Shown: piece after piece, positions 1 to 64,000 of the stretch
How the letters are laid out: each line of letters begins with the position of its first letter
Numbering within the stretch: the first letter of the stretch is position 1
NCBI GenBank assembly: GCA_023954155.1
Contig: JAMLIO010000004.1
Coordinates: 436 to 64,435, forward strand
Reading direction: 5' to 3'
DNA: 64,000 bases
Source: Pseudobdellovibrionaceae bacterium
Lineage (GTDB): Bacteria; Bdellovibrionota; Bdellovibrionia; Bdellovibrionales; UBA1609
Program-made: the position numbers and the translations under genes
The notes under the pieces: generated by a model
Told to the model about the DNA's origin: nothing
Databases searched by the model: none
The model's input: the letters and a program-made list of their open reading frames with translations, nothing else

Positions 1-252
1 CACCGCCGCCGTGTGCCCGTCGGTCACGAAGTCGTGGATCTTCACGATGTGCGGATGCGCGAGGTCCATCGCCCGTCGCACCTCGCGCTTCAAATCCTCG
101 ACCGAAGCCCGGTCGTTGGCCACGACTTCGGGCAGGAATTTCAACGCCGTGTCGCGACCCAGCTCATCGTCCCGCGCCCGCCACCCCACCCCCCACCCCC
201 CCCCGCTCACCTTGATCACAATAACCTGCCGCCCCCCCCCCCCCACCCCCAA
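1..252 (-). CDS. Hanks-type Ser/Thr protein kinase, 5' end only (gene runs off the window at nt 1)
   Basis: Minus-strand frame is open from nt 1 up to an in-frame upstream stop (TAA, 276-274). Translation: GGGGRQVIVIKVSGGGWGVGWRARDDELGRDTALKFLPEVVANDRASVEDLKREVRRAMDLAHPHIVKIHDFVTDGHTAAV. This gives a Gly-loop, the ALK lysine, the alphaC Glu and an HPxIV block. Start is uncertain (GTG 246 or TTG 252). Absent from the ORF track because it has no stop inside the window. Confidence 0.55.
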   Translation of the reverse strand, partial: MGVGGGGRQVIVIKVSGGGWGVGWRARDDELGRDTALKFLPEVVANDRASVEDLKREVRRAMDLAHPHIVKIHDFVTDGHTAAV

Positions 253-487
253 GGCTGCAAAAAAAACAGAGAACTTAGTTGACAAAAAGCTTAAAAATCG
301 CCAGAACTTAGCCTTTAGTGTGTGTTACAAATATTCTGTTAAGGGCCTCTGGCCAACTGATAGAGAGTTGTAATGCCGCTTTTTTTGTGTCCAATTTTTT
401 GCAATTAACACTGTAAGTATTTGGAATTTATAGGTAATTAGTGAGCCTCTTTAGTTAATTAAATGCTCAGAAAGAAGGGTGACAAAC

Positions 488-811
488 GTGCAAAGTCAGA
501 AAATCAGAATCCGTTTAAAGTCTTTTGATCATAAGTTACTTGATCAATCTACGAAAGAGATCGTAGATACGGCACAAAGAACAGGAGCTAAGGTTACAGG
601 TCCAATTCCTCTACCAACAAGAATCAATAAGTACACAGTGCTTAGATCTCCTCACGTAGATAAAAAATCTCGCGAACAATTTGAGATCCGCACTCATAAG
701 AGACTATTAGATATTCTTGAGCCTACACAACAAACAGTGGATCAATTGATGAAATTAGATCTATCTGCGGGTGTACATGTTGAAATCAAACTAAGCAAAG
801 TTGAGAAGTAG
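488..811 (+). CDS. rpsJ: 30S ribosomal protein S10
   Basis: [20 protein letters not shown]... is typical S10, and it is the first gene of the S10 operon. GTG 488 is preferred: a purine-rich AAGGG lies 8 nt upstream and the N-terminus then has the usual form. GTG 479 from the ORF track is the alternative. Confidence 0.95.
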
Positions 812-819
812 AGGGTAAC

Positions 820-1530
820 ATGTCAGAAACTAACAATGAAACAAATGTAGTAGCTGAAGAGACTCAAACACAAGAAGTCCAAACTTCTGATTCTTCTGCT
901 TCAGTAAATTTAAAAGGTTTTTTTGGATTTAAAAGAGGAATGTCTGCTGTGTATAGCGAAAGCGGCGAGAGAATTCCTGTGACTGTTCTAGAGTGCAAAC
1001 CTTGGACAATCACTCAAATCAAAACTCAAGAAAAAGATGGTTACACAGCAGTGCAAATCTCTGGTGACCCTAAGAAAGCCAAAAACAGCTTAAAGTCTGA
1101 ACTAGGTCATGTGAAAAAAGCAGGACTTGATTCTGCTCCTAGACATTCTGGTGAAATCCGCCAAGAGCTTCCTGAAGGTGTAGCAGTGGGACAAAAAGTC
1201 ACTGTAGCCTCTTTTGAAAAAGGTCAGACAGTAAAAGTGACTGCGACTTCAAAAGGTAAAGGTTTTTCTGGTGTGATGAAACGTTACGGTTTTGGTGGTG
1301 GTCCTGCCTCTCACGGATCTGGCTTCCACAGAAAACCAGGTTCTATCGGTAACCGTGAATTTCCAGGTCGCGTACAGCCTGGTAAAAAAATGGCAGGTCA
1401 ACATGGGAATAAACCAGTGACTGTTAAAGGCTTGGAAGTTGTTGATGTAATTCCTGAGAAGAATGTTCTTTTATTAAAAGGTTCTGTACCAGGTGCAACT
1501 AACAGTTTAGTTAAAATCGTGAAGCTGTAG
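820..1530 (+). CDS. rplC: 50S ribosomal protein L3
   Basis: KGKGFSGVMKRYGFGGGPASHGS L3 block and operon position. Has an acidic N-terminal extension of about 28 aa before the conserved GFFGFKRGM start region. Confidence 0.95.
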   Translation: MSETNNETNVVAEETQTQEVQTSDSSASVNLKGFFGFKRGMSAVYSESGERIPVTVLECKPWTITQIKTQEKDGYTAVQISGDPKKAKNSLKSELGHVKKAGLDSAPRHSGEIRQELPEGVAVGQKVTVASFEKGQTVKVTATSKGKGFSGVMKRYGFGGGPASHGSGFHRKPGSIGNREFPGRVQPGKKMAGQHGNKPVTVKGLEVVDVIPEKNVLLLKGSVPGATNSLVKIVKL

Positions 1531-1546
1531 AAGGATCGAGGATAAA

Positions 1547-2173
1547 ATGGCAACTATAGACGTATTAAATTGGAAAAATTCAAAAGTGGGTCAAGTAGAT
1601 TTATCTGCTGATATCTTTGAACGCCCTGTAAGAAAAGATCTTTTACAGACTGTTGTGAAATGGCAGTTGGCAAAAAGAAGACAAGGTACACACATGACTA
1701 AAACTAAAGGTTTAGTCAGTGGTGGTGGAGCAAAACCTTACAAACAAAAAGGAACAGGTAATGCCCGTAGAGGTTCTAGTCGTTCTCCACTTATTCGTGG
1801 TGGTGGTGTGATTTTTGGACCACAACCAAGAGATTACTCTTACACACTTCCTAAGAAGCAAAGAATTGCGGCTCTTAAAACAGCTCTTTCTTATTTGTAT
1901 GCTGAAGGAAAGCTTAAAGTGGTTGATAAATTTGAGTCTACTGGAAAGACAAAAGAAGCAGCTCAAAACCTACAAGCTATTGGTGTGAAAAAAGCAGTAT
2001 GTGTGGGAACAGATAAAGAGGCTACATTTGCAAGAGCCACTCGTAATATCCCTACTTATTTATATTTAACTGCGGAATCTATGAACGTGTATGACCTTTT
2101 AAAGTACGACCAAGTTGTTCTTGAAAAAGACTCTGTTCAAAAGATCCAAGAGAAATTAGGAGCGGAGGCATAA
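1547..2173 (+). CDS. rplD: 50S ribosomal protein L4
   Basis: GGGAKPYKQKGTGNARRGSSRSPLIRGGGVIFGP block and operon order. Confidence 0.95.
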   Translation: MATIDVLNWKNSKVGQVDLSADIFERPVRKDLLQTVVKWQLAKRRQGTHMTKTKGLVSGGGAKPYKQKGTGNARRGSSRSPLIRGGGVIFGPQPRDYSYTLPKKQRIAALKTALSYLYAEGKLKVVDKFESTGKTKEAAQNLQAIGVKKAVCVGTDKEATFARATRNIPTYLYLTAESMNVYDLLKYDQVVLEKDSVQKIQEKLGAEA

Positions 2174-2174
2174 A

Positions 2175-2453
2175 ATGATCGGTGTAATTAAAAGACCATT
2201 AGTAACTGAAAAGATCTCCATGCTTTCTGAAAAAGGCATTTATGCTTTTGAAGTAGACCGCAAAGCTACAAAAACAGAAGTTAAGAATCTTATAGAAAAG
2301 AATTTCGACGTAAAAGTAGAGTCTGTGAAAACTTTAATCTGCCGTGGACGTTCAAAAAGAACTGTGCAAGGTCAAACTAAAGTCAAATATTGGAAGAAGG
2401 CTCTGGTAAAACTTAAAAAAGGCGAAAAACTGTCGCTATTTGAGGGAGCATAA
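2175..2453 (+). CDS. rplW: 50S ribosomal protein L23
   Basis: Size, the [10 protein letters not shown]... N-terminus and position between L4 and L2. Confidence 0.93.
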
Positions 2454-2455
2454 GC

Positions 2456-3277
2456 ATGGGAATTAGAGTTTTAAGACCTAGACATAACAGTTTAAGAAAT
2501 CGCTCTGTTTCTGATTTTAAAGAGATCACAAAAGCAACTCCAGAAAAGAGTTTGACTGAGCCTTTAAATAAAAAAGCATCCAGAAACAACTTCGGTAGAA
2601 TCACTATGCGCCATGCAGGTGGTGGACATAAAAGAAGATACCGTGTGATTGATTTCAAAAGAATCAAGAGAGACATCGAAGGTACAGTAGCTGCGATTGA
2701 GTACGATCCAAACAGAACGTGCCGTATTGCTCTGATCAACTACCCTGATGGTGACAAGGCTTATATCTTGGCTCCAGTAGGATTAGAGGTTGGAAGCAAA
2801 GTGATCTCGAGTAACAAAGCTGATATCAAGCCAGGTAACTGCTTAGATTTAGCTGTGATCCCAGCGGGTACAACGATCCATAACGTGGAGTTGCGTCCTG
2901 GCAAAGGTGGTCAGTTAGTTCGTGGTGCAGGTGTTGGTGCCTCTTTGGTGGCTAAACTTGGAAAATACTGCCAAGTTAAATTGCCAAGTGGTGAAGTTCG
3001 TTTAGTGCTTTCCACTTGTAAGGCTACAATTGGTCAAGTGGGCAATACAGATCATGAAAATATTAAATTAGGTAAAGCTGGTCGTAAAAGATGGATGGGT
3101 ATTAGACCTACAGTTCGCGGTATGGCGATGAACCCTATTGATCACCCACTTGGTGGTGGTGAAGGTGTGGGTAAAGGACATCACCCAGTGAGTCCATGGG
3201 GTCAACCTTCTAAGGGTTACAAAACTAGAAAAAATAAACGCACTAGCAATATGATTGTTAAGAGAAGAAGTAAGTAA
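2456..3277 (+). CDS. rplB: 50S ribosomal protein L2
   Basis: [18 protein letters not shown] and [13 protein letters not shown] motifs. Confidence 0.96.
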
Positions 3278-3287
3278 GGAGTAGATT

Positions 3288-3557
3288 GTGTCTAGATCAT
3301 TAAAAAAAGGTCCATTTGTTGATGAGCATCTGATGAAGAAAATTGAAAACGCAATTTCTACAGGTGACAAAAAAGTGATTAAAACTTGGTCGCGCAGATC
3401 TACTGTACTTCCTGAGTGCACAGGTCTTACGTTTGCAGTTCACAACGGTCGTAAGTTTGTCCCAGTTTACGTTCAAGACAATATGGTAGGTCACAAGTTC
3501 GGTGAATTTGCTCCTACTAGAACATACACTGGTCATGGCGATAAAAAAGGTAAATAG
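3288..3557 (+). CDS. rpsS: 30S ribosomal protein S19
   Basis: GTG start. [11 protein letters not shown]...[11 protein letters not shown] is typical S19. Confidence 0.95.
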
Positions 3558-3570
3558 GTCGGAGTAAAAA

Positions 3571-3903
3571 ATGGAAGTAAAAGCTAGTTTAAAATATGCA
3601 CGAATTGGAACACAGAAAGCACGTTTAGTGGCTGATTTGGTTCGTGGTAAAGACGTGAATGAGGCTCTTCAAACTTTGGCCTTCACTGAAAAGAAAGGTG
3701 CCGTTTTGATTAAGAAGTTAATCGAATCTGGTGTTGCCAATGCTGAGCAAAAGAAAGTGATTGATGTGGACAATCTTTATGTAAAGACCATCACAGTAGA
3801 TCAAGGTCCAATGCTAAAAAGATTTACACCAAGAGCAAAGGGCAGTGCTTCAGGTATTTTGAAGAAAATGAGTCACATCAACATCGTTTTGGATGAAAGA
3901 TAA
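3571..3903 (+). CDS. rplV: 50S ribosomal protein L22
   Basis: Sequence and position between S19 and S3. Confidence 0.94.
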   Translation: MEVKASLKYARIGTQKARLVADLVRGKDVNEALQTLAFTEKKGAVLIKKLIESGVANAEQKKVIDVDNLYVKTITVDQGPMLKRFTPRAKGSASGILKKMSHINIVLDER

Positions 3904-3918
3904 GGAAGGCGGGAAAAC

Positions 3919-4584
3919 ATGGGTCAAAAGGTTAATCCAATTGGTTTAAGAGTCGGTGTTATCAGAACTTGGGATTCTCGCTGGTATTCCAAAGGTAAAG
4001 AGTACGCTACAAACTTACACGAAGATTACAAATTAAGAGAATATGTAAAAAAACAATTAAAACACGCAGGTGTATCTAAAGTTGAAATCGAAAGATCGGC
4101 ACAAAAAGTAAAAGTGATCGTTTCAACTGCACGTCCTGGTGTGGTGATCGGTAAAAAAGGTTCTGGTATCGATCAATTAAGAGTGCAATTGCAAGCCTTA
4201 ACCACAAGTGAAGTGCATGTGAGCATTCAAGAGGTGCGTAAACCTGATGTGGATGCTCAATTGGTGGCTTCTAACATTGCTATGCAACTTGAGAAAAGAA
4301 TTTCATGGAGAAGAGCTTTAAAGAAAGCTATCGCTGCGGCGTCTCGTGGTGGTGTTCGTGGAATTAAAGTGCAAGTGAGTGGAAGATTAGATGGTGCAGA
4401 AATTGCGCGTACGGAATGGTACAACGAAAAGAGCGTTCCATTACATACATTAAGAGCAGACATTGATTACGGTACAGCAGAGGCTTTAACAGCTTATGGA
4501 ATTATCGGAATGAAAGTTTGGATTTATCGTGGAGATGTTCTTTCTATGAAAGAAGTCGAGGAGGCAGGTCGTGTTAAGTCCTAA
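3919..4584 (+). CDS. rpsC: 30S ribosomal protein S3
   Basis: [13 protein letters not shown]... N-terminus with a KH-domain pattern. Confidence 0.96.
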
Positions 4585-4984
4585 GAAGATTAAATGGCGT
4601 AAACAAAGAAAAGGTCGCATCAAAGGTAAAGCCACCCGTGGAACTGATATCAGCTTCGGAGACTTCGCTTTACAAACTACAGAGATGGGACGCATCACGG
4701 CTCGTCAGATTGAGGCCAGTCGTATTGCGATCAGTAGATCGGTAAAAAGAGGCGGTAAGCTTTGGATCAGAATTTTCCCAGATAAACCTATTACTAAAAA
4801 GCCTGCTGAGGTGAGAATGGGTTCGGGTAAAGGAAGTGTGGAATTATGGGTAGCACCTGTAAAACCAGGTCGCATTTTGTTTGAAATGAACGGTGTGACT
4901 CGCGAACAAGCTAAAGAAGCTTTTAGACTTGCAGCTCATAAACTTCCCGTAAAAACAAAGTTTCTTGAGAAGGAAGAGGCATAA
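4571..4984 (+). CDS. rplP: 50S ribosomal protein L16
   Basis: GTG start overlapping the rpsC end. [16 protein letters not shown] resembles E. coli MLQPKRTKFRKMHKGR. Confidence 0.95.
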
Positions 4985-4986
4985 TC

Positions 4987-5178
4987 ATGAAGTTCAAAGA
5001 AATTAAAGATTTAACAGTTGAAGAGCTAAGAAAGCGTGAAGGGTCACTAAGAACCGAACTTTTCATGGTGAAGATGAAGCACGCTTTAGGTCAGGTTGCC
5101 AATCCTCTTTTAGTAAGAGGTTTAAGACGTGACATTGCTAAAGTGAAAACTTCCATCAACCAAAAGTTGGCGAAGTAG
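4987..5178 (+). CDS. rpmC: 50S ribosomal protein L29
   Basis: 63 aa, with the ELRxxxxxELxxELFxLRMQ-type pattern, and operon order. Confidence 0.93.
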   Translation: MKFKEIKDLTVEELRKREGSLRTELFMVKMKHALGQVANPLLVRGLRRDIAKVKTSINQKLAK

Positions 5179-5187
5179 GAGTGAGCT

Positions 5188-5475
5188 ATGAGTGAAAATG
5201 AAGTAAAAAAACGCGGTCGTAAAATTGAAGTTGTTGGTGAAGTGATCAGCGATAAAATGGACAAGACAATTTCTGTAAAAATATTTAGAAATGTAAAACA
5301 TCCTAAATATCAGAAGTATGTGAAAAGAACGTCTGTATTTAAAGCTCACGATGAAAAGAACATTGCTAAAGTTGGTGATAAAGTTCGTATCATGGAGACT
5401 CGTCCATTGAGTAAAACGAAAAGATGGCAACTTTCTGCAATTCTTGGAGCTGATGGTAAAGAGGTGCAGAGATGA
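5188..5475 (+). CDS. rpsQ: 30S ribosomal protein S17
   Basis: [14 protein letters not shown] pattern. ATGA overlap with rplN. Confidence 0.94.
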
Positions 5476-5840
5476 TTCAAGTACAAACACGTTTAAATGT
5501 GGCAGATAATTCTGGCGCAAAAGAAGTTCAATGTATTAAAGTTTTAGGCGGTTCTAAAAGAAGAACTGCTGGAGTCGGTGACATCATCGTGGTTTCTATT
5601 AAGCAGGCCATTCCTAACTCTAAAGTTAAAAAAGGGGATGTAGCAAAAGCTGTGATCGTTAGAACTATTCACAAGATTCGCAGACCAGATGGCAGCTATA
5701 TCCGTTTTGATGAGAACTCTGCCGTTTTATTAAATAACAATAAAGAGCCAATTGGAACTCGTATTTTTGGACCAGTTGCTAGAGAGTTAAGAGCAAAATC
5801 TTTTATTAAGATTGTATCTCTAGCTCCTGAGGTTCTGTAG
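5472..5840 (+). CDS. rplN: 50S ribosomal protein L14
   Basis: [27 protein letters not shown]... aligns end to end with E. coli L14 as I recall it. Confidence 0.96.
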
Positions 5841-5845
5841 GAGAT

Positions 5846-6391
5846 ATGATGAGTTACACTAAAAATTTATATGATAAAGAAGTAGTTCCAGCTCTTAAAA
5901 AAGAGCTTAACACTGAGAACATCATGAAAGTTCCTACGATTGAAAAGATCGTAATCAACACATGTATCAGTGAAGCAGTTCAAAACCCGAAGTTATTAAA
6001 CGTAGCTGTAGATGAATTGTCTGCAATTACTGGCCAAAAAGCTGTGGTCACTAAAGCTAAAAAAGCGATTGCAAACTTCAAATTAAGAGAAGGTATGCCG
6101 CTAGGTGCGCGTGTGACATTACGTCGTGAAAAGGCTTGGGCATTTATGGATCGTTTGGTTCATTTAGCACTTCCAAGTGTAAGAGACTTTAGAGGTATTT
6201 CTCCTAAAGGCTTTGACGGACGTGGTAACTACAATATGGGAGTTAAAGAACAGATTATTTTCCCAGAAATCAGTTACGATAAAGTTGATAAAGTAAGAGG
6301 TATGAACATTACAATTTGTACCACAGCAAAAACCGACGCAGAAGGAAAGGCGCTTTTAGAAAAGCTAGGTATGCCTTTCAGAAGTAAGTAG
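5846..6391 (+). CDS. rplE: 50S ribosomal protein L5
   Basis: L5 sequence (NxMxVPxIEKIVIN..., FRGxSxxxFDGRGNY). Starts 5 nt after the rplN stop, so no rplX lies between them. Confidence 0.95.
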
Positions 6392-6401
6392 AGGAGTGAT
6401 A

Positions 6402-6791
6402 ATGGATACTATTGCTGACTTCATAACAAGAATTAGAAACGCTGGATTTGCAAAACACGAAAAAGTGGATATTGCGAGTTCAAAGATTAAAGAAGGTATT
6501 GCTCGTATTCTTAAGGACCACGGTTATATTAAAACATTCCGTGTGGCTCAAGATGGCAAGCAAGGACTCATGCGTGTTTATTTAAATTACGACAAGACAG
6601 GCCGCCCTGCAATTGAGAGCATCCAAAGAGTGAGTCGTCCAAGTAAGCGTGTGTATGTGAAAAGCACTGAAATTCCTCAAGTTCGTTCTGGCTATGGGAT
6701 TACAATCCTAAGTACGAATAAGGGTGTTTTAAGTGGTGAAGAAGCTACTACCAGTAATGTGGGTGGCGAAATTTTATTAAAGATTTGGTAG
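6402..6791 (+). CDS. rpsH: 30S ribosomal protein S8
   Basis: MDTIADFITRIRNA... ATG 6402 with a GAGGAG RBS at 6391-6396. The ORF track start 6396 adds two residues. Follows rplE directly, so no rpsN lies between them. Confidence 0.95.
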   Translation: MDTIADFITRIRNAGFAKHEKVDIASSKIKEGIARILKDHGYIKTFRVAQDGKQGLMRVYLNYDKTGRPAIESIQRVSRPSKRVYVKSTEIPQVRSGYGITILSTNKGVLSGEEATTSNVGGEILLKIW

Positions 6792-6798
6792 GTATAAA

Positions 6799-7338
6799 AT
6801 GTCTAGAATTGGAAAATTACCTGTTAAAGTTGAAGACAAAGTGAACGTAGAGATCAAAGACACTTTGGTGACAATTAAAAACGGAAACAAAGTTCAAGAA
6901 GTTCGTGTTACTGGTCCTATCAAAGTAGAACTTAAAGATGGGGCGATCCAAGTGACTCGCGAAAATGATGAGCCAAAAACAAAAGCTCTGCACGGTCTTT
7001 ACCGAAGACTTATTGGGAACGCTATGACAGGTGTTTCTAAAGGTTGGTCCAAAGCCCTGATCCTTAATGGTGTCGGGTACAGAGCCAACGTTGCGGGTAA
7101 AAACCTAGAGCTAACTCTTGGGTTTAGTCATCCCATTAGCTTCCCAATCCCTGAAGGTATTGAGATTAAAGTGGATAAACAAACTAACGTGTCTATCACA
7201 GGAGCTGACAAAGCTTTGGTAGGGCAGGTTGCAGCTAAAATCCGTGGATTCAGACCACCAGAGCCATTCCTTGGTAAAGGTATTCGCTATGATGATGAAG
7301 TGATCCGCAGAAAAGCTGGTAAGTCTGGCGGTAAATAA
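6799..7338 (+). CDS. rplF: 50S ribosomal protein L6
   Basis: [11 protein letters not shown]... is typical L6. Confidence 0.95.
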
Positions 7339-7352
7339 GAGAGGTATGTGAA

Positions 7353-7727
7353 ATGAAATTAAAGATTAACAAATCAATGAGCGAAAGATTAAAAGCTCGC
7401 TTAAAAAACAAGATTCGTATCAGAAGAAAAGTAACTGGTACTGTTGAAAGACCTCGCTTAACTGTATTCAGATCTTCAAAATACATCTATGCGCAACTGG
7501 TGGATGATGTGAATGGAGCAACTTTAGCGTCAGTGTCTTCTTCAGGTATCAGTGGCCTAAAAGGAACAAGCAATTGCGATGCAGCTAAATCTGTAGGCGC
7601 AAAGATTGCTGAGATTGCTAAAGGTAAGAACATTGAAAAAGTAGTATTTGATAGAAACGGTTATGTTTATCACGGCAAAGTTAAAGCTTTAGCAGAAGGT
7701 GCTAGAGAAGCTGGGTTACAATTTTAA
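7353..7727 (+). CDS. rplR: 50S ribosomal protein L18
   Basis: [20 protein letters not shown] block. Confidence 0.94.
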
Positions 7728-7736
7728 GGAACGAGG

Positions 7737-8216
7737 GTGAGTGTGGAAACAACAACAAATCAAGAATTTGAAGAAAGAGTTGTAGCGATTAACAGAGTTG
7801 CCAAAGTGGTAAAGGGCGGTAGACGCTTTTCCTTCTCGGCTCTTGTGATTGCTGGAGACGGAACGGGCTCTGTAGGTTTTGGAACAGGCAAAGCTAACGA
7901 AGTTCCAATGGCGATCAGCAAAGCAGCTCGTATCGCAAAAAAGAATGCGACTCCATTTACAATGAAAGAAAACAGAACCATCCCTCATGAAGTGATTGGT
8001 ACTTTTGGTGCGGCTAAGGTGGTATTGATCCCTGCGGCTCCAGGTACTGGTGTGATTGCTGGTGGTGCTGTGAGAGCGGTTTTAGAGTCAGTAGGAATTA
8101 AGGACATCCTTACAAAATGTGTGGGAACAAGAAACCCCCATAATGCAGTAAGAGCGACTTTAGATGGCTTAGCACAACTGACTGATAAGACTTTAAAAGA
8201 AAGATTGGACGTGTAA
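7737..8216 (+). CDS. rpsE: 30S ribosomal protein S5
   Basis: [25 protein letters not shown]..GxVGFGxGKA block. GTG start. Confidence 0.95.
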
Positions 8217-8217
8217 T

Positions 8218-8400
8218 ATGGCAAAATCATTTCATGTAAAATTAGTAAAAAGCCGTAATGGTGCTACAAAAACTCAGCTTGCGACTTTGGACGCCATGGG
8301 TTTACGTAAGATTGGGTCTGAAAAGGTATTGGCTGATAATGAAGCTAACCGTGGTCAGATCTTTAAAATGCAACATTTGTTAAAGGTGACTCCACAGTAG
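8218..8400 (+). CDS. rpmD: 50S ribosomal protein L30
   Basis: 60 aa, VKLVKSRNGATKTQLATLDAMGLRKIG pattern, and operon order. Confidence 0.92.
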   Translation: MAKSFHVKLVKSRNGATKTQLATLDAMGLRKIGSEKVLADNEANRGQIFKMQHLLKVTPQ

Positions 8401-8495
8401 TCAGCTTTAATGCCTGCTGTTTATGCAGGTATAGGTCGCCCGCTCGTTTGAGCGGTAGGTATAAATATCTAGGTTTAGGAATTTAGGAGCAGAAT

Positions 8496-8936
8496 ATGTC
8501 TTTATTGTCAGAGCTAAAAATTAACAAAGGTGCAACACACTCTAAGAAAAGAATTGGTCGTGGTGACGGTTCTGGCCAAGGAAGTACAGCAGGTAAAGGT
8601 CATAAAGGTCAAAAAGCAAGATCTGGCGGTAAAGTGCGTGTAGGTTTTGAAGGTGGTCAAATGCCACTGATGAGACGTTTACCTAAGTTTGGATTTTCAA
8701 ACGCCCAGTTTAAGAATGTTTATGAAATCGTGACTACAGGTCAGTTGAATAAATTTAGCGGTGATGTCACACTGGAAACCCTTCAGACTGCGGGTTTGGT
8801 TAAAAAAGGTGACGTTAAGGTTAAGGTATTGACCAAAGGCGAAATTAAGACGAACCTCAATTTGAAAGTACATAAAATTAGCGAATCAGCAAAAGCGGCT
8901 ATTGAAAAAGCCGGAGGAACAGTCGAGGTCATCTAG
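8496..8936 (+). CDS. rplO: 50S ribosomal protein L15
   Basis: RIGRGDGSGQGSTAGKGHKGQKARSGG block. Confidence 0.95.
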   Translation: MSLLSELKINKGATHSKKRIGRGDGSGQGSTAGKGHKGQKARSGGKVRVGFEGGQMPLMRRLPKFGFSNAQFKNVYEIVTTGQLNKFSGDVTLETLQTAGLVKKGDVKVKVLTKGEIKTNLNLKVHKISESAKAAIEKAGGTVEVI

Positions 8937-10261
8937 TGTCAAATGCGGTTGAAGCCATAACAAAAAACAGCAGCTTAAAAAACAAACTTCTTTTCACTTT
9001 AGGAATGCTTGCCATCTACAGGATCGGGGTTCAAGTTCCGTCTCCTGGTTTGGATGGAGCGGCAGTGATGTCGTTCTTCCAATCTCAAAGTGGTGGGTTA
9101 TTTGGTCTTTTTAACACCTTCACAGGAGGAGCGTTAGAAAGATTCAGTATTTTTGCCTTAGGCGTAATGCCTTACATCTCGGCTTCGATCATTTTCCAGA
9201 TCTTACAGGCTGCCGTGCCTTCACTTGAAGCGATGAAAAAAGAAGGCCCTGCAGGACAGAAAAAGATCAGTCAATATACAAGATATGCCACCATCTTACT
9301 TTGTTTTGTGCAAGGTTATGCCATGGCCAATTGGATGGCTTCAGAAAGCAGTCCAGATGGAAGCCCTCTGGTGATCACTCCTATGTTTGGTTTTGTGCCG
9401 TTCCAAGTGGTGACCATTATGACGTTAACTGCAGGAACATGTTTTTTGATGTGGATCGGTGAACAGATCACTGAACGTGGCATCGGAAACGGAATCAGCT
9501 TGATCATCTTTGCGGGGATTGTGTCTGGTATTCCAGGTGGCGCTGCCGCTTTATGGAAGCAAGTCAGTTCTGGCGAAATGGCGGCTTTAGTGGCATTCAT
9601 CCTTCTTGCGGGAATGGTTGGGGTGATCTCCTTTATTATTTTTATGGAAGTGGCTCAACGTCGTTTACCTATTCAGCATTCACAAAGAGGGACAGGACGT
9701 CAGGCGATGCAACAGCCCACAAGTCACTTGCCCTTAAAACTGAACTTTGCAAACGTAATTCCACCCATTTTTGCGTCCAGTTTATTGATGTTCCCAGCTA
9801 CAATGACTCAGTTTTTTGATAGTCCGTGGTTGGTCTCCCTACAGCAGTCTTTCATGCCTACTGGGGCCTTATATAATATTATCTTTATTGGTTTAGTGGT
9901 GTTCTTTTGCTTTTTCTATACAGAAATTGTCTTTAATCCTAAGGACGTGGCAGAAAACCTTAAAAAACAGGGAGGCTTTATCCCTGGTGTTCGTGCGGGA
10001 AACAGCACGGCAGAATATATTAAAAGAGTTTTGGACCGTCTGACAGTTGTGGGAGCTATTTACCTGAGTGCAGTTTGTATTATGCCTACGATTGCTACTG
10101 AGGCCCTTAAAGTGCCATTTTATTTTGGTGGGACCAGCGTTCTGATTATGGTCGGTGTGGCTTTAGACTTTGTACAACAGGTACAAACTCATATTTTATC
10201 TAGCAAATATGAAGGTCTAATGAAAAATATGCGTGTTCGCGGAAGAAGAGTTAGATACTGA
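8936..10261 (+). CDS. secY: Preprotein translocase subunit SecY
   Basis: 441 aa, multi-TM, typical SecY blocks (GVMPYISASII, WIGEQITERGIGNGISLIIFAGI). GTG start overlaps the rplO stop. Confidence 0.96.
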   Translation: MSNAVEAITKNSSLKNKLLFTLGMLAIYRIGVQVPSPGLDGAAVMSFFQSQSGGLFGLFNTFTGGALERFSIFALGVMPYISASIIFQILQAAVPSLEAMKKEGPAGQKKISQYTRYATILLCFVQGYAMANWMASESSPDGSPLVITPMFGFVPFQVVTIMTLTAGTCFLMWIGEQITERGIGNGISLIIFAGIVSGIPGGAAALWKQVSSGEMAALVAFILLAGMVGVISFIIFMEVAQRRLPIQHSQRGTGRQAMQQPTSHLPLKLNFANVIPPIFASSLLMFPATMTQFFDSPWLVSLQQSFMPTGALYNIIFIGLVVFFCFFYTEIVFNPKDVAENLKKQGGFIPGVRAGNSTAEYIKRVLDRLTVVGAIYLSAVCIMPTIATEALKVPFYFGGTSVLIMVGVALDFVQQVQTHILSSKYEGLMKNMRVRGRRVRY

Positions 10262-10262
10262 T

Positions 10263-10937
10263 ATGAAATGCCTATTGCTATTTGGTGCCCCTGGGTCTGG
10301 TAAAGGGACCCAATCCGAGCTCTTGAAGACCAAGGGCTTTGCTCATTTGAGCACGGGGGACCTGTTCCGTGAGAACATCAAAAACCAAACTCCACTTGGT
10401 ATTGAAGCTAAGGCCATCATTGAAAAAGGGGATCTGGTCCCTGATAGCATCACCTTAGGTATGCTTAAAGAGGCGATTGGGTCCTTACAATCTGGACAAG
10501 ATAAAAATAGCGGACTTACCTATCAGAACTTTATTTTAGATGGTTTCCCAAGAAACTTAAATCAAGCCAAACAGTTAGAGGCTCTTTCTGAGGAACTAGG
10601 ATTTGCAGTGGAAGCTGTTATTTTCCTAGAGGTTCCTGATAAAGTGCTTTTTGAACGTCTGACAGTGCGTAGACTCTGCAAATCTTGCGGTGCTGTATAC
10701 CACATGTCCTTTAACCCTCCAGCTCAAGAGGGCGTCTGTGACAAATGTGGCGGAGAGGTCTATCAACGTAAGGATGACTCGGCTGAGGTCATTTCCAACC
10801 GTTTAAAGACCTATGCGGACACAACGCTGCCAGTGAAAGGATTCTACGAAAGCCGCGGCAAATTGACCATTTGCTCTGGCGAAGGGACCCCCGAAGAGAT
10901 TCAAAAAAGAATACTTAAAATTGTTGAAAATTTTTAA
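10263..10937 (+). CDS. adk: Adenylate kinase (Zn-lid type)
   Basis: MKCLLLFGAPGSGKGTQ P-loop and a CxxC...CxxC lid (CKSCGAVYH...CDKCGGE). ATG 10263 lies 2 nt after the secY stop. The ORF track start 10233 would overlap secY. Confidence 0.93.
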   Translation: MKCLLLFGAPGSGKGTQSELLKTKGFAHLSTGDLFRENIKNQTPLGIEAKAIIEKGDLVPDSITLGMLKEAIGSLQSGQDKNSGLTYQNFILDGFPRNLNQAKQLEALSEELGFAVEAVIFLEVPDKVLFERLTVRRLCKSCGAVYHMSFNPPAQEGVCDKCGGEVYQRKDDSAEVISNRLKTYADTTLPVKGFYESRGKLTICSGEGTPEEIQKRILKIVENF

Positions 10938-11009
10938 AAAGTATTGGACTTCAGCAGACGTGGGTGTTAATTTCCTGCGTTCTTGTATGAATTTTAGTGG
11001 GAGTGGCAG

Positions 11010-11123
11010 ATGAAAGTTCGTCCATCAGTGAAACCAATTTGTAAAAAATGTAAGATCATCAAACGCCAAGGCGTCATCCGTGTGATCTGTGAAAATCCTA
11101 AACATAAACAAAAGCAGGGGTAA
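11010..11123 (+). CDS. rpmJ: 50S ribosomal protein L36
   Basis: Below the ORF-track size cut-off. Hand translation: [37 protein letters not shown] (37 aa), classic L36. Confidence 0.93.
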
Positions 11124-11126
11124 TAA

Positions 11127-11501
11127 ATGGCTCGTGTCGCAGGTGTAGATTTACCTAGAAACAAGAGAATGGAAATTGCTTTAACTTATATCTATGGCAT
11201 TGGCCGAGTTAAAGCTCGTGAAATCTGTAAAGATTTAAACATCAATTTAGATCTTAAATCTGATGATTTAACAGATCAAAACGTTGCAGATCTTAGAGTT
11301 TACTTAGAAGAAAAAATCAAAGTTGAAGGGGACCTTCGCAGAGAAGTTGGACTTTCAATTAAGAGACTTATGGACTTGGGTTGCTACAGAGGCTTAAGAC
11401 ATAAAAAAGGTTTGCCTGTAAGAGGACAAAGCACTCGTCAGAATGCAAGAACTCGTAAGGGACCTAAGAAAACTGTAGCTAACAAGAAAAAAGCAGTTTA
11501 A
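11127..11501 (+). CDS. rpsM: 30S ribosomal protein S13
   Basis: [14 protein letters not shown]..., typical S13. Confidence 0.95.
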
Positions 11502-11516
11502 GGCTTGAGGTAAATA

Positions 11517-11909
11517 ATGGCTGTTGATAAAAACAAAGCAATCAAAAAGAAATCTAAGAAAAACGTTCCAGTAGGTCGCTGCTATATCAATGCGGCTTTT
11601 GGTAATATCATTATCTCTGTGACTGATCCTGCGGGCAATGTGATCGCATGGTCATCTGCAGGCGTGTTAGGCTTCAAAGGAAGTCGTAAAGGAACTCCTT
11701 ATGCGGCTCAAGTGACTGCAGAGGACGCACTTAAAAAAGCTCAAGATCAAGGTATTAAAGCTGTAGATGTTTACCTAAAAGGACCAGGTGCTGGTCGTGA
11801 ACCTGCAGTGAGAACAATCGCTTCTGTTGGAATCAAAGTGAACTCTTTTAGAGACATCACTCCCATTCCACATAACGGTTGCCGCCCACCCAAAAGAAGA
11901 CGCGTATAA
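11517..11909 (+). CDS. rpsK: 30S ribosomal protein S11
   Basis: [22 protein letters not shown]...[11 protein letters not shown] block. Confidence 0.95.
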
Positions 11910-11920
11910 GGAGAAGATCA

Positions 11921-12973
11921 ATGGAACAGCATTATTATAAGTTTTGGACAGATTTAATCACTCCTCGCTCTTTTGAAACAGAAGATAGAAGTGCGACGTA
12001 TGGTCGTTTCAAGGTTGAGCCTTTAGAAAAAGGCTATGGAATGACTTTGGGTAACTCTTTAAGACGAGTTTTATTAAGCTCAATGATGGGCTCAGCAGTG
12101 ACTGCTGTGAAACTTGGTGGAGTGTTACACGAGTTCAGCACTCTTCCAGATATTATGGAAGATGTGACAGATATTATTTTAAACTTAAAAGAAATCCGTT
12201 TTAAGCAATACAGCTCAGAGCCTCAAGTTCTAAGAATTAGAAAGTCAGGTGTGGGTGCTGTAACAGCTGCGGATATCGAAACTAACTCTAACGTTGAAGT
12301 TTTAAACCCAGCTCAGCATATTGCGACACTTGGTAAGAACGCTAATTTTGACGCTGAAATTGTAGTTTCTTTTGGCCGTGGTTACGAGCCTGCGGAAATG
12401 CACAGTGAAGGTTTAGATGTAGGGTTCATTCCAGTGGATGCTTTATTCAGTCCTATTAAGCGTGTGAACTACCAAGTCGCCAACGCCCGTGTAGGACAAA
12501 GAACAGACTATGACTCTTTAGAGCTTGAACTTTGGACAGATGGTTCTTTAAGACCAGATGAGGCTTTATCTTTAGCTTCTAAAATCTTAAAAGAGCAACT
12601 TCAGGTGTTTGTCACTTTTGATGAAAGTGTTGAGCCTGCTGTGAGTGAAACTGAAGAGTTAGTGCCTACTTTGAATGAGAACCTATTTAGACCTGTTGAA
12701 GACCTTGAGTTGAGTGTTCGCAGTGCAAACTGTCTAAAGAACGCCAACATTCGTTTCATTGGTGAATTGGTGACTCGCTCTGAAGGCGAAATGCTTAAGA
12801 CTAAAAACTTTGGTCGTAAATCATTGAATGAAATCAAAGACATTTTGGTTCGCATGGGACTTGGCTTGGGAATGAAGATTGAAGGTTGGCCGCCTCCAGG
12901 ATGGGATCCTAATAACCCACCTGTAATCAGCAGACCTTCTGCCGAAAATGCAGATAACACAGATATGAACTAA
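11921..12973 (+). CDS. rpoA: DNA-directed RNA polymerase subunit alpha
   Basis: ATG 11921 with an AAGGAG RBS at 11908-11913. The ORF track start 11879 overlaps rpsK and is unlikely. [18 protein letters not shown] and the CTD block [16 protein letters not shown] are present. Follows rpsK directly, so no rpsD lies between them. Confidence 0.94.
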
Positions 12974-12985
12974 TTGAGGTAAGTG

Positions 12986-13462
12986 ATGAGACATAAGGTA
13001 GTTAAAAACTCATTTGGAAGAAGACCTGGTCCACGTAAAGCGTTGATCAGAGGTCTAGTAGATGCTTTAGTTGAGCACGGTCGTATCAAAACGACTTTAA
13101 CAAAAGCTAAAGTGATTCGTGGTAAAGTTGAAAGAGCCATCACTAAAGGCAAAGAGAACACAGTTCATGCAAAAAGAGTGGTTTTACAAAAGTACCCTAA
13201 CCCAAATACTGTAGAGACCATTTTTAATGATCTATCTAAGAGATTTAAAGATCGTCCAGGTGGTTACACACGTATTATTAAATTGGGTGCAAGAACTGGT
13301 GACAGTGCTCCGATGGCCTACATTGAGTTTGTAGATTACAATCCTGCTGATAAAAAGGTAGTGGATGTAGCGGCTCAAAAAGAGGTTACAGCTAAGAAGG
13401 CCACAACTCTTAGAAAGAGAAAAAGAAAGATTCAAGAAAAATCTAGAATCGTGAACCGATAA
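12986..13462 (+). CDS. rplQ: 50S ribosomal protein L17
   Basis: MRHKVVKNSFGRRPGPRKAL... ATG 12986 is preferred over GTG 12983. Confidence 0.94.
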   Translation: MRHKVVKNSFGRRPGPRKALIRGLVDALVEHGRIKTTLTKAKVIRGKVERAITKGKENTVHAKRVVLQKYPNPNTVETIFNDLSKRFKDRPGGYTRIIKLGARTGDSAPMAYIEFVDYNPADKKVVDVAAQKEVTAKKATTLRKRKRKIQEKSRIVNR

Positions 13463-13549
13463 TCTAACAAAGTACCACGTCTTCTAAGAGGTGTTGCTTG
13501 TGATTTTTAGAGTGCAGAACATAACAGGTGATCGCACGATAAAACAAAA

Positions 13550-13583
13550 AACGCGCTTAAAAGAGCGCGTTTTTTTTATTTTT
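13550..13583 (+). terminator. Rho-independent terminator of the alpha operon
   Basis: Perfect 8-bp stem AACGCGCT / AGCGCGTT (13550-13557 / 13564-13571), loop TAAAAG, followed by TTTTTTTATTTTT. Confidence 0.85.
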
Positions 13584-13674
13584 GAATCTTCCTGTAGTCT
13601 TTGATAGAACGGCAGAATGCACAACGCACTAGTTTGGGATAGAAGTGTAAAAGTGCACGATAAAGGGATGTTTT

Positions 13675-14304
13675 ATGAAATCAACACGTAAGTTGGCCAT
13701 TTGGGTTTTAAGTTTCCTCATCTTTGCAACGGTGGGTGGATATGCCGTCATGAAGTTTGTTAAAGAGTCTATGGATGCTAAACGCTATAAAGGCATAGAT
13801 TCTACCTTGTCTTCGCTAGAGAAGCTAAAGCAGATGCAAGCCTCAGGGGCACCAGATTTTGAATTTAAAGTGATCCATCCCTTTGCAAAACAGGGTGTGG
13901 GAGCATCTGATATCGATGGCAAGCCAGTGGCTCTTTCACAATATAAAGGCAAAGTGATCCTTTTAAACTTTTGGGCCAGTTGGTGTGAGCCCTGTATTAA
14001 AGAGTTCCCAGACTTGATCTCCTTAGTGAATAAGGTGCCAGGGGTAGTTGTGATAGCAATAAGCCGTGACAATCAACAGGAGGACGCAGAGGGCTTTATA
14101 CGAGCCTTTCCTGAGTCACGAGGCAAGATCACCTTTGGTTGGGACCCTGACGGGGATATCACCCGCATGTACGGCACTGAGGTGCTGCCAGAATCTATCA
14201 TCATCAAAAAAGACTTTAAGGTCGATAAAAAGGTCTCGGGCATAGAGGCTTGGGCCTCTGACACGATTGTGAACTACTTTAAGTTTTTAACTGATCAAGA
14301 TTGA
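13675..14304 (+). CDS. TlpA/ResA-family thiol-disulfide oxidoreductase (membrane-anchored thioredoxin fold)
   Basis: N-terminal TM helix and the FWASWCEPCIKEFP CxxC motif. Confidence 0.8.
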   Translation: MKSTRKLAIWVLSFLIFATVGGYAVMKFVKESMDAKRYKGIDSTLSSLEKLKQMQASGAPDFEFKVIHPFAKQGVGASDIDGKPVALSQYKGKVILLNFWASWCEPCIKEFPDLISLVNKVPGVVVIAISRDNQQEDAEGFIRAFPESRGKITFGWDPDGDITRMYGTEVLPESIIIKKDFKVDKKVSGIEAWASDTIVNYFKFLTDQD

Positions 14305-14420
14305 CCTTATGGGTTAATAATTTTCTCGTTATATTTTTGTTACGCACACTTCAGTGGATTGACCTGGAGCTGAGGCACTATGGTATGCACTCGGGTACAA
14401 ACAAAAACAGAGGGGAAAAT

Positions 14421-14819
14421 ATGAAAAAACTAATTTTAATTGCATTTACTGTTATGGGCTTTTCAATGGCTGCAAGTGCGCAAGAAACAATCAATGAAAT
14501 CACAAGATTAAATACATTGTTGTTTGATGGACAAGACCTCACGGTGGGTTACCGTATAGGTGGTGGCTGTGCGACTCATGAAACACGCATCAGTGTAGAA
14601 CTAGTCAAACTTGCAGATCCCAACGATTACTTTAGCCGTAACGTATTTGAAGTGAAAGTGTTTGATGTGACTCCAAACCCTGATTACTGTGAAGCACTTT
14701 TATATCCTACATATAAGGTTAACCTAAAAGATATGATCCAAGCCGAGGCTCAAAAGAAAGGTTTAAATGCCTACGATGTAGAAGTGACCTTCCCATCGGT
14801 TGACGTTCGTATTCGCTAA
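14421..14819 (+). CDS. Small secreted protein, function unknown
   Basis: ATG 14421 preceded by GAGGGG. Signal peptide MKKLILIAFTVMGFSMAASAQE. The ORF track start 14301 is unlikely. Confidence 0.6.
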   Translation: MKKLILIAFTVMGFSMAASAQETINEITRLNTLLFDGQDLTVGYRIGGGCATHETRISVELVKLADPNDYFSRNVFEVKVFDVTPNPDYCEALLYPTYKVNLKDMIQAEAQKKGLNAYDVEVTFPSVDVRIR

Positions 14820-14845
14820 AATTTTTCTGGCTATTAGGGCGCGAT

Positions 14846-16819
14846 TTAAAACTTCAGTTTTTTTAATGCGTCCTTAGCCTTATCTTTGATCTTATCTACC
14901 TGTTCGTCTTTAATTTTTGCTTCTAATTTTTGAAGTTCAGTTTGTAGTAGCTGATCTATGTTTTGGCTTTCTTTATCTAAAAGATTTACGTCTCCTAAGT
15001 AGGGTTTAATGTACTTGGTTTGAATGGATTTCAACGAGTTGTCAGCCAGAGCTTGGACTTGATTTTGAACCTGCTCAATCTCTCCAGAAAAATGTCCTTT
15101 GATGCCGTCGCTGACCTTTTGTCCTAGGGAACTTTTAATCAGCATATCAGGATCAAGGAAATTTCCCTTTAAGAACACATCCACATTAAAGTTAGGCAAA
15201 TTTGCAAAGATGGGCTGAAGGATCTTTTGAATATCCGTCTTACTGCTTTCAAAAAGAAATTTTGCATCTTTGAATTGATTAAAGAACCCAAAATCAGAGA
15301 GTTGGAGTTCTGCGATGCTCCCTTTAAGAGCGCCATGAACAGAAGCCTGTTCAAGAAACAATTTTAAAGAAGAGTCATTAAAAATTTTAAATGAACTGAT
15401 GGGATACCAAGCCGACACATTAAAGCTTTCACCCATTTTTTGCAGGTGATGGTTGAGCTTAATATCAATATTTATATCTTCAAATTTATGCTGAGGAATA
15501 TCTCCGCGTAAGAAGATCTCAAGGGGCTTACCAATGGTTTTTTGGTTGTCAGCAATGTTTAAAACATGGCCTTTAAAATTTTGTAAGTCTTGGTGGGTTT
15601 TGGATTTGCCATCAATATTTAATTTCTTAATCCATAATTTGGGACGAATATGTTTGCCAAAGTGAATGTACTCTCCAGTTTCGGCAATGGTCTGCTTAAG
15701 AAGAGTTTTGTATTCTGCTTCTAAAGTTGTGGTAGCTTCCTCGGTGGTGGCAGCAGTGTCAGTACGGGCTGAAGATTCAAGTTGGCCACGTAAGGCATCT
15801 GTGGCTTTACTGCCAAGGCGATCTTCGACGGCCTTTTCAGAGTTTTTACGAGCTTGAGTGATCCAGTGTTGGATCAGATAAAAACGAGTTTGGAATAGAT
15901 TGCCAAAAAACTCCTGTGAAAAGCTGGCTGGACTGATGTCAGGAAATTTAAATTTAGCTTTCACTTCAGAGAGTTTACTTTGAATGTCTTTTTGCAGCCT
16001 GGCTTCGATGTTTTTTATATCGTCAAGTTCAGACTTAATGTCAGATTTTAAATTTTTGAGCTCATCGCGAGTGGACTTGGCCTCTGTGACTAACTTTTTG
16101 GTGGCGGAAAGTGCAGTCATCCATTCCGCACTGGTGTCGGGAGTTTGGTTGAGTTTTTTGGCCTGAGCAATAAGGCCTTCATACTTTTCTTTTTTAAAAT
16201 GGGACTGAATCTCTTTGGCTTTGAGTTTCTTTTTGTCCAAAAGATTTTTGTAGTCGTCTTCGAGTTTTTTAAGATTCAGGTCCTGGGAGATCTTTTTCAG
16301 TTCCTGATTGTAGTCTTTGTTCTTTGAAAAATTATAAAGGTTTTCAAAGATGCTTCCTTCAAATTTCTTGTCGAAGGCCTGCTGTTTGCTGCCCTTAAAG
16401 TCTGTAGAAATAGAAATCAAACGCTGGCTTTCAGGAGACACATACCCCTTTTTCTTGCGGGGAGAATTGACCTTTAGGCCCTCAAGATAAGCATTGTCGC
16501 TGGTGATCGACATGAACATCAGGTCTTTACGGTTCAGCTCAATGGCAAGTTTTCCAATAGAAAATAAGTTCTCCATGGGCTTTTCGTGGTTGGTGAAATC
16601 CACGTCTAAAATTTCTAAACTAGGTTTGGCAAGATCAAGCTTCAGACTGCCAATATTGACTTCGGCTCCGTAAGCTTTGGTCATGGATTTTTCTAAGATG
16701 TATTTGATGTGTAAATTTAAAAAACAGAAGTAATAAACGGCTAAGAGTCCAAAAATGAGGGCGAGTAGTAAGATGGCCTCTGTTCTAAAAATGCCTTTAC
16801 GTTTTTTTGTTTTTGCCAT
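14846..16819 (-). CDS. Large uncharacterised N-terminally anchored protein (resembles the TIGR03545 / AsmA-like family, from memory)
   Basis: 657 aa, a single N-terminal TM, long coiled-coil-like K/E-rich middle. Tightly coupled (1-nt gap) to the upstream small membrane protein. Confidence 0.5.
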   Translation of the reverse strand: MAKTKKRKGIFRTEAILLLALIFGLLAVYYFCFLNLHIKYILEKSMTKAYGAEVNIGSLKLDLAKPSLEILDVDFTNHEKPMENLFSIGKLAIELNRKDLMFMSITSDNAYLEGLKVNSPRKKKGYVSPESQRLISISTDFKGSKQQAFDKKFEGSIFENLYNFSKNKDYNQELKKISQDLNLKKLEDDYKNLLDKKKLKAKEIQSHFKKEKYEGLIAQAKKLNQTPDTSAEWMTALSATKKLVTEAKSTRDELKNLKSDIKSELDDIKNIEARLQKDIQSKLSEVKAKFKFPDISPASFSQEFFGNLFQTRFYLIQHWITQARKNSEKAVEDRLGSKATDALRGQLESSARTDTAATTEEATTTLEAEYKTLLKQTIAETGEYIHFGKHIRPKLWIKKLNIDGKSKTHQDLQNFKGHVLNIADNQKTIGKPLEIFLRGDIPQHKFEDINIDIKLNHHLQKMGESFNVSAWYPISSFKIFNDSSLKLFLEQASVHGALKGSIAELQLSDFGFFNQFKDAKFLFESSKTDIQKILQPIFANLPNFNVDVFLKGNFLDPDMLIKSSLGQKVSDGIKGHFSGEIEQVQNQVQALADNSLKSIQTKYIKPYLGDVNLLDKESQNIDQLLQTELQKLEAKIKDEQVDKIKDKAKDALKKLKF

Positions 16820-16820
16820 T

Positions 16821-17345
16821 TTAAGCCTCGATTTGATCTAGGTATTTGATGTACAGCAACACTAAAGATGATTTCATAAAAGCCTTATAGGGCCTAGTCT
16901 GCTTAAGGCGCGTGAGGACCTTTTCTTGGTATTTGATCACAAGGGTATAAGCCATAATAAAAACAATAGGAAATACCACCAGAGACACCAGAGTGGCCCC
17001 TGCTGTGATGGTATAATTGAATTTAAGCCAATGAAATATAGGATGCTCGTACATGGTGGTCCAGAGTGGTTTAAGGGCTTCCATCTCAAGTAAAAACTTG
17101 CCCACTTTGTGAAAGGTGGGAATTAGAGGCAGGGAGACGAGGGCAAAAAATGCGGAGCCCAAGAAGAAAGCACCCAGTTGAACTCTGAAAAATAGAGCAA
17201 TCAAAGCGCTGGTGACCCCTAGGGCTGAAACCCAACCACAGAAACCAGTGAAGATTCCGAGGCTGAATCCAAAGGCCAATAAGAAGGCCCCTTCATTTTG
17301 ATGTAATAACCTAATAAGTTTGATGAGTTGTCGAATGATAAACAT
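16821..17345 (-). CDS. Small polytopic membrane protein (DUF2062 / TIGR03546-like partner, from memory)
   Basis: 174 aa, 4-5 predicted TM helices, immediately upstream of the 657-aa gene. Confidence 0.45.
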   Translation of the reverse strand: MFIIRQLIKLIRLLHQNEGAFLLAFGFSLGIFTGFCGWVSALGVTSALIALFFRVQLGAFFLGSAFFALVSLPLIPTFHKVGKFLLEMEALKPLWTTMYEHPIFHWLKFNYTITAGATLVSLVVFPIVFIMAYTLVIKYQEKVLTRLKQTRPYKAFMKSSLVLLYIKYLDQIEA

Positions 17346-17578
17346 GAATGAAATTGTAGCACCAGTTGAGCTGCGTTGAATAGAGGCTAAAGCGTTTGGC
17401 TATTGTGATGCTTGGTGAGTTTTGATTAAAACGCCTGCACTTTGGGTGGTAGGAGAGATTTTAGGGTGCTGGGGTCTTAAAAATCTTGATTTCTGCAATG
17501 CAAAATGAGAGTTTTAAACAATTATTTGCCTTGCTATAAAGGCCTTAATTCATTAGTTTTTTGTTTTTACGACTCTAT

Positions 17579-17655
17579 GGTGGCGTAGCTCAGTTGGATA
17601 GAGCAACAGCCTTCTAAGCTGTGGGTCGCAGGTTCGACTCCTGCCGCCATCACCA
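17579..17655 (+). tRNA. tRNA-Arg (anticodon TCT)
   Basis: Cloverleaf folded by hand. Acceptor GGTGGCG/CGCCATC. D arm GCTC-AGTTGGATA-GAGC. Anticodon stem ACAGC/GCTGT with loop CTTCTAA. Variable loop GGGTC. T arm GCAGG-TTCGACT-CCTGC. Encoded ACCA end. Confidence 0.9.
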
Positions 17656-17679
17656 TCTTCAACATCTGGAGAGTATTTT

Positions 17680-18612
17680 TTGGCTAAAGTATTGCTCTTG
17701 CCTCTGTTTATGCTCTCGTGGTGTTTATATCAGCTCCCGTACTCTTGGTTTCTAAAGCTAGGCAAAGGCTTTGGGCGTTTTTTACGTTTAATAGGATTTA
17801 GGACTCGAATAGTTCGCAATAATATTGATTTGGTTTTTGCAAAAACCATGAGTGAGGATGAGAGAGAAGAGTTTCATAAAAAAGTATTTGAGAATGTCGG
17901 AATTTCTTTTTTAGAAATTGTTCGGAATTTTTCTTTATCCAAAGAAGATATTCTTAAAGAGTTAAGAATATCGCCGAAGGACTTAGCGTTTTTAGAAGAT
18001 TTAAGGCGGAGTAAAGAAGGTGCTGTGTTTATCAGTGCTCATATTGGCAATTGGGAGTTGTTTGCCTGTGGAGTATCGGCAAGAGACTTTCCAGTTTCTG
18101 TGATTGCAAAAAAAATGTCGGGAGGAATATCACAAGCTCTGGTTGAGTCTCGACGTAAAGAAACCGCACTTAAGATCATCTATACGGGTGGAACGCTACA
18201 AAAAATGGCTGAGGATCTTGGGGAAGGGCGTTTTGTTGGGTTTATGGTGGATCAGCACATGCCTGGCAAAAAAGGGATCAGAGTTAATTTTTTTGGAGTC
18301 CCAGCAGCAAGTATTCGTGGCTTATCCAAACTAGCTAAAGAGACCCAGTGTAAGATCATTCCCATGTGTGCTGTGCGTGCAGATGACGGATATCATGATA
18401 TCGTGCTGTTACCAGAGTTGCCATATATTCATGTCACTGATTCTACGTTAAGTGCTGAAGCCAGATGGGAAAAAGAAGAGTGGTTAAATACTCAAAACTA
18501 TCAACATGCTATCGAGAAACTTATTATGCATGCCCCAGAACAATGGCTTTGGATTCATCGCAGGTGGAAAGCCAAAAGAGATCCGTTGGACTTTGAATTC
18601 GTACTTCCTTAA
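17680..18612 (+). CDS. LpxL/HtrB-family lipid A (Kdo2-lipid IVA) late acyltransferase
   Basis: ISAHIGNWELF (HxxxxE/D acyltransferase motif of the LpxL family) and size of about 310 aa. The TTG start is uncertain. Confidence 0.7.
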   Translation: MAKVLLLPLFMLSWCLYQLPYSWFLKLGKGFGRFLRLIGFRTRIVRNNIDLVFAKTMSEDEREEFHKKVFENVGISFLEIVRNFSLSKEDILKELRISPKDLAFLEDLRRSKEGAVFISAHIGNWELFACGVSARDFPVSVIAKKMSGGISQALVESRRKETALKIIYTGGTLQKMAEDLGEGRFVGFMVDQHMPGKKGIRVNFFGVPAASIRGLSKLAKETQCKIIPMCAVRADDGYHDIVLLPELPYIHVTDSTLSAEARWEKEEWLNTQNYQHAIEKLIMHAPEQWLWIHRRWKAKRDPLDFEFVLP

Positions 18613-19000
18613 AGTAACGCCCGAAAATCAGAATATTTTAATAAGGTAAGCGTAATTTGAAAAAAATCTACGACATTTTTTGTCATGTTTAGCTTTTATT
18701 CTGGATTAGAGGCTGTATATAAGGGTTTTTAGATAAGAATGGGCACAAAATTTAGTAAAATCCTTGATTTTAGTCCGTCAAAATTCTTTTTAGCTTTAAA
18801 AAAAGAATAAATATCAAACCTAAGAGACCAAAAAGGTCCAAAGCTTTTTCCTTTATTACAGAGAAAAAATTATCCGCTATTTTGTCGCGATCATTTTAAT
18901 CTTCAGGCGCTACGTTTAAGTCAGCAATAATTACAAGATCAAATATGGCACAGGCCCTGCTCTATATCAGATAAGATTTTATTTGGAGGATCTGATAAAA

Positions 19001-20506
19001 ATGGGACGTGCAGTGGTTTTCAAGGTATACATATTTATTTTGTGGGCTGTTGTGACAATGGGCCAGCAGGTGTATGCGGCTTCAGAGATCAGCTTAAATG
19101 CAAAAGATATGGCTTTTTTAAAAGCCGTTAAACAAGAGACATTATCTTATGTCCAAGATCAGACTGAAGTGACTGAAGCTTTTAAAGCGTGTATAGAGCG
19201 CAATATCTGTGATGCTAAATTTCATGTGATAGATAGCTCAAACCTTCCCTTTGCTATGGTTTTTGACAGCAAACAAGAACTTTTGAATCTGATTCGCAGA
19301 CTTCACACCAAATTTAGAACCCTAACTGCTTTAAGAAATAAAAACATGTACGAATCTATTAAGGTGCAAGACCTGGCGTTTTTATCCCCGATGGCTGGCT
19401 TACCTGCAATGAGATTTACAACATGGGGCGAGTATGGCCGTGCTGAAATGAACAGGATTTTTAAAATTATAGAAGATGATAATAAAACCAAACAAGAGTT
19501 CAAAAATCAATTTGGCATTAGTCAAAGGAAAGATTACAGAGAAGATTATCACACAGATTATAATTTAGAACTTATGGCTATTGATAATTATGAAGTGCAA
19601 ATGAACCAGATGCTTGCCGCAATTCCTATGTTTAATGAAGTGATGTTTGCAGAAGTAGGGAGACGAGAATCGGAGCTTTCTGAACGAGCCATAGTAGACA
19701 AGATGAATGCGTTTTTGAATAATTTAGCCAAAAGCAGAAAGACTGTAGAGGCTATTGCCGATGATAATGTGGTGGACACTATGATGTTCCCTGTAATGGT
19801 CAGCCAAGTTTTAGCAAAAAATCCTGACATGGTTGCATCTTATGAAAAATTAAGTGCGTTTGCCTTGGCAAGAAAAAATTTATTTACAGCTTTTGTGGAT
19901 AAATTTACGAACGCCATGACTTGGGCCCTAGTTGGATGTGTTGCGACCAGTATTATTGTACCTCAGGCAGCACCCTTGATCATGGGGGTTTGTGGAGCGT
20001 TGGGACTAGGCACTTTGACTGTGATGGTTGCACATACTTTGATTGAAATTGACAGGATCAGTCCTTTAGTCCGAACGGGACTTGTAGACCCTTCGAACTT
20101 ATCACATTTAAATTCGGTTTTGGCTCATCAGCTGCTGATGGCCTTTATTATAGGTACGGGTGCTGTGCCCAATATTCTTAAGTTAGCCAAATCAGCTACA
20201 TTTACGGCACCTACACAATACTACTCACAAATGGTCAAAGAGATGTCTAATAGAGCCACATCTGGGCAGGCATGGAAAGCCTACGCTAGGGAACACCTTG
20301 AAGGGGGAAGGCAGCAACTGGCAACAGTAGTAAAGGGGTTTGCCAAAACTAATGCTAAAGACCTCACAGCCAGAGTGCCTGCTTCGACAGTCTACCAAGC
20401 CTATAAGCTAGTCCCTACGTCAGTGCTTATGAAATATGATCTGTTTGAGATATTCACATTGTCAGATTCTTTACGTTTGCAGATGTCATTACTGGCTGTG
20501 AAGTAA
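19001..20506 (+). CDS. Hypothetical exported/membrane protein
   Basis: ATG 19001 with a GGAGG RBS. Signal peptide (…VVTMGQQVYAASE) and a hydrophobic cluster around aa 310-400. No family recognised. Confidence 0.6.
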   Translation: MGRAVVFKVYIFILWAVVTMGQQVYAASEISLNAKDMAFLKAVKQETLSYVQDQTEVTEAFKACIERNICDAKFHVIDSSNLPFAMVFDSKQELLNLIRRLHTKFRTLTALRNKNMYESIKVQDLAFLSPMAGLPAMRFTTWGEYGRAEMNRIFKIIEDDNKTKQEFKNQFGISQRKDYREDYHTDYNLELMAIDNYEVQMNQMLAAIPMFNEVMFAEVGRRESELSERAIVDKMNAFLNNLAKSRKTVEAIADDNVVDTMMFPVMVSQVLAKNPDMVASYEKLSAFALARKNLFTAFVDKFTNAMTWALVGCVATSIIVPQAAPLIMGVCGALGLGTLTVMVAHTLIEIDRISPLVRTGLVDPSNLSHLNSVLAHQLLMAFIIGTGAVPNILKLAKSATFTAPTQYYSQMVKEMSNRATSGQAWKAYAREHLEGGRQQLATVVKGFAKTNAKDLTARVPASTVYQAYKLVPTSVLMKYDLFEIFTLSDSLRLQMSLLAVK

Positions 20507-20575
20507 AAATAGGACTTTAATATAATATTTGTGTAGATTGTTTCACAATTACTAGAAGTGCGCCATACTCAAATT

Positions 20576-21610
20576 ATGGCGCATTTTTTTTTAGCAGGGT
20601 CTCATAATAATTTATGTTTATCATTGGCCGTCATTGTTCAAGAAGAACTTAAGGACAGTCACATTATCTATCTGAAAAGATCTAATCAAGACAAAGAGTT
20701 TCTTTATTTCTTTAGAAACCAAATGCAGGAGATGGGTATAACAGTGAGTTTTCCTTGCGAGAGACCAGTGAGGTCCAAAAGGGATGCAAAAGATGACAAA
20801 GTTTATGGGCGCAGGATAAAATCAGTCATTAAAAAATTAAAGAAGAAAAAAGAACCAGGTTCGTATTATTTTTTTGATGATCGTACGGTGGAAAGCCAGT
20901 ACATCAGTAGTAAGGTTATGAAAAAGGCCGATAAAGCCTTTCTGGTTCAAGATGAAATGAACTTTTTTGTCCCGTCAGCTCAAAAGAAAACCTCAGCTGT
21001 AATGCATTTTTTTAAAAAACTAAAATATGGTTTTTTTCTAAAAGACTTAGTGCAAGTGGGACAGTTGCGCAAATATGATGGATTATTCTGCTTAAAGCCT
21101 GAAGCTATGCTTGAATCATATAAGCAACTGACTCGTGTGAATCTGATTCAAGCTAAAGCCCTCTTTAATACGTATTTAAGAAATATTTCAGCGTCTTTAT
21201 TTAATGAAAAATTTGAAGAATTTTTTGATCTTACTGAACGCGAAACTCTGATTTTTTTGCCAAAGATTATAAATGCAGAGGAAATTACAGGTATAAGGGT
21301 AGAGCTGCTGCATAAATTTGCAGGGCAAAAGTACCCTCATAAGTTTTTTATAAAAAACCATTCTGAAGGCAAGATTATTATTAAAGAGCAAGATATTGGG
21401 CATGGACTCAAGTTTGTTCCCAATGGGATACCAGATGAGTGCTTTTTTGTCTTTGGTGAGGAAAGATCCTTCAATTATTATATGGCCCCGTCTATTTCTC
21501 TTTTGTTAATTAAGCTTAATAAGTCAGCAGCTAAAGTATCACTTATTGGTGCGAGTAGGGACGCTGAATATGGTGATGGAATTCGGGAGTTTATGAAAGT
21601 GATGGTGTAA
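20576..21610 (+). CDS. Hypothetical protein; possible GT52-like (sialyl)transferase architecture
   Basis: Long ORF in the polysaccharide island. YFFDDRT resembles the D/E-D/E-G motif region of GT52 enzymes, but no clear HP motif is present. The assignment is speculative. Confidence 0.5.
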   Translation: MAHFFLAGSHNNLCLSLAVIVQEELKDSHIIYLKRSNQDKEFLYFFRNQMQEMGITVSFPCERPVRSKRDAKDDKVYGRRIKSVIKKLKKKKEPGSYYFFDDRTVESQYISSKVMKKADKAFLVQDEMNFFVPSAQKKTSAVMHFFKKLKYGFFLKDLVQVGQLRKYDGLFCLKPEAMLESYKQLTRVNLIQAKALFNTYLRNISASLFNEKFEEFFDLTERETLIFLPKIINAEEITGIRVELLHKFAGQKYPHKFFIKNHSEGKIIIKEQDIGHGLKFVPNGIPDECFFVFGEERSFNYYMAPSISLLLIKLNKSAAKVSLIGASRDAEYGDGIREFMKVMV

Positions 21611-21759
21611 GCTTTGGGCGAAAAAAGCACATTGCTCTAAGGCTTATTTATGTGTCACGTGAAGGATCTGGCACGTATTTCTATACTTGAATTGAAATTA
21701 GCTACTTATTTATATGCGATGAGTTAAAGGCAGTTATAGATTTATAGTGCTGTTATATT

Positions 21760-23220
21760 GTGTCCGCCATGGCATCAAAAATGGGGTTGGGAATGGATAA
21801 GGCGGACAGATTTATATTGGTAGACTTTGAGTTAGATATTTATAATGAATTTGTAGCGCAGGGGATGCAGCCAGAATTCTTCTACCTTAGAAATTATGCG
21901 AGATATAAAAAAAAAGTAAATAAAGATCAGCGTATTATGGATTTTGATGTCATGAGGTGGGCAAAATTTGAATGGCCTGCTCGTGAAGAATATTTAAATA
22001 ATGTGGAATATCAAAATCTTATTCAAAAGGTTTTTAAGTTATTGATTGAAGATGGGCTATACAGTCGATTTTATATTAGAGATAAAGGTGAAAGATTTTC
22101 TGTAATACCACGATGGGGATGGGTAGATATGTATAATCATATTTACAAGTCGCTGTATTATTACTTAGATATTATTGTTAAATATAAGATTACAAGTATT
22201 ATTTGTTCAAAGATTCCACACGAGGGCTCCCTAGTTATTTTGTTTTTGCTAGCTAAAGAAATGGGTTTAGAGTGTATCGCCTGTCATCAAAGTCAATTTT
22301 CTAACTGCTTTTGGATTACTAAAAATGCGAGTTTTGGTACTTTTTTTGAGAGACAAAATATGTTGACAACAAAGCAAGAGAAAACACTTGTAATTCCCGA
22401 AGTGAAATCGCCGCATTACATGAAGACCGTTGTGAATCGTAAAACTATATTTAATTTAAGGGTAAGAAATATTTCTAAAACTATTTTAAGAACACTTGCG
22501 TTGGTGTGGATTTTTAATCCTGATAAATATAAAAAAACTTTTCATGGCTTATATAGGAGTTTTCAAAGGCTTCCACTTACTAGAGATTATAGTAAAACTG
22601 TGCGGTTCAAATCTGAAGGAGAATATGTATATTTCCCCTTGCACTTGCAACCAGAAATGACAACTGATAGCTTGGGCATGCAATATGCTGACCAAATAAA
22701 TGCAGTGGAAAAATTGAGATCCATGATTCCTAAAGAATGGATTATATATTGTAAAGAAAATCCAAAGCAAAATTTATTTATGAGAGAAGATGATTTTTAT
22801 TATAGGCTGGCAACAATACCAAATGTGCAAATTGTTGATGTTCATTCTAATACCTTTGATTTAATTAAATATTCCAAGTTTATTGCAACAATAACAGGAA
22901 CTGCGGGTTGGGAAGCCTTACGTATGGGAAAGAAGGTTCTATTATTTGGTGATGTTTGGTATCAGGACCTAAGTGGTGTATATAAGGTCCGAGATATTGT
23001 TAGTATAGATGAAATGGAGCTATCAAGTTCTATTGAAAGGAAAAGTCTTGAGCAAGGCTTTTCAGCATTAACAAAATACTTGCACAAGGGAGTTATAAAT
23101 AGCGCTTATAAAGCTATGGTCGAAGAATATGACGATGCAGAAAATGCAAAGTGTGTTGTAAGTAGTATTTGTGAGGCGGTGAACGGTGGTCTTGATAAGA
23201 AGGTAGAAATAAGTTTATAA
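21760..23220 (+). CDS. Capsule polysaccharide biosynthesis protein (Capsule_synth / KpsS-KpsC-like fold)
   Basis: YFPLHLQPEMTTDS and TITGTAGWEALRMGKKVLLFGDVWY resemble conserved blocks of KpsS/KpsC-type CMP-ulosonic-acid transferases (from memory). Start is uncertain (GTG 21760 or ATG 21769). Confidence 0.55.
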   Translation: MSAMASKMGLGMDKADRFILVDFELDIYNEFVAQGMQPEFFYLRNYARYKKKVNKDQRIMDFDVMRWAKFEWPAREEYLNNVEYQNLIQKVFKLLIEDGLYSRFYIRDKGERFSVIPRWGWVDMYNHIYKSLYYYLDIIVKYKITSIICSKIPHEGSLVILFLLAKEMGLECIACHQSQFSNCFWITKNASFGTFFERQNMLTTKQEKTLVIPEVKSPHYMKTVVNRKTIFNLRVRNISKTILRTLALVWIFNPDKYKKTFHGLYRSFQRLPLTRDYSKTVRFKSEGEYVYFPLHLQPEMTTDSLGMQYADQINAVEKLRSMIPKEWIIYCKENPKQNLFMREDDFYYRLATIPNVQIVDVHSNTFDLIKYSKFIATITGTAGWEALRMGKKVLLFGDVWYQDLSGVYKVRDIVSIDEMELSSSIERKSLEQGFSALTKYLHKGVINSAYKAMVEEYDDAENAKCVVSSICEAVNGGLDKKVEISL

Positions 23221-23235
23221 AGATAAACATACTGT

Positions 23236-24372
23236 TTATTTCATGTTTAAGATTGAAAATATCTTTTTATAAAAGGATACAGTTTGAAGCTTTTTTTTCT
23301 TTAAATCTTCTAGATAAGGACTTTGCTTATTAGCAAGACATTCATTTAAAGCTATAAGTGTCTTATCGGAAAAATTTGAATTAATATCAATGCAACGATG
23401 TTCTATATTTAAATCTGTAAATAAATAGTGCACTCTGTCTAATATCCCTAAGCCAAGTACGGGCTTTTCCATTGCTAGGCTGCATACATTTGAGTGGAAT
23501 CGACTTCCTATTACTGCGGCACTGTCTCGATAAATAGAGAACAAAATATTAGTACCATCGTTGCCCTGTAAAAGTGGTGCAATAAAAATATTGGATCGAT
23601 ATTTATAACCACTTAGTGGCTTTATTATATCGCATATAGCTTCGATATCGCTGAAAATATGTGGAACAAAGATTACTTTCATTTTTAAAATATTAATAAC
23701 GTAGTCTAGTATTTGTCGCATTTCTATTAAATATTCATGAATATCAAAGGCTGTTCGGCGAGAGCTTTTCATGCTTAGTTGGTCAGCAGTCACATTTATA
23801 GCAATATATGGCTCTTCGCATTTTAGTATTTGTTTAGACTCTGAACTAGTATAAAAAAAGCCATGATCTAGTATCTCTGGAATAGTTTCGAAATACTTGA
23901 AACCGATGTTGTTTTTTAAATTCAAAATTGAACCATCATTGCGAAGGGCAATATGAATATTTGCATTTTCAAAGGATGCATCTAGAAAACTTCTAAATTT
24001 TTCAATGTTTCCATCAGGTATTTCTTTATGTGGGTGGCATCCAACGCTAGTGATTAAAGTTGGTATTTTAATCCGACTTAGATTTTCTCTACTGATGTCA
24101 ATAGTTGTACCTGTAGCGCTTTCAGGTAACCAATAATCTAAAAACCCACCCCCACCAATTACAAAAAGGTCAAAAGTATTTATATAATCAATGAACGCGG
24201 AATTGAATTCCATGCGATCAGCTTCTTGGTAATTTTTATAAAACTTTCGAATTTCAAGATTTGTTTTTTTAAAATATGTAAGATTTTCTTTTAATATTTT
24301 TTCGAATCCTATGTGACTGGCGTTATCGCCAATATTTCCATAAAATGAAGCGATATGTAAAATATTAGTCAT
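23236..24372 (-). CDS. Polysaccharide pyruvyl transferase family protein
   Basis: N-terminal IGDNASHIGF, a GGGGF block, and C-terminal GSRFHSNVCSLAMEKPVLGLG, all typical of the CsaB/WcaK family. Abuts the neuA stop. Confidence 0.7.
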   Translation of the reverse strand: MTNILHIASFYGNIGDNASHIGFEKILKENLTYFKKTNLEIRKFYKNYQEADRMEFNSAFIDYINTFDLFVIGGGGFLDYWLPESATGTTIDISRENLSRIKIPTLITSVGCHPHKEIPDGNIEKFRSFLDASFENANIHIALRNDGSILNLKNNIGFKYFETIPEILDHGFFYTSSESKQILKCEEPYIAINVTADQLSMKSSRRTAFDIHEYLIEMRQILDYVINILKMKVIFVPHIFSDIEAICDIIKPLSGYKYRSNIFIAPLLQGNDGTNILFSIYRDSAAVIGSRFHSNVCSLAMEKPVLGLGILDRVHYLFTDLNIEHRCIDINSNFSDKTLIALNECLANKQSPYLEDLKKKKLQTVSFYKKIFSILNMK

Positions 24373-25077
24373 TTAATTCTCTATGTTAATTAGATTTTTT
24401 TCTATTAGAAATTCTGCATAAAGCCAATCATCCATTGTGTCTAGATCAACAGAGGCTCCGAGCCCTTCCATTATAAATGGGATTATTTTGTTGTTAAGAT
24501 AATTTTTTTCCTTTTTTAAAAAACTAGTGTCAGAAAGGTATAGTGACCCATTGTGTTCATAGGTTAATGGGAAATCTTGTCTTCGCAGTTGAGTTGTACT
24601 GGGTATAATTTGTTTAAGCTTGTTGTCGCATATCATAAATGAGTACTGAGGGGGCTTACGTTGTTTAATTACAGACACAGACATTAAAGCATTTTGATCA
24701 ATGGTTGTCTCAATAATTCCATTGATATCTTGGTATGACCTAAAGGGCGACGTGGGTTGAAGAAGAAGTAAATAATCATATTGTTTATTTACTTCTTCTA
24801 AGGCGTGTAGAATAACATCCATGCTTGTGCTTGTATCTAGCGCTAAGTGGTTTGGACGAATAAATGGTACTTTACATCCGTATTGTTCTGCTATGGCTGC
24901 GATTTCATTATCGTCAGTAGATAAGACTATATCGTCTAGATATTTGGATTTTTTTGCTGCTTCAATAGTCCACGCAATAAGTGGATGTTTGCCAAGTTGT
25001 TTTATGTTCTTTCTTGGAATTCCTTTGGATTGACCTCTGGCAGTAATAAGCGCGAGAATTGTTTTGTTTTTATACAT
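24373..25077 (-). CDS. neuA: N-acylneuraminate cytidylyltransferase (CMP-sialic acid synthetase)
   Basis: ILALITARGQSKGIPRKNIKQLGKHPLIAWTI is a typical CMP-NeuAc synthetase N-terminus. Start ATG 25077 (8-nt overlap with neuC) or 25098. Confidence 0.85.
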   Translation of the reverse strand: MYKNKTILALITARGQSKGIPRKNIKQLGKHPLIAWTIEAAKKSKYLDDIVLSTDDNEIAAIAEQYGCKVPFIRPNHLALDTSTSMDVILHALEEVNKQYDYLLLLQPTSPFRSYQDINGIIETTIDQNALMSVSVIKQRKPPQYSFMICDNKLKQIIPSTTQLRRQDFPLTYEHNGSLYLSDTSFLKKEKNYLNNKIIPFIMEGLGASVDLDTMDDWLYAEFLIEKNLINIEN

Positions 25078-26209
25078 ACGGGTTTTGATATAGTTCAATA
25101 AATTGTTTTTGATTTGAGATATTCCAAACGTTATTACTGAGTGTATTTAAAAAATGTTCAGCGCTTTTTCCATATCCGTAGTGATGGCAGATTGGGAAGC
25201 GTTTATTTCCATGTTCAGCAATTGTTTTAAGTATAAGATTGTTCTCAAAAGGAATGTCGGCAATGGACGTATGTTTAAAACGACGGTTCTGCCTTGTGCC
25301 TAAATTTATAGTTGGTATACCGTAAACAGGGGCCTCGTGTATGCCACAGCTAGAGTTGCCGATAATAAATCTACTATTTTTTAATAGGGTTAAGAAATAT
25401 TCAAATCTAAGGGAGGGGAAAATTTTAAATTTGCTGTTTTTTTGAAACAGCTCATAAGCTCTGAAAATATGATTGGAGCCAGAATCATTATTTGGATAAA
25501 TAACAACATAGTTTCTGCCTGATTCCAGCAACGCTTGTGCAAATATTTTTGCATTATTAAATGCAATTTCTTGGTTTTCGGTTGTAACTGGATGCAATAA
25601 TGCAATTGAGTAATCATCAAATTTTATGTCATAGTGTCGTTTTACTTGTGACAAGGAGGGAAGGTCATCGGACAACATTATATCAATATCAGGGGAGCCA
25701 ATATTAAATATGGCAGATTTGTCTTCTCCTAATTGCAGCAAACGTTTTTTTGCATTTTCATTAGCAACAAAATGTATATGTGAGAGTTTGGATACAGAAT
25801 GTCGAATAATTTCATCAATTGTGCCTGAGACCTCTCCGCCTTCAATATGGGCAACTAAGATATTCTGTAATGCACCGACGGAGGCACCAGCTAAGGCTTC
25901 GACTCGATCTCCATGTACTACAATAAGGTCAACGGGATTTTCGTGAAGATATCGACTTAGACCAATGATTGTATTAGCTAATACAATTTCCATATTGTCA
26001 TTTTCAATTTGGTTAAGAAATATAAATGTATTCTCGAACCCTGATTTTTCAATCTCAGTAAGTGTTCTGCCGTATTTACTCAATGTGTGCATGCCAGTGA
26101 CAAAAATTTGATATTCAAAATCGTTAGAGTATTTGACTGAATTGATAAGTGGTTTTAGCTTTCCAAAATCGGCTCTGGTTCCAGTAACGAATAGTATTCG
26201 TTTTTTCAT
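25070..26209 (-). CDS. neuC: UDP-N-acetylglucosamine 2-epimerase (hydrolysing)
   Basis: [22 protein letters not shown]..., HGDRVEALAGA, HIEGGEVSGTIDE. ATG 26209 overlaps the neuB stop (TAATG). Confidence 0.85.
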   Translation of the reverse strand: MKKRILFVTGTRADFGKLKPLINSVKYSNDFEYQIFVTGMHTLSKYGRTLTEIEKSGFENTFIFLNQIENDNMEIVLANTIIGLSRYLHENPVDLIVVHGDRVEALAGASVGALQNILVAHIEGGEVSGTIDEIIRHSVSKLSHIHFVANENAKKRLLQLGEDKSAIFNIGSPDIDIMLSDDLPSLSQVKRHYDIKFDDYSIALLHPVTTENQEIAFNNAKIFAQALLESGRNYVVIYPNNDSGSNHIFRAYELFQKNSKFKIFPSLRFEYFLTLLKNSRFIIGNSSCGIHEAPVYGIPTINLGTRQNRRFKHTSIADIPFENNLILKTIAEHGNKRFPICHHYGYGKSAEHFLNTLSNNVWNISNQKQFIELYQNPYV

Positions 26210-27255
26210 TAAACAATATCCTTCCAACTAAGGTGTTCGTCATTGGAGATATCTCTTGCTGCTTTCTTTCCAAGTACTGTTTCGAAGAATTCGGCTTTAA
26301 TTTCTCCTGTTCCAGGTCTTTTTACCCAAATATTATCTGTTGTGATTGCCTCACCTTTTTTAACGCTTTTTATAGTAACGACAGTGGCGTAAGCAAAGTC
26401 TCTAGTAACCTGTTCTTCTTCGAGTAAGCTATTTTTTGTGCCTCCTCGTTCTTGTTGCAGAATATTGCAACCATCAATTAACTCTCGAAGCGTAGTCGGA
26501 TCCATAGAGCATATGATATCAGGCCCCTGCCGATCCATTGAATCCGTAAAATGACGCTCTAAAATAGATGCACCTAAAGCAACGGCTCCAAAACAAGCTA
26601 AGTTATTTGTTGTATGGTCAGAAAGACCAATAACTGCGTCTGAAAACTCATTTGCTAAGTCTGTCATTGCTCCGAGTCTAACCAAGTGAAACGGTGTGGG
26701 ATATAAATTTGTTGTGTGCAGAAGAGCGTATGGGGTTTTGTGTTCCCTAAGAATTTCCACTGATTTCCTGACACTCTCTAGATTATTCATCCCAGTACTT
26801 AAGATAATCGGTTTGCCTAAGCGAGCTATATGTTTAATTAGAGGATAGTTATTACACTCGCCAGAACCAATTTTAAAAGCAGGAATATCAAACTTTGCTA
26901 AACGATCAGCGGCAGCTCTTGAAAATGGTGTGCTGATAAAGATGGCGCCTTTAGATTGTGTATATTGCATCAACTCGTATTCTTCGTCTTCGTTTAAGGC
27001 GCATTTTGACATTATTTCATAGATAGATTTATCGGAGTTTCCAGGAATAACTTTTTTTGCGTGGGTGCTCATTTCATCATCGATAATATGTGTTTGATGT
27101 TTAATAACCTCTGCGCCCCCAGAAATTGCAGCGTCAACCATTTGCTTTGCAACTTCTAAAGAGCCGTTATGATTTATACCTATTTCAGCAATTACAATTG
27201 GCGGGTATGCATACCCTACGGGGCGATCACCAATAAAAAAATGAGGGTAGTTCAT
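26209..27255 (-). CDS. neuB: N-acetylneuraminate (nonulosonate) synthase
   Basis: [26 protein letters not shown] and a C-terminal SAF domain. ATG 27255 with an AGGAG RBS. The ORF track start 27348 adds 31 unlikely residues. Confidence 0.88.
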
Positions 27256-27505
27256 AATGCTCCTAGTGCTTTTTAAGATGAATCTACTATGGAAATTCAA
27301 ATATTTGTATATTACATTGTAAGCACAAGCAGTATAGTTATCTGGCAAATATATGGAAAATTTCCAGTAGAATTTGTGTAAAATCGGTACCGTGACACGA
27401 AACGACGCGAAGCGTTAAGTCTGCCGAGTTCAATAGAAACTATATGCCTTTATGTAGTATTGAGGGCTTATACGGGATATATCTTCAACTAAGAAGGAAC
27501 TTATT

Positions 27506-28900
27506 TTGAAAAATATAGTTGTAATTTTAGCGGCAGGTTCTGGGGTCAGAAGTGGCTTTAATACCCCTAAGCAATTGGTAAAATTAGCAGGGCGTCCTGT
27601 TGTTTCACACGCTATAAAGCCTTTTGAGGTGAGTTCATTTATTGATGAAATTGCCATTGTAACTAGTCCAGATAGCTATACTGAAATTGAAGCTTTAGTT
27701 CATAAAGAGGGATACAAAAAAGTTAAAAAAATCATTCTAGGTGGTAGAGAGCGTTGGGAATCCTCTTGGGCTGCCATTAGTGCTTATCGAAATGAGTCAA
27801 GTAATGAGGAGCTAAATTTAATTTTTCATGATGCTGTTCGCCCTCTAGTCGATGAATTTATTGTTGAACGAGTCGTTAAAGCCCTGACGGAAAATTCTTG
27901 TGTGGATGTGGTTATCAACACTGTTGATACGATTGTTGAGGTTGATGATTCAAATAACTATATAGGTAGAATTTTAGATAGATCTAAGCTGCGTAATGGA
28001 CAAACCCCACAAGGCTTTCGCTACAATGTTATTAAGAAAGCCTATGAAAAAGCTATTGAGGACCCTAATAAGGTTTTTACAGATGATTGTGGTATTGTTA
28101 TGAAATATCTACCTGAAGAGAAAATATATTTAGTGGAAGGAAGCTCTTACAATCACAAATTAACCTATAACGAAGACCTCGCTATTTTAGATAAGCTTTT
28201 TCAAATGAAGAGGAACTTGGTGACAACCTCAAATTTGGATGAAGGATTTTCTAAATGTTTAGAAGGTTTAAAAGATAAAGTGGTTGTCATTTTTGGCGGA
28301 ACAAGTGGAATTGGCGAAGAGATTCAAAATATTTTACAAAATGCAGAAGTTAAGTCTTATCCTATATCAAGGAAAACAGGTTGTGATATTGCGTCCATAG
28401 AGTCTGTAGAGGCTGCTTTAAAAGAAATCAATGCTAAAGAAGGAAGAATAGATTTTATTATAAATACTGCGGGTATTCTGCCGAAACAATCGTTGGCGTT
28501 AATGGATTACAAAGATATTCATAATTCAATTGCCATAAACTATTTAGGAGCAGTTAATATTGCTTACGCGGGATTTCAATACTTAAGTCAAAGTTCTGGT
28601 GGGCTTCTTTTGTTTACATCAAGCTCTTATACATACGGTCGAGCGTTTTATAGTCTGTACAGCTCCAGTAAAGCGGCGATAGTCAATCTTGTGCAAGCTT
28701 TGGCTGAAGAATGGGGTGATTTTGGTGTTAATGTAAATTGTGTTAGCCCAGAAAGAACGTTGACCCCGATGAGAATTGCGGCTTTTGGTAAAGAAGATCC
28801 TATGACTTTGCTAAGTGCGGTGGATGTTGCTAAAGCTTCTATCAAGATTTTATGTATGGAAGAAACAGGTCTTGTGATTGATGTTAAAAGACAGCCCTGA
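27506..28900 (+). CDS. Bifunctional cytidylyltransferase (IspD/TarI-like) + short-chain dehydrogenase: Bcs1-like ribulose-5-P reductase / CDP-ribitol pyrophosphorylase
   Basis: N-terminal VVILAAGSGVRSGFNTPKQLVKLAGRPV (IspD/TarI). C-terminal GGTSGIGEEI ... YSSSKAAIVNL (SDR Rossmann fold and YxxxK). This is the same fusion architecture as H. influenzae Bcs1. TTG start. Confidence 0.7.
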   Translation: MKNIVVILAAGSGVRSGFNTPKQLVKLAGRPVVSHAIKPFEVSSFIDEIAIVTSPDSYTEIEALVHKEGYKKVKKIILGGRERWESSWAAISAYRNESSNEELNLIFHDAVRPLVDEFIVERVVKALTENSCVDVVINTVDTIVEVDDSNNYIGRILDRSKLRNGQTPQGFRYNVIKKAYEKAIEDPNKVFTDDCGIVMKYLPEEKIYLVEGSSYNHKLTYNEDLAILDKLFQMKRNLVTTSNLDEGFSKCLEGLKDKVVVIFGGTSGIGEEIQNILQNAEVKSYPISRKTGCDIASIESVEAALKEINAKEGRIDFIINTAGILPKQSLALMDYKDIHNSIAINYLGAVNIAYAGFQYLSQSSGGLLLFTSSSYTYGRAFYSLYSSSKAAIVNLVQALAEEWGDFGVNVNCVSPERTLTPMRIAAFGKEDPMTLLSAVDVAKASIKILCMEETGLVIDVKRQP

Positions 28901-28987
28901 GTATTGGCGTGTGACTCACGCTTGATGCGGAACGGCACTGGCTATCTGTTTGGTGTATTGGCTCTTCATATTTTATAATCCTGAACA

Positions 28988-30025
28988 ATGAAAGCTGTAC
29001 TGTTCTGTCAAAATCCATATGCGTTTGGCATTCTTAACCCAATCAAAGAAGAACTTTTGTCACAAGGTGATACCTATATGTGGTATGTGCCATCAAGATT
29101 ATTGGCACAGTTTCCTTACAAAGAAGATGTTTTTACTACATCTATAAAAGAGGTGGCTGATTTTGTTCCTGATGCGCATTTTGTGCCAGGGAATGAAATA
29201 CCGTACTATTTGAAGGGTGTAAAAGCGCAGGTTTTTCATGGCCTAGCATCTGAAAAGAAAGGCCATCTCCATATACGTCACTATTTTGATTTATACTTAA
29301 CACCAGGACCGCTTTATACGCGGGACTATGAATTTCTTAAAAACCGTTACCGTAATTTTGAAGTGGTAGAAACAGGATGGTCCAAGCTTGATCCTTATTC
29401 ATATAAGTACAGCGAGTTAGATGAAGAAAAGAGGCGTTTGTTAAAAGAAACCAATACCCAAAAGATAATTTTGTATGCTCCCACTTTTTCGCCTTCTCTG
29501 ACTTCTGCTCCTTATATGGTAAGCGAAGTGGAAAAGTTAGCTCGATATCCAGAGTATTTAATATTGATTAAGTTTCATGATTTGATGGATAAATCGTGGG
29601 TTCAAACTTATGAAGAATTGGCTTTAAAATATGAGAATATAAAAATCGAGAAGAACCACAGTATTTTAAAGTATCTTTTAATGGCAGATTTGATGGTGAG
29701 TGATACCTCATCGGTGATTTATGAATTTTTGCTTTTAGATAAGCCAGTAATCACGTTTAAGAATATTTCTCGTAATATTAAGTGGGATAATCAATTAGAG
29801 TACAAAAATTTGGATACACAAGTCCGCATCAACCTGCAGGATGATCCGTATCGTGAGAATCGTAAGTATATCTTTGATCAATTTCATCCCTATCGAGACG
29901 GAAACTCTTCTCGGCGCATGGTCATGGCTGTTAAAGACTATATTGTTAAATTTGGTGTTCCATCTGCAAGAAAGATATCTCTTCTAAGGAAGCTCAAAAT
30001 CATTAAGATGTTTGGGCGAATTTAA
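28988..30025 (+). CDS. CDP-glycerol/ribitol poly(alditol phosphate) phosphotransferase (TagB/TagF/TarL family)
   Basis: ILYAPTFSPS and ADLMVSDTSSVIYEFLLLDKPVI match the conserved TagF-family C-terminal blocks. Confidence 0.7.
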   Translation: MKAVLFCQNPYAFGILNPIKEELLSQGDTYMWYVPSRLLAQFPYKEDVFTTSIKEVADFVPDAHFVPGNEIPYYLKGVKAQVFHGLASEKKGHLHIRHYFDLYLTPGPLYTRDYEFLKNRYRNFEVVETGWSKLDPYSYKYSELDEEKRRLLKETNTQKIILYAPTFSPSLTSAPYMVSEVEKLARYPEYLILIKFHDLMDKSWVQTYEELALKYENIKIEKNHSILKYLLMADLMVSDTSSVIYEFLLLDKPVITFKNISRNIKWDNQLEYKNLDTQVRINLQDDPYRENRKYIFDQFHPYRDGNSSRRMVMAVKDYIVKFGVPSARKISLLRKLKIIKMFGRI

Positions 30026-30050
30026 TTATTGAGCAAAAGAGCATAGATTT

Positions 30051-30899
30051 TTATTGTGGATTATTCTTAATATAATCTTTGTAAGGTAGATCCAAATTTA
30101 AGTATTTTACTTTATGATGTGATTTTCGTGTTTCTACTGGAGGTAATTCCATGTAGTTGCCGTATAAACAGCTTAAAAATTGTTCGTACTCTTTCGGTGC
30201 CCACACTTCAAAATCATTGAAAGGGAGTCGTATGCGTTCGTCATACCATGATTTTTTATGTATCTCTTTTGTCTTCCAGGCTCCAAAATAATTTACAATG
30301 TACTCGGCTTGTTCCCAGGGTATAAGTCTGGCTAAGTTATCAATTTTTTTTAAAATGGTCTTTTTGGAATAAAATAACTTTGCTATCGAAGCAAGAATGT
30401 AATGTCCCATTCTGTGTAATAGAACAGGGGAGCGAGCTTTAAGTGTGAATACTCTGCGATACACTTTTAAATAGAAGCGCATTTTTTTGACATTTTTAAT
30501 TTGTTCCTTCTTATTAGAAGTGATGCCGTCTAATGGAAAAATATCTATATAGATACCTCTCGGGAAAGGCTGTGTGAAATTTGCTACTAAAGTCGTTCTT
30601 GTGTCGTAGAGTTTGGCATAGTGATATGGAAAAGTATCGTTGTCATGATGAGTTTCAAGAACATAATGAGGCGGTAGCATTTTGTGGGCATTAGCAATGA
30701 AGGTGTCGTATTCGGGTCTGGGGATCGAGATGTCGATGTCGTCATCCCAAGGAATAAAGCCCTTGTGACGAATGGCACCTAATAGGGTTCCGCCAACCGC
30801 ATAATATTGGACATTATTTTGGTCTAAGATTGTAACTAAGTCTTTAAACATCGGGCTTAGTCTTTTTTGTAGTTCTGCTATTTCGATCTCTGCTTGCAT
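30051..30899 (-). CDS. LicD-family phosphotransferase
   Basis: YYAVGGTLLGAIRHKGFIPWDDDIDISIPRPEY is the canonical LicD nucleotidyltransferase-fold motif. Confidence 0.8.
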   Translation of the reverse strand: MQAEIEIAELQKRLSPMFKDLVTILDQNNVQYYAVGGTLLGAIRHKGFIPWDDDIDISIPRPEYDTFIANAHKMLPPHYVLETHHDNDTFPYHYAKLYDTRTTLVANFTQPFPRGIYIDIFPLDGITSNKKEQIKNVKKMRFYLKVYRRVFTLKARSPVLLHRMGHYILASIAKLFYSKKTILKKIDNLARLIPWEQAEYIVNYFGAWKTKEIHKKSWYDERIRLPFNDFEVWAPKEYEQFLSCLYGNYMELPPVETRKSHHKVKYLNLDLPYKDYIKNNPQ

Positions 30900-31156
30900 A
30901 GAGTAAGTAAGTTACGATTTATTTTGATTTAAGTCATGGTGGCTTTGACTGAAGATTGTTGCTTTGCGTCGGCCTAGTGCTGAATGAAGAGGCTGCTTAG
31001 AAAATTTGGCTTTTATTATAAAAATATCCGTAACCCAGATATTTCAGTATATCTCCCCAATTAAATCATATTTGACCCTGCTATGGATTTTGAAAGGCCT
31101 TAGTTTGGTAATTTCTTGACATTTTTATGTATATACAATACACTACAGGAGTTGTT

Positions 31157-31249
31157 TTGGATTTTTCTTGGGATGAGACAAAAAACAGAAGGAACTTTAA
31201 AAAGCATGGCATTTGGTTTGATGAGTCGCTCAGAGGTGTTAGATTATGA
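31157..31249 (+). pseudogene. Truncated BrnT-family (DUF497) toxin remnant
   Basis: TTG-initiated 30-codon frame (M)DFSWDETKNRRNFKKHGIWFDESLRGVRL*. The N-terminal FxWDxxKxxxNxxKHGxxF motif of BrnT is present, but the frame stops about 60 codons early. The stop overlaps the brnA ATG (ATGA). Confidence 0.6.
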
Positions 31250-31494
31250 AAAAAAAATATAATTTTTCTGGAGCTACAAAACGTACTTCGCGTGTAAAGC
31301 GTCAAATTTCCGAAGACACTGTGAAGGTTCCGACTAGTATTCGTTTGGATGGCTCCTTGCTTGCTTGGTATAAAACTGAAGCTGAGAGGTTGGGGATTCC
31401 TTACCAAACATTGATAGGAAGCATTTTACATAGATATGCACAATCTGAGCTCATAGATCGTGAAGAGGTTTATAGAATTAAAAACTCTGGATGA
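31246..31494 (+). CDS. BrnA-family antitoxin (RHH/CopG-like)
   Basis: 82 aa. SIRLDGSLLAWYKTEAERLGIPYQTLIGSILHRYAQ is typical BrnA. Confidence 0.75.
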   Translation: MKKKYNFSGATKRTSRVKRQISEDTVKVPTSIRLDGSLLAWYKTEAERLGIPYQTLIGSILHRYAQSELIDREEVYRIKNSG

Positions 31495-31541
31495 ATAATT
31501 AGCTTTTTTTAAGAAGAAGCTCATTTAGCTAAATTTATTTT

Positions 31542-32678
31542 CTAAGGCATTTTTAATTCTTTACAAAATTGGATAAAAGGCAAAACCCTGCCGTTAGGAG
31601 CACTTCCGTAGTCTTGTGTTCCCAGGTGAACTTGATAGAAGGCGGGGATGTCGGTGCGCTCCTTAAAATATTGGATATGTGTCGAGAGCTTTTTTTCTCC
31701 AGTTTTACATTCTACGGCAAAAATGGGTTTTTTGTTTTTTAAAACTACAAAATCTATTTCTCGTCCATCTGTGTCTCTTAAATATCGAAGCTCCATATTA
31801 TAACCTTCGGTGTCTTCAATATAATGACAGAATTTTAAAAGCTGGCTGGCCACTAAATTTTCGAATCGAAATCCTCTTTCATCGACTTGGGACCAATCCC
31901 ATAAGTAATATTTTTGAAGTTTTTTAACGGCTCTGATTTTTTTTGCGCCATAAGGAGCTATCGAAAAGCAATAGTAAAGGTGAGACAAGATTTCTAACCA
32001 ACGTTTAATAGTGGGTTGAGAGACTTGTAAGTCCTCTTCGAGACTTTTTAAAGAAAGTGGGGACCCGACTCTAGACGGGAGAAGCTCTGCGAGTAAAAGT
32101 AAAAGAGATGTGTCTTTAACATTTTCTAAATCATTAAGATCTTCGTAAACAACTTTTTGCATTCGGTCTTTTTGCCAAATTCGGTGTTCGTTCTCATTTT
32201 TTGCAAATAAGGGTTCTGGAAATCCTCCAAATTGAAGTAAATTTTCTAAGTCTTTAGGGGAAGGGTTTTTTTTGTATTCTAAAGCAGAAAATGGATGAAG
32301 GCGAAAATATCTATACCTGCCAAGTAAGGAATCTCCTCCCTTTCTGAAATAATCTAATTTTGCTGACCCAGTTACAATAAACCGATGATCTTCTTTGTGT
32401 TTGTCATATAAACCTTTTAATAAGTTTCTCCATTTTCGATACTTATGAATTTCATCAAAAATGAGAATTTTTTCTTGTAAAGGAAGCTGATTTTTCAAAA
32501 TAAGAGACTTATCTAAGGTGTCATCCCAATTTAAGTAGGATTTGTTTTTAACGGTTGAAGGCGAAACAAAAGCTAAGCTTAAAGTGGTTTTACCCACTTG
32601 GCGAGGACCTCCAATAAAAACCATTTTTTTGTTTAATGCGGATTGAATATGGGGGCTGAGGTATCTTTTTGTTTTCAT
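31542..32678 (-). CDS. AAA-family ATPase with DUF4143 C-terminal domain (COG1373-like)
   Basis: Walker A FIGGPRQVGKTTL, Walker B ILIFDEIH, size of about 380 aa. Confidence 0.75.
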   Translation of the reverse strand: MKTKRYLSPHIQSALNKKMVFIGGPRQVGKTTLSLAFVSPSTVKNKSYLNWDDTLDKSLILKNQLPLQEKILIFDEIHKYRKWRNLLKGLYDKHKEDHRFIVTGSAKLDYFRKGGDSLLGRYRYFRLHPFSALEYKKNPSPKDLENLLQFGGFPEPLFAKNENEHRIWQKDRMQKVVYEDLNDLENVKDTSLLLLLAELLPSRVGSPLSLKSLEEDLQVSQPTIKRWLEILSHLYYCFSIAPYGAKKIRAVKKLQKYYLWDWSQVDERGFRFENLVASQLLKFCHYIEDTEGYNMELRYLRDTDGREIDFVVLKNKKPIFAVECKTGEKKLSTHIQYFKERTDIPAFYQVHLGTQDYGSAPNGRVLPFIQFCKELKMP

Positions 32679-32781
32679 TCAAGACTTCTTCCTTTAAGGA
32701 TTGTGTTTAATAAAGGTATGATAGCGAGAAGGTAGTCTAGCTATCAGTGCCATTACCTACACTTAATACTATTTTAGCGTT

Positions 32782-32848
32782 ATGAGTAGTTTAAAGTCAA
32801 CTTTGAAACACTCATGAGTAGTTTAAAGTTGACTTTAAACTACTCATG
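32782..32848. repeat. Two tandem palindromic units (operator-like)
   Basis: Unit 2 (32813-32848) is CATGAGTAGTTTAAAGT-TG-ACTTTAAACTACTCATG, a perfect 17+2+17 palindrome. Unit 1 (32782-32815) is ATGAGTAGTTTAAAGT-CAA-CTTTGAAACACTCAT, imperfect. The half-site ATGAGTAGTTTAAAGT repeats with a 32-bp period. Confidence 0.85.
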
Positions 32849-33244
32849 ATAAGGTTTGTTCTAAAATAAGACATCGTGGGCCGCATTTTATACTAATCGA
32901 CTTTATCAAGGCCTTTACGGGGTGGTTCCAAGCTTATCTAAAAATATCCGAAACTCAGCATCCATTGTGTGGATGCTTCAATTGCGCTGGATTTAAGCTT
33001 GTACAGATTTTGCGAGGACTTGGTTTTGATTCGTTTGGACTCTTTTATATACGAAATAGAAAAGATGGGTCCAAATATCATCTCATTATGAAGCGGTTTG
33101 GGCTCCTTAATTACCGATTTTGACCTGATCTCGCTTTATATTGGATTACACTAGGGTAATAAAAATCTTTACTTATTATATTTAATAAGTTGTAAGGATA
33201 GGCAACTTGGGTCAATGGCAAGTCAGATTTGAAAGTGCGAAATT

Positions 33245-33553
33245 ATGAAAAGAATGAAAGATGTATTATTAAATGTAGATGATTCAGAGTACACAATTGG
33301 TCAAATGGTGAGAGCTTTTAGAAAAGGGAAAAACTTAACCTTAGAACAAGTGCAAGAGCTAACGGGCATTTCCATCACCAACCTTTCGGCTATTGAAAAC
33401 GATAAAGTTGATCTTGGTGTAAAAAGAGCCAGTATGTTAGCCGTAGCATTTGGTGTTCATCCTAGAGATATCTTATTCCCGAATGACAAATGGGAAAAAT
33501 CTAAAGAAATTCAGAAGATTGAAGCTAGAGCAAGAAAAATGACAGCGGTTTAA
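33245..33553 (+). CDS. XRE-family helix-turn-helix transcriptional regulator
   Basis: IGQMVRAFRKGKNLTLEQVQELTGISITNLSAIENDK is a classic HTH_3 domain. Confidence 0.8.
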   Translation: MKRMKDVLLNVDDSEYTIGQMVRAFRKGKNLTLEQVQELTGISITNLSAIENDKVDLGVKRASMLAVAFGVHPRDILFPNDKWEKSKEIQKIEARARKMTAV

Positions 33554-33556
33554 AAA

Positions 33557-34267
33557 TCAGAGATTTAGCTTTCTTATCCTGTCCCATAAAAGAGCTTCGG
33601 GGATATCCATCTTAAGTGCTGACATGCATTCGTTAAGGCGGCCTCGGCGTTCTTTTAAACTTTCTATGGCTTTGGTGAGATCGCTTTTAATGCTTTCCCC
33701 GTAAGCTTGTTGTGCTTTTCTAATGGCTTGATGAAGCTGAGACGAAGGTATTGTAAGCATGGCCAGATCAATAAGGTCTCTGCTAAAAACACTATCGTCT
33801 GACCAACGATCAGAGTTAGCTAGTAGCTTGCTTGTTGCCATATCAAGCGGAGTCAAAGTGGGTACACCACATACAATGTCCTTAGTGTTAGGGGAGTCTA
33901 AAGAGACTCTTCCTTCAAAAATAATTTCAAACTTAATTTCAACATTACCCTGCTTAATCATGGTTCGAATCCCATATTGATCTGTGCGGACGTCACGAGA
34001 TACATTTATCTGTAAACCTTGGCGAATAAGGGGTGAGAGGTCGTTTTTTATTTTAATTAGCTGTCTTAATTTACGATAACCCTCTAAATCCGATATTAAA
34101 AAATCAATATCCACAGATTCGCGATATTCACCATGAGTTAAGACAATCGCAGTTCCGCCACCAAAAAGACACCCATGTGCTCTGAGTGCTTCAGCATCTA
34201 AAGCTTGGAGGACGGTGGCAATTCGTAAATGATGATCTCTTTTAAACAAGCAGTTTCTCCGTACCAA
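33557..34267 (-). CDS. Nucleotidyltransferase AbiEii/AbiGii-family toxin (DUF1814)
   Basis: CLFGGGTAIVLTHGEYRESVDIDFLISD matches the GGTAL...R.S.DIDF motif of AbiEii-type toxins. 26-nt overlap with the upstream HTH gene. Confidence 0.7.
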   Translation of the reverse strand: MVRRNCLFKRDHHLRIATVLQALDAEALRAHGCLFGGGTAIVLTHGEYRESVDIDFLISDLEGYRKLRQLIKIKNDLSPLIRQGLQINVSRDVRTDQYGIRTMIKQGNVEIKFEIIFEGRVSLDSPNTKDIVCGVPTLTPLDMATSKLLANSDRWSDDSVFSRDLIDLAMLTIPSSQLHQAIRKAQQAYGESIKSDLTKAIESLKERRGRLNECMSALKMDIPEALLWDRIRKLNL

Positions 34268-34739
34268 ATAAAGCCATAAGTTCTTGAATCAGTTTAAGTT
34301 CTTTGGATTCCATTGCATTTAAGTCTATATGACGCCAATTGCGTTCGTACAGATTCAATGCCTCTTCAGGACTAAGTGTTTGAGTTTGTTTAATTTGCCA
34401 TGCCAGCTTTTTTAACTGGGGATATTTGGACAAAGATATTTTACTTTTTTGAGTTAAATTAAGCTTGGAGGTAGACTGTGTTTTTAACTTAGGATCAAAA
34501 AGTTGAAGCTCGAGTCCTAGTACTGAAATCACATTCATGTACGCGCCTATTGTGACCGAGGTTTCGCCTCGCTCAATCCGATCTAAAGTCACACGAGAAA
34601 TTCCTGCGGCCTCTGCAGTGGCTACAGCAGATATTTTTAAACCTTTACGCCGCGCACGTATCTGCTGCCCCAAATGGAGCAGTGTTTTTTTTAATTTAGG
34701 GCCACTTGGCGGTGCTTTTGCTGGCATAATGTATCTCAT
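34242..34739 (-). CDS. XRE-type HTH protein, putative cognate antitoxin/regulator
   Basis: LGQQIRARRKGLKISAVATAEAAGISRVTLDRIERGE HTH plus a C-terminal domain of about 90 aa. The real start may be the second ATG (34727, MPAKAPP...). Confidence 0.65.
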   Translation of the reverse strand: MRYIMPAKAPPSGPKLKKTLLHLGQQIRARRKGLKISAVATAEAAGISRVTLDRIERGETSVTIGAYMNVISVLGLELQLFDPKLKTQSTSKLNLTQKSKISLSKYPQLKKLAWQIKQTQTLSPEEALNLYERNWRHIDLNAMESKELKLIQELMALFGTEKLLV

Positions 34740-34765
34740 TATATCGGTTTTTATTAAAATGTCTA
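34738..34765 (-). promoter_or_regulatory. Putative sigma70-type promoter of the XRE-AbiEii operon (near-leaderless)
   Basis: On the minus strand: TAGACA (34765-34760), 16-nt spacer, TATAAT (34743-34738). The -10 overlaps the first ATG of the ORF, placing the TSS only a few nt before ATG 34727. Confidence 0.4.
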
Positions 34766-34975
34766 TAATGAGATGCGTTTTTTCTTATGTTAAGGATCCT
34801 TATGTCTCAGAATAAAACAGATAAAATGCGCTAAGCTTACCTAGGGTAACACGCAATAATGGTCATTTTTGTGGCCATTAAATAAGAGTTTGGCCATGAT
34901 TATGTGCTTTTAAAATTACAAAAGGATTTTAAAAATTTGAGTCAAAGTAGATAAAAAATTTAAATAAAGAGAACC

Positions 34976-35878
34976 TTACTTGAGTTTAAACCGTTCCTTA
35001 ATCTCAAAATCTTTCCCATTAAAGGAAATCTGTGCCGCCTCCACATAGGGGTCATGTTCAAAGAACAGATACCAGTTGTCTTTAGAGGCCTGTTTTAGGA
35101 TATTTTCTTTTTCTTCTAAAATAAGAATAGGTTGAATGTCATATCCCATCACCCAGGCTAATTTAACGTGGGTGGAGGTGGGGACAAGGTCGGCGCAGTA
35201 AAAAATACTGGTTTTGCCATCAGAGATTAAAACATTCTGTTGCCCCAGAGTGTGTCCATTGGAAAGGCTGACGCTAATATGTGGGGCGATCTCTGTAGGG
35301 CCATCTAAGACTTTCACGGCATCACTAGCAAACAGAGGTTCAAAGTTAGGTGCGAGGTAACTGGCACGCTCTCTGCGGTTGGGTTTACGAGCCGTATCAA
35401 CATTGGCCTGTTGAATGTAGTAGGTGGCGTTAGGAAAGGTAGGGACGATACGGCCTTGAGGGTCAGCGCACGTTGCTCCACCTGCATGATCAAAATGTAA
35501 ATGAGTTAAGATGACATCAGTGATTTGATCTGGGGTGACGTTATGTTTTTTAAGTGAATTTAAAAGTGAAGTCCCAGATTGGTCGACCCCGTACATCTGT
35601 TCAAACTTACTTCCAGCAGCTTCTCCGTACTTGGCAATAAAATCAGAACCATTTCCCGTGTCGATTAAAATTTTTCGATCATCAGAAATAAGCAGCAGTG
35701 TACGACATTCCATTAAAATTCGATTTTGTTCATCTGTGGGATTAGTTTTAGACCAAAGGACCTTGGGAACTGTGCCAAACATAGCCCCACCATCAAGGCG
35801 AAAAAGCCCCGTAGGTACACTATAGGCTTTGTAAGGACCAATCTGTAAGGAGATGGGCTGGGCTTCTGGTGTGGTCAT
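34976..35878 (-). CDS. MBL-fold metallo-hydrolase
   Basis: ILTHLHFDHAGG (HxHxDH) motif. ATG 35878 with a GAGGAG RBS. The ORF track start 35929 is unlikely. Confidence 0.8.
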   Translation of the reverse strand: MTTPEAQPISLQIGPYKAYSVPTGLFRLDGGAMFGTVPKVLWSKTNPTDEQNRILMECRTLLLISDDRKILIDTGNGSDFIAKYGEAAGSKFEQMYGVDQSGTSLLNSLKKHNVTPDQITDVILTHLHFDHAGGATCADPQGRIVPTFPNATYYIQQANVDTARKPNRRERASYLAPNFEPLFASDAVKVLDGPTEIAPHISVSLSNGHTLGQQNVLISDGKTSIFYCADLVPTSTHVKLAWVMGYDIQPILILEEKENILKQASKDNWYLFFEHDPYVEAAQISFNGKDFEIKERFKLK

Positions 35879-36004
35879 AAGGGGCTCCTCATTTTTGAGT
35901 GATATTCTTTTTATTGATGAATAGCGCAAAATTTATTTTAACAATACTACTGCTGTTTCGATGAATATAACAAAATCTATCTCTTGAAGACAGCTTTATC
36001 CAAC

Positions 36005-37117
36005 TTAAAACGCGAAATTGATTATGTTTTTGTTGTAGTGGAGACGGCTTTCTGGGGCGGCCGAGTAGGCGGCGGCAAGGACGATAACGTCCCACCAGAA
36101 ATGGATGAAAGTGCTTTCTTGAATGGACCAGTTGTTTCTGTGGGTCACGTAGGCGTCGTAAAACCCAAAAAGAGTTTGCACAACTGGAACAGGATTGTCA
36201 CTGCTGATGTGTGCAGCACCAAAAATGACAGAACTGATAATGCTACCCCAGATCTCGGAATCAGTGGTGGTGGTCATATAGGGATATAAAAATCCTCTAA
36301 AGAAGGCCTCTTCACCCACACCTGCTTGATAAGACGTTGCAGCCAAAAAACCTGTATCTGATGCGGCCACTTTTCTGGCATTGTCATCTTTTACGTTCGA
36401 AGCTAAAAGCGCACCAGCTAAAAGCAAAGGTACAATCGTAGTCGGTCGAGCTAAAAACTTAAACTTAAACGGTGCGAGCATCACCCCTTCCATCGTGTCA
36501 CCGTTATTTTTAATGTAAGCATATCGTGTATCGCCTGAGGATTCGGCGTAAGTTCTAAAAGAGTGATATGCACTTAAGAACCCCGCAGCCATTGTGGCTT
36601 GGGCGGCTACTGAAAGTAACTGGTGTGTGGGTTCGGTGGGCATTCCCCCTTCTGAATCTGTTTCTGTATTTATGAGATCTTCGTTGTTGATCTTTTGTGC
36701 GGCCCAAACTGTAGCCCCATACCCTGCAAGTGCGTAGCCCGAATAAAACATCCCAGCAGAAGTTTGTCCTGTCAGCCACTGATCCAGTCCAGGTAAAACA
36801 AAACTTCCTAAAGCAGGGAATAAAATGTATTTTCTTGTGCGTACACTTTTAAAACTAAAAAAAGTAGAAGATTCAGAAAGAAGCAAAGGTGTAGAAGTGT
36901 CTTCCGCAGGCGTTGAAGTGATGGATCGTAAGTCTTCTTCTGAAGAGGGCATAGAGTTCGTATTGGATGCCAGAGTCAATGATGATGTATATAAACGAGG
37001 TTTAAAGTCTTCAAAGGAACGGGCTTGAGAGGATAAAGATAAAAAGACACTTAAGAATGCAAATGTCCACGGCATAAAACGAAAAGCAGACTGACTTGTC
37101 ATAGATTTTCCCCTCAT
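36005..37117 (-). CDS. CPBP-family intramembrane glutamic endopeptidase (CAAX protease-like) with long N-terminal region
   Basis: GVGEEAFFRGFLY (EExxxR motif) and VIFGAAH (FxxxH motif) in the C-terminal third. N-terminal signal/TM. Confidence 0.7.
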   Translation of the reverse strand: MRGKSMTSQSAFRFMPWTFAFLSVFLSLSSQARSFEDFKPRLYTSSLTLASNTNSMPSSEEDLRSITSTPAEDTSTPLLLSESSTFFSFKSVRTRKYILFPALGSFVLPGLDQWLTGQTSAGMFYSGYALAGYGATVWAAQKINNEDLINTETDSEGGMPTEPTHQLLSVAAQATMAAGFLSAYHSFRTYAESSGDTRYAYIKNNGDTMEGVMLAPFKFKFLARPTTIVPLLLAGALLASNVKDDNARKVAASDTGFLAATSYQAGVGEEAFFRGFLYPYMTTTTDSEIWGSIISSVIFGAAHISSDNPVPVVQTLFGFYDAYVTHRNNWSIQESTFIHFWWDVIVLAAAYSAAPESRLHYNKNIINFAF

Positions 37118-37120
37118 CTA

Positions 37121-38314
37121 CTAAGAAAACTGTGAGATAAAACTCTTAAACCTATCCTTGGGAATTCTCACGTCTTCGTCCGATAGAAGACTTAAGTCGT
37201 CTACATAGTTTTTACGTTTTTGTAAAGGTTCTAAATTCTGTTTACACATAAAAAGACCTGTCAAAATCTGTCCTGCATTTTCGGCCTCACGTAAGGCTTT
37301 AATACTGGCGTCAGGGTCATTAAATTGGGATAGATCAGAGGTGGCTTTTTTAAGTAGCAGCTGTGATCCGTCAGGCCACATGATTTCCTTGATCTCTCCT
37401 TCGGGGTAATCCACTTTTTGAATTTCACTGTGGGGTAAAAATTCCACTTCTTGGTAAGCACTTAAATGCTCTTTAGCGTAGTCATAACTTTTGGTGGACC
37501 CATCATGATTGGCAAAAGTCACACAAGGCGAAATCACATCAATCACCGCTGTTCCATTATATCTTAAGGCCGCTGATAGAAGAGCCACCATCTGTTTCAT
37601 ATCCCCAGAAAATCCTCTGGCGACAAAGCCACAACCTAAATCCAAAGCCATACGACAGGTGTCGATAGAGCTAAAAGCATTTGCCTCGCCAGTTTTGGTT
37701 TTATGATTTAAGTCGGCAGTGGCTGAAAATTGCCCTTTAGTCAGTCCATAAACTCCATTGTTAGCAATGATATACACAATGGGAATGTTTCTTCTGATCA
37801 TGTGAACAAAACCCCCAAGACCAATACTTGCGGTGTCGCCATCGCCAGATACGCCGATGAGCTTGAGTTGAGATTTTGCGAGGTGAACCCCTAAAGACAC
37901 AGGAGCCATCCGACCATGAATAGAGTTAAAGCCATGGGCCTGATTTAAAAAGTAAGCTGGAGTTTTAGAGGAACATCCAATACCTGAGAGTTTCACAATG
38001 TCATAAGGAGAAATGTCAGATTGATAGAGGGCTCCAATGATTTGATTAGTAATGCTGTCATGTCCGCAACCTGTGCATAGAGTAGAGGGGAGGCCCTTAT
38101 AATCAGCACGCGTGTATCCCAAACTATTGATGGCGGCAGCAGGCTTGGGGGTCACAGCGCCACTGGCATTTGTAGGCGGCTTGGAGCCTTCAGTGCCACT
38201 GACACTTGCAGGTGGTTTGGAAACTCCAGAACTATTGATGCTTGCGGGTTTGGTGCTTGGTGAAGCTTGAGGCGGTCTTAATTTAGGAGGTGTGCTTTTG
38301 TTGTCTTCACTCAT
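37121..38314 (-). CDS. 2-oxoacid:ferredoxin oxidoreductase beta (TPP-binding) subunit, KorB-like
   Basis: CTGCGHDSI, GIGCSS and GDGDTASIGLGG TPP-binding blocks. Has a P/S/K/A-rich N-terminal extension of about 65 aa. 4-nt overlap with the alpha subunit. Confidence 0.8.
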   Translation of the reverse strand: MSEDNKSTPPKLRPPQASPSTKPASINSSGVSKPPASVSGTEGSKPPTNASGAVTPKPAAAINSLGYTRADYKGLPSTLCTGCGHDSITNQIIGALYQSDISPYDIVKLSGIGCSSKTPAYFLNQAHGFNSIHGRMAPVSLGVHLAKSQLKLIGVSGDGDTASIGLGGFVHMIRRNIPIVYIIANNGVYGLTKGQFSATADLNHKTKTGEANAFSSIDTCRMALDLGCGFVARGFSGDMKQMVALLSAALRYNGTAVIDVISPCVTFANHDGSTKSYDYAKEHLSAYQEVEFLPHSEIQKVDYPEGEIKEIMWPDGSQLLLKKATSDLSQFNDPDASIKALREAENAGQILTGLFMCKQNLEPLQKRKNYVDDLSLLSDEDVRIPKDRFKSFISQFS

Positions 38315-40131
38315 GGCGTGACCTCGGGTTCTGAGTGTTGGGGCGCGGGCACGTTTAATAGAGCTTTGATCTTGTGAGCTACAGTTTCAGCCTGAATGGG
38401 CCAACCATTAAAAGTACTGACCCCCATTACCTGACATTTGGGGCTTTCAAGTTGAGATTTTAAAATTTGCATCAGTTGCAGGTCCCTGTTCTGTTCAATG
38501 ACGATAATCTGTTCATGAGACGCTGCGAATTCTAGAACCTCGTCGTGCAAGGGAAGTGATTTGACTTCGCATAAATCAAATTTATATCCACTAAGCAGAT
38601 TAAAAATTTCTGGAAAAATTTGAGTGGTGGTGCCGTAGTACATGAGCCCCAAAGAGTTGTTTGCATTTGCGATACGAGGTTGAGGCAGACGGGCTCTGGC
38701 ATTGAGCACTTTCTTTTTCAGACGTTCAAGCTTGTCTTCATACACATCGGGGTTTTCGGAATAAGAGGCATCGGTGTTATGTCCAGAGCCTCTAGTCATA
38801 TAAGGCGCAAGCTTATGATGAGTGCCTGGTAAGGTGCGACTGGGTACCCCCTCTTCATCGCCTAGGTAGCGTTGAAAATCAGGTAGGGACTCAAGGTCTA
38901 TTTCTGAAAGGACCTTGCCTCGGTTTAATGGACTAGAGGGCTGCTTAAGTGTCGGTCCTACCCATGTGTTCATACCTAGATCAAGGTCAGATAACACAAA
39001 CACAGGCGTTTGATAGTATTCAGAAACATCAAAAGCTGTAAAAGCCATATTGTAGCACTCGTTGATTGTGCTGGGGAGTAAAATAGGATGGAAGGTGTCT
39101 CCGTGTGAGGAGTAGTAAGCGCTGAGTACATCCCCTTGTGATGTACGAGTGGGTAAGCCCGTTGAAGGCCCCACTCTTTGAATGTCCCACACCACAGTAG
39201 GAATTTCGGCAAAGTAGGCCAGTCCTATAGCTTCGTTCATCAAACTTAAGCCTGGACCAGAGGTGGCTGTGGCTGCACGCGCACCTGCCCAGTTGGCACC
39301 GACAACAGCGCACACGGCAGAAATCTCGTCTTCGGCTTGAATCACTGCATAGTGATTTTTACCTTTAGAGCTTTTGGGACGCAAATGTTCCACATAGTTT
39401 TCAAAAGACTCCACCAACGAAGAGGACGGTGTGATCGGGTACCATGTCGCCACCGTACAACCTGCATCCACCCAACCCAGGGCCGCAGCCTGATTGCCTT
39501 CGATGAGGATTTGATCTGTAGGTGGCTCTTTTTTGAGAGTGGAGATATGAGCACTGAGTTCTGTAAATTCAGACGCATGCTCTTGGATAAAAAGCTCATA
39601 CCCTTTTTCAAAAGCTTGAAAGTTAAGATCCACAACAGAAGATGACTTAAAGGTCTCTTGTAATAAAGTTTTAAAAGTTTCAGGTTTTAAACCCAAAAGG
39701 GCTGCTGTCCACCCCACATAATAGAGATTGGAAATACGTTTTTTAATTTTGATGGGCGCTTCTATGTCTTTACCTAATGCACGAAACGAAGCGCTGAACT
39801 GTTTAGGGCGGTCTTCTGCTAAAGACTTTTGATCCTGATTGAAAAAGATTAAACTTTCTGAAGTGGTAAAGTCAGTCAGGTCTTTGTTAAAAGTTTGAGG
39901 GTTAAGTCCTAGGTACAAATCATTTTGGGATTTTAGACCATTGTAACTTTCGCTTAGTCGCAGAATATAATATGTGGGAAGACCTTCAATATTAGAAGGG
40001 AAAATGTTTTTTCCCACAACATGAAAGCCCTCACGAAACAGAGCCTTATGCAGTAAGCGGTTTGCGGTTAGGCTTCCACTTCCATTGGGTGAGGCGATGA
40101 TGATTTGAAAATCAAAAAAAGAGACGCTCAT
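38311..40131 (-). CDS. 2-oxoacid:ferredoxin oxidoreductase alpha subunit (fused gamma-alpha type), KorA-like
   Basis: N-terminal POR gamma-like block (ASPNGSGSLTANRLL...) followed by the POR_N block GNQAAALGWVDAGCTVATWYPITPSS. Confidence 0.8.
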   Translation of the reverse strand: MSVSFFDFQIIIASPNGSGSLTANRLLHKALFREGFHVVGKNIFPSNIEGLPTYYILRLSESYNGLKSQNDLYLGLNPQTFNKDLTDFTTSESLIFFNQDQKSLAEDRPKQFSASFRALGKDIEAPIKIKKRISNLYYVGWTAALLGLKPETFKTLLQETFKSSSVVDLNFQAFEKGYELFIQEHASEFTELSAHISTLKKEPPTDQILIEGNQAAALGWVDAGCTVATWYPITPSSSLVESFENYVEHLRPKSSKGKNHYAVIQAEDEISAVCAVVGANWAGARAATATSGPGLSLMNEAIGLAYFAEIPTVVWDIQRVGPSTGLPTRTSQGDVLSAYYSSHGDTFHPILLPSTINECYNMAFTAFDVSEYYQTPVFVLSDLDLGMNTWVGPTLKQPSSPLNRGKVLSEIDLESLPDFQRYLGDEEGVPSRTLPGTHHKLAPYMTRGSGHNTDASYSENPDVYEDKLERLKKKVLNARARLPQPRIANANNSLGLMYYGTTTQIFPEIFNLLSGYKFDLCEVKSLPLHDEVLEFAASHEQIIVIEQNRDLQLMQILKSQLESPKCQVMGVSTFNGWPIQAETVAHKIKALLNVPAPQHSEPEVTP

Positions 40132-40142
40132 GCTCTTAAGGA

Positions 40143-40901
40143 TTAGGCCTCAGTCTTGGGACTGTCAAGTTCGTGGTCGTAGGCTTGGGGATTTATGGTG
40201 AGCACCCACTCTTTGTAGGCCTTTTTTACCACTTCAATATCTCCAGTGGGTTCAATGACAGGTCCAATATGAATATTGAGTCGTCCTGGGTAAGGGATCA
40301 GGCGGCCTTTGGGCCACAGCTTGGTGTTCCCATCAATATAGAGAAATAAAATGGGAGTGGCGTTAGTCTGAGAAAAGATGCTCACGCCTCTTTTGAAATT
40401 TTTAATATAGCCGTCAGCAGAACGTGTGCCTTCGGGGAATAAAATCAACCAAATTCGATCCAAGTTACTTAATAAACTGTTGATCAGCGTGATCACTTCC
40501 CCTTTTTTATCGTGGCGATCAATAGGGATAGCACCTAGGCAGTATTTTGAGAAAAAGGTAAAAATATCATTTCTAAACCAGTAATCTTTAGCTGCTGAAA
40601 TATAAAGGTCTCCCCAATATTTAAAGGGCACAGCGGCGGTGATAGACGTAGCATCCAAATGAGAGGAGTGGTTGCTGATGATCAGCAGTTTGGGGTGCTT
40701 TTGATAAAGTTCTTTAAAAGAGCCATGCACCTTAATGCGAATATAAATTCCAAAGCCCAAGCCTTTCAAAAAGAAGGCCCAGACTAAACTCACAAGCCAT
40801 GCCAAAAGATCAAAGTGGCGCGTAAAAAGAGGCAGATGCTTCAAGTGTGAAGGCAGCTTGGTCCACTGATCATTTTCGTAGTTCCAGTTTTTCATCTTCA
40901 T
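40143..40901 (-). CDS. plsC: 1-acyl-sn-glycerol-3-phosphate acyltransferase family protein
   Basis: NHSSHLD (HxxxxD) and FPEGTRS motifs. Confidence 0.8.
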   Translation of the reverse strand: MKMKNWNYENDQWTKLPSHLKHLPLFTRHFDLLAWLVSLVWAFFLKGLGFGIYIRIKVHGSFKELYQKHPKLLIISNHSSHLDATSITAAVPFKYWGDLYISAAKDYWFRNDIFTFFSKYCLGAIPIDRHDKKGEVITLINSLLSNLDRIWLILFPEGTRSADGYIKNFKRGVSIFSQTNATPILFLYIDGNTKLWPKGRLIPYPGRLNIHIGPVIEPTGDIEVVKKAYKEWVLTINPQAYDHELDSPKTEA

Positions 40902-41042
40902 GAGTTTAACCTCTTAATCTCCACCTAAATATGCCAGCCTCTGGCGTTTGCATCTAGTTTTGTTCTCATTATGTCTCACCTTTTATGACAATGGCATTGT
41001 ATGACTCTGCCTTCAGTGATCGGGGAGCGCCTGTGAAGTCCT

Positions 41043-41978
41043 TTACTGAAGCTGTCGTTCCATCCAAGGAAGTATCTGTAGAAAATAGTAGTAAGCAGGA
41101 TATACAAAGATCACTTTACTAACACGGCTAAGAATATCGCCACGACCGATGATGAATACCCCTTGATCTTTAATGCCCAAATCCTTTCTGATAATAGACA
41201 GAGTCCAATCCCCAATGACAGAAAAGATCACGGCAATAAGACCTGCACAGATCCAATCCAGTTCGTCTCGTTCGGGCAGCATACGGCGCCATCCCCAAGC
41301 CGCAGCCAGAGTAACAAGAGCTGCGACAACAAAACCTTCAAGTTTGATTTTGGAATTGATTCTGTTGCGCAAATTGATTTTGCCAAACTTTAAGCTGAGG
41401 CTGGCGCACACTGCTACAGAAAGTTCGCTAAGAGTGTAAAGGTAGATGATGATATAAAGACCATGGTCTAAATAAAGTATTCTGCCGCCATGAAGATAGA
41501 ACCAACCAAATAAAGAGTAACAGATCACAGACAGTGAAATGTACTGCACCATGTGGGTGACGTTATTCATAAAGATGGGAATAAGAATAAAAGCGAAAAG
41601 AGCCACCATTGGTAGGGCATAAAATACATTTAAGTAATCGGCCCCAGCATGTAAAAACCATGCGGTTACAACAATTAAAATGTACTCAAAACCAACAAAC
41701 CAGTGTCTGTGGTACATCCCCACCATTTGAAAAAAAGTTTTGCTAGCAAGTACAGAAAAAATTGCAAGTGCTACTAAGGGCCATGGCTTTGGAAGCGCGA
41801 AAACAACAAACAATACGGGCAGTACATAAGCCCAACTGACAAGGCTAGACCAACCTGTTTGATAAAAAATATCTTTGTTTCTTGAGGAAAATAGCAAAAT
41901 TCCTAATAGAGCTAAAAATAAAGCCAAGATTCCAAAATTCTCAAGATAAAATGCATTAGAAAAAAGAAAGCCGTCCAC
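41043..41978 (-). CDS. CdsA-like (CTP_transf_1 family) polytopic membrane protein with degenerate signature
   Basis: About 8 TM helices. The C-terminal SIIRKDLGIKDQGVFIIGRGDILSRVS aligns with the CDP-diglyceride synthetase signature SxxKRxxxxKDxGxxxPGHGGxxDRxD, but HGG and both Asp residues are replaced. Confidence 0.55.
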   Translation of the reverse strand: MDGFLFSNAFYLENFGILALFLALLGILLFSSRNKDIFYQTGWSSLVSWAYVLPVLFVVFALPKPWPLVALAIFSVLASKTFFQMVGMYHRHWFVGFEYILIVVTAWFLHAGADYLNVFYALPMVALFAFILIPIFMNNVTHMVQYISLSVICYSLFGWFYLHGGRILYLDHGLYIIIYLYTLSELSVAVCASLSLKFGKINLRNRINSKIKLEGFVVAALVTLAAAWGWRRMLPERDELDWICAGLIAVIFSVIGDWTLSIIRKDLGIKDQGVFIIGRGDILSRVSKVIFVYPAYYYFLQILPWMERQLQ

Positions 41979-42138
41979 AAAATCCCCTCAGAGGCGTACC
42001 TATAAAGTTGTTTAAGGGGATATTAGTCGGCATTGAAAACGATGTGTAGAGGCGGCGGGCAGAAGGTGTGCATATTGATGCCTTTTGTCATTTTGGCGAG
42101 AAAGTTTACCTCTTCTCTATTTAGTATCATCTTGAGGT

Positions 42139-43365
42139 ATGACAAATATCCTTCTGCTCGAAAAGATTCATTCCATCGCAAAAACTCATTACGAAGCCCA
42201 CGGTTTTCAAGTGACCGAACACGGTCCGTCTGAAACAGGGGCCCCTTTGGTGGGGCTTCTTAAGGGACAAGATATTGTGGGTTTACGGTCTAAAACTCAG
42301 CTCACTGGCGAGGTCTTACAAGAGTCACCCCATCTATCCGCAGTAGGAGCTTATTGTATAGGCACAAATCAAATCGACTTACAAACTGCATGCAAGTTGG
42401 GAGTCGCCGTATTTAATGCCCCTTTTAGTAACACTCGAAGTGTAGCCGAGATGGTGCTAGCCGAGATCATCTGTCTAGCGAGGGGTTTGTTTGCAAAATC
42501 CCAAAAGATGCACGCAGGAATCTGGGAAAAGTCAGCTGCAGGATCAAATGAAATCCGTGGAAAAGTTTTAGGCATTGTGGGTTATGGCCATATTGGCTCC
42601 CAGGTTGGAATTTTGGCTGAAAGCTTAGGCATGAGAGTGATCTTTTACGATGCCATTAAAAAATTACCCTTAGGAAACGCTGAAGAGATGATGACTTTGG
42701 GGGACGTACTCAGTCGTTCCGATTTTGTCACACTACATGTGCCACTGGATAAAACTACAGAGTGGATGATCGGCGAAAAACAATTTTCCATGATGAAAAA
42801 GGGTGCTGCATTTATCAACGCCAGCCGAGGACATGTCGTGCGTTTAGAGGCTTTAAAAAATGCTTTATTAACAGGGCATATATCAGGTGCTGCGATCGAC
42901 GTTTTCCCAGAAGAGCCCAAAGAAAACAACAGCACCTTTGCCCATGAGTTACAAAATATAGAAAATGTCATCTTAACTCCACACATCGCGGGAAGCACGA
43001 TTGAGGCCCAAGAGTCTATAGGAGTGGAGGTCACAGAAAGCCTGATCCGCTTTATGAAAACGGGCCATTCTGTGGGGGCTGTGAACTTCCCACAACTGTA
43101 TTTATCTGAACTGCAATCTGGCTACAGAATCCTAAACGTTCACAAAAACGTGGCAGGAGTCCTAGGGGAAGTAAATAAAATCTTCTCTCACCACAATATA
43201 AATATCTTAAGCCAACAGCTAAAAACCAACGAACAGATAGGGTATTTAGCGGTAGACGTAGAGGGCGCGGTAGACCCCAAAGTCGTAGATGCAATAGCCC
43301 ATCTGCCCACCTCCATCAAAACCCGCTTTCTTGCCAGCGAAGAGTTAGGTTCTAAATTTATTTGA
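42139..43365 (+). CDS. serA: D-3-phosphoglycerate dehydrogenase with C-terminal ACT domain
   Basis: GIVGYGHIGSQVG NAD-binding block, the catalytic-region block TPHIAGST, and an ACT domain. The last 13 codons lie inside palindromic element A. Confidence 0.9.
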   Translation: MTNILLLEKIHSIAKTHYEAHGFQVTEHGPSETGAPLVGLLKGQDIVGLRSKTQLTGEVLQESPHLSAVGAYCIGTNQIDLQTACKLGVAVFNAPFSNTRSVAEMVLAEIICLARGLFAKSQKMHAGIWEKSAAGSNEIRGKVLGIVGYGHIGSQVGILAESLGMRVIFYDAIKKLPLGNAEEMMTLGDVLSRSDFVTLHVPLDKTTEWMIGEKQFSMMKKGAAFINASRGHVVRLEALKNALLTGHISGAAIDVFPEEPKENNSTFAHELQNIENVILTPHIAGSTIEAQESIGVEVTESLIRFMKTGHSVGAVNFPQLYLSELQSGYRILNVHKNVAGVLGEVNKIFSHHNINILSQQLKTNEQIGYLAVDVEGAVDPKVVDAIAHLPTSIKTRFLASEELGSKFI

Positions 43366-43672
43366 AGTTTAAGTTTTGTCTTTGAATTTTAAGTTTTCTT
43401 AGAGATACATCTATCGAATGGCAGCTCCGAGCGAGCAATGCGTATCCGACTTGCGGCATAACTTTTGAATTGAAGTTTAATTTAAGGGAAGCTCCAAAGA
43501 AGTTTCTCTTAAATTAAACTTCAATTCAAGTTATGACGAAAGCCGAGACGCTTTGCACCCGAGTCGGCCTGTCTGCCATTCGATAGATGTATCTCTAAGA
43601 AAACTTAAAATTCAAAGACAAAACTTAAACTTCAAATAAATTTAGAACCTAACTCTTCGCTGGCAAGAAAGC
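43325..43672. repeat. Palindromic element A: exact 100-bp inverted arms around a 148-nt quasi-palindromic centre
   Basis: 43325-43424 is the exact reverse complement of 43573-43672, verified base by base. Inner near-perfect stem 43457-43486 / 43508-43535. Confidence 0.95.
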
Positions 43673-43710
43673 TTAGGGGGTGAGAGTTGTGGAGGAGTCT
43701 GGGGGAGCTT

Positions 43711-45084
43711 TTAGAGGTCGAAGACTTTGCCAGGGTTCATGATGTTGTCGGGGTCAAAGACGGTTTTGACTTGTTTCATGAGTTGGATTTCAGCTTCGGA
43801 TCTGCTGAAATTTAGAAAAGATTTTTTCACTAAGCCTACGCCATGTTCGGCTGAGATGCTGCCTTCGAATTCTTGAATCTTTTTGAACATGTAGGGGCTG
43901 GTGTTTTTGCAGGTGTTGATGAACTCGTCGAGTGGCATATCGTCGGGTCTGAGAATGTTGATGTGTAAGTTTCCATCACCTATGTGGCCAAACCATACAA
44001 CTTCGAAATTGGGGTATTTGGCATTTAAGTATTCTTCTGTGGTTTGTAAAAATTTGGGAATTAAACTGGTTTTTACTGAGACATCGTTTTTGTACGGGGA
44101 CTTATATGAAATGCACTCAGAAATGTCTTCTCTGTACTTCCACAGTTCTTTGTATTGACTGTGGTTCTGACTTAAAACGCCGTCAGTGATGAGCCCCTCT
44201 TCGAGAGCCTTTTCAAATAATCCCAGTGCTGTTTCTTCTTGGTTTTCGCTTTCAAAGTCGATGACTAAATAGTAGGGAGTCTTCTCGGCAATAGGGAATT
44301 GTAAAGTGGGGTTGTGGTGCAAAACATGTTTTAAGGCTTTGTCTGTAAACATCTCAAAGGCATTTAGGGTGAGTGAGCGAAAAAGTTTAAGTGTCGGTAA
44401 GATGGCGTCCACGCTATCTAAGGCTAACAAAAAAACCTGAGGGTTACGTTGAGGTTGAGTCAGTTTGAGTGTGGCTTTGGTGATAAAGCCCAGAGTGCCT
44501 TCGCTGCCAATAAAAAGGTTTTTAAAATCGTAACCTGTGGCGTTTTTTTCCAGTCCTTTATTAAGGTGTAAAACCTCTCCAGCACCTGTGACCACTTCCA
44601 AAGAGGTGACCCACTGTCTGAACATGCCGTAACGGATGACGTTAATGCCTCCAGCGTTAGTGGCAATGTTGCCCCCAATTTGGCTTGAGCCTACAGCGGC
44701 AAAATCTACTGGAAAAAAAAGCCCCTGATCTTTAGCAAAGTTTTGTAAGGTTTCTGTTACAACACCTGCTTCACAGGTGACACTTTGGTCGTCAGCATTA
44801 AAATCTAAAATTTGACTCATCTTTTCAAAAGACACAATCAGTTCCCCATTCAGAGCCACAGCTCCTGCGCTTAAACCTGTGCGTCCGCCACTGGGGACAA
44901 GGCCGACTCGGTTTTCACGTGCCCAGAGGACGATCTTCTGTACGTCTTCGGTGGATTTGGGAAAGGCCACGGCAAGGGCATTGGGAGTAAACTGCTTTAA
45001 CCAATCTTGGCCGTAAAAGGAAAGACTGTCTTTATCGAATAAAAGCTGCTCGGGTGGCAGCAAAGATTTTAAACTTTCAACCAT
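43711..45084 (-). CDS. FAD-linked oxidase (GlcD / D-lactate / D-2-hydroxyacid dehydrogenase family)
   Basis: 457 aa. FAD_binding_4 blocks (GGRTGLSAGAV, SQIGGNIATNAGG) and the C-terminal SAEHGVGLVK block. Confidence 0.8.
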   Translation of the reverse strand: MVESLKSLLPPEQLLFDKDSLSFYGQDWLKQFTPNALAVAFPKSTEDVQKIVLWARENRVGLVPSGGRTGLSAGAVALNGELIVSFEKMSQILDFNADDQSVTCEAGVVTETLQNFAKDQGLFFPVDFAAVGSSQIGGNIATNAGGINVIRYGMFRQWVTSLEVVTGAGEVLHLNKGLEKNATGYDFKNLFIGSEGTLGFITKATLKLTQPQRNPQVFLLALDSVDAILPTLKLFRSLTLNAFEMFTDKALKHVLHHNPTLQFPIAEKTPYYLVIDFESENQEETALGLFEKALEEGLITDGVLSQNHSQYKELWKYREDISECISYKSPYKNDVSVKTSLIPKFLQTTEEYLNAKYPNFEVVWFGHIGDGNLHINILRPDDMPLDEFINTCKNTSPYMFKKIQEFEGSISAEHGVGLVKKSFLNFSRSEAEIQLMKQVKTVFDPDNIMNPGKVFDL

Positions 45085-45098
45085 AATGAAAAAATGGC

Positions 45099-45458
45099 TT
45101 ATTTTTTAAGTTGTGACAAGGCGTTTTGAAGGTTTTTAAAGCGTTCGTCAGAAAATATCTCAAAAGCATGGCCTTCCACACGAGCTGTGTGGATATCTTT
45201 AAAAATACCTAGGGCATCGATAGTCCATTGGGGATCAGGATGGAATTCGCATTTAATCAGGATCTCTTCAAAAACGGCCCCAAGATCCGAGATTTCAGGA
45301 ATTCCGTAGGTTTTCCCTGTGCCTTTGATCTTGTGGAACTCTTCCCTTAAAGATTGAAAGTTTTTGGCTTCAATATGCTTGGTCATCGCTTCCAGCTTGT
45401 TAGGCATGGTTTGGATGTAGTTTTTTTGTAGCTCTTTTAACATTTCATCTAAATTCAT
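45099..45458 (-). CDS. Hpt (histidine phosphotransfer) domain protein
   Basis: FHKIKGTGKTYGIPEI (HxxKG motif). 4-nt overlap with the upstream kinase gene. Confidence 0.75.
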   Translation of the reverse strand: MNLDEMLKELQKNYIQTMPNKLEAMTKHIEAKNFQSLREEFHKIKGTGKTYGIPEISDLGAVFEEILIKCEFHPDPQWTIDALGIFKDIHTARVEGHAFEIFSDERFKNLQNALSQLKK

Positions 45459-46786
45459 GCGGCTGCTCCAGACCCTTGTTTTCTATATTTCCATTTTGGT
45501 AGTGTAAAATAAAAAGTACTTCCTTTTTGTGGAAGCGAGTTCACGCCAATGTCTCCACCGTGCTGTTCCACGATAGCTTTAGCAATAGCTAGCCCTAGAC
45601 CTGTGCCTTTAACCAAAGGATTTTGTTTATTGGTAGCTTGTCTGAATTTTTCAAAGATATATTTTTGATCATCAGGAGCAATTCCTTTTCCTTGATCAGA
45701 GATTTCAATCACCAATTGGTGTCGGGCATTTACAAAGTAATTCACTGTCACATATCCATTTTCAGGACTGTATTTGATGGCGTTGGATAAAAAGTTGGTG
45801 AGCACCTGTTGAATGCGATCTTGGTCAATAAAAATATCAATGGGTGTTTGCTGACGAATCGCCAGTTTAACCTGTGCAGTTTCGCAAAGACCTTGTAAGC
45901 TGCCAAAGGTTTTATTTAATAGATCTTCAATTTGTATCCATTTTTCATCGAGGTCTAATTTTTTAGCTTCAATCTTTGCTAAGTCTAAAAGATCGTTAAT
46001 CAAACGAATCAGACGATCAGTTTCTGTTTCCGCAATATTTAATAAGTTTACTGATTGAGGTGTAAGACTGTTAATAGCACTATTTTTAAGTAGACTTAAA
46101 GACCCTTTAATAGATGTCAGAGGAGTTCTTAACTCGTGGCTGGCAATATTTAAGAATTCAGACTTGGCGGAATCCAAAGTCTTTAACTCTTCAATGTTGT
46201 TGATCACTCGTTGAGCCAGGGAATTAAATGTAGATTGCAAGTCTCCAATTTCATTGGCATCAGGAGCTTGGAACTCGTAAGTGTAACGATCATTTAAGAA
46301 ATCCAACATTCGATGGTACAGGTTATCTAAAGGTTCAAAAATAGACCGATGAATATAGATGGAAATAAAAATTGTGCTGGCAATAAAACAAGAGATTAAA
46401 AGATAAATACACCAAACGATACGACTTCGATGAGCATCAAGCTTGGCTGAAAGATAATCACGATAATTGGTCTCTTGATCTACAAAATATTTAATGCGAT
46501 CGGGAATGGAATTGAACTTTCTATTGTTAATCGACTGAATGATGGAACTTAGAGCCTCTTGTCGATACTGTGGAGTGAGTTTTTTTCTCCACTCTACAAG
46601 TTCATTGGCAAAGTCTTTGGTGTACTTGGCAGATTTTAAAGTGGCCTCAATTTCCCAACTGGATTTCAGTTCAGAGTAGGTGTTTCTCCAATCTAAAAAA
46701 GAATCAATACATAATACAAGTGCGCCACCAAAACTGATGACGGCCACAAGCACTATAAAACGGATTCTAAATAAAATGGAATTCAC
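45455..46786 (-). CDS. Sensor histidine kinase
   Basis: Two TM segments plus a HAMP-like region. H-box ASHELRTPLTSI. N/G boxes LSNAIKYSP, DQGKGI, GTGLGLAIAK. Confidence 0.88.
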   Translation of the reverse strand: MNSILFRIRFIVLVAVISFGGALVLCIDSFLDWRNTYSELKSSWEIEATLKSAKYTKDFANELVEWRKKLTPQYRQEALSSIIQSINNRKFNSIPDRIKYFVDQETNYRDYLSAKLDAHRSRIVWCIYLLISCFIASTIFISIYIHRSIFEPLDNLYHRMLDFLNDRYTYEFQAPDANEIGDLQSTFNSLAQRVINNIEELKTLDSAKSEFLNIASHELRTPLTSIKGSLSLLKNSAINSLTPQSVNLLNIAETETDRLIRLINDLLDLAKIEAKKLDLDEKWIQIEDLLNKTFGSLQGLCETAQVKLAIRQQTPIDIFIDQDRIQQVLTNFLSNAIKYSPENGYVTVNYFVNARHQLVIEISDQGKGIAPDDQKYIFEKFRQATNKQNPLVKGTGLGLAIAKAIVEQHGGDIGVNSLPQKGSTFYFTLPKWKYRKQGSGAAA

Positions 46787-47151
46787 AGATTACCTGTCTC
46801 CTTTAAAATCTCGTGGATCTTTTCATTTAAGGTCAAAGGGTCAAAAGGTTTAGGGATAAAACCTGTGCCTATGGTTTCAAAGGTCTCTTTGTCTGTCATT
46901 TGTGAGCGAGCACTTAAAAAGATCACGGGAGTTTTTAAGTGCATTTTGCGTAACTCTTGACAAACCTTAAGGCCATTCATTTTAGGCATCATTTCATCAA
47001 GAAGAATTACATCAAAAGGTTCCTTTAAAGCTAAGTGGTAAGCGTCTTCGCCGTTATCTACAGCGGTGACCTCGTGACCTGCCATTGTTTCCAAAGTCAT
47101 TTTGGCAATAAGAGAGATATTTGGATCATCTTCAGCGAGCAGAATTTTCAA
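46783..47151 (-). CDS. Single-domain response regulator (REC)
   Basis: MKILLAEDDP..., ILLDEMMPKMNG, and a conserved Lys in IPKPF. Confidence 0.88.
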   Translation of the reverse strand: MKILLAEDDPNISLIAKMTLETMAGHEVTAVDNGEDAYHLALKEPFDVILLDEMMPKMNGLKVCQELRKMHLKTPVIFLSARSQMTDKETFETIGTGFIPKPFDPLTLNEKIHEILKETGNL

Positions 47152-47385
47152 GCCTCACTCCTTATGTGTCATCTCAGTTGTTAAATGCCCGTAACTTTGC
47201 GGGTTTACTCTTTAATTTCATCGGAGTGGGGACTTTGAATCTTAATACGCTAAGCATCTAGTTTTATTATTAAATTATAAGGTTATAAGCTTTGTGGCAT
47301 GGGGATGGATATCATCTAGTTTTTCTGGAAGTCTTTGCCCTAGAGGATGGTCGTGCCTTAAACTAAAACGTACGCAGGAGTTTTT

Positions 47386-48360
47386 ATGAAAACAGCTTTA
47401 ACGGAGATGTTAAATTGCCAGTGGCCCATTATTGGGGCTCCCATGTTTATTGTAGGCACGGTGGATATGGTCGCTGCTATTAGCAATGCGGGTGGAGTGG
47501 GTACGATTCCGTCTTTGAACTTTCGCAGCACCGAACTTCTGGATCAAGGTCTAAGTGAGATGCGTACAAAAACCACAAAGACTTTTGGAATTAACCTGAT
47601 TGTTCATAAAAGCAATACCAGATGGGAGGCTGATCTTGATGTGTGCGCTCAGCATAAGGTTCCCTTTTTTATCACAAGCTTAGGATCACCAGTTCGTGTG
47701 ATCGAAAGAGTAAAACCTTATGGGGCAAAAGTGTTTTGCGATGTGACTAATATTAAACATGCAAAAAAAGCCTTAGATGGGGGTGCTGATGGAATTATTG
47801 CTGTGTGTGCAGGTGCAGGAGGACATGCGGGACCTCACTCTCCGTTCTCTTTGGTTTCAGAATTGCAACAGCTTACAGATAAACCTATTGTGATTGCGGG
47901 GGCTATCGCTAACGGAAAAACTATTTTAGCCAGTTTGGCATTAGGGGCTTCGGGAGTAAGTATCGGTACGCGATTTATTGCCACTACTGAAGCCAATGCT
48001 AGCCCTGAATACAAGCAGGCGATTTTAAATGCCAAAACAGAAAATATTCATAAAAGTATTAAAATGACAGGCATTCCCGCCTCCGTCATTCGTACACCTG
48101 AAGTGGAAGCCATGTTTAGGCCACCGACACTCATGGAAAAGTTGATTTATTTGATTGAAAAAAAGAATCAAGGTAAAACCAATTTCAGCAAAAAATTACG
48201 AAAAATATCTGGCTATAATTGGTCATGGAATAGTGTGTGGAGTGCGGGAGAATCTGTGGGGCAGATTCACGATATTAAATCTTGTGAAGTGGTGATGGCA
48301 GGACTTGTGGATGAAATGCAACTGGCGTTTAATGAATTAAATAAAATCCATGCGCTCTGA
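47386..48360 (+). CDS. Nitronate monooxygenase / FabK-like FMN oxidoreductase (NMO family)
   Basis: PIIGAPMFIVGTVDMVAAISNAGGVGTIPS and GADGIIAVCAGAGGHAG blocks. Confidence 0.8.
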   Translation: MKTALTEMLNCQWPIIGAPMFIVGTVDMVAAISNAGGVGTIPSLNFRSTELLDQGLSEMRTKTTKTFGINLIVHKSNTRWEADLDVCAQHKVPFFITSLGSPVRVIERVKPYGAKVFCDVTNIKHAKKALDGGADGIIAVCAGAGGHAGPHSPFSLVSELQQLTDKPIVIAGAIANGKTILASLALGASGVSIGTRFIATTEANASPEYKQAILNAKTENIHKSIKMTGIPASVIRTPEVEAMFRPPTLMEKLIYLIEKKNQGKTNFSKKLRKISGYNWSWNSVWSAGESVGQIHDIKSCEVVMAGLVDEMQLAFNELNKIHAL

Positions 48361-48412
48361 ACGTTCAGGGTGGTAAGGAAATTTAGCAGAGATATACACG
48401 AAAGGGTGTGAT

Positions 48413-50809
48413 ATGCAGCAGTTTTTTCTTTTAATCTTAGTGTTGCTTTTTGTGCAGGAGGGGTTTTCAAGCTGGGCGGCTCAACCAGCAGTTATTGCTG
48501 GAGTGGTCAGTACAAAAGATAAGAAAGGCCTTCGTTTACGCTCTTGCCCAAACACAAACTGTCCAATATCAGGAGCTCTAAAAGAGGGTAAAACTTATTA
48601 CTTTGAAAATAAAATGCACGGGGAGTGGTATAGAATATTTAATCAATATGCGCACGGTGATTATGTAAAAGTTGATCTTGGATATACAACGCAGGCTAAA
48701 GCCTCTAGAAGAAGTTTTAACGAAAATGTACTTAAAGAAGCTATTGATAAGGCTCTTAACGAGAAGTTTTTCAATGTAAAGCCTATCTCAGATAGTGGAA
48801 AGACAATTGACTCTTTAACTCTAGAAAGAGCAACTGATTTTGTGCAAGTGTATTCCTTTTTGCTCTATGGCCGTAGGCATTATGGTGTCTATGACATGTT
48901 ATCAGAAAATTCAGGCCTTTTGCATTTTACTGATGGCAAAATGGGATATTGTCTTTTAGCGTCCTCAGGTAGGAGTGTAGAAAAATCTCATGGGTTTTCG
49001 TACGATCTTATGACAAAAGACATTGTGGGATCTATAAATGTCAAACTAAAGAAGACATATAGCTTAGATCAGTTTCCATATAAGCATAAAGGATATTCAT
49101 TCTTTGGTAACATTTGTGCTATTGATTTTTTTGATAAAAAAACAGAACAAGATGTTCTTAATAAAGACATCTATGTCAGGGACTTAGGGCGTATATTAAA
49201 ATCTAGGAAATCTTTTTTAATAGATGAAATTGATAAAGTATCAAGTTTTGAAAATAAAAACCTAGTCGACAAAAGTAAAAACGAAATAGAAAAGTATGCT
49301 CCCTTGTTTACATCGCAGCTCAAAGCAGCCTATTTCTATAATATAAATCGATATCAAAATAGAGTATTTGCCTATTATGACAGTGCTAAAAAAGAAAATC
49401 AGATGAAAATCAGTGGCCTGATCAAAGATTTGGATTTGAATATTAAATATAAGTCTTTTGTTATTAAGTTTGATGCGAATACAAGCGGACCAAGAGGAAT
49501 GCAGTATAAAGGTGCGATTTATGCACAAGAAGACATGGAGATAAATCAGATAAAAATATATAAAGGCGAATATGTTGATCTTAATGAGTTGGTAAAGATC
49601 TTATATGTTGGTTCTAAGTACCCAAAATTAAAAGCCAATGTCGAGTTTGGGTTTGCACGCACGATAGATCAAAAAAACTTCAGTGATTTAAAAGGTTTGT
49701 TTTTTGATCTTAAAAATATAAATATTAAAAGTAAGTTATATGCGATTTCTCCGCATTATATTTCATTTTATGATGACGATCATGGAACTTTGGGTTTAGA
49801 GCCCAGAACCTTTAGCGTGACAGAAGAAGTTAGAGCCACAAATTCTAAATACTTTGGGGCTAATAAATTTATGAATCAACGTATAGACTTTGTTGTAGGT
49901 TATAGTCCGTCGGCTAATGAAAAACCTTTAGGTTGCGTAACAACAAATATAAATTATGTAAATCTAGAAAAAGAAATATTGGCTTTGGGTTTATCAGAAG
50001 ATCAGATTATTAAAATTCGTGGTAATGAAGTAGAAATTAGTAAACCACTGGATATATATGGGCTAATACAATTAGCACCTCATTCTAAACTTATTCTAAA
50101 TATATCGGATTGTATGAAGACTATTTTCTTATATCAGGCGATGGCTCAACCAGGAAGCCGTTGGCAAGGGCGTGTCCTAGAGTCTGAAACCCAAGTTTTT
50201 TTTGAAAAAGATAAGGTGGTTAGGATTTTAGATAAGGACGGCGAAAAGGCAGTGTATTCAAAATACACTACCAATATTAATGTAGGTTTCAAGCAAGGAG
50301 TAACCAAATACCCCTTGTGTATTCTAAACAAACTTGCGAAGTATTCACCACTAGAGAGATTAGTTCTAGAACCTTGTGATTATGCATTCAGTGAAGTGAA
50401 GCTGCATGAGATAGAACAAATAGATGCTGAAAAGGGAACTATTACTATTCAAGGTCGTACTTATCGAACTAAAGATATCACTTCGAAATTGACAGCTAGG
50501 ATAGATGAGCAAGAATTTTGGTTGCCCTTTGTTCCTGACCTAAATACGTTGAAATATAAAGATAGAATTCATAATATTATTCGTGAATATTATGTTTTCC
50601 CTTCTGCATGGGTTGGCAGTGACACTAAATTAAGTGGACGTGCAGATTATTGTGGAGATAAGTATGTAGACTGTGAGCCTGATTCACAACAGTCTGAAGG
50701 ACAACAGATCAGAACGATGGATTTTGAGGCATTTAAGAATAAGACCATTATGCTTAAGCTTTACGAAAGTATACCAGATCCTAGTAATTTTTGTGAGGGG
50801 TTCTGTTAG
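48413..50809 (+). CDS. Large secreted protein with N-terminal SH3b-like domain; remainder unknown
   Basis: Signal peptide. GLRLRSCPNTNCPISGALKEGKTYYFENKMHGEWYRIF...GDYV resembles bacterial SH3. About 700 aa have no recognised family. The C-terminal end is Cys-rich. Confidence 0.6.
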   Translation: MQQFFLLILVLLFVQEGFSSWAAQPAVIAGVVSTKDKKGLRLRSCPNTNCPISGALKEGKTYYFENKMHGEWYRIFNQYAHGDYVKVDLGYTTQAKASRRSFNENVLKEAIDKALNEKFFNVKPISDSGKTIDSLTLERATDFVQVYSFLLYGRRHYGVYDMLSENSGLLHFTDGKMGYCLLASSGRSVEKSHGFSYDLMTKDIVGSINVKLKKTYSLDQFPYKHKGYSFFGNICAIDFFDKKTEQDVLNKDIYVRDLGRILKSRKSFLIDEIDKVSSFENKNLVDKSKNEIEKYAPLFTSQLKAAYFYNINRYQNRVFAYYDSAKKENQMKISGLIKDLDLNIKYKSFVIKFDANTSGPRGMQYKGAIYAQEDMEINQIKIYKGEYVDLNELVKILYVGSKYPKLKANVEFGFARTIDQKNFSDLKGLFFDLKNINIKSKLYAISPHYISFYDDDHGTLGLEPRTFSVTEEVRATNSKYFGANKFMNQRIDFVVGYSPSANEKPLGCVTTNINYVNLEKEILALGLSEDQIIKIRGNEVEISKPLDIYGLIQLAPHSKLILNISDCMKTIFLYQAMAQPGSRWQGRVLESETQVFFEKDKVVRILDKDGEKAVYSKYTTNINVGFKQGVTKYPLCILNKLAKYSPLERLVLEPCDYAFSEVKLHEIEQIDAEKGTITIQGRTYRTKDITSKLTARIDEQEFWLPFVPDLNTLKYKDRIHNIIREYYVFPSAWVGSDTKLSGRADYCGDKYVDCEPDSQQSEGQQIRTMDFEAFKNKTIMLKLYESIPDPSNFCEGFC

Positions 50810-50820
50810 GGCTCAACCTC

Positions 50821-51150
50821 TTAATCGTTGAGTCCAAACAAATCTTCAAGTTCATTGTTTTGGTACATTTCCATTAAAATGTCGCTGCCGCCAACAAGTT
50901 CTTTTTTGTAGTAAAGTTGAGGAATGGTGGGCCAGTTGCCGTACTCTTTAATACCTTGGCGGATTTCTTCGTCTTCTAGAACATTGACGGTGTGGAAATT
51001 ATCGACACCGATTTCACGTAAAATGGCCACAGCACGAGCCGAAAAACCGCACTGAGGAAAAGCTGCATTGCCTTTCATAAATAGAACAATATCGTTTTTG
51101 CTCAATTCGTTTTCGATCTTTTGTTTGGTTTGTTCGTTAAGTTCTGACAT
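50821..51150 (-). CDS. grxD: Monothiol glutaredoxin (Grx4 family)
   Basis: PQCGFS active site and WPTIPQLY. ATG 51150 with an AGGAG RBS. Confidence 0.88.
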   Translation of the reverse strand: MSELNEQTKQKIENELSKNDIVLFMKGNAAFPQCGFSARAVAILREIGVDNFHTVNVLEDEEIRQGIKEYGNWPTIPQLYYKKELVGGSDILMEMYQNNELEDLFGLND

Positions 51151-51267
51151 GGTCACTCCTCTTAATTTTTGGTCCATCTTGCCGTTTGTTTTATAGTCTT
51201 AGGCATTTTAATATTCGATTTACACCTTAAAACTTGTTCAACTCTCATTAAATATGGTTTTCCTTAT

Positions 51268-51498
51268 TCAATCTAATTGAATGGGTCTGACACTTAAAGC
51301 GTGCAACTTGCCAGATTGGAACTCGGGTTTAAAAAGCTCTAAGATTTTTTGGTGGCGTTGCAATCGAGGTAAGGCGTTGATGGCATCACAAGCAATGCGC
51401 ACTTCAAAATTATTGCCACCACCAGTTTGATCAATCACGTAGAGTTGGGCGTCAGCATAGGTTTCTAAGATTCGAGCTTCAATGTCTTTAGGTGTCAT
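51268..51498 (-). CDS. BolA/IbaG-family protein
   Basis: 76 aa, RxxRHQxI-type motif (RLQRHQKILELF...LHALSV). Sits next to the monothiol glutaredoxin, a common pairing. Confidence 0.75.
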   Translation of the reverse strand: MTPKDIEARILETYADAQLYVIDQTGGGNNFEVRIACDAINALPRLQRHQKILELFKPEFQSGKLHALSVRPIQLD

Positions 51499-51602
51499 AG
51501 GCTCTCAGCTATATAACAAAATCTTTAAGAATCCAACGCTTTGGGTGTGAATTGTTTTTATCCCAGCTTGTCAGGGGACAGTGAGCCAAGTAAAAGTGGT
51601 TT

Positions 51603-51881
51603 ATGGAACACTTTTTTGTACCCGCCCCCCCAGAACATGTAAAAAAACAGAAGGCTTTGGCGCGTGAATTACGCAAAACGCCATGGTGGGACCAGCAAAT
51701 CTCAAAAGGGATTTGCCACTATTGTCAGGGGCAGTTTTCTAAGGCCGAACTGACTATGGATCACAAAATTCCTGTCATTCGTGGGGGCCAGAGCACTAAA
51801 TCCAATGTCGTGCCATCGTGCAAAACGTGCAATTCCAACAAGAAATACCTTACTGATGTTGAATATTTAAGCGACAAATGA
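51603..51881 (+). CDS. Small HNH endonuclease
   Basis: CHYCQG...LTMDHKIPVIRGGQSTKSNVVPSCKTCNSNK (the HNH beta-beta-alpha-metal motif with Cys pairs). Confidence 0.8.
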   Translation: MEHFFVPAPPEHVKKQKALARELRKTPWWDQQISKGICHYCQGQFSKAELTMDHKIPVIRGGQSTKSNVVPSCKTCNSNKKYLTDVEYLSDK

Positions 51882-51964
51882 ATAGAAGGACTTGCTTAAA
51901 TTAAAAATCCTTTCCAAAATGAAAGCCCATGACCTTAACTACATAACCTGCGGAGGAGTGTTCA

Positions 51965-53794
51965 TTGGCTAAGATTACATCAAGCAGTACAGCCGAATAT
52001 TTTGCAAAGAACCTACAACAGGTGGGGTTTTCGTCAGCGACTAAAGCTGTTTTAACCACTTTAAAAGAAACAGTGGATAACTCATTAGATGCTTGCGAAG
52101 ATCATAAGATTCTACCTGAATTAAAGATTGAAATCGAAAAGATTGGCACTGGGGGTTCCAAAAGTGCGGATTTAATACGCATTATGGTGGAAGATAATGG
52201 CCCAGGGTTATCGCCAGAAGACCTTCCACGTGTATTTGGCGAGTACTTGGCCTCTTCAAAGTTTGGACGTGGTCGCTGTTCTCGTGGTCAGCAGGGGATT
52301 GGTATTTCTGCGGCCACCACATGGGCGCAGCTCACCAATGCCGCTGGGGCCAAGGTTTTAAGTAAAACAAAGAATATGCGTAAAGCCATAGAAATGCGCA
52401 TTGATGTAGATATCAAATCGAATAAAGGTCTAGTGAAAGATAAAAAGACTGTGGATTGGGACAAAGACCATGGTCTTCGTGTGGAGTTTGTGATTGATGG
52501 TCGCTTGCAGCTTAATGGAGATGGTGGGATTTTAACGTATCTTGAAGGAACCTCACTCGTAAACCCGCATTTAAAATTACATTATAAGATCAACGATGAC
52601 ATTGATGTGAACGTGGATCGCGTAACAGAAGACGTTCCTGTGGCTCCGCCAGCAACCTTACCTCATCCTCATACTATGAAATTGGGTGAGTTTATGACCC
52701 ATGCTCATTTATTTGGAAACGTAAACTTGCAGAAATTTTTAAAAACAGGTTTTTCTCGTGTGACTGATAGTACGTTAAGTGACTTTGTTAAAAATGGAAT
52801 GCCTAAAAAATTCTTAGCTCAGCCTATATCAAAAACTTCGGAGTCAGAATTTAAGGATATTTTTAAGGCTATACAAGAAACAGAGCTGCCTAACCCCACC
52901 ACGCGCTCAGTGCTTACCATTGGGGAAGAGGCTTTAGCCAACAGTATTCAACGTTTAGGTGCCATTGACTTTTTTAGTATTGTCACCCGTAAACCTAAAA
53001 TATGTGACTTTAAGCCTGTAGTGGTGGAAGTAGCCATTGCGAGGTTCTTAGATCGTGGGAAGGAAGACGAAAGTATTCAGCTTTTACGTTTTGCTAACCG
53101 TGTGCCTTTACAATTCGATAAGGCAGGATGTGCGATCACTAAAGCTGTGGAGTCCGTCAACTGGCGTTCTTATGGCCTGAACCAGTCCAAAAATAATTTG
53201 CCTTTGGGTCCTTACATTTTTGCGATCAGTGTAACGTCGCCGTTTATTAAGTTTAAAAACGCATCTAAAGAGACCATTGATTCTAGTGATGAATTAGTGG
53301 AAGAGATTCGTCGCGCGCTGATGCAAACAGGGCAAAAGCTTTCAAGACACATTCGTCGAGAAGCTAAAGCTGCGGATTTAGAGCGAAAACTTCAACATAT
53401 TGAAAAGTTTGGACCTATTTTGGTTCGTGGACTTGTGCAGATTGTGGGTGCGGCTGACAAACGTCGCGACAAAGCCACTGAAGGTTTAGAAAAGATATTG
53501 GGACGTGATACCAACGTAGCAGAAAAAGAATTAGAGGTCGCAGAGAGCCGCTTGCAGGATTTAAAACAAAAAGAAGGTTTTGATTCTAGTGGGTCCGAGG
53601 ATTTAGAGTCTTTCACAGAGAGCGAACAGCTGTCCTTAGATTCATCATTCGATAAAGATTCAAGAAAGATGAGCTCAAAACCCAACAAGAAGAAAAGTAA
53701 GACTTCAGGCAAAAAGGCAGTGAAGAAAGCGTCTTCCACAAAGGCCGCTGCAAAAAAAGCATCTAAGAAAGTGGCAGCAAGACCTAAAAAATAA
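51965..53794 (+). CDS. top6B: DNA topoisomerase VI subunit B (GHKL ATPase + transducer) with Lys/Ala-rich C-terminal tail
   Basis: The N-terminus STAEYFAKNLQQVGFSS...LKETVDNSLDACEDHKILPELKIEI parallels archaeal Top6B. Bergerat-fold N box (ExxxNSLDA), G1 (EDNGPGL) and G2 (GQQGIGISAA) are present. TTG start 8 nt after GGAGG. Confidence 0.8.
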   Translation: MAKITSSSTAEYFAKNLQQVGFSSATKAVLTTLKETVDNSLDACEDHKILPELKIEIEKIGTGGSKSADLIRIMVEDNGPGLSPEDLPRVFGEYLASSKFGRGRCSRGQQGIGISAATTWAQLTNAAGAKVLSKTKNMRKAIEMRIDVDIKSNKGLVKDKKTVDWDKDHGLRVEFVIDGRLQLNGDGGILTYLEGTSLVNPHLKLHYKINDDIDVNVDRVTEDVPVAPPATLPHPHTMKLGEFMTHAHLFGNVNLQKFLKTGFSRVTDSTLSDFVKNGMPKKFLAQPISKTSESEFKDIFKAIQETELPNPTTRSVLTIGEEALANSIQRLGAIDFFSIVTRKPKICDFKPVVVEVAIARFLDRGKEDESIQLLRFANRVPLQFDKAGCAITKAVESVNWRSYGLNQSKNNLPLGPYIFAISVTSPFIKFKNASKETIDSSDELVEEIRRALMQTGQKLSRHIRREAKAADLERKLQHIEKFGPILVRGLVQIVGAADKRRDKATEGLEKILGRDTNVAEKELEVAESRLQDLKQKEGFDSSGSEDLESFTESEQLSLDSSFDKDSRKMSSKPNKKKSKTSGKKAVKKASSTKAAAKKASKKVAARPKK

Positions 53795-53811
53795 TTCGGA
53801 GATAAAAAGAT

Positions 53812-54981
53812 ATGGCAAAGGCAAGAGTAGCAGGATCAGGGAATTCACAGAAAGACATCATTTATAAAGCAAAGGCCATCTGTGAGGGCATGTTAAGTGA
53901 TTTAGAAAAGGCCAAGCGCCCTGTCTTGGAATCTATCAAGTGCAGCTTGGACAATTCAGAATACGACCCAAGGCTTGGGTATTTGACTCCAGCGGGAAAG
54001 ATGGTGCGCTCAGAGTTAAATGTGTCTTCAGTGCAAAAATTAGCACGTACAGTGTTTATGTTAGATATTTTACTTAACAACGTAAATACAGGTGGTGTGA
54101 ACACCAAAAGAGAGCTGTACTATATGGCAAAAGGTTTGGTGAAAAGCGATAAAGAGCTTAAACCCATAGACTTTGATGACCAGAATGAAAGTGACTCCAT
54201 TATTGATTTTATCACGGATATGCTTGAGGTGTATCGCGAAGAGATGAATTGTTTTGCGAATGATCGTGGGGGACAAACTTACTCACAACAGCTTGTGGTC
54301 ACTGAAACTTTAAATGATGGAACTAAAGCTGTTATTGACTTGAGCTCATTAGGTACTACCCCTTTTCAGCCCAAGAACAAACCACAGGCCTTAACATTAA
54401 AGGCTAAAAGTAAAATTGATTTTTGTTTGGTTGTAGAATCAGAAGGTACGGCGAACACTCTGGTAAGTAATGGGTTTACCAAAAGAAATAAGTGTATCCT
54501 GATGGGTGCTCAAGGGGTGCCTAGTAACGGGGTCAGAGGTTGGTGTAAATTGATTCAAGATCAGCTTAAGATTCCTATTTATTTCTTCGGAGATCTGGAT
54601 GCGTACACTCTGCAAAATATTTACAGAACTCTTAAAGCAGGATCGGCTGCGAGTTTGATTCGTAACAAAGACTTTTCCGCTCCAGATGTAAAGTTTTTAG
54701 GAGTTTTGCCTGAAGATATTAAAAAATACGACCTTCACTATTATGATGTGAAGTCTAACGATGCTTCTGAAATGCGAGCTCTTAAAAAAGCCAAAGATGT
54801 TCTTGCTAATGACCCCTTTTTCCAGGATGCAAAAAACAAAAAGGTCGCAAGCATTCTTAACTTTTTGATCAAAAATAGAATACGTTGCGAACAGCAAGCG
54901 ATCTTTAGTGTGGATCCCAAGGACCCCATAATGCCCGAGAAGATCATTCTTAAGAAGATCAAAGAAAAGTCTTGGGTGTAA
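53812..54981 (+). CDS. top6A: DNA topoisomerase VI subunit A (Spo11-like)
   Basis: KRELYYMAKG (catalytic Tyr region of the winged-helix 5Y-CAP). Toprim Glu (VVESEGTANTL) and DxD (FFGDLDAYT). Immediately downstream of top6B. Confidence 0.8.
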   Translation: MAKARVAGSGNSQKDIIYKAKAICEGMLSDLEKAKRPVLESIKCSLDNSEYDPRLGYLTPAGKMVRSELNVSSVQKLARTVFMLDILLNNVNTGGVNTKRELYYMAKGLVKSDKELKPIDFDDQNESDSIIDFITDMLEVYREEMNCFANDRGGQTYSQQLVVTETLNDGTKAVIDLSSLGTTPFQPKNKPQALTLKAKSKIDFCLVVESEGTANTLVSNGFTKRNKCILMGAQGVPSNGVRGWCKLIQDQLKIPIYFFGDLDAYTLQNIYRTLKAGSAASLIRNKDFSAPDVKFLGVLPEDIKKYDLHYYDVKSNDASEMRALKKAKDVLANDPFFQDAKNKKVASILNFLIKNRIRCEQQAIFSVDPKDPIMPEKIILKKIKEKSWV

Positions 54982-55146
54982 AACACCTAGAGCGCTTTGG
55001 ATTTTAGGATCAGTGACCAATTTTGGCCCCGTTAGATGGGGTAGGGCGTATTATTTGGTAAATCCTTGATCTTTAAGGATTTATACGGGTTTTGTGTGGT
55101 AATTTTTGGCGTGCTTTTTGCCTCTGAAGGGGTGGAGGAGCACGGG

Positions 55147-57174
55147 ATGAATAAAAAGCTCAACGTTCTTATTTTGTTTTTGATTTCTGGTTTTTGGCTG
55201 GGAACAGGTTGTGCTTTAAACAGTGCTGATGAATCTCCATTGGGTGATCTGCGCGGGGGACAGACTAACGATCCTGATTACAATGTCAGCTTGTGGCCCA
55301 CGCCAGTAGGTGAGGACCCGAATCCCATGCTCATCGGTGAACTTACAGGTTGGCCCAAAATTGAAAAAGACAATACGGTTTTATTTATTGGGGATCAGTC
55401 GCTACAGGGCAACTGGGGTTTGGCTTTACAAAAACTTTTGGTGGAAGACGAAGAAGCTTCTCTGACTTTATCTGGATGTAATGCCACTGCACAGAGTTGG
55501 AAGTCTGGAGCTGAGGCCAGCTGCTTGTACAGTGCACCGTTTGTAAAATACAAAGAAGGTCGACTATTTTTAACTCAAAATTTACAAGCAGGCACAGACC
55601 GTGCGTTACCCTTAATTCTTGCTCACGAGAATGTATCTAAAGTGGTATTAAGTTTTGGGGCTTATTTGAAAGACATCACTGATGCAAAAATTCTTCAGGA
55701 CGAACTTGTGGCTCTCGAAATTTTAGCAAAATGGGCACACAGTGCGGGAAAGACCTGTTACTTTGTCACCCCTGTAGGGGAATACTTTTTAGAATCTGGA
55801 CAGGTCATTTTACCGATTGAACTTTTAGCACGCATGAAAGTACTTTTAGAGCCTTACTGTTATTGGGTGGATGCCGTCGAAGCTCGTAAAACATTTTTAG
55901 ATGCCACACAAATCAATATTGAAGGCAAAATCACCGAGGCAACACCAGATGACAGTGCTGAACCTTATATTCGTATTGATGAAAAACCACCTGTGGATTT
56001 ACCAAAACTGCCACCTCTGGTTTTACCAGACATGTCTTTAGATTTGTCTGAAGTTCCTGAGATCATTGCTGATAAAGAGAGTCCGATTGCGGGTAGACCT
56101 GAGCCACAAGTGCCAGCCAGTGGTGCCACTGAAGTGCCACCTAAAAAAGAAGAACCTGCTACTGTCCCTGCCACTCAGTCAGAAGATCAACACAAAGAAG
56201 ACCCCGCTACGGTTCCTCCTACTAAGCCTGAGGATCAAAAAGGAGAAGATCCTAACACAACACCTCCTGCTCAGGGTTTGGGGACTACTCCTACGGAACC
56301 CACAGATGAGTCTAGTGGTGGTACAGTGATTCTACCTGATGGAGTAAATCAAGAGATTCCCATTCCACAGCCTCGACCAGATCGAGAGGGTGAAAAACCA
56401 CCTGCCACTGCCGAAGACAAACTGGCGGAAGCCTTAGAGGAACTTGGTCCTGAGAATGTTCCTGTGCCTGCACAGAAACCGAAATTTCTAACAGAAAAAG
56501 ATCAACAGGCCATTCGTGATCAAATTGAAACGAAAACTCCATCAGTGGCGCAAAAAGAAAATAAAGTTATTAAATTCCAAGAGCCCAAATATTTATGGAA
56601 TGGATACGCTCAAGGTTCTAATTATACACGTTATGGTAAAATTGAACTTAAGGCTTACGGCGCTCACTTATATCAAACTAAAAACTTAAGTGATGCGACG
56701 ATGTATTGTCCTAATTATTGGAACTTAGGAGAGGAAGATAAGAAGCATGTGTGGATATATCTTTACTCGGCCATGGCACTCTATGAGTCGACTTTTAATG
56801 CAGGCGCAAGAGCTGTCGAAGTGACTGGTGGAACCAGTATGGGGCTATTCCAGATGGACTATAACAACTGTAAACAATCTGCATCTAAAGCGACAGACCT
56901 TTTAAATGCTCAAGTCAATTTCCGTTGTGCCATCAGAAAATCTGTTTACTTGGTCAGAGAAGGAAAACAGATCGCTAATGGTTCCTATCCTTCAAACTGC
57001 AATCAACAAGGCTGCTCATACCGTGGTGGAGCCATGGACAGATTCTGGTCCACTCTCAGAAAACCCTACCAAGCCAAAATCAGAAACAACAAAGGCCAAC
57101 TAGTAAGTGTCACAGTAGGAAAAAGAAATAAAGTTATTTCTCATCTTAAAAGCTTACCTCACTGTAAGAAATAA
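55147..57174 (+). CDS. Lipoprotein with Pro-rich linker and C-terminal lytic transglycosylase (SLT) domain
   Basis: ATG 55147 after GGAGGA. Lipobox LGTGC. Long P/E/T-rich segment. YESTFNAGARAV...GGTSMGLFQM corresponds to the ES...GLMQ motif of family-1 lytic transglycosylases. Confidence 0.7.
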   Translation: MNKKLNVLILFLISGFWLGTGCALNSADESPLGDLRGGQTNDPDYNVSLWPTPVGEDPNPMLIGELTGWPKIEKDNTVLFIGDQSLQGNWGLALQKLLVEDEEASLTLSGCNATAQSWKSGAEASCLYSAPFVKYKEGRLFLTQNLQAGTDRALPLILAHENVSKVVLSFGAYLKDITDAKILQDELVALEILAKWAHSAGKTCYFVTPVGEYFLESGQVILPIELLARMKVLLEPYCYWVDAVEARKTFLDATQINIEGKITEATPDDSAEPYIRIDEKPPVDLPKLPPLVLPDMSLDLSEVPEIIADKESPIAGRPEPQVPASGATEVPPKKEEPATVPATQSEDQHKEDPATVPPTKPEDQKGEDPNTTPPAQGLGTTPTEPTDESSGGTVILPDGVNQEIPIPQPRPDREGEKPPATAEDKLAEALEELGPENVPVPAQKPKFLTEKDQQAIRDQIETKTPSVAQKENKVIKFQEPKYLWNGYAQGSNYTRYGKIELKAYGAHLYQTKNLSDATMYCPNYWNLGEEDKKHVWIYLYSAMALYESTFNAGARAVEVTGGTSMGLFQMDYNNCKQSASKATDLLNAQVNFRCAIRKSVYLVREGKQIANGSYPSNCNQQGCSYRGGAMDRFWSTLRKPYQAKIRNNKGQLVSVTVGKRNKVISHLKSLPHCKK

Positions 57175-57198
57175 TACCCGTGCGGAGATAGCCTTGTG

Positions 57199-57357
57199 GT
57201 CCATTCAGGATTTCTAGGTTCAGTTTATAAATATATAGTGTGAAAATGTGAGTTCGGCTTGGCATGCTTTTGCGAACGCAAAATCATGCCAAACGTCACT
57301 GTCTGAGCATTTTTGCACTATATATTTATAAACTGAACCTAGAAATCCTGAATGGAC
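57199..57357. repeat. Palindromic element B: perfect 42-bp arms around a 75-nt conserved core
   Basis: 57199-57240 is the exact reverse complement of 57316-57357. The core (57241-57315) contains hairpin TTGGCATGCTTTTGCG-AA-CGCAAAATCATGCCAA. Confidence 0.95.
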
Positions 57358-57366
57358 TCAAAGTGA

Positions 57367-57963
57367 TTAGCCCGCAGAGGGGAGGATTTCAAAGATGACG
57401 AGGGTGCGGACTTTGGAGCTGCTTTTGACTTCGTAGATTTCAAAGGCTTTGTCATTAAGGATAAGATGATTTTCTAGGGCGGTTTTTAAAATCTTAGGAT
57501 AAATTTTTATAGCTCCTAGTGCAGGCGAACCATCGAAGGCGCCCATAATATAGGAGTTGAATTTGATCTCATCAACTTTATAGTTGTGACTTTCAAATTC
57601 AGGATTTTGAGTCAGGTGTGTGAGGTCGGTTGCGCTTTCTAATAAGCAACCTACATGACTTCTCAGACGATGATGATCTACACCGCTGGGGTTATCTAAA
57701 TAATATCCAAAGGTGCGTGCACAAATAATTCCATGGGCTTTGGCAAACTCTTCCACCTCTGTGATGTGTGGGGCCACTTCGTGATAGGGGCCCACAACTT
57801 CTTTAAATATAATTTTGTGGGGTCCAAAAGGTGTATCGGTAAAGACGTCGACTTGAACAGGCAAGTGGAAGCCTGCTCGAAAGGCGATAAAAACTAGAAG
57901 ACCAATGATACCTAAAAAAAATCCAGCTACTGTGCCAGAAAACCATTTCATAATTGATTCCAA
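57367..57963 (-). CDS. Membrane-anchored GyrI-like / effector-binding-domain protein
   Basis: N-terminal TM helix. The remainder resembles GyrI-like small-molecule-binding domains (GPYHEV...HGIICARTFGYYLDNP). Low certainty. Confidence 0.5.
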   Translation of the reverse strand: MESIMKWFSGTVAGFFLGIIGLLVFIAFRAGFHLPVQVDVFTDTPFGPHKIIFKEVVGPYHEVAPHITEVEEFAKAHGIICARTFGYYLDNPSGVDHHRLRSHVGCLLESATDLTHLTQNPEFESHNYKVDEIKFNSYIMGAFDGSPALGAIKIYPKILKTALENHLILNDKAFEIYEVKSSSKVRTLVIFEILPSAG

Positions 57964-58661
57964 GGGACGCGAGTTGAATCCCTTAATACCAAATCTCCAT
58001 TGGAAAGCAATTTTTCAATTTCATTTTGAGGCCATTTTTGAAGGGCCGCTAGAATTTTGGTTCGGAGTGTTACAGAAATTTCAGGTTTTGTACACTCTGC
58101 AACCACTTCTTCAAATCGTAATTTGAGTTGAGTCAAAAATTTATGCCAGCGTTCATCAGAAAGCGGGGCAGATATTTCTTCTACAATACTTGTGGCAGGT
58201 CCCACATCGCTAGGAGAATCGTTCACGTTCAAACCAAGACCCACAAAGATGCCATGACGGTTTCCTATACTTACGGATTCAATCAGTAAGCCCGCCATCT
58301 TTTTATCGTCACAATAAATATCATTAGGGGCTTTAATGCTAAGAGTGGCATCAAACTCATCACTTAAAGCTTGAAAGACAGCCCAGCCAAAAAGCGGAAC
58401 TGCAATGGGCTGAGGGGCGGAAGCCAGTGGAAAGCACCAGGTGCTGAGCAGATGTTGGTCCGCTTCTGTGTTGCTCCAGGTTTTATTGCCACGTCCGCGT
58501 CCTTTAGTTTGAACACCGCTCACATACAACCATGGTAAATGGTTGTTTAGAATCCCATCGCGTTTGGCTTGTGAGTTTGTACTGTCGATACTATCAGAAT
58601 AAAACACTTGCATAGAGTTTTTTTCTGCCCAGTCTTTTGTTGATGTTGCTGCATTGATCAT
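57948..58661 (-). CDS. birA: Biotin--[acetyl-CoA-carboxylase] ligase (no HTH domain)
   Basis: QTKGRGRGNKTWS (the GRGRxGRxW motif) and size of 237 aa. Confidence 0.85.
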   Translation of the reverse strand: MINAATSTKDWAEKNSMQVFYSDSIDSTNSQAKRDGILNNHLPWLYVSGVQTKGRGRGNKTWSNTEADQHLLSTWCFPLASAPQPIAVPLFGWAVFQALSDEFDATLSIKAPNDIYCDDKKMAGLLIESVSIGNRHGIFVGLGLNVNDSPSDVGPATSIVEEISAPLSDERWHKFLTQLKLRFEEVVAECTKPEISVTLRTKILAALQKWPQNEIEKLLSNGDLVLRDSTRVPWNQL

Positions 58662-58686
58662 AGTAGTAGCTCCTTCTGGACTCAGT

Positions 58687-59541
58687 TTAATCTAATAAAA
58701 AACTGATGTCAGCACATGGAACCGAATGGGTGATCAATCCTATACTAATAAACTGGACCCCAGTTTCTGCAACTCCGCGCACGCGTTCAAGATTCATATT
58801 GCCACTGGCCTCGGATTTAATATGAGGTGGGAATTTTTTTACACACGTAGCAATCTGCTCGGTGGTCATATTATCCAGCAAAATTTGGTCGACCTTTGAG
58901 GTGAGTGCCTGCTCAAGTTGTTCTTCGTTTTCTACTTCCAGAATGATCTTTTTACGAGGGTAGAGTTCTTTAATTTGATTCACTAAAGTTTTAATGTCTA
59001 GATCGGTGGTTTTGAGATGGTTCTCTTTAAGCATAATGGCATCAGACAAATTCATTCTGTGATTCTGTCCTCCACCATGAACTACGGCATTCTTTTCAAA
59101 AGTTCGTAGCAAGGGTGTCGTTTTGCGTGTATCTAAAATTTTGCAGGGTGTATGGGCCACCTCAGAGACAAACTTCTGAGTTAAAGTGGCAATCCCGCAC
59201 AAACGGCCTAAAATATTTAGGAGAGTTCGTTCTACTAATAATAAATCGGAGTAGTGACCTTGAAGGGTGGCCATCTTATCTCCCTTTTTTATGGAATCGC
59301 CATCGTGATAAAAAAGAGTGGTAGAAATAGGAGCTCTCAGAGCGGCTCTTTGTGGGAGTTCACGAAGAGCGACTAAAAATTCTTCTCCAGAAAAAACGAG
59401 GTCTTGCTTTGCGAGTATGGTTCCACATGATCTGTGGTGAATGTTGGCACAGAGTTTTGATAAGGCCAAGCATGTGACGTCACCTTCGGGAGCGTCCTCC
59501 TCAAGTGCCTGTGATAAGATTTCTAAGGCAGATAATTTCAT
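58687..59541 (-). CDS. nadC: Nicotinate-nucleotide pyrophosphorylase (carboxylating)
   Basis: ILDTRKTTPLLR, GGGQNHRMNLSD and MLKENH blocks. Confidence 0.88.
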   Translation of the reverse strand: MKLSALEILSQALEEDAPEGDVTCLALSKLCANIHHRSCGTILAKQDLVFSGEEFLVALRELPQRAALRAPISTTLFYHDGDSIKKGDKMATLQGHYSDLLLVERTLLNILGRLCGIATLTQKFVSEVAHTPCKILDTRKTTPLLRTFEKNAVVHGGGQNHRMNLSDAIMLKENHLKTTDLDIKTLVNQIKELYPRKKIILEVENEEQLEQALTSKVDQILLDNMTTEQIATCVKKFPPHIKSEASGNMNLERVRGVAETGVQFISIGLITHSVPCADISFLLD

Positions 59542-59543
59542 CT

Positions 59544-60857
59544 TTAGGCTTGTGGAGGTTCTTCTTCAGCTAAAAGTCTCTTTAATTCTTTATCAATCAT
59601 CTGTTTGGCCAGTTCAGGTACAACTTCCCAAATTACGGACTGAAGCATATTTTTGGCTTCTTTATGCACTAAAGCCCGAAGTTCTTCTTTGCTGATTAAA
59701 ATTTCAGTGATGGCCTTAGGATCATTATGCACTGTCTTTTGAGGTACAGGTGGTAAATCTCCACCGTCAGCAGAAAGCTCATCAATCAGCCCAGGATCCG
59801 TCAACTCATCAATACTTCTGTGTTTAATGCTTGTAGCATTGGAAGTCGATGAACTGTCGGAATGAGGATAGACAATATGGTTTCTGATACTGGTGTCCTC
59901 TTTGGCCATTTGTAAAAGCTCGGCCTCTTCTTCAAGGCTTGGAATGGCGGTGACTTCGGGAAGGATGTCATCTTTAGGATCAGGTTGATCATCCAGAGCT
60001 GAAGGAGGTGGAGTGAAATCCAAAGGCACTTCATCGTCTTGCACGTCACCCATCTCAAATTCAGAAGGTCCACTTTGAGCCCAACGGTCGTTAAGGTCTT
60101 CGTCGTAAGAGCCCGTGATATCCAAAGCTTGAAATCCATCAAGTCCTAAATCTTCACTTAAGGAGTCGTCGTCAAAGTCGGATTCCAAGGGAGCATCAAG
60201 GTCAGGATCGGTTTCACTTAAGTTCAATTCTAAATCCACATCGGTGACTTCAGGTTCAATGTCATCATGTAATGAACGAGAATGAAAACTTTCGTTCATG
60301 TCATCATTTAAGCTTGAATCCAAGGCTTGAGGGTCCAAGAAGTCATCAGAAGTCTCTTCTTCTGGGAGGTCCATAGGGAGATCGTCTTTAAATAAAAGAT
60401 CCTCTGTGGGGTCCTTACGCTTGCGCATGGGAGCCGCTGCGGGTTCTGTCTTAGGTTGTGCAGCACTAGTGGGTCTTGTTGTATCTAAAATACGTGGAAC
60501 AAGGCTTTGAATTTTGGATCGAAGCTGGTCATTGGAAAAGGGCTTTTCTAAACGGCCATCAGCACTGCACGCTAGATATTTGTCCTCGTCGATCTCCATA
60601 AAACTAGACCACATCAGGACCACAGGAACCACAGAAAGTTGTGGATGCTGTTTGATCTGAGCGCACACTTCATACCCATTCATTTTGGAAATGAGCACAT
60701 CGGCAAAAATAATATCAGGCTGAAAGCTCTCAGCCACTTCAATCACATCAATGCCGTGTTGAACTGTTTTGATTTCTAAACCTAGATCCTTCAGGCTGAT
60801 TTCAAACACCCTTTTGATCGTAGAACTTTCATCTGCTAATAAGACGCGTAAAGCCAT
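59544..60857 (-). CDS. Response-regulator receiver domain protein with long acidic disordered region
   Basis: The N-terminal REC domain (RVLLADES...IIFADVLISKMNG...KPF) is followed by about 300 aa of D/E/S/P-rich sequence and a short conserved C-terminal helix. Confidence 0.75.
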   Translation of the reverse strand: MALRVLLADESSTIKRVFEISLKDLGLEIKTVQHGIDVIEVAESFQPDIIFADVLISKMNGYEVCAQIKQHPQLSVVPVVLMWSSFMEIDEDKYLACSADGRLEKPFSNDQLRSKIQSLVPRILDTTRPTSAAQPKTEPAAAPMRKRKDPTEDLLFKDDLPMDLPEEETSDDFLDPQALDSSLNDDMNESFHSRSLHDDIEPEVTDVDLELNLSETDPDLDAPLESDFDDDSLSEDLGLDGFQALDITGSYDEDLNDRWAQSGPSEFEMGDVQDDEVPLDFTPPPSALDDQPDPKDDILPEVTAIPSLEEEAELLQMAKEDTSIRNHIVYPHSDSSSTSNATSIKHRSIDELTDPGLIDELSADGGDLPPVPQKTVHNDPKAITEILISKEELRALVHKEAKNMLQSVIWEVVPELAKQMIDKELKRLLAEEEPPQA

Positions 60858-60932
60858 AATCTAAGTTAATGATTATAAAAAAAAAGAGTCAAGACATAAC
60901 AAAGTGTCAAGATATCATATAGACTGGGTTTT

Positions 60933-62012
60933 GTGATTAAACGTATTGATACCTACATTCTGACAAGCTTTTTGACCTATTTTGCGGTCTCTTTATGTGT
61001 GCTCTTAGTGCTGTTTTTATCTGTGGATTTGATGTCTAGTCTTAATAGATTCGAGGTGGGAGGAACTATCCTGCTTTCGTACTACATCAATTATTTACCT
61101 TGGATCGCTTATCATATGGCCCCCATTTCTGCTTTGTTAGCCATGGTTTTTTTGATGACAAGGCTAGTAAAGTCTAGTGAGCTGACCGCCCTCTTTGCCT
61201 CTGGTTACGGACTTTTTCGTATTATAGGGTCGGTCTTAGTTTTTTTAGTGTTTCTTACAGTAGGAATGTTTTGGTTTGGCGACCAAGTGATGCCAACAGC
61301 CATGGATAAGCGTTATTACATTTATTATGTCGAGATGAAAAAAGACCCTAATCGTTATTCTAAAACTCGTCAGAAGAACATCTGGTACAAAACTGAAGAT
61401 GCCATCATTCATTTTAATGAAATTTTAAGCCCTAATAATGTGGCTGGGGTGCAGTTATTTTTTATTGATCCAGAAAGCTGGATGCTGCAAAGCCATTACG
61501 AAGCCAAAAATCTGACTCTCAAGGATGGGTTTTGGGTTCTGGCTGATGGGCAGAAATCGCAATACGACAAGACCTCAGAAAAGTTTCAGGTGAGCGATTT
61601 CAAAGAGGCTGTGCTGCCTGCAGTAACACAAGTCGAAGACATGCAAGTCAGTGGTGAAGCCACAGAAAACCTAAGTCTGAAGGACCTACGGCATCTGATT
61701 CGACAGAATGAACGCATTGGACTGCAAAACCATGACATTAAGGTGATCTATTGGAGCAAATTTTCTTTTGTCCTCACAGCCTTAATCCTCCCACTCCTAG
61801 GACTCTCCATGACTTCCGTAGATCGCAGAGGAGGCAACGCCTTTTTAGGAGCCTCCATCGGCGGCTTTATGGTTCTTGCTTATTGGATTTTATACAGCTC
61901 CACCTTGTCTATAGGAAAAGCCGGTTTCATCCCACCTTTTGCCGCCGCTTTTATGGTCCCTATGTTAGGCTTTATCTTAATAGCAGCGTTGATTCAAAGA
62001 GTCCTCAAGTGA
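60933..62012 (+). CDS. LptF/LptG-family LPS export permease
   Basis: MIKRIDTYILTSFL... N-terminus and a 6-TM YjgP/YjgQ architecture with a periplasmic beta-jellyroll region. GTG start. Confidence 0.8.
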   Translation: MIKRIDTYILTSFLTYFAVSLCVLLVLFLSVDLMSSLNRFEVGGTILLSYYINYLPWIAYHMAPISALLAMVFLMTRLVKSSELTALFASGYGLFRIIGSVLVFLVFLTVGMFWFGDQVMPTAMDKRYYIYYVEMKKDPNRYSKTRQKNIWYKTEDAIIHFNEILSPNNVAGVQLFFIDPESWMLQSHYEAKNLTLKDGFWVLADGQKSQYDKTSEKFQVSDFKEAVLPAVTQVEDMQVSGEATENLSLKDLRHLIRQNERIGLQNHDIKVIYWSKFSFVLTALILPLLGLSMTSVDRRGGNAFLGASIGGFMVLAYWILYSSTLSIGKAGFIPPFAAAFMVPMLGFILIAALIQRVLK

Positions 62013-62022
62013 GTCAAAAATA

Positions 62023-62246
62023 GTCTTGTCTGTAAAAACCCGCAATGCAGTGTTGCGCCTCCCGTTGGGTCTTTGGGGTTTGTTTTTGATTATATATACT
62101 CAAAATGCTCAGACAGTGACGTTTGGCATTCTTTTGCGTTCGCAAAAGAATGCCAAGCCGAACTCGCATTTCGACCATATATATAATCAAAAACAAACCC
62201 CAAAGACCCAACGGGAGGCTCGCGTGCGGGTTTTTAAAGACAAGAC
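62023..62246. repeat. Palindromic element C: 22-bp outer arms + perfect 42-bp arms around a 79-nt core homologous to element B
   Basis: 62057-62098 is the exact reverse complement of 62178-62219. The outer pair 62023-62044 / 62225-62246 matches 21 of 22. The core hairpin is TTGGCATTCTTTTGCG-TT-CGCAAAAGAATGCCAA. Confidence 0.95.
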
Positions 62247-62272
62247 CCAGTTTTTTTGTTACAACAAAGCCT

Positions 62273-62857
62273 ATGGCAGTATTAGAAGTATTATTATATC
62301 CAGATCCGCGTTTAAGAAGAAAAGCTAAACCTATTGAAGCAGTGACTCCTGAAATCCAAAAGATTGCTGAGGACATGCTTGAGACTATGTACCAGTATAA
62401 AGGTATTGGTCTTGCTGCTACACAAGTCGGTTTAGAAATTCGTATTTTAGTGATTGATACACGTCCTCGTGATGACAAAGATAGATATGAACAAGATGGA
62501 ATGACTGAACTTGAAAAGCAAGTGGCTCAGCCTCTAGTCATTATCAATCCCGAGATTGTGGAACAAAAAGGCGAGTCTACATTTGATGAAGGTTGTTTAA
62601 GTATTCCTGGATATTTTGAAACTGTAAAACGCCCAGAATATGTCGAGATCAATGCCCTGAATGAGAAAGGGGAAAAGATCAATATCAAAACCGATGGGCT
62701 TTTAGCCACTTGTATTCAACATGAGATTGATCATTTGGATGGAAAGCTTTTTATTGATCGTTTAAGTGTGGTTCGTGCCACTCGTTTGAAAAATAAGATC
62801 AAAAAGAATGGTTATCCTGATCCTGATGAAGAGGCGGCAGAGGAAGCTGAAGCTTAG
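62273..62857 (+). CDS. def: Peptide deformylase
   Basis: MAVLEVLLYPDPRLRRKA..., EGCLSIPG, HEIDHLDG. ATG 62273. The ORF track start 62123 lies inside palindromic element C and is spurious. Confidence 0.92.
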   Translation: MAVLEVLLYPDPRLRRKAKPIEAVTPEIQKIAEDMLETMYQYKGIGLAATQVGLEIRILVIDTRPRDDKDRYEQDGMTELEKQVAQPLVIINPEIVEQKGESTFDEGCLSIPGYFETVKRPEYVEINALNEKGEKINIKTDGLLATCIQHEIDHLDGKLFIDRLSVVRATRLKNKIKKNGYPDPDEEAAEEAEA

Positions 62858-63793
62858 ATGATCAGAACCGTTTTTTTTGGTACGCCTGAATTTGCTGTTC
62901 CCACTCTTGAAGCTTTAGTCGAAGACTCGCGGTTTGAGGTGGTGCATGTGATCAGCCAACCTGATCGCCCTGCGGGTCGAAAGATGCGGCTGACTCCGTC
63001 CATCGTCAAGGCCAGAGCGTTAGAGTTAGGGCTTCCTGTGACCACTCCTGAAAAGTGCAATACACCTGAATTTCTAGAATTTTTTAAAACTCTTAATGCT
63101 GATTTGGCTGTGGTTGTGGCTTTTGGTCAGATTTTGCCACAAAAACTGTTGGATGTTTTGGATCAGAAATTTGTAAACTTACATGGCTCTCTACTACCTA
63201 GATGGCGTGGAGCGGCTCCCATTCAGCGTTCGATCATGGCGGGGGATTTAAAAACGGGTGTGAGTCTGCAAGTCATGGTCAAAAAATTAGATGCAGGGGA
63301 TGTGATCAGCGAAGTGGCCACTTTAATTGAACCTAATGAAAATGCCATCTCTTTACACGATCGTTTGTCCTTATTGGGGGCGCGGTTGGTGCAAGACACT
63401 TTACCGCAATACTGTGCGGGTGAGATCGCTCCCACGGCACAAGATGAGTCTTTGGTGACTTATGCGCATAAGATTGAAAAGTCAGAGTCTGAAATGGATT
63501 GGAATTTGCCAGCCAAACAGATTCATCAGAATTTAAGAGGATTGGCATTGGGCCCTGGAGCCTTTTGTATGTTTAAAGGAAAAAAGTTAAAAATTCATAA
63601 AGCTCTGGTGATTTCAGGAAATTCAGATCAGAAGCTAGGATGTATTTCGATGGTCGAAGCCCAGTCCTTCAGTGTTCAAACAGGGGAAGGGCAACTGCAA
63701 GTGCTTGAAGTTCAGCCCGAATCTAGATCCAAAATGGATGTAAAAGCCTTCATGTTAGGCAATCCTTTGGAATTAGGGCTGGCTTTAGCTTAA
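62858..63793 (+). CDS. fmt: Methionyl-tRNA formyltransferase
   Basis: VFFGTPEFAVPTL, NLHGSLLPRWRGAAPIQ. Follows def directly. Confidence 0.92.
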   Translation: MIRTVFFGTPEFAVPTLEALVEDSRFEVVHVISQPDRPAGRKMRLTPSIVKARALELGLPVTTPEKCNTPEFLEFFKTLNADLAVVVAFGQILPQKLLDVLDQKFVNLHGSLLPRWRGAAPIQRSIMAGDLKTGVSLQVMVKKLDAGDVISEVATLIEPNENAISLHDRLSLLGARLVQDTLPQYCAGEIAPTAQDESLVTYAHKIEKSESEMDWNLPAKQIHQNLRGLALGPGAFCMFKGKKLKIHKALVISGNSDQKLGCISMVEAQSFSVQTGEGQLQVLEVQPESRSKMDVKAFMLGNPLELGLALA

Positions 63794-63843
63794 TTAGCCG
63801 CATCTTGTATTCCCAAATAGAGGGTTCCTTCCTATAAGAGGCT

Positions 63844-64000
63844 ATGAAACCTTTTTTAATTGCTCCCAGTATTTTGTCTTCAGACTTTTCCAAGTTAGGT
63901 GAAGAAGTTCAGAACGTTTTACATGCAGGTGCGGATTGGATTCATGTGGATGTGATGGATGGGCACTTTGTTCCTAATTTGACGATTGGGGCCCCTGTGG
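63844..64000 (+). CDS. rpe: Ribulose-phosphate 3-epimerase (5' part; continues beyond the window)
   Basis: [22 protein letters not shown]...[16 protein letters not shown]. Confidence 0.88.

Follow-up and report, generated by a model that had tools for sequence, protein, structure and literature searches.

A nested palindrome between lptG and def

The window (the whole stretch of DNA that was analysed, 64,000 nucleotides) belongs to a Bdellovibrionaceae/Pseudobdellovibrionaceae MAG, from an uncultured Bdellovibrio-like bacterium, and its SerA is 100% identical to MCO5113711.1, a protein of such a MAG. The spacer between lptG and def is occupied by a nested palindrome, referred to here as element C. 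Its main inverted repeat (62057–62098 / 62178–62219) consists of two 42-nt arms that are 100% complementary and lie 79 nt apart, and it is enclosed by an outer inverted repeat of 22 nt (62023–62044 / 62225–62246) with one mismatch (G opposite A). The two repeats are separated by bulges of 12 nt on the left (62045–62056) and 5 nt on the right (62220–62224). An earlier description of this DNA from its letters alone (the sequence-only reading) had given the same architecture, and had also named an A5 run before the left end, a T7 run after the right end and an (AT)n tract at the core-proximal end of the arms in both C and a second element, B; all of these were recovered, the A5 run at 62016–62020, the T7 run at 62251–62257 and the tract as (TA)n. 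The core of C additionally holds a perfect 16-bp inner hairpin (62123–62138 / 62141–62156) that is absent from the earlier description. The predicted RNA fold of 62010–62262 has a free energy of −143.8 kcal/mol, compared with −58.1 ± 4.5 kcal/mol for shuffled sequences (z = −19.3), and the DNA fold of the same segment reaches −93.1 kcal/mol (z = −17.5), which is structure far beyond chance expectation. The parts of the locus, together with element B, are as follows.

57199–57357, minus strand: element B, paralogous copy of the C family, with 42-nt perfect arms and a 75-nt core, in opposite orientation and between convergent genes
62013–62022, no strand: distal degenerate end of the putative left inverted copy of the def promoter, GTCAAAAATA, similar to the reverse complement of CCAGTTTTTTTGTTAC and including A5; based on a global alignment of C with the reverse-complemented spacer of the relative L009 and on direct reading, and weak when taken alone
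62023–62044, no strand: outer left arm GTCTTGTCTGTAAAAACCCGCA, an inverted copy of the −35 region of the def promoter
62045–62056, no strand: 12-nt left bulge ATGCAGTGTTGC
62057–62098, no strand: left main arm, 42 nt, perfect; the inner ~17 nt (GTTTTTGATTATATATA) are common with B and the outer ~25 nt are copy-specific
62099–62122, plus strand: conserved asymmetric 5' core segment, with CTCAGACAGTGACGT invariant in C, B and L009
62123–62156, no strand: inner hairpin TTGGCATTCTTTTGCG-TT-CGCAAAAGAATGCCAA
62157–62177, plus strand: conserved asymmetric 3' core segment, with GCCGAACTC..CATTT invariant in the three copies
62178–62219, no strand: right main arm, 42 nt, perfect complement of 62057–62098
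62220–62224, no strand: 5-nt right bulge TCGCG, matched in L009 by the same 5-nt gap between arm end and TGCGGG
62225–62246, plus strand: outer right arm, ancestral def-upstream sequence, with −35-like AAGACA at 62237–62242
62247–62265, plus strand: rest of the putative def promoter, outside the element; spacer with T7 at 62251–62257, TG at 62257–62258 and −10-like TACAAC at 62260–62265

The outer stem and the def promoter

Alignment of the 70 nt upstream of def revealed a block, AGACA-N7-GTTTTTTTG-N-TA, without any variation among five species, including three that lack the palindrome. In one relative (L027) the block reads CAGACA-17-TATAAT with TG upstream, a strong, textbook extended −10 promoter, and its equivalents in the window are AAGACA (62237–62242), a 17-nt spacer that includes T7, the TG dinucleotide and TACAAC (62260–62265). 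Since the block is conserved with or without the palindrome, the right outer arm and the T7 run are read as part of the conserved def promoter. The left outer arm is present in a strain at 99% identity (L002) and has no counterpart in L009, L003, L024 or L027, and so has to be an inverted duplicate of the promoter region. Degenerate similarity of this putative inverted copy extends to the lptG stop codon, and the A5 run can be explained as a part of that extension. None of 2000 shuffles of the flanks reached the score of the outer stem of C, whereas outer stems and flank-derived repeats picked out by eye around B, around a third element in the window (A) and around the L009 copy were not significant against shuffles. 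The outer stem is thus significant at C only, which marks it as a feature of this locus rather than of the family.

The symmetry of the palindrome also disturbs gene calling. Three long ORFs across C had been dismissed as spurious in the sequence-only reading, and all three were found again (62014–62478 on the minus strand; 62026–62328 and 62123–62857 on the plus strand). The ORFs across C and B are by-products of palindrome symmetry. ORF 62123–62857 is def with a 150-nt upstream extension that reaches into the core and begins at the TTG at 62123; translation from the actual start codon, the ATG at 62273, yields a 194-aa deformylase with EGCLS and HEIDH motifs, and the def orthologues of relatives are called from the same start position. 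Look-ups of the exact sequences of the 194-aa Def, the 311-aa Fmt and SerA (P0016) returned no gene on record; Def may have escaped because it is publicly annotated from another start, probably one that makes the gene too long. For annotation, C accounts for three spurious ORFs and a likely mis-called def start, and the T-run at 62251–62257 should be annotated as def promoter and not as a terminator.

Elements B and C share an asymmetric core

The kinship of B and C had been proposed from their common architecture, and this part stands: a perfect-stem scan gave B arms of exactly 42 nt (57199–57240 / 57316–57357), equal to those of C, although they reach 50 nt if two mismatches are allowed, and the units delimited by the 42-nt perfect inverted repeats measure 163 nt in C and 159 nt in B. 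What had been missed is that both contain a homologous core, held in opposite orientation. The C core is the reverse complement of the B core with 94.3% identity over 70 nt, while the core of the L009 copy is 90.3% identical to that of C over 72 nt and 88.7% identical to that of B over 71 nt. Two core words (CTCAGACAGTGACGTTTGGCAT and GCCAAGCCGAACTC) are invariant in the B, C and L009 copies, and two others (TGCTCAGACAGTGACGTTTGGCAT, a 24-mer, and ATGCCAAGCCGAACTC, a 16-mer) occur within the window only at B and C, on opposite strands. A profile of the core searched with nhmmer against the window and all fetched loci matched B, C and L009 with no further copies, and the core is described here from these three copies, two of which lie in 64 kb. 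Homology between B and C runs on into the inner ~17 nt of the arms, (TA)n tract included. By these alignments, B and C are two copies of one family, with a conserved asymmetric core and largely copy-specific arms. Moreover, stem positions 8–9 of the inner hairpin covary among copies (TC/GA in C vs AT/AT in L009, a compensated double change). This compensated change and the conservation of the core (89–94%) far above the fast-changing arms suggest that the core is the constrained part of the element.

Several observations concern the surroundings of B and the junctions of convergent genes. The proteins on either side of B retain conserved C-termini, and B is flanked, 13 nt out on each side, by TGCGG (57181–57185) and CCGCA (57372–57376), which recall the CCCGCA/TGCGGG around C; these motifs were considered as a flank-derived repeat around B and dropped, as they were not significant against shuffles. 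At the site equivalent to B, a relative with 82% LptG identity (L003) carries an IS-like insertion (positions 391–1473 of that locus) that codes for a protein of 285 aa containing an InsA-type zinc ribbon and is bounded by 31-nt terminal inverted repeats, the right one of which provides the last codons of the adjacent 196-aa gene. The intergenic site of B seems to tolerate or attract insertions. In a more distant genome (GCA_043764155.1; 47% LptG identity; L010, 428–502), two convergent genes meet at a perfect hairpin of 34 bp whose loop measures 7 nt, and the wider lineage may characteristically carry long perfect hairpins where genes end.

The lptG–def spacer in relatives

Orthologous lptG–def spacers were compared on the contigs of LptG homologues, which are few and represent five lineages. 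The 99% strain carries the element and differs from the window only at position 62056 (C in the window, A in L002); its contig ends 30 nt into the left arm, as would be expected of an assembly break at a long inverted repeat, and C-family elements account for short-read assembly breaks at these loci in the lineage. In L009, with 84% LptG identity, the 196-nt spacer contains a core 90% identical to that of C but flipped, placed between 31-nt perfect arms of other sequence that continue imperfectly outward. Neither palindrome nor core is present in the relatives at 82, 77 and 73% LptG identity, whose spacers measure 93, 94 and 565 nt; the loci without a palindrome are L003–L008, L024–L026 and L027, where def and its promoter are intact. 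The sequence-only reading had held that palindrome-free orthologous spacers with unchanged def expression would speak for a selfish insertion and against a regulatory role, and three relatives have palindrome-free spacers beside an intact def promoter. Their existence implies that C is an insertion relative to the wider group and argues against a required regulator.

The L009 copy sits at the same place as C: the distance from the right core edge to the def ATG is 95 nt in the window and 94 nt in L009, and in both species 5 nt separate the arm end from TGCGGG. On the basis of this position and of a weak similarity of the arm ends, we infer that C and the L009 copy descend from one ancestral insertion, with the arms having diverged in concert and the core having flipped since; the alternative is that the two are independent site-specific insertions.

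In the species represented by SRR14005098, the spacers have other contents. The lptG–def spacer (L027, 4192–4518) holds one 108-aa ORF instead of the element, the product of which has a signal-peptide-like N-terminus, and the spacer after serA (L031, 4048–4830) is taken up by a pair of ORFs, 108 and 107 aa long. All three small products are mutually unrelated.

Arms are perfect within copies and divergent between copies

Comparison of the whole arms of C and B gave p ~ 0.002, but the outer 25 nt alone were not significantly similar (p = 0.18). Similarity between the arm ends of C and L009 is weak (p ~ 0.02–0.06), the outer end of the right main arm of C reading CCCAACGGGAGGC vs CCCAAACCAGGAGC in L009. 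The arm sequences have no other occurrence in the window or the compared loci. Those of C did not resemble the spacers of L003 and L024, which are free of the element, although these spacers are saturated and therefore uninformative. Within copies, by contrast, the match is complete: the perfect arm pairs of C (42 nt), B (42 nt), A (100 nt) and L009 (31 nt) contain zero mismatches and zero G–T pairs in ~215 bp in total, which points to a Watson–Crick process acting on DNA rather than to selection at the RNA level.

A process of this kind has been described for bacterial DNA, as template switching during replication renders quasipalindromes "perfect or more perfect" (PMC7202029). The quasipalindrome reporters in E. 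coli lacZ are alike in that one arm is copied from the other at the DNA level (PMC7202029), and such copying would fit both the arms of the C family, perfect within a copy and divergent between copies, and the inverted promoter copy. They are unlike it in that template switching is known for short quasipalindromes as a mutational mechanism and not for the maintenance of a repeat family, for which it is inferred here.

RNA-level interpretations of element C

The sequence-only reading had suggested that C could act as a bidirectional terminator, a suggestion that the comparisons do not support. C does resemble intrinsic bidirectional terminators in being a hairpin at a gene end that lies between an A-run and a T-run. 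However, its stem is about ten times the usual length (intrinsic terminators have a short loop and a GC-rich stem of 5–12 bp, directly followed by a U-tract of their own), and the T-run, which begins 4 nt past the outer stem, lies within the promoter block shared unchanged by five species, of which three are palindrome-free. The A5 run falls within the degenerate inverted promoter copy, no gene on the minus strand reads into C, and the sister elements B and A have no flanking T- or A-runs, although both lie between convergent genes, a setting in which bidirectional termination would be sensible. A scan for the terminator pattern found only a 7-pair hairpin (62228–62248) followed by the T-run. 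The terminator reading appears locus-specific and weak.

A broader form of the same idea is that the host selects C as an RNA hairpin (a terminator, insulator or 3'-end stabiliser) that splits the lptG transcript from def, with the stems kept by selection on RNA structure. The position of C between the lptG stop codon, which it follows directly, and the def promoter, its extreme stability, the flanking A5 and U7 runs, the location of B and A likewise at gene 3' ends and the conservation of the core between species are all compatible with such a role. Three relatives nevertheless manage without C while their def promoter is intact, the U7 is a promoter spacer that is found without any hairpin, and B and A lack U-tracts. 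Zero G–U pairs in the ~215 bp of perfect stems would be unusual under RNA-level selection. Furthermore, the core is inverted between the orthologous loci and between B and C, and in one orientation the complement would be transcribed, which is hard to reconcile with a sequence-specific role of RNA in the read-through transcript. Taken together, a host-selected RNA hairpin is unlikely.

Conservation of the core much above that of the arms, covariation in the inner hairpin and the symmetric TTGGCA...TGCCAA dyad would also be expected if the core held a self-contained small-RNA gene or an operator (TTGGCA-N22-TGCCAA) used by the host, with the arms being incidental. This is the least probable of the readings weighed here, because Rfam contains no matching family, the inner hairpin is not followed by a U-tract and the core is missing in relatives that retain all neighbouring genes. 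The σ54-like TGGCA..TTGC within the hairpin is spaced GG-N9-GC, whereas the canonical spacing is N10 (consensus from general knowledge), and a σ54 promoter was rejected on this reading. Candidate σ70 promoters in the inner hairpin (TTGGCA-17-AAGAAT on both strands) were no better than shuffles.

Core orientation and an invertible switch

The core differs in orientation between the orthologous copies of the window and L009 as well as between B and C, and perfect inverted repeats around a short asymmetric segment are the architecture of an invertible switch (inverton, flip-flop), in which the arms would recombine and the core would carry an orientation-dependent signal, such as a promoter, towards def or lptG. 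The −10-like tracts TATACT / TATAGT, 7–8 nt upstream of the invariant GCTCAGACAG, could be taken for such a signal, but the promoter matches are no better than those of shuffles and def has its own conserved promoter. A segment of 75–79 bp is, from general knowledge, very short for recombinase synapse, and no recombinase is found among the called neighbours (response regulator, QRPTase, LipB, LptG, Def and Fmt). Differences in orientation are to be expected anyway, as inverted repeats of 42 nt will recombine from time to time. The flips observed, C vs L009 and C vs B, are evolutionary only, and we consider a switch highly improbable.

A probable MITE-like foldback element

On balance, C is probably one copy of a small, lineage-restricted, non-coding family of nested palindromes of ~160 nt ("foldback", MITE-like), in which an asymmetric core of 75–79 nt with a 16-bp hairpin is enclosed by two arms of ~42 nt. 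As in MITEs, C and B are short non-coding units bounded by terminal inverted repeats, and the element is variably present at orthologous sites, being found in the window, L002 and L009. Sharing of terminal repeats among copies is clear only for the inner ~17 nt of the arms, as judged from two copies in 64 kb and one in a relative. A convincing direct target-site duplication was found neither at C (TTGC|TCGC, matching at 3 of 4 positions) nor at B (TGTG|TCAA), although drift of the arm boundaries could have erased one. The window contains no transposase or parent IS with matching ends, and the 31-nt terminal repeats of the IS-like insertion in L003 are unrelated. The terminal repeats of typical MITEs are better conserved than any other part, whereas those of the C family are the least conserved. 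Membership of the C family among MITEs is, on this comparison of sequences, unproven.

The closest analogue is CREE of Neisseria, a bacterial MITE type that combines inverted repeats with a conserved core and affects neighbouring genes (PMC2649163). Both are small (~100–160 bp), non-coding and intergenic, carry terminal inverted repeats around a characteristic conserved core, vary in presence among related genomes and adjoin promoters; a transcribed CREE folds into a long hairpin that is a possible RNase III substrate (PMC2649163). The differences are nevertheless considerable. CREE has 26-bp repeats that are conserved over ~100 copies and inserts at TA with duplication, while the arms of the C family are 42 nt long, perfect within a copy and largely different between copies, with (TA)n at the inner and not the outer arm end and without a target-site duplication. 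Only two copies are present in 64 kb, and an IHF-site consensus was not recognised on reading the sequence.

REP/BIME elements often lie at gene 3' ends or between convergent genes and can stabilise the upstream mRNA. They resemble the C family in being palindromic and extragenic with a central conserved motif, as in RIP/RIB, in which two inverted REPs surround such a motif. However, REP units are imperfect palindromes of 20–40 nt with a genome-wide consensus and a RAYT transposase, whereas the arms of the C family do not recur in the window, lack a common consensus over their outer part and contribute to a stem of ~90 bp in total; no RAYT gene was seen among the neighbours. Membership of the C family in REP/BIME is not supported.

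If C is a foldback element of this kind, its history could have been the following. The element would have arrived between lptG and def before the window species and the L009 species diverged, and recombination of the two arms, or a template switch from one to the other, would later have flipped the core. The arms would be kept perfect on the DNA itself, by gene conversion or by template switching within the molecule, as in quasipalindromes, and the same process would have copied def-promoter sequence across to the other side. The core may be constrained as a mobilisation site or a protein-binding site. A likely by-product is that lptG transcripts running on into C would carry a ~90-bp hairpin at their end, a possible barrier to exonucleases or RNA polymerase and a possible target of RNase III, with a precedent in CREE of Neisseria (PMC2649163); def itself would be transcribed from its own promoter. 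The immediate significance of C for the function of lptG or def appears small.

A different origin of the arms is conceivable, in which the core directs hairpin-primed (fold-back) DNA synthesis and the outer arms are inverted duplications of the target rather than parts of a transposed unit. It would explain why B and C, with unrelated outer 25 nt, both have perfect arms of a length of exactly 42 nt. That C has as its left outer arm an evident inverted copy of flanking def-promoter DNA also speaks for it, as does the match between the distance from core to def (95 and 94 nt) and the length of the empty spacers (93–94 nt); in element A, an arm overlaps and rewrites the 3' end of serA. On the other hand, a weak common arm-end motif (CCYRAA..GGAG(G)C) in C, L009 and B suggests descent, a flank-derived outer repeat is not detectable at B, A or L009, and there is no candidate for the enzyme. 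The dissimilarity of the C arms to the element-free spacers of L003 and L024 counts against it formally but, given saturation, says little. Such de novo synthesis of the arms is very unlikely. The more general proposal that the conserved asymmetric core is a cis-acting module seeding self-perfecting, outward-growing palindromes by fold-back or template-switch synthesis is speculative and quite unlikely. If true, each copy would gain locus-specific, perfectly matched arms of a set length (42 nt in B and C) and could capture inverted neighbouring sequence, for example the def promoter at C and the serA 3' end at A, and inverted repeats would be generated in a way distinct from the transposition of a fixed unit.

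The C family offers a compact natural inverted repeat with a conserved centre and arms that evolve in concert. What sets it apart is that a core both conserved and able to flip is joined to arms that match each other perfectly yet vary from one copy to the next; at C itself, the centre appears to have flipped between species and one flank, the promoter, to have been duplicated in inverted orientation. Should the family prove abundant in the genomes of these predatory bacteria, it would lend itself to work on how bacteria form, keep perfect and tolerate long palindromes.

Searches of databases and literature

The family appears to be undescribed. A 20-mer of the core had one match among the GTDB representative genomes, a chance match within a Nitrospirota protease CDS, and an 18-mer had chance matches only, to unrelated sequence at 12 loci in JGI metagenomes and one locus in IMG/VR. 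Searches of C and A with blastn against phage and plasmid collections gave nothing meaningful, a profile of the four open frames of the core had no match among 5.8 billion predicted proteins, and a literature search on palindromic repeats in Bdellovibrio found nothing relevant. Rfam gave no match to A, B or C at gathering thresholds; the best matches below threshold were plant miRNA-precursor models (63 bits, with 144 needed), which reflect the generic hairpin shape.

Element A and a palindrome pair in a low-GC stretch

Element A (window 43325–43672) follows the same design as B and C, with 100-nt perfect arms around a 148-nt, partly palindromic centre that has its own hairpin with 29-nt arms (43465–43529), but its core is unrelated to those of B and C. 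Its left arm starts in the last codons of serA (42139–43365), and the window SerA ends in KTRFLASEELGSKFI*, compared with KTRFVIP*, KTRHLTY* or KTRLIY* in relatives. The contigs of three relatives end 15–37 nt past serA, which suggests that long repeats are located there too; in L031, with 75% SerA identity, only a 13-bp hairpin is present, at the serA stop codon.

A further palindromic feature of the window, at 32782–32849, is a tandem pair of a ~33-nt palindromic unit (ATGAGTAGTTTAAAGT..ACTTTAAACTACTCAT). It lies ~100 nt upstream of a minus-strand AAA-ATPase-like ORF (31542–32678), within an island-like stretch of low GC content (32–37% GC, ~22–34 kb), and may be an operator pair.
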